A DNA stretch of 11,583 bases from Candidatus Hermodarchaeota archaeon. GTDB lineage: Archaea; Asgardarchaeota; Lokiarchaeia; Sigyniarchaeales; SOKP01. The DNA lies in NCBI GenBank assembly GCA_048885925.1, contig JBHLLG010000091.1, positions 1-11,583 of the forward strand, read 5' to 3'. Under the pieces are notes generated by a model. It was given only the letters and a program-made list of their open reading frames with translations, did not search any database and was not told the origin of the DNA. Of the stretch, positions 1 through 11,583 are shown in pieces (within the stretch, counting starts at the first letter, position 1; every line of letters starts with the position of its first letter). The translations under genes were made by a program, and so were the position numbers.

Positions 1-1
1 T

Positions 2-1558
2 ATTTATGCAAATGATAGTGTTTGTCATGTGAGTGACCCTATTATGCTAATCTTATATAAAGATACAATCCCTCCTCCTGCTCCAGAGTTAGTAAATCCT
101 CCTCAAGGTGAAATTAATTTACCCATTATTTTTAACTGGACTGACGGTGATGATCCTTCAGGAATTGTAAAATACAGATTAATAATTGATACTGAACCAA
201 ACAATCCATTTGCAACCCCTGGGTTTGTGTTTGAAATTAACATAACAGGCAATTATTATGAATATTCAGGAACTCTTCAACCAGGAACCTATTATTACTT
301 TTTATATCAGATTGATGGAGCAGGTAATCAAAGTCCTGCTTCAACAGGTAATTTTTCAATCGGATCGAGTTCTCAACCTTCTGAACCATTAGAATTTCCT
401 ATTTGGATTATCATTGTTATAATAGGAGCAGCTATAGCTGGAGTGGTAGGATTTATAGTTCTAAAGAAAGCAAAGAGTAAGAAGGTAAAACCTGTACAAA
501 TCCCGCAAAAGAAGCCAGGGTTTAAACCTAAGTTAGAAATTCCTGAAGAATTAAAATTATTGGAATATGAGACACTCAAAAGTAAAACTCATACGGAACT
601 AAATCACAGAGAAAAAGAATTACTCGATTATATTGATTTTCTAGAAAAAAATAAAGATTATACTAAAGCCGCAGAATTTTCAGGAGAATTAGTCAAAATT
701 GAAGAGATTCTTGCTAATACTAATAAAGTGGAATTATACCGTCAAAAGCAAATTGATATTGCAATTAAAGGGCTTGATTATTTGAAAGATCAATATGAAA
801 TTGAATCTAAGAATGCTGCAATAACAGGAGATTATTCAAAAGCACTTGAATTATATAAAGAAAGTAAACTAATTTCTGATAATCTTAAAATATACGTTGA
901 AGGTCAAGAATCTTCTTATTCTGAAGAAGGTATTGTTTTAGAGCCGAAAGAATCCCAAGTGTTAATGCGAGAGTTAGAAATAGTTTATTCCTGTATTAAT
1001 GATTTATTAACTAAATATTTTGATGAAATTGGAATAAAATATTATTCTAATCCTCAAATATATGATGATATTCAAAACCAAATTCATGGTTTGATTCTTA
1101 ATGATAATAACTCATTGATCGCTGATATGGATCCTTCAATCAAAGATAAAATAAAGTCAATTCAAATCATCTACACTGAGGATATATCTAATGAAAATAT
1201 TATTAAACTATGTAAAAGTTTCCAGAATCCAAATGCTGTAGTAATAATCGTAGGTATTAAATGGCCTAAAAATATTGATGCACAAACAATTGAAATTCCC
1301 TCAGATAAAGATATCAAACATCAAGAAAATGTTAGAATTATTCATTACGAGTTATTTTCTACATTTATTGGATTAAAAGGTGATTATGAGATTGCATTTA
1401 AAGAAATTATCCAGCTCTATTATAACTCAGAATTCGATATTTTACGAGAGACTCATGAATCAAGTGCAATAATCATTCATAGTACTGATGAATTATTCTA
1501 TGATCTCAAAGAAAAAGGTTTAATTGAGTATAAGTTGCAAGAATATTTTCATAGATAA
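2..1558 (+). CDS. 5'-truncated single-pass membrane protein: extracellular Ig/FN3-like domains, TM helix, cytoplasmic helical (TPR/MIT-like) region and C-terminal alpha/beta domain
   Basis: The frame is open from base 2 (IYANDSVCHVSDP...), so the GTG at 29 is probably internal. Beta-rich FN3-like segment (FNWTDGDDPSGIVKYRLII...LQPGTYYYFLYQIDGAGNQS), S/P linker, hydrophobic IWIIIVIIGAAIAGVVGFIVL (401-463) followed by KKAKSKK, then about 360 aa of cytoplasmic sequence. Confidence 0.8.
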   Translation: MYANDSVCHVSDPIMLILYKDTIPPPAPELVNPPQGEINLPIIFNWTDGDDPSGIVKYRLIIDTEPNNPFATPGFVFEINITGNYYEYSGTLQPGTYYYFLYQIDGAGNQSPASTGNFSIGSSSQPSEPLEFPIWIIIVIIGAAIAGVVGFIVLKKAKSKKVKPVQIPQKKPGFKPKLEIPEELKLLEYETLKSKTHTELNHREKELLDYIDFLEKNKDYTKAAEFSGELVKIEEILANTNKVELYRQKQIDIAIKGLDYLKDQYEIESKNAAITGDYSKALELYKESKLISDNLKIYVEGQESSYSEEGIVLEPKESQVLMRELEIVYSCINDLLTKYFDEIGIKYYSNPQIYDDIQNQIHGLILNDNNSLIADMDPSIKDKIKSIQIIYTEDISNENIIKLCKSFQNPNAVVIIVGIKWPKNIDAQTIEIPSDKDIKHQENVRIIHYELFSTFIGLKGDYEIAFKEIIQLYYNSEFDILRETHESSAIIIHSTDELFYDLKEKGLIEYKLQEYFHR

Positions 1559-1595
1559 AACTGGCTTTAAATAGATATAAATTTATTACTAAATC

Positions 1596-1623
1596 TTTTT
1601 TTTATTCTCATCTCTTTTTTTTT
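1596..1623 (+). terminator. Oligo-T tracts, probable archaeal terminator between convergent genes
   Basis: T8 (1596-1603) and T9 (1615-1623) lie downstream of the stop at 1558. Confidence 0.4.
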
Positions 1624-1625
1624 AT

Positions 1626-3179
1626 TTACAGATTTTTGATGGTACTGAACATAACTTTTAATTGTTCATATAATTCTAATCGAAATTCAGAACTTATTTT
1701 AAATATAAAATAGGAAATTTGTCTCTCTTCCAATTTCGTATAAAAATCAAAAGCTCCCATCATTTTTGACCAGTTTATCTTTTCCTTAGTTATTATACCA
1801 ATTAATATCACGCTATTATCTTTAAGATTTTCAATAATTTTTAAAATAATATTATTCCAATCAGGGTCAATAGAATCCCTATTTTTAGCATCGAATATGA
1901 GAAAAACTCCATCAGATTCAGAAACTTTCATAGAGTTGAAGTTATAATTTTCCAAGATTAACCCATTTGAAAATTTGTATATCTCTTTATCTTTTTTATC
2001 CTTTTTAGAAAATGGCCCCAACTCTTTTATTTCTTTTAAAAGTATTAAACAAGGATTATTAACAAGATCCTTTGATATAAATGCTACCGAAAGGTTATTT
2101 TTAGTTTTGAGGATTGAACTAATCTCTGTTAAAATCATACTTTTTAAGTTTTTTTCATCATACTCTTTACTTAACATGATATAATGATAAGCTACAATCC
2201 CAAAAGCTTCTTCAATATTTTCTCCCGTTAGTGCACTCGTTTCAATATATGAAATTTTTTTTTTATGTTGTTCAGATAACATTTCTGCTAATGTAACAGC
2301 TTCTTCATAATCAATTTCTCTTTCTTGCTCCAGATCTCGTTTATTTCCAACAATAACCACTGATATCTCATGTTCTTTAAATTCATTCAATTCATTAAAC
2401 CAACTTACTACATTATAATAGGACTCTTTATTTGTTAAATCAAAAACAATAAAAGCCGCTTGTGCTCCTTTATAATATACTTTTCGATATCTTTTAAAAT
2501 ATTGTTGAGCACCTATATCCCAGAGAAAAAGACTAATTTCATTCCCAAAAAATTCAAAATTACGTGTCATCACATTTAATCCTATAGTAGTACGATAATC
2601 TGCTAAGAATCTCCCTTCTACAAATCTACGTAAGATTGAGGTTTTACCAACTGTATGGTCACCGATAATGATAAATTTAAATCTATAGGTTCCTCCAGAT
2701 TCTAATCCAATTTGAAAAAATTGGCTGGTGTTATAATATCCCTCTGTTTTATACTCGAAATTAGGAATAGACAATTCAATTAAATCACTTTCGGCTGTAA
2801 ACAGAATTTGAGCTACTTTTTCAGCAAGAAAATATGCATATGGTGCAATTTTATCAATAGAAGCCAGATTTTCAATAACAACACTTAAGGTTATATTCTC
2901 AGTAATAGAAATAAATAGAATACGATTTTCTTCTGTATCAAAATTTGCCGTTCCAAATTTTCTATATGAAAATTCATTACGAAATCTTTCTATAACAGGA
3001 TTGACAACTGCAGTCATAATTGAGAATAATTCCAAATCTATATCTTTTCTTCTTTCCCCTGCAATTATTAATCCATCTTGGTCAGAAACTATTATAGCTT
3101 CAACTTCCTTATTAACTTTTAAGAAATTCTTGAATAATTCATTGAATAGTATATTTTTACTTGTTGACAAAGGATACAT
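1626..3179 (-). CDS. Roadblock/LAMTOR2 domain + Ras/Rab-like small GTPase + degenerate GTPase-like C-terminal domain
   Basis: N-terminal roadblock pattern (VEAIIVSDQDGLIIAG...). G1 GDHTVGKT (2640-2663), G2 YRTTIG, G3 WDIGAQ (2505-2522), G4 NKRD, G5 ETSAL. The C-terminal part repeats GTPase-like strands (GVFLIFDAKNRDS, VILIGI) without a P-loop. Confidence 0.9.
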   Translation of the reverse strand: MYPLSTSKNILFNELFKNFLKVNKEVEAIIVSDQDGLIIAGERRKDIDLELFSIMTAVVNPVIERFRNEFSYRKFGTANFDTEENRILFISITENITLSVVIENLASIDKIAPYAYFLAEKVAQILFTAESDLIELSIPNFEYKTEGYYNTSQFFQIGLESGGTYRFKFIIIGDHTVGKTSILRRFVEGRFLADYRTTIGLNVMTRNFEFFGNEISLFLWDIGAQQYFKRYRKVYYKGAQAAFIVFDLTNKESYYNVVSWFNELNEFKEHEISVVIVGNKRDLEQEREIDYEEAVTLAEMLSEQHKKKISYIETSALTGENIEEAFGIVAYHYIMLSKEYDEKNLKSMILTEISSILKTKNNLSVAFISKDLVNNPCLILLKEIKELGPFSKKDKKDKEIYKFSNGLILENYNFNSMKVSESDGVFLIFDAKNRDSIDPDWNNIILKIIENLKDNSVILIGIITKEKINWSKMMGAFDFYTKLEERQISYFIFKISSEFRLELYEQLKVMFSTIKNL

Positions 3180-3469
3180 CTCAAAAATGAAGGATTAGTG
3201 ATAACAAACCAATTTATTTTTAGACTTAATTGATATTTTGATATTATTATAACCTAATAATTATATAAATTTGATTACCTGTGTGATTTAAAAATTTTAG
3301 AATTTTGAGGAAATTCTACACTCTTTATTCAACTTATTATTCGCATTTGTATAAACATAAGATCAATAGCCATTTTTCGAAGACTGTGGCGTTTGTAAAG
3401 GAAAATTGAAGGTAGTATAAGAAGTAAATAAAAGGGTAATATTAATGAGCTTAAAATATTAGCAATAAT

Positions 3470-3484
3470 AAAAAAAAAAAAAAA
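3470..3484 (-). terminator. T15 tract on the minus strand, probable terminator of the 3562-4083 transcript
   Basis: A15 run on the + strand, about 80 nt downstream of the minus-strand stop at 3562. Confidence 0.4.
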
Positions 3485-3523
3485 TTTAGTATTTTTAAAA
3501 TATCAAATTAGTGTTTTGATGTT

Positions 3524-3553
3524 TTACTTTCTTCCAGTGTTAAATTTCGTCAT
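3524..3553 (-). other. 9-codon mini-ORF (MTKFNTGRK*) with a strong SD overlapping the upstream stop; gene remnant or micropeptide
   Basis: The minus strand reads TAG GAGGTTTA ATG ACG AAA TTT AAC ACT GGA AGA AAG TAA; GGAGGT directly precedes the ATG. Confidence 0.3.
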
Positions 3554-3561
3554 TAAACCTC

Positions 3562-4083
3562 CTAATAATGTATTAATTTTATTATATCTATACCTTTAAA
3601 TTCATTACCTTCAATCATTTCTCCAGTAATGATAATATTGCAAAATTCTTGGGGTTCAAGTGCATTTTTAACTAAATTTCTATTAAATTTGACCATTAAA
3701 TCCGGAATATTATCATTATTGATATCAATAATCTCGGTCTTGGTTGACGCAGGTACATCACCATTCAAAAAAACAGTGTTCATATTTACGTTATTAACAT
3801 CATAATCATCAGGTAATGAAATATAAACGGTAACCCAGTTCCCTTTACTTTTAAAATTTAATACCTCAGGATGAAAATCAATAGTTGCTATTATTGGATC
3901 TTTAGGTTTTTTTTTAGTTGCGGCGGTATCAATTACTTCTTCATTTAGGAGTAAATCGTCATTACCCTCACTTTCGATAATGCTATCTTCTGTATTTGGT
4001 GTTTCTATAAGGAAAGCACCTAAAGATACTGGAAACCCTATCCCCAAACCTAAAATAATTAACCCCGTTATTAATTTTTTCAT
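3562..4083 (-). CDS. Secreted or membrane-anchored protein with one beta-rich Ig-like domain and a Ca-binding-like DxNxD loop
   Basis: Signal/anchor MKKLITGLIILGLGIGFPVSLGAFLI (ATG at 4083 preferred over GTG at 4092), acidic linker, then the domain ATIDFHPEVLNFKSKGNWVTVYI...DINNDNIPDLMVKFNR...FKGIDII. Confidence 0.8.
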   Translation of the reverse strand: MKKLITGLIILGLGIGFPVSLGAFLIETPNTEDSIIESEGNDDLLLNEEVIDTAATKKKPKDPIIATIDFHPEVLNFKSKGNWVTVYISLPDDYDVNNVNMNTVFLNGDVPASTKTEIIDINNDNIPDLMVKFNRNLVKNALEPQEFCNIIITGEMIEGNEFKGIDIIKLIHY

Positions 4084-4436
4084 AAAATTCACATTTAAGT
4101 GGAATTAATGCAAGATGAAAATAATTATTCTCATATTTAAATCTATGCTGAATTCTCAATCTATTTGTCATTTTATTCTCGGAAGTTAATGGAATTTTAG
4201 ATTTCTGAAAAATTCTTGCTAGATTTTTCCTTTTTTTCCTATGAATTGTGGAACAATATCTATCCATTCCAAAAAAATTTACTTAATTAAATAAGCCCGT
4301 ATTTAGCATAAAAGAGGTTAAATACATCATGGATTACTATTCTATGGAGTCTTAATTATTCGAATTAAAAAGAGGGGGATTAATTGAAATGGAATTAAAA
4401 GAAGATAAACAATTTTAATAATTAAAATAAAAGGGT

Positions 4437-4512
4437 CAGTTCCCTGACAACTCCTTGAAGTAGGGTTGGACAATGATTGAGGTGAGTACTTTTGGAGGGA
4501 ATCAGGGAACTG
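4437..4512 (-). ncRNA. Candidate hairpin sRNA or 3'-UTR element with an anti-Shine-Dalgarno loop
   Basis: Nested inverted repeats: CAGTTCCCTGA 4437-4447 / TCAGGGAACTG 4502-4512, CTCC 4451-4454 / GGAG 4494-4497, AAGTA 4458-4462 / TACTT 4487-4491, with a 24-nt loop. It is GC-rich relative to its flanks, and a U-rich tail follows on the minus strand. The strand is inferred. Confidence 0.55.
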
Positions 4513-4544
4513 GAATAAAAACTGAGTGATAATTTCTTTAAATA

Positions 4545-4558
4545 CCTATTTAAATAGG
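4545..4558. promoter_or_regulatory. Perfect 14-bp palindrome CCTATTTAAATAGG containing a TATA-like TTTAAATA on both strands
   Basis: Read directly; it lies between the stop of the 92-aa gene and the hairpin. Confidence 0.4.
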
Positions 4559-4566
4559 AGAAAAAT

Positions 4567-4845
4567 TTATAAATTAGCTAAATACTCATTTAACACTATG
4601 TTTAAATCAACTTCTGAGTTTTGGATCTTTTTCAAAAGATGCCTGAGTCCATAATCATTCAACAATAACTCGATGAGATTCTTATAAATTGCTGTAATGT
4701 TATCTTTTCCAGCTTCATAATAAAAATCATCATCGCGAAGGGTAAGATCCAAAATTTCATATAAACCTTTTATGGCGTCCTTTATATTCTCGAAATTCTT
4801 TTCAGCTTTTTCTTTTGATCTGATCGCATATTTTGAACTAGTCAT
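4567..4845 (-). CDS. 92-aa helical hypothetical protein
   Basis: ATG start with a strong SD (GAGGTGA, minus strand 4862-4856) and amphipathic helical composition; no family recognised. Confidence 0.8.
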   Translation of the reverse strand: MTSSKYAIRSKEKAEKNFENIKDAIKGLYEILDLTLRDDDFYYEAGKDNITAIYKNLIELLLNDYGLRHLLKKIQNSEVDLNIVLNEYLANL

Positions 4846-4855
4846 TTTAACTTAC

Positions 4856-4892
4856 TCACCTCAAATAAAATATATGATTGATCCCTTATAAA
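4856..4892 (-). promoter_or_regulatory. TATA box (TTTATAAG, 4892-4885) and SD (GAGGTGA) of the 92-aa gene
   Basis: The minus strand reads GATCAAGGTTTATAAGGGATCAATCATATATTTTATTTGAGGTGAGTAAGTTAAAATG. Confidence 0.5.
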
Positions 4893-4940
4893 CCTTGATC
4901 ATCTTGCATAATTTATCCGACCTAAAACAAACAAACGAAT

Positions 4941-5145
4941 GGTGGGATTGATCACCCTCCGGCGATATCAATCTAACAAACTAATTTAGAACAGTTATTT
5001 ATAGAATAATCATTGGTTTGCATGTTAAAATACATAAAGATGAATAACGAAAACCGATCATCAACGCCGAAATTGACCATTTTATATCGATTTTTGATCA
5101 AAACTAAAAACAGAAATTCAAATTATTCAAGGTTTCAATCCCACC
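4941..5145. repeat. 11-bp inverted repeat pair GGTGGGATTGA (4941-4951) / TCAATCCCACC (5135-5145)
   Basis: Exact reverse complements within a 341-bp intergenic region; function unknown. Confidence 0.6.
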
Positions 5146-5186
5146 TTACAGAAGGTAAAAAACTTCTAAAACAAAAAAAAGTAAAA

Positions 5187-6668
5187 TTAATGATGAATAG
5201 GACGTCCCTTTTTATGAATAGATTTTCCAACAACAGATTCACAACCTTCTAATACCATTTCTGAAATTGTAGGATGGCTGTGTATTGTTTCTGTGACATC
5301 ATGGATGGTTAAACCATGTTGCATAGCTAAAGCTATTTCAGCAATTAATTCAGGGGCTTCAGTTCCAATACAAGAAGCACCGAGAATTTTATGAGTTTCT
5401 TTATCAGCGAGAACCATGATAAAGCCTTCCTCTTCGCCCATACATTTGGCTTTACCCAGGGATTGATACGGAAATTGTCCCATTAATACATCATAACCTA
5501 AATTTTTTGCCATTTGACGACGATATCCTACAGAACCTATATTAGGTGAAGTAAATATAGTTGCTGGTACTATTGTGTAATTGGTTTTCATTTCATGTAC
5601 AGGAAATCCTCCGAGACATGAAAGTGCATTCGCTACAGCAACATCACCCTCATAACTTGCAACGTGAGCAAGCATAATTCCACCCGTCACATCGCCTATT
5701 GCATAAATTCCTTTTACTGCGGTTTCTAAAGTGTTAGGATTAACTTTAATAGCACCTCGATCAGTTTCAATTCCAAGTTGTTCAAGGCCGATATTTTTAG
5801 ATTCTTTTGCCCGACCTATAGAAACTAAACAAAGGTCAGCTTCAAACGTATATTTTTCAGCGCTATCTATTTGATCTCTAGAGACCTCTGCTGAACAAGT
5901 TATGACTCTCACACCAGTTCCCGTATTTTCTACGGATAAAACATTTTGTGAGGTAAGGATCTCTATCCCATTCTCCTCAAATTTTTTTTGAAGTACTTTA
6001 ACAATCATTGGTTCTTCAGTGGCAATTGGAGAGGATAAATATTCCAGCATGGTAACCCTACTTCCATAGGTTGCAAAAATATTAGCAAATTCACAGCCAA
6101 TTACTCCAGCTCCTATAATTAATAATCTTTCTGGAATAGACCTAAAGTTAGGATCAAGGATATCATCACTTGTTAAGATTCTTTCGTGGTCGATATTAAA
6201 TGCAGGAATCAAAGCCGGAGATGAGCCTGTAGCAATAATTACTCTTTTTGCTCTAATTGTAGTAATATCTTTGCCTTCAATTGAAATTTCAAATCCAGTA
6301 TCTAAATTTCCTCCAACAATTTTCCCGAATCCATAATAAACATCATTCTTCCATCCCTTCTCCAAGGCTTCAATTCCCTCTACTAATTCTTGAACAATCT
6401 TATTTTTTCTTTCTACTGCCTTATCAAAAGATAATTTATAATCTGAGATTTCTATCCCAAATTCATGCGCCTCTTCAATTTTTTCGATTAAATGAACAGA
6501 AGCATATAAGGCTTTTGTAGGAATACATCCCCAATTAAGGCATGTTCCTCCCAACTTTGCTTTTTCAATTAGAGCTACTTTTGCTCCATATTGAGCCGCC
6601 CTAATAGCTGCATGATAACCTCCAGGTCCCGCTCCAATAACAGCTAAATCATATAAAACATCACTCAT
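5187..6668 (-). CDS. lpdA: Dihydrolipoamide dehydrogenase (E3 / L-protein)
   Basis: FAD motif GAGPGG, redox disulfide GGTCLNWGCIPTK, NAD motif GAGVIGCE, GIYAIGD, MLAHVA and C-terminal HPTISE. Confidence 0.95.
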   Translation of the reverse strand: MSDVLYDLAVIGAGPGGYHAAIRAAQYGAKVALIEKAKLGGTCLNWGCIPTKALYASVHLIEKIEEAHEFGIEISDYKLSFDKAVERKNKIVQELVEGIEALEKGWKNDVYYGFGKIVGGNLDTGFEISIEGKDITTIRAKRVIIATGSSPALIPAFNIDHERILTSDDILDPNFRSIPERLLIIGAGVIGCEFANIFATYGSRVTMLEYLSSPIATEEPMIVKVLQKKFEENGIEILTSQNVLSVENTGTGVRVITCSAEVSRDQIDSAEKYTFEADLCLVSIGRAKESKNIGLEQLGIETDRGAIKVNPNTLETAVKGIYAIGDVTGGIMLAHVASYEGDVAVANALSCLGGFPVHEMKTNYTIVPATIFTSPNIGSVGYRRQMAKNLGYDVLMGQFPYQSLGKAKCMGEEEGFIMVLADKETHKILGASCIGTEAPELIAEIALAMQHGLTIHDVTETIHSHPTISEMVLEGCESVVGKSIHKKGRPIHH

Positions 6669-6965
6669 AATTTAATCAAATTTAATTTTTTTTTTTTTCA
6701 AATTAAGGTCAGAAAAACCATTTAACAATAATTTTAGTTTTTAAAATCTTCTATGAAAAAAAAATTAATCAAAATATTAATTTTTTTTTAAAAAATAAAT
6801 AATGAATTTTTTTAAAGTAATCACAAAATTTCTAGTAAAACGTATATCTCATGATCATAATTGATGTCTAGTATAGAAGAGCGATTTAAAATACAATTTA
6901 ATATTAGTGTCTAAAAGTAAAACTTAAATTCATAGGTCTTTAATGAAAGTATAATTAAGTAATTT

Positions 6966-7012
6966 TTGTAAAGATTTTGTAAAATCTGTAAAGACTCTAA
7001 AGAGAACGTAAA
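6966..7012. repeat. Helically phased (G/C)TAAA array with an internal palindrome in the lpdA/GTPase divergent promoter region
   Basis: GTAAA at 6968, 6979, 6988 and 7008 and CTAAA at 6997; palindrome AGATTTT-gt-AAAATCT at 6972-6987. Confidence 0.5.
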
Positions 7013-7156
7013 AAATATATAAAATAAATAAAAAATTAAAATCACTTTCTATTAAAAAAAAAAGTTTTTAAGATTAAAACCTATATTTTAGAAAAAGAAA
7101 AGGGTTTTAATTACTTTTCATACATTTTAAATAAAATTTTTCTAATTACCCCAACT

Positions 7157-7708
7157 ATGTATAGCAAACAAAAAGATAATAAATCAAAGCTTGCTTTTAA
7201 ATTATGTATTTTTGGATCGGGAGGTGTGGGGAAGACAACACTGATACGAAGGTTTGTAACAAAAGTATTTGAGAAAAATATTAAAATGACAATAGGAGCA
7301 GATTTTAGTATTAAAAATGTTGAAGTTGATGGAAAAACAGTAACGCTCCGCATATGGGATTTTGCTGGTGAAGATCGTTTTCGAGTATTGTTACCTAGTT
7401 TTGCTAAAGGTGCGGATGGGGGTATTTTCATGTTCGATATAACGAGATATTCAAGTGTTAAAGATATTGGTGATTGGTTATCAATATTTAAATACATTGT
7501 ATCTGATTCAGAAGTGAAAATACCAATACTAATGGTTGGAGGAAAATCAGATTTAGCTGAAAGAAGATCAGTTGAAACTGAAGAAGCAATAGAAATAGTA
7601 CAGACTCATCATTTACAAGGCTATTTTGAATGTTCTTCTAAAACAGGAGACAATGTTGAACAAGTTTTTGAATTTATAGCAAAAAAAATGATTGATTCTA
7701 CAACATAA
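7157..7708 (+). CDS. Rab-like small GTPase (Ras superfamily)
   Basis: G1 GSGGVGKT, G2 MTIGADF, G3 WDFAGE, variant G4 GKSD, G5 ECSSK; no C-terminal prenylation cysteines. Confidence 0.93.
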   Translation: MYSKQKDNKSKLAFKLCIFGSGGVGKTTLIRRFVTKVFEKNIKMTIGADFSIKNVEVDGKTVTLRIWDFAGEDRFRVLLPSFAKGADGGIFMFDITRYSSVKDIGDWLSIFKYIVSDSEVKIPILMVGGKSDLAERRSVETEEAIEIVQTHHLQGYFECSSKTGDNVEQVFEFIAKKMIDSTT

Positions 7709-7787
7709 ATTAATTTTTACGTAAAAACAGGACAAAAATAATTTATTTTAATTAAACTAGGTTGAAAGAGTTTATATTTCTATATAA

Positions 7788-8318
7788 TTAAGTTCTTTTA
7801 ATTACCCTTACCAAGCCTTTTTCTCTAAGTTCTTCCATCATATTTTCTATTTCTTCAACGCTTTTTTGAGTGATTTGAGCTACTTTTTCAATGGTGTTCA
7901 TTCCGTCGCAAACTTTCAAGATGACGAATTGGTCTTTTGTAAGCATTCCAAATTGTACTGCCATAGGAGGAATATCTTTGACAATTATCGGAATTCTAAC
8001 TTCACCACCTTCTTTAACAACTCCTGCTCCAATCTCTTCAGTAGTTGGAGAACTACCAAAAAAACTCTTTACACCAGTAACATCAAAATTATCATTTATA
8101 TAAACGTATATCGTATGTTCTTGTACCGAACGATCATCAGGATCTTCTAAATCAGGATACTGGTTAGAATGTTTGTATTCTTTAGTATAAATACCCATTT
8201 TGAGACTATTGATAATTTCATTCTTATCTATAACGAGTGAGACCATATCTTCGCAAATATCGCACCAAGCCCATGCTTCTATTAATGAGAAATACTTTTT
8301 TACTTTATTTTCTGGCAT
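7788..8318 (-). CDS. Hypothetical protein with an N-terminal putative Zn-binding domain and a C-terminal winged helix-turn-helix
   Basis: WCDIC, later YKH and EHTIYVY; the C-terminus LKVCDGMNTIEKVAQITQKSVEEIENMMEELREKGLVRV fits a wHTH pattern. Confidence 0.75.
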   Translation of the reverse strand: MPENKVKKYFSLIEAWAWCDICEDMVSLVIDKNEIINSLKMGIYTKEYKHSNQYPDLEDPDDRSVQEHTIYVYINDNFDVTGVKSFFGSSPTTEEIGAGVVKEGGEVRIPIIVKDIPPMAVQFGMLTKDQFVILKVCDGMNTIEKVAQITQKSVEEIENMMEELREKGLVRVIKRT

Positions 8319-8563
8319 TGTGGTTTTCTTAAAATGTGAATTTATTTTTTTTGAACATCTATATGCACATTAAAATGTTTATCAATTTAAAATTTAATTT
8401 ACATGTTTTTATAGATTATTTTTATCTAACTTAAAAAACAACATTAAATCGTTCAAAACAATATATCTTTGGTCTATTAACTTCGATTTTAAAAACCAAA
8501 AATAATTAAAGTTATAAGATATTTTAAAATCTAAGTTCTTTTAAAGTAATAATTGAATAGTTT

Positions 8564-8740
8564 ATGAGTACTTTTAAAAAGAATATCTGTTTTAGCTGTG
8601 GAAAACCAATAGCTCCCTATGAAGCTGCAGTTCACTTTCCTTGTCCTTCCTGTGGAGATGTGACAATTTGGCGATGTGAACGATGTAGAGTAATGGGGAA
8701 AGAATATTTATGTTTAAAATGTGAATTCAAGGGACCTTAA
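8564..8740 (+). CDS. 58-aa HVO_2753/DUF1610-type double zinc-finger protein (not in the ORF track)
   Basis: Manual translation: MSTFKKNICFSCGKPIAPYEAAVHFPCPSCGDVTIWRCERCRVMGKEYLCLKCEFKGP*. It has four CxxC motifs and a terminal FxGP, and sits in the conserved archaeal position directly upstream of EF-1beta. Confidence 0.93.
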   Translation: MSTFKKNICFSCGKPIAPYEAAVHFPCPSCGDVTIWRCERCRVMGKEYLCLKCEFKGP

Positions 8741-8784
8741 TTTTTCCTAGTCCTTTAAAAAAATAATAAAAAAGGTGAAGTGAA

Positions 8785-9051
8785 ATAGGAGAATTTGTTG
8801 GGTTAATTGATGTTGTTCCTGAGTTAATGGATGTTAACTTTGAGGAATTTGTAGATAAATTGAAATCTGTGCTGCCTAGTAGTTGCACGATAGAAACTTA
8901 TGAGATAATACCTGTAGCTTTTGGTTTGAAAAAAGCTAGAGTACGAGTGAGGTACCCCGAAGAATGGGGCGGTACAGATAAACTTGAGGAATTATTTAGT
9001 AAAGTTGATGGAATACAGGGTATTGAAGGAATAGCTTTTTCTAAAGCTTAA
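8785..9051 (+). CDS. ef1b: Archaeal translation elongation factor 1-beta, 88 aa, with apparent ATA start
   Basis: Signature PVAFGLK and GGTDKLEE. The frame extends 14 codons upstream of ATG 8827 as ATA-GEFVGLIDVVPEL, matching the family's N-terminal strand. SD GGTGA at 8774-8778; in-frame TGA at 8776. Confidence 0.9.
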   Translation: MGEFVGLIDVVPELMDVNFEEFVDKLKSVLPSSCTIETYEIIPVAFGLKKARVRVRYPEEWGGTDKLEELFSKVDGIQGIEGIAFSKA

Positions 9052-9095
9052 ATAATAAGCTTTATTTTTGTATAAAGTTATAGAAATTCGAAAAT

Positions 9096-9659
9096 TTATC
9101 TCAATTTTAAAAATTTTTGGATTTCATCAAGAGTAGAATCAATGTTGTCTTCTTTTGTTTGATCGTCCATGTGCTTTTCACTTTCTTTAATATCTGATGA
9201 TTTATATCTAATCCATTCCTTATTATCCCTTACAATGAGTTCTTGAATTATTGGGATCGACTCAAAATCTGGAAAATCTTTATAATTTTTTTTAAAATCC
9301 ACAAATATTTCATGAGTTCTTTCAATTTTATTTGCTCTAATTAGTATTTCATATATTTTTTGTATTCCAGTAGCAACATTTTTAATTTCTGAAATTACAT
9401 ATTCTTTTTAAAAGTTATCAGCTATAATATTTACAAATTTCTCTTGTTCTTTAATATGAAACTTCGCATCCCCCTAAATTGCTAATCTAATTATTTCTTC
9501 GGAACAATTAATGGCTTCTTGATATTTTCCACTTAAATAGCAGTTTTGAGCTATTTTTTTTAATTCATCAATTTTAGAAGCTAATTCAAATCTATTATCA
9601 ATCTGAGGAGTATAAATTTCTTTTTCAGCAGTTTCACTTTTTTTATCCTTTTTCCTCAA
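9096..9659 (-). pseudogene. 187-codon helical (TPR/MIT-like) gene interrupted by in-frame TAG and TAA
   Basis: Track ORFs 9474-9659 and 9096-9302 are in the same frame. The joining sequence translates IRLAI*GDAKFHIKEQEKFVNIIADNF*KEYVISEIKNVATGIQKIYEILIRANKIERTHEIFVDFKK, with stops at 9474-9476 and 9408-9410. Confidence 0.8.
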
Positions 9660-9729
9660 ATCACATCACTTATAGAATTTTTCTTTTCTTAGGATAATAA
9701 TAGAGAAAAAATTCAATTATATTAATTTT

Positions 9730-11583
9730 TCAGGTAATTCTTTTAAATAATTTATCTAATTCTTTATATGAAAAAAATCTTAAAGTAGGTCTTCCATGTG
9801 CACAATGATAAGAATCTTTACAATTTCCTAATTCAATTAATAAATTCCGTATATCCTTTAAAGATAGATCATCGCCTCCTCGAATACTTTTATGACATGA
9901 TAAATAATTAATTATTTCTTCTTTAACCTCTGAAAAACTCTTATCCTTCCCAATCTCAGTAATATCACTTATTATTTCTTTAATTAAATTAACGTTTGGG
10001 ACTTTATCCATAATAGTTGGAATTTCTCTTAATATGAAAGTATTGGCGCCAAAAAAATCAAAATCAAAACCTAATTTTTGAATCTCTTTTAAATTAGTCT
10101 CTAAAAACAGTTTTTCACTTGGAGATACATCTATTTTCAAAGGTGAAATTAATTTTTGGATACTCATTTTGGCAATATCATAGGCTTTTAAGAATTTTTC
10201 TTTATTAATACGCTCTGATGCTGCATGTTGATCTAAAATAAATAATCCTTCCTCTCCATCTTCATTACTACCTTCTAAAACAATATACCGCTTATTATTT
10301 AATTGACCTGTATATGAAATTAAATGCAATTTCGGGAAATTTTTAGAAATAATATATTTATCCCGTAAATAAGTATCAGGGAGTTTATTTTTAACTAATT
10401 TATCTTCAACAATCTGATCAGTTAAGTTTAATTGAACTTTTTCTTCAAATTTCATTAGCTTATTATCTGATAGTTCTTCATACTCAACTTGATTTTGTGG
10501 AATATCTTCAGTTGATTTAGAAATTAAGGAAAATTTTTTCTCCTCTTTCGGTACAAAATCTTCCAATTCAGTAGATATGTATTTAGCTTCCTTAATTATA
10601 AATTTTTCTTCTACAAAGCCTCGAATAACGTTGTAAACTTTATTATATAGAGATTCTTCTCTTTCAAATCTAACATGAAGTTTCTGGGGATGAACATTGA
10701 AGTCAATAATTGAAGGATCAAGCTCTAAAAATATAATAAAAAACGGATATTTACTTACCATTACAACTCCTTGATATGCTTCATTAATAGCTCTAAAAAG
10801 TGTATCACTAACAACAAAACGGTGATTAATGAATATACTCGAATAAACTCTATTTTTTTTAGCAATTTCAGGATGTCCCAATACACCACTAATCCGAAAA
10901 TTAGTATCTCCTTCACGATAATCAATATATTCCATAAACTTCGCAATTTTTTTCCCATAGATATGAAATACTGTTGTTTTTAAATCATTTAACGCTGGAC
11001 AATTGAGCATATCTAAATCGTTATGACGATAAATAAAATGAAGTTCTGGATGAGCTAAAGAATATCTCTGTATGATATCTGTTATATGTCCTAATTCTGT
11101 AGCATCTTTTTTTAGAAATTTCTGTCTTGCTGGAAGATTATAAAATAAGTTTTGAACCTTGATATTTGTACCAATAGGGCAAGAAATTTCCTTTTTATTT
11201 ACTATTTTACCTCCCTCAATAGATAATTCAATACCTTTCTCTTCATATTTACTCCTAGAGGTAATTTCAACTTTACTCACAGCTGCAATACTTGCAAGTG
11301 CTTCACCTCTAAAGCCCAATGTAGATAAATATTCTAAATCTTCAATACTTCTAATTTTACTGCTTGTATATCTCTCAAAAGCTATTTCAATATCCTCAGA
11401 TGGGATTCCAATTCCATTATCTATTATCTGAATTAACGATTTACCTGCTTTTTTTACAATAATTCTTATTTCCGATGCACTGGCATCTATACTGTTCTCA
11501 ATAAGCTCCTTTACAACATTAGCGGGTCTATCAACAACTTCTCCCGCAGCAATTTTTTCAGCATCAATAATTTTTTTAATTCT
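9730..11583 (-). CDS. mutL: DNA mismatch repair endonuclease MutL; start lies just beyond the window
   Basis: The frame is open to 11583: RIKKIIDAEKIAAGEVVDRPANVVKELIENSIDA...DNGIGI...TLGFRGEALASI. Also DFNVHPQK, endonuclease motif DQHAASERINKE (10198-10233), SCH, CAHGRP and FKR. Confidence 0.97.
   Translation of the reverse strand, partial: RIKKIIDAEKIAAGEVVDRPANVVKELIENSIDASASEIRIIVKKAGKSLIQIIDNGIGIPSEDIEIAFERYTSSKIRSIEDLEYLSTLGFRGEALASIAAVSKVEITSRSKYEEKGIELSIEGGKIVNKKEISCPIGTNIKVQNLFYNLPARQKFLKKDATELGHITDIIQRYSLAHPELHFIYRHNDLDMLNCPALNDLKTTVFHIYGKKIAKFMEYIDYREGDTNFRISGVLGHPEIAKKNRVYSSIFINHRFVVSDTLFRAINEAYQGVVMVSKYPFFIIFLELDPSIIDFNVHPQKLHVRFEREESLYNKVYNVIRGFVEEKFIIKEAKYISTELEDFVPKEEKKFSLISKSTEDIPQNQVEYEELSDNKLMKFEEKVQLNLTDQIVEDKLVKNKLPDTYLRDKYIISKNFPKLHLISYTGQLNNKRYIVLEGSNEDGEEGLFILDQHAASERINKEKFLKAYDIAKMSIQKLISPLKIDVSPSEKLFLETNLKEIQKLGFDFDFFGANTFILREIPTIMDKVPNVNLIKEIISDITEIGKDKSFSEVKEEIINYLSCHKSIRGGDDLSLKDIRNLLIELGNCKDSYHCAHGRPTLRFFSYKELDKLFKRIT

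Follow-up and report, generated by a model that had tools for sequence, protein, structure and literature searches.

The mRNAs of type I toxins such as hok and aapA1 are inhibited by fold-back, and antitoxin sRNAs are encoded in their neighbourhood. Among bacterial sRNAs, seeds are carried in C-rich loops. RNA genes also serve as attachment sites for integrating elements, and integrons have their attC sites. Pairing between the two ends of a message is described for the icaR mRNA of Staphylococcus aureus, in which, according to the published account, a motif of the 3'UTR pairs with the mRNA's own Shine-Dalgarno (SD) region (PMC3868564), and a related 5'/3'-UTR interaction is reported for the hbs mRNA of Bacillus subtilis (PMC5737220). 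In the archaeon Methanosarcina mazei, sRNA162 is presented as a trans-acting sRNA that masks a ribosome-binding site (RBS) (PMC3510493).

The locus described here lies in a window of 11,583 nt, which is the whole stretch of DNA that was analysed, and consists of a small gene for a 92-aa protein followed on the same strand by a hairpin whose loop is complementary to the gene's own RBS. A search of the literature at the level of ranked listings found no such module described for Asgard archaea. The hairpin is considered, with a probability of about 0.7, to be a conserved, clade-specific RNA element whose loop pairs with the RBS of its neighbour, and hence to represent a functional RNA pairing. 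In our reading it is a new anti-SD RNA element, which would mask the start of the neighbouring gene's mRNA, and it points to RNA-based control of the translation of the 92-aa gene.

As in the account of icaR, the coding region is followed by an anti-SD sequence that complements the RBS of its own gene, and lower translation would be expected. Unlike icaR as it is described, the seed is placed here in the loop of a conserved hairpin, co-transcription with the target is a candidate only, the leader is very short and has the target at its predicted 5' end, the host is an archaeon and relatives carry as many as six copies of the element at the locus. With RBS-masking sRNAs the locus shares an unpaired hairpin-loop seed complementary to the SD region and a U-tract behind the hairpin; in contrast to sRNAs of the sRNA162 type, as these are characterised in the source, the seed fits a single gene start over at least 11 nt, that of the neighbouring gene, and an independent transcript is a candidate. 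The analogy with type I toxin systems, which an earlier note on this DNA had drawn, stands in part. The locus has a small gene with a nearby RNA element that would mask its translation start by end-to-end or sRNA pairing, and the pairing of an RNA with that start is supported in silico and by comparison of relatives. The protein does not fit the analogy, as it is acidic and soluble by prediction and has no membrane segment; moreover, neither signs of toxicity nor an overlapping antisense gene are seen at this locus. Finally, the locus resembles attC and other attachment sites in that co-oriented imperfect palindromes of about 90–170 nt separate variable genes and the outer copies are degenerate. 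Unlike attC, it is the centre (the loop) and not the ends that is most conserved, an integrase was not found in the arrays examined and part of an array is a tandem duplication.

The genome from which the window is taken has 3,897,362 bases and 29% G+C, and its relatives are labelled as Promethearchaeota/Lokiarchaeia MAGs. The features of the locus, all of them on the minus strand, are collected in the table. Some 320 nt of non-coding DNA separate the dihydrolipoamide-dehydrogenase-like gene from the 92-aa ORF, which extends from an ATG at 4845-4843 to a stop codon at 4569-4567, and a gap of 54 nt then leads to the hairpin. Past the hairpin, the same strand carries ORFs without a known family and then a Ras-family GTPase. 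The TATA box of the 92-aa gene is separated by 20 nt from the sequence TTGAGG, and TTTATATA is found at equal spacing upstream of the gene in relatives. The distance from TATA box to transcription start has a usual value in archaea, on the basis of which transcription of the 92-aa gene is predicted to start at about 4862 +/- 2. The promoter region is also rich in conserved TGATCA palindromes. Downstream of the gene, the TATA-like A/T elements sit 24–45 nt upstream of the hairpin, whilst the U tract UUUUAUUUU past the hairpin (4432-4424) is the oligo-U run expected of an archaeal terminator; CTGACC with a T-rich tract is kept in nearly all hairpin copies.

Features of the 92-aa gene and hairpin locus, with positions counted in the window
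Feature	Position	Strand	Remarks
Dihydrolipoamide-dehydrogenase-like gene	6668-5187	minus	
TATA box of the 92-aa gene, TTTATAAG	4885..4892	minus	seen in the sequence
Target site TTGAGGTGAGTAAG with SD core GAGGTGA (4862-4856)	4851..4864	minus	4864-4853 complementary to the loop
92-aa gene	4567..4845	minus	predicted soluble helical-hairpin protein, no known family
A+T5 tract right behind the stop codon	4561..4566	minus	possible archaeal terminator of the 92-aa mRNA
TATA-like A/T elements, CTATTTAAATAG (4557-4546) then TATTTAAAG	4536..4557	minus	candidate promoter of a separate hairpin RNA
Conserved hairpin	4437..4512	minus	outer stem 4512-4502/4447-4437, inner stems, apical loop
Loop motif TACTCACCTCAA, anti-SD seed	4477..4488	minus	10 of 12 nt unpaired in the fold
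ACCC + UUUUAUUUU tail	4424..4436	minus	oligo-U terminator-like tract 3' of the hairpin

The minus-strand 12-mer TTGAGGTGAGTA at 4864-4853 lies over the SD site and ends 7 nt before the ATG. The loop sequence TACTCACCTCAA (4488-4477) is its exact complement, and the two form a 100% inverted repeat with 364 nt between the arms; apart from it, only A/T runs give perfect inverted pairs of at least 12 nt over distances of up to 600 nt in the window. Over both strands of the genome the 12-mer is found just twice, at the RBS and in the loop. From base composition about 0.36 copies would be expected per genome, and the chance of a second copy within 400 nt is about 4e-5. The match of loop and RBS exceeds chance. 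The 11-mer has three occurrences genome-wide, the RBS, the loop and one site in C1 that has no ATG in the 40 nt shown downstream, and a search of the whole genome with the 11-mer complement did not find several mRNA targets for the seed. Only the start of the neighbouring gene fits the seed over at least 11 nt in the genome.

For the duplex of leader and hairpin a value of about -19.6 kcal/mol is calculated; pairing of that leader to the 16S tail gives -15.2. When a model mRNA of 447 nt is folded, leader and loop motif are paired in the minimum-energy structure, with base-pair probabilities that add up to 5.0 over the two sites. The 16S tail was taken from a genome of the same genus because a 16S gene was not found in the window's genome by either motif search or family search. 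This 3' end, GGATCACCTCC, fits only the 7-nt core GAGGTGA of the target. The RBS bases that flank the core (U on the 5' side and GUA on the 3' side) are invariant, mismatch the 16S tail and match the loop, which favours pairing with the loop. Strong SD motifs precede 154 of 1913 long ORFs in the window's genome, and SD-led initiation is therefore a minority mode there, which weighs against the proposed masking.

The hairpin itself is built from the outer arms CAGTTCCCTGA (4512-4502) and TCAGGGAACTG (4447-4437). The minus-strand RNA from 4530 to 4420 folds at -27.3 kcal/mol, compared with a mean of -14.1 (sd 2.99) for shuffled sequences, giving a z of -4.41, and none of 200 shuffles reaches this energy. 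The structure consists of an outer stem of 11–12 bp, then a 4-bp stem and a 5-bp stem. The plus strand of the same region folds at -30.1 kcal/mol with a z of -2.9. Seven bases of the seed are unpaired at a probability of 0.99–1.0 in the isolated hairpin fold, and among hairpin copies the loop 12-mer is the best conserved stretch, more so than the stem. The hairpin, the 12-nt complement of loop and RBS, the 11-bp outer stem, the A/T palindrome before it and the U tract after it had all been described in the earlier note, and all hold in the sequence.

The hairpin stems vary almost only on one side; covariation within them was not beyond shuffles in 21 copies, and RNAalifold alone recovered the outer stem only. 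The one-sided changes do bear on the strand from which an RNA would be made. Among 42 distinct copies, they comprise 41 G.U cells versus 20 A.C cells when read on the gene's strand, and the one-sided cells in the core of the duplex with the RBS are G.U in 4 of 4 cases, so that they favour the gene's (minus) strand as the source of the RNA. A search of the whole window against Rfam gave one unrelated sub-threshold match only, and the 171-nt region 4400-4570 scored at best 9.7–12.2 bits against gathering thresholds of 37–70, C/D box and H/ACA RNAs and ribozymes included. A tRNA/tmRNA scan found none.

A covariance model, R1, was built from 21 hairpin copies and matches the window at 4424-4515 with 86.4 bits. 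With this model the element is found in 23 of the 53 genomes of the genus, with 1–6 matches each. A dispersed mobile repeat, which the earlier note had regarded as fatal to its proposal, is ruled out in its MITE- or REP-like form by the single copy in the window's genome, detected by both BLAST and the covariance model, and by the location of the relatives' copies on nearly always one contig; these 1–6 copies are local. When 140 genomes of the order were sampled, 19 of the 45 that belong to this genus carried the element, as did 3 of the 39 from another genus within its family; one weak match (E 0.0025) fell outside the two genera, and the element was absent from the other 21 genera sampled. 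As judged by these matches, it is found as a putative structured RNA family of two genera in one Lokiarchaeial family.

The association with the gene is equally restricted. In 48 loci fetched via the protein from species-representative genomes, the hairpin lies 48–74 nt past the stop codon, on the gene's strand, in 20 of 20 with a protein identity of at least 70%, and in 0 of 28 with an identity of 63% or less. A set of 58 metagenome loci has it in 18 of 19 with at least 77% identity, the exception (L115) being a contig that ends before the expected position of the hairpin, and in 0 of 39 with 68% or less. The hairpin thus stands beside the gene at every close orthologous locus examinable, as the earlier proposal would have it, and is absent from the distant orthologues (67 loci). 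Complementarity of at least 11 nt between leader and 3' flank is confined to the clade with the hairpin; the distant orthologues have other RBSs, and their leader/3'-flank complementarity is not above that of shuffles. Neither a comparable 3' hairpin nor an anti-SD match accompanies the two paralogues in the window's genome.

Evidence that loop and RBS change together comes from an alignment of 34 loci that extends from the RBS to the end of the hairpin and in which the long-range helix is written as a pseudoknot; exact duplicates of retained rows (L106-L108, L112 and L117), the truncated L119, L124, which has no RBS, and G007 were left out. The ten core pairs of the duplex are standard in 340 of 340 cells. 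The duplex reaches 10 bp in all 34 loci and 11 bp in 31, and non-pairs are confined to the two ends of the long-range helix. The target 14-mer TTGAGGTGAGTAAG is identical in 31 of the 34 loci and the loop core ACTCACCTCA in 28, all changes in the latter keeping the pairing with the RBS. Pair 11/433 (window 4862/4479) is G-C in 30 rows, A-U in two and G.U in two, pair 19/425 (window 4854/4487) is U-A in 33 rows and C-G in one, and pairs 14/430 and 15/429 have one G.U each.

On a tree built from the intervening sequence between RBS and hairpin, the A-U rows group in one clade together with a G.U row and G-C rows, and the C-G row belongs to a different one; the G.U intermediates are placed within the A-U clade or beside it. 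This gives, by the alignment, two independent double changes (G-C to A-U and U-A to C-G), with a wobble intermediate; they are counted as independent because the A-U and C-G rows are in different clades. A change of C to A in the loop, which adds an A-U pair, arose three times on the tree, in the window's clade, L121 and L064. From column counts, and with L066 and L069 taken as one event, the chance that the changed RBS rows would meet matching loop bases is about 0.003. A shuffle control over the long-range helix and the hairpin stem jointly was not significant, at 219/500 for double-change pairs and 53/500 for the covariation score, because most columns never vary. The loop/RBS complementarity first noticed in a single sequence is, with its unbroken core and two double changes, both conserved and co-varying.

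In relatives, the hairpin is multiplied at the locus to 1–6 copies, of which six are found within 20 kb in one genome, G003. The genes between the copies include TIR, SIR2-TPR, LRR, SLOG/DprA with a PRTase-like gene and a lectin-like giant, and are, from their sequences, heterogeneous and defence-like. A matching RBS is found in the multi-copy loci only at the 92-aa gene. Five full copies in G003 differ elsewhere and all retain the loop 12-mer. The conservation of extra hairpin copies could also stem from recent duplication or gene conversion.

This arrangement suggests an alternative in which the motif (11–13 bp) acts as DNA, as the core of a site-specific recombination or inversion system, with the RBS and hairpin copies as its partner sites. 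Such a system is unlikely. The two motifs do form an inverted repeat that brackets the whole 92-aa gene, and one copy in G003 is inverted, but all gene-adjacent hairpin loci (20 genome, 18 metagenome and the window) have the same orientation and order. A specific version, in which the stretch from the RBS copy to the loop copy would invert as a switch, was rejected, as no locus was seen in the inverted state. The hairpin region would, on the DNA-site explanation, be the attachment point for gene gain in a variable island, which is similarly doubtful. The heterogeneous genes between the 1–6 copies at one locus are in keeping with this, as is the fact that the window ceases to resemble its closest relatives at the DNA level once the hairpin is reached, yet no recombinase domain was found in the 12 + 17 ORFs of the L046, L047 and L049 arrays (13–20 kb each), and some of the G003 array is simply the hairpin and the LRR gene duplicated in tandem. 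The repeat unit in G003 starts within the final ~17 nt of the 92-aa ORF, a boundary that itself suits a DNA site. The co-variation would then arise from exchange between partner sites and not from RNA pairing, a possibility regarded as improbable. Exchange would account for some outer copies, amongst the generally degenerate ones, in which the 3' half from the loop onward is near-identical to that of the first copy and the 5' arm very different. However, a recombination core would need neither conserved stems nor a U-tract, and every mismatch between partner motifs is a G.U of the sort that RNA tolerates.

It is decidedly unlikely that the hairpin is only a 3'-end structure, whether it terminates or stabilises the 92-aa mRNA or serves as an insulator ahead of the variable island, with the complementarity to the RBS functionless. 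Such a role would explain the fixed place past the stop codon, the strong stem and the conserved U-tract, and archaeal transcripts often end at oligo-U tracts, but archaeal termination requires no hairpin. Moreover, it is the loop and not the stem that is most conserved, loop and RBS change together, and the motif is unique in the genome.

The 92-aa protein offers few clues of its own. No family was found for it in Pfam, NCBIfam or PADLOC, its 115 homologues come from Asgard MAGs and are 'hypothetical' wherever the source names them, and the family has 74 representatives among 1.8 billion proteins. One member is fused behind two PAS domains. The AlphaFold model (pLDDT 89.5) has helices at 2-36, 40-62 and 64-75, and the protein is confidently predicted to be a long helical hairpin plus a third helix. 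With a GRAVY of -0.41, a highest 19-residue hydropathy of 0.48 and a pI of 5.1, and with no membrane segment found, it is predicted to be soluble, helical and acidic. A search of the ESM Atlas with the protein gave no usable match, and Foldseek of the model against the PDB gave nothing at E <=0.001. VIA-align returned generic helical hairpins, including histidine-kinase DHp domains, at Z <=7.8, which is within the tool's stated noise for helical models. A local match of the family profile to a PUF RNA-binding repeat (PDB profile, E 0.0094) is weak and is not borne out by the model, and none of 16 members of the family matched the Pfam PUF family, even at E up to 10. The remaining explanation, that loop and RBS are each conserved as protein-binding sites, for the 92-aa protein or a promoter regulator, and that their complementarity is a by-product of a shared site read both ways, could appeal to this PUF match and to the TGATCA palindromes, which suggest heavy protein-level control, but is very unlikely, as a single-stranded RNA loop is a different ligand from its complement, the G.U states suit pairing and not a shared site, and the protein is modelled as a plain helical hairpin with no significant structural match and no Pfam PUF domain.

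To return to functional RNA pairing, the hairpin RNA would be made from the gene's (minus) strand, with its apical loop as the anti-SD seed. The seed would pair with the first 10–13 nt of the 92-aa mRNA, the SD site included, and the duplex would keep the small ribosomal subunit off the mRNA, thereby lowering translation. The duplex may in addition protect the mRNA from decay at its 5' end, since that is where the target is predicted to lie. Against this, a start at ~4862 would exclude 4863-4864 from the RNA, shorten the duplex to 10 bp and leave the gained A-U pairs unexplained.

The hairpin could be brought to its target in two ways. In cis, a read-through 3'UTR would fold back, as in icaR or hok, whereas in trans a ~90-nt sRNA would be produced with its own TATA-like element and U-tract. 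The separate sRNA is slightly preferred, because T5-T6 tracts occur soon after the stop codon in many relatives, A/T elements peak about 30 nt before the hairpin and extra hairpin copies that lie kilobases from the gene in relatives retain the seed. Counted from the hairpin start over 33 loci, 8-mers of A and T alone are commonest at -34/-33 (fractions of 0.42/0.39) and at -28 (0.33), in a genome of 29% G+C. The T5-6 tracts past the stop codon may terminate transcription of the 92-aa mRNA. Together with the conserved U tract, these hints of a separate RNA are weak because the genome is A/T-rich. Among public runs, four hold assembled contigs of parts of the stretch, which have a depth of 2–3.7, are strandless and have unreliable ends. 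Two contigs from RNA libraries (4631-4848 and 4559-4790) lie within or just past the coding region, and the single contig to span both gene and hairpin (4418-4663) belongs to a run of unspecified type.

It is conceivable, if doubtful, that the hairpin is an sRNA gene that doubles as the anchor where a variable island of defence-like genes grows. Each gene gain or duplication would then copy the RNA, so that the number of anti-SD loops (1–6) would track the size of the island and would set the amount of the 92-aa helical protein that is made. If true, this would be an RNA-based link of island content to a conserved small regulator in Asgard archaea. Whatever the fate of that proposal, the hairpin marks the edge of a variable TIR/SIR2/LRR/SLOG island and may help to locate such islands in other genomes, and a putative new structured RNA family is gained, for the annotation of which the R1 covariance model can be used. 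Hardly anything has been explored of RNA-based translation control in the Asgard archaea, which are the nearest known relatives of eukaryotes. The present locus would provide a compact, sequence-defined case of it, with one small gene, one hairpin and a 10–13-bp duplex with natural compensatory changes, and the duplex is amenable to in vitro work without growing the organism.

The 92-aa proteins of the closest relatives (loci L058-L063, L106 and L109) are 88-95% identical to that of the window, and no DNA similarity to these loci was found 3' of the hairpin, from window position 4430 downward (about 1630-4430). On sequence comparison, the break in synteny is located at the hairpin itself. Relatives carry 2-6 hairpin copies at the locus of the 92-aa gene (L046, L047 and L049), and the genes lying between these copies encode TIR, SIR2-TPR, LRR, SLOG/DprA plus PRTase-like and lectin-like proteins. 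The stretch 3' of the 92-aa gene looks like a variable, defence-type island that is bounded by copies of the hairpin.

The outermost copies of such arrays are degenerate, with either the 5' arm replaced or the loop mutated. Several of them, in genomes G003, G001, G005 and G009, have their downstream flank in common, which gives the impression that they mark where the locus originally ended. Within the G003 array, L046:8649-11363 is a tandem duplication of a hairpin together with an LRR gene: hairpin d is followed by an LRR gene, hairpin e by another, and hairpin a comes last. The repeat unit starts inside the 92-aa coding sequence, in its final ~17 nt.

Coordinates of hairpin loci in relatives and of further features in the window
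Feature	Location	Strand	Details
Multi-copy hairpin locus L046	G003:C7:74000-93999		
Multi-copy hairpin locus L047	G022:C11		
Multi-copy hairpin locus L049	G001:C352		
Outermost degenerate hairpin copy	L046:1876-1965		
Outermost degenerate hairpin copies	L047:13565-13655 and L047:18518-18607		
Outermost degenerate hairpin copy	L048:3780-3870		
Outermost degenerate hairpin copy	L054:4642-4734		
Perfect inverted repeat, 11 nt	window 4941-4951 and 5135-5145		GGTGGGATTGA / TCAATCCCACC; arms 183 nt apart
Overlapping ORFs	window 3562-4092 and 3983-4267	-	176 and 94 aa
Ras-family small GTPase gene	window 1626-3179	-	
Ras-family small GTPase gene	window 7157-7708	+	

No family could be assigned to the two overlapping ORFs of the window, which may represent a single frameshifted gene; the sole PADLOC match of the 94-aa ORF is a weak one to HamC/DUF3223 (E 0.0077). 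The window also encodes two Ras-family small GTPases, which are typical of Asgard genomes, one of them with an N-terminal extension of 165 aa.

The loop seed (window 4477-4488) looks similar to U1 snRNA at its 5' end, and the target of the seed (4853-4864) to a eukaryotic 5' splice-site consensus; this is regarded as a coincidence of SD-like sequence. One contig (L069, DATKTW010000087.1) is assigned to a MAG labelled 'Candidatus Nanopelagicaceae bacterium' but is probably mis-binned: it carries the Lokiarchaeial 92-aa gene, together with a hairpin whose sequence is the same as at locus L066.

The ~300 nt of non-coding DNA 5' of the 92-aa gene (window 4866-5186, minus strand) are conserved in relatives, including those with a different neighbouring gene, and contain the 11-nt inverted repeat. 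TGATCA palindromes recur here, two of them flanking the TATA box in most relatives, and are likely to be binding sites for a regulator. As for the 92-aa protein itself, one family member (P0164, 375 aa) is a fusion in which two PAS domains come first, and weak matches to the HisK_N family are seen for 5 of 16 members, which hints at a signalling-type helical hairpin.
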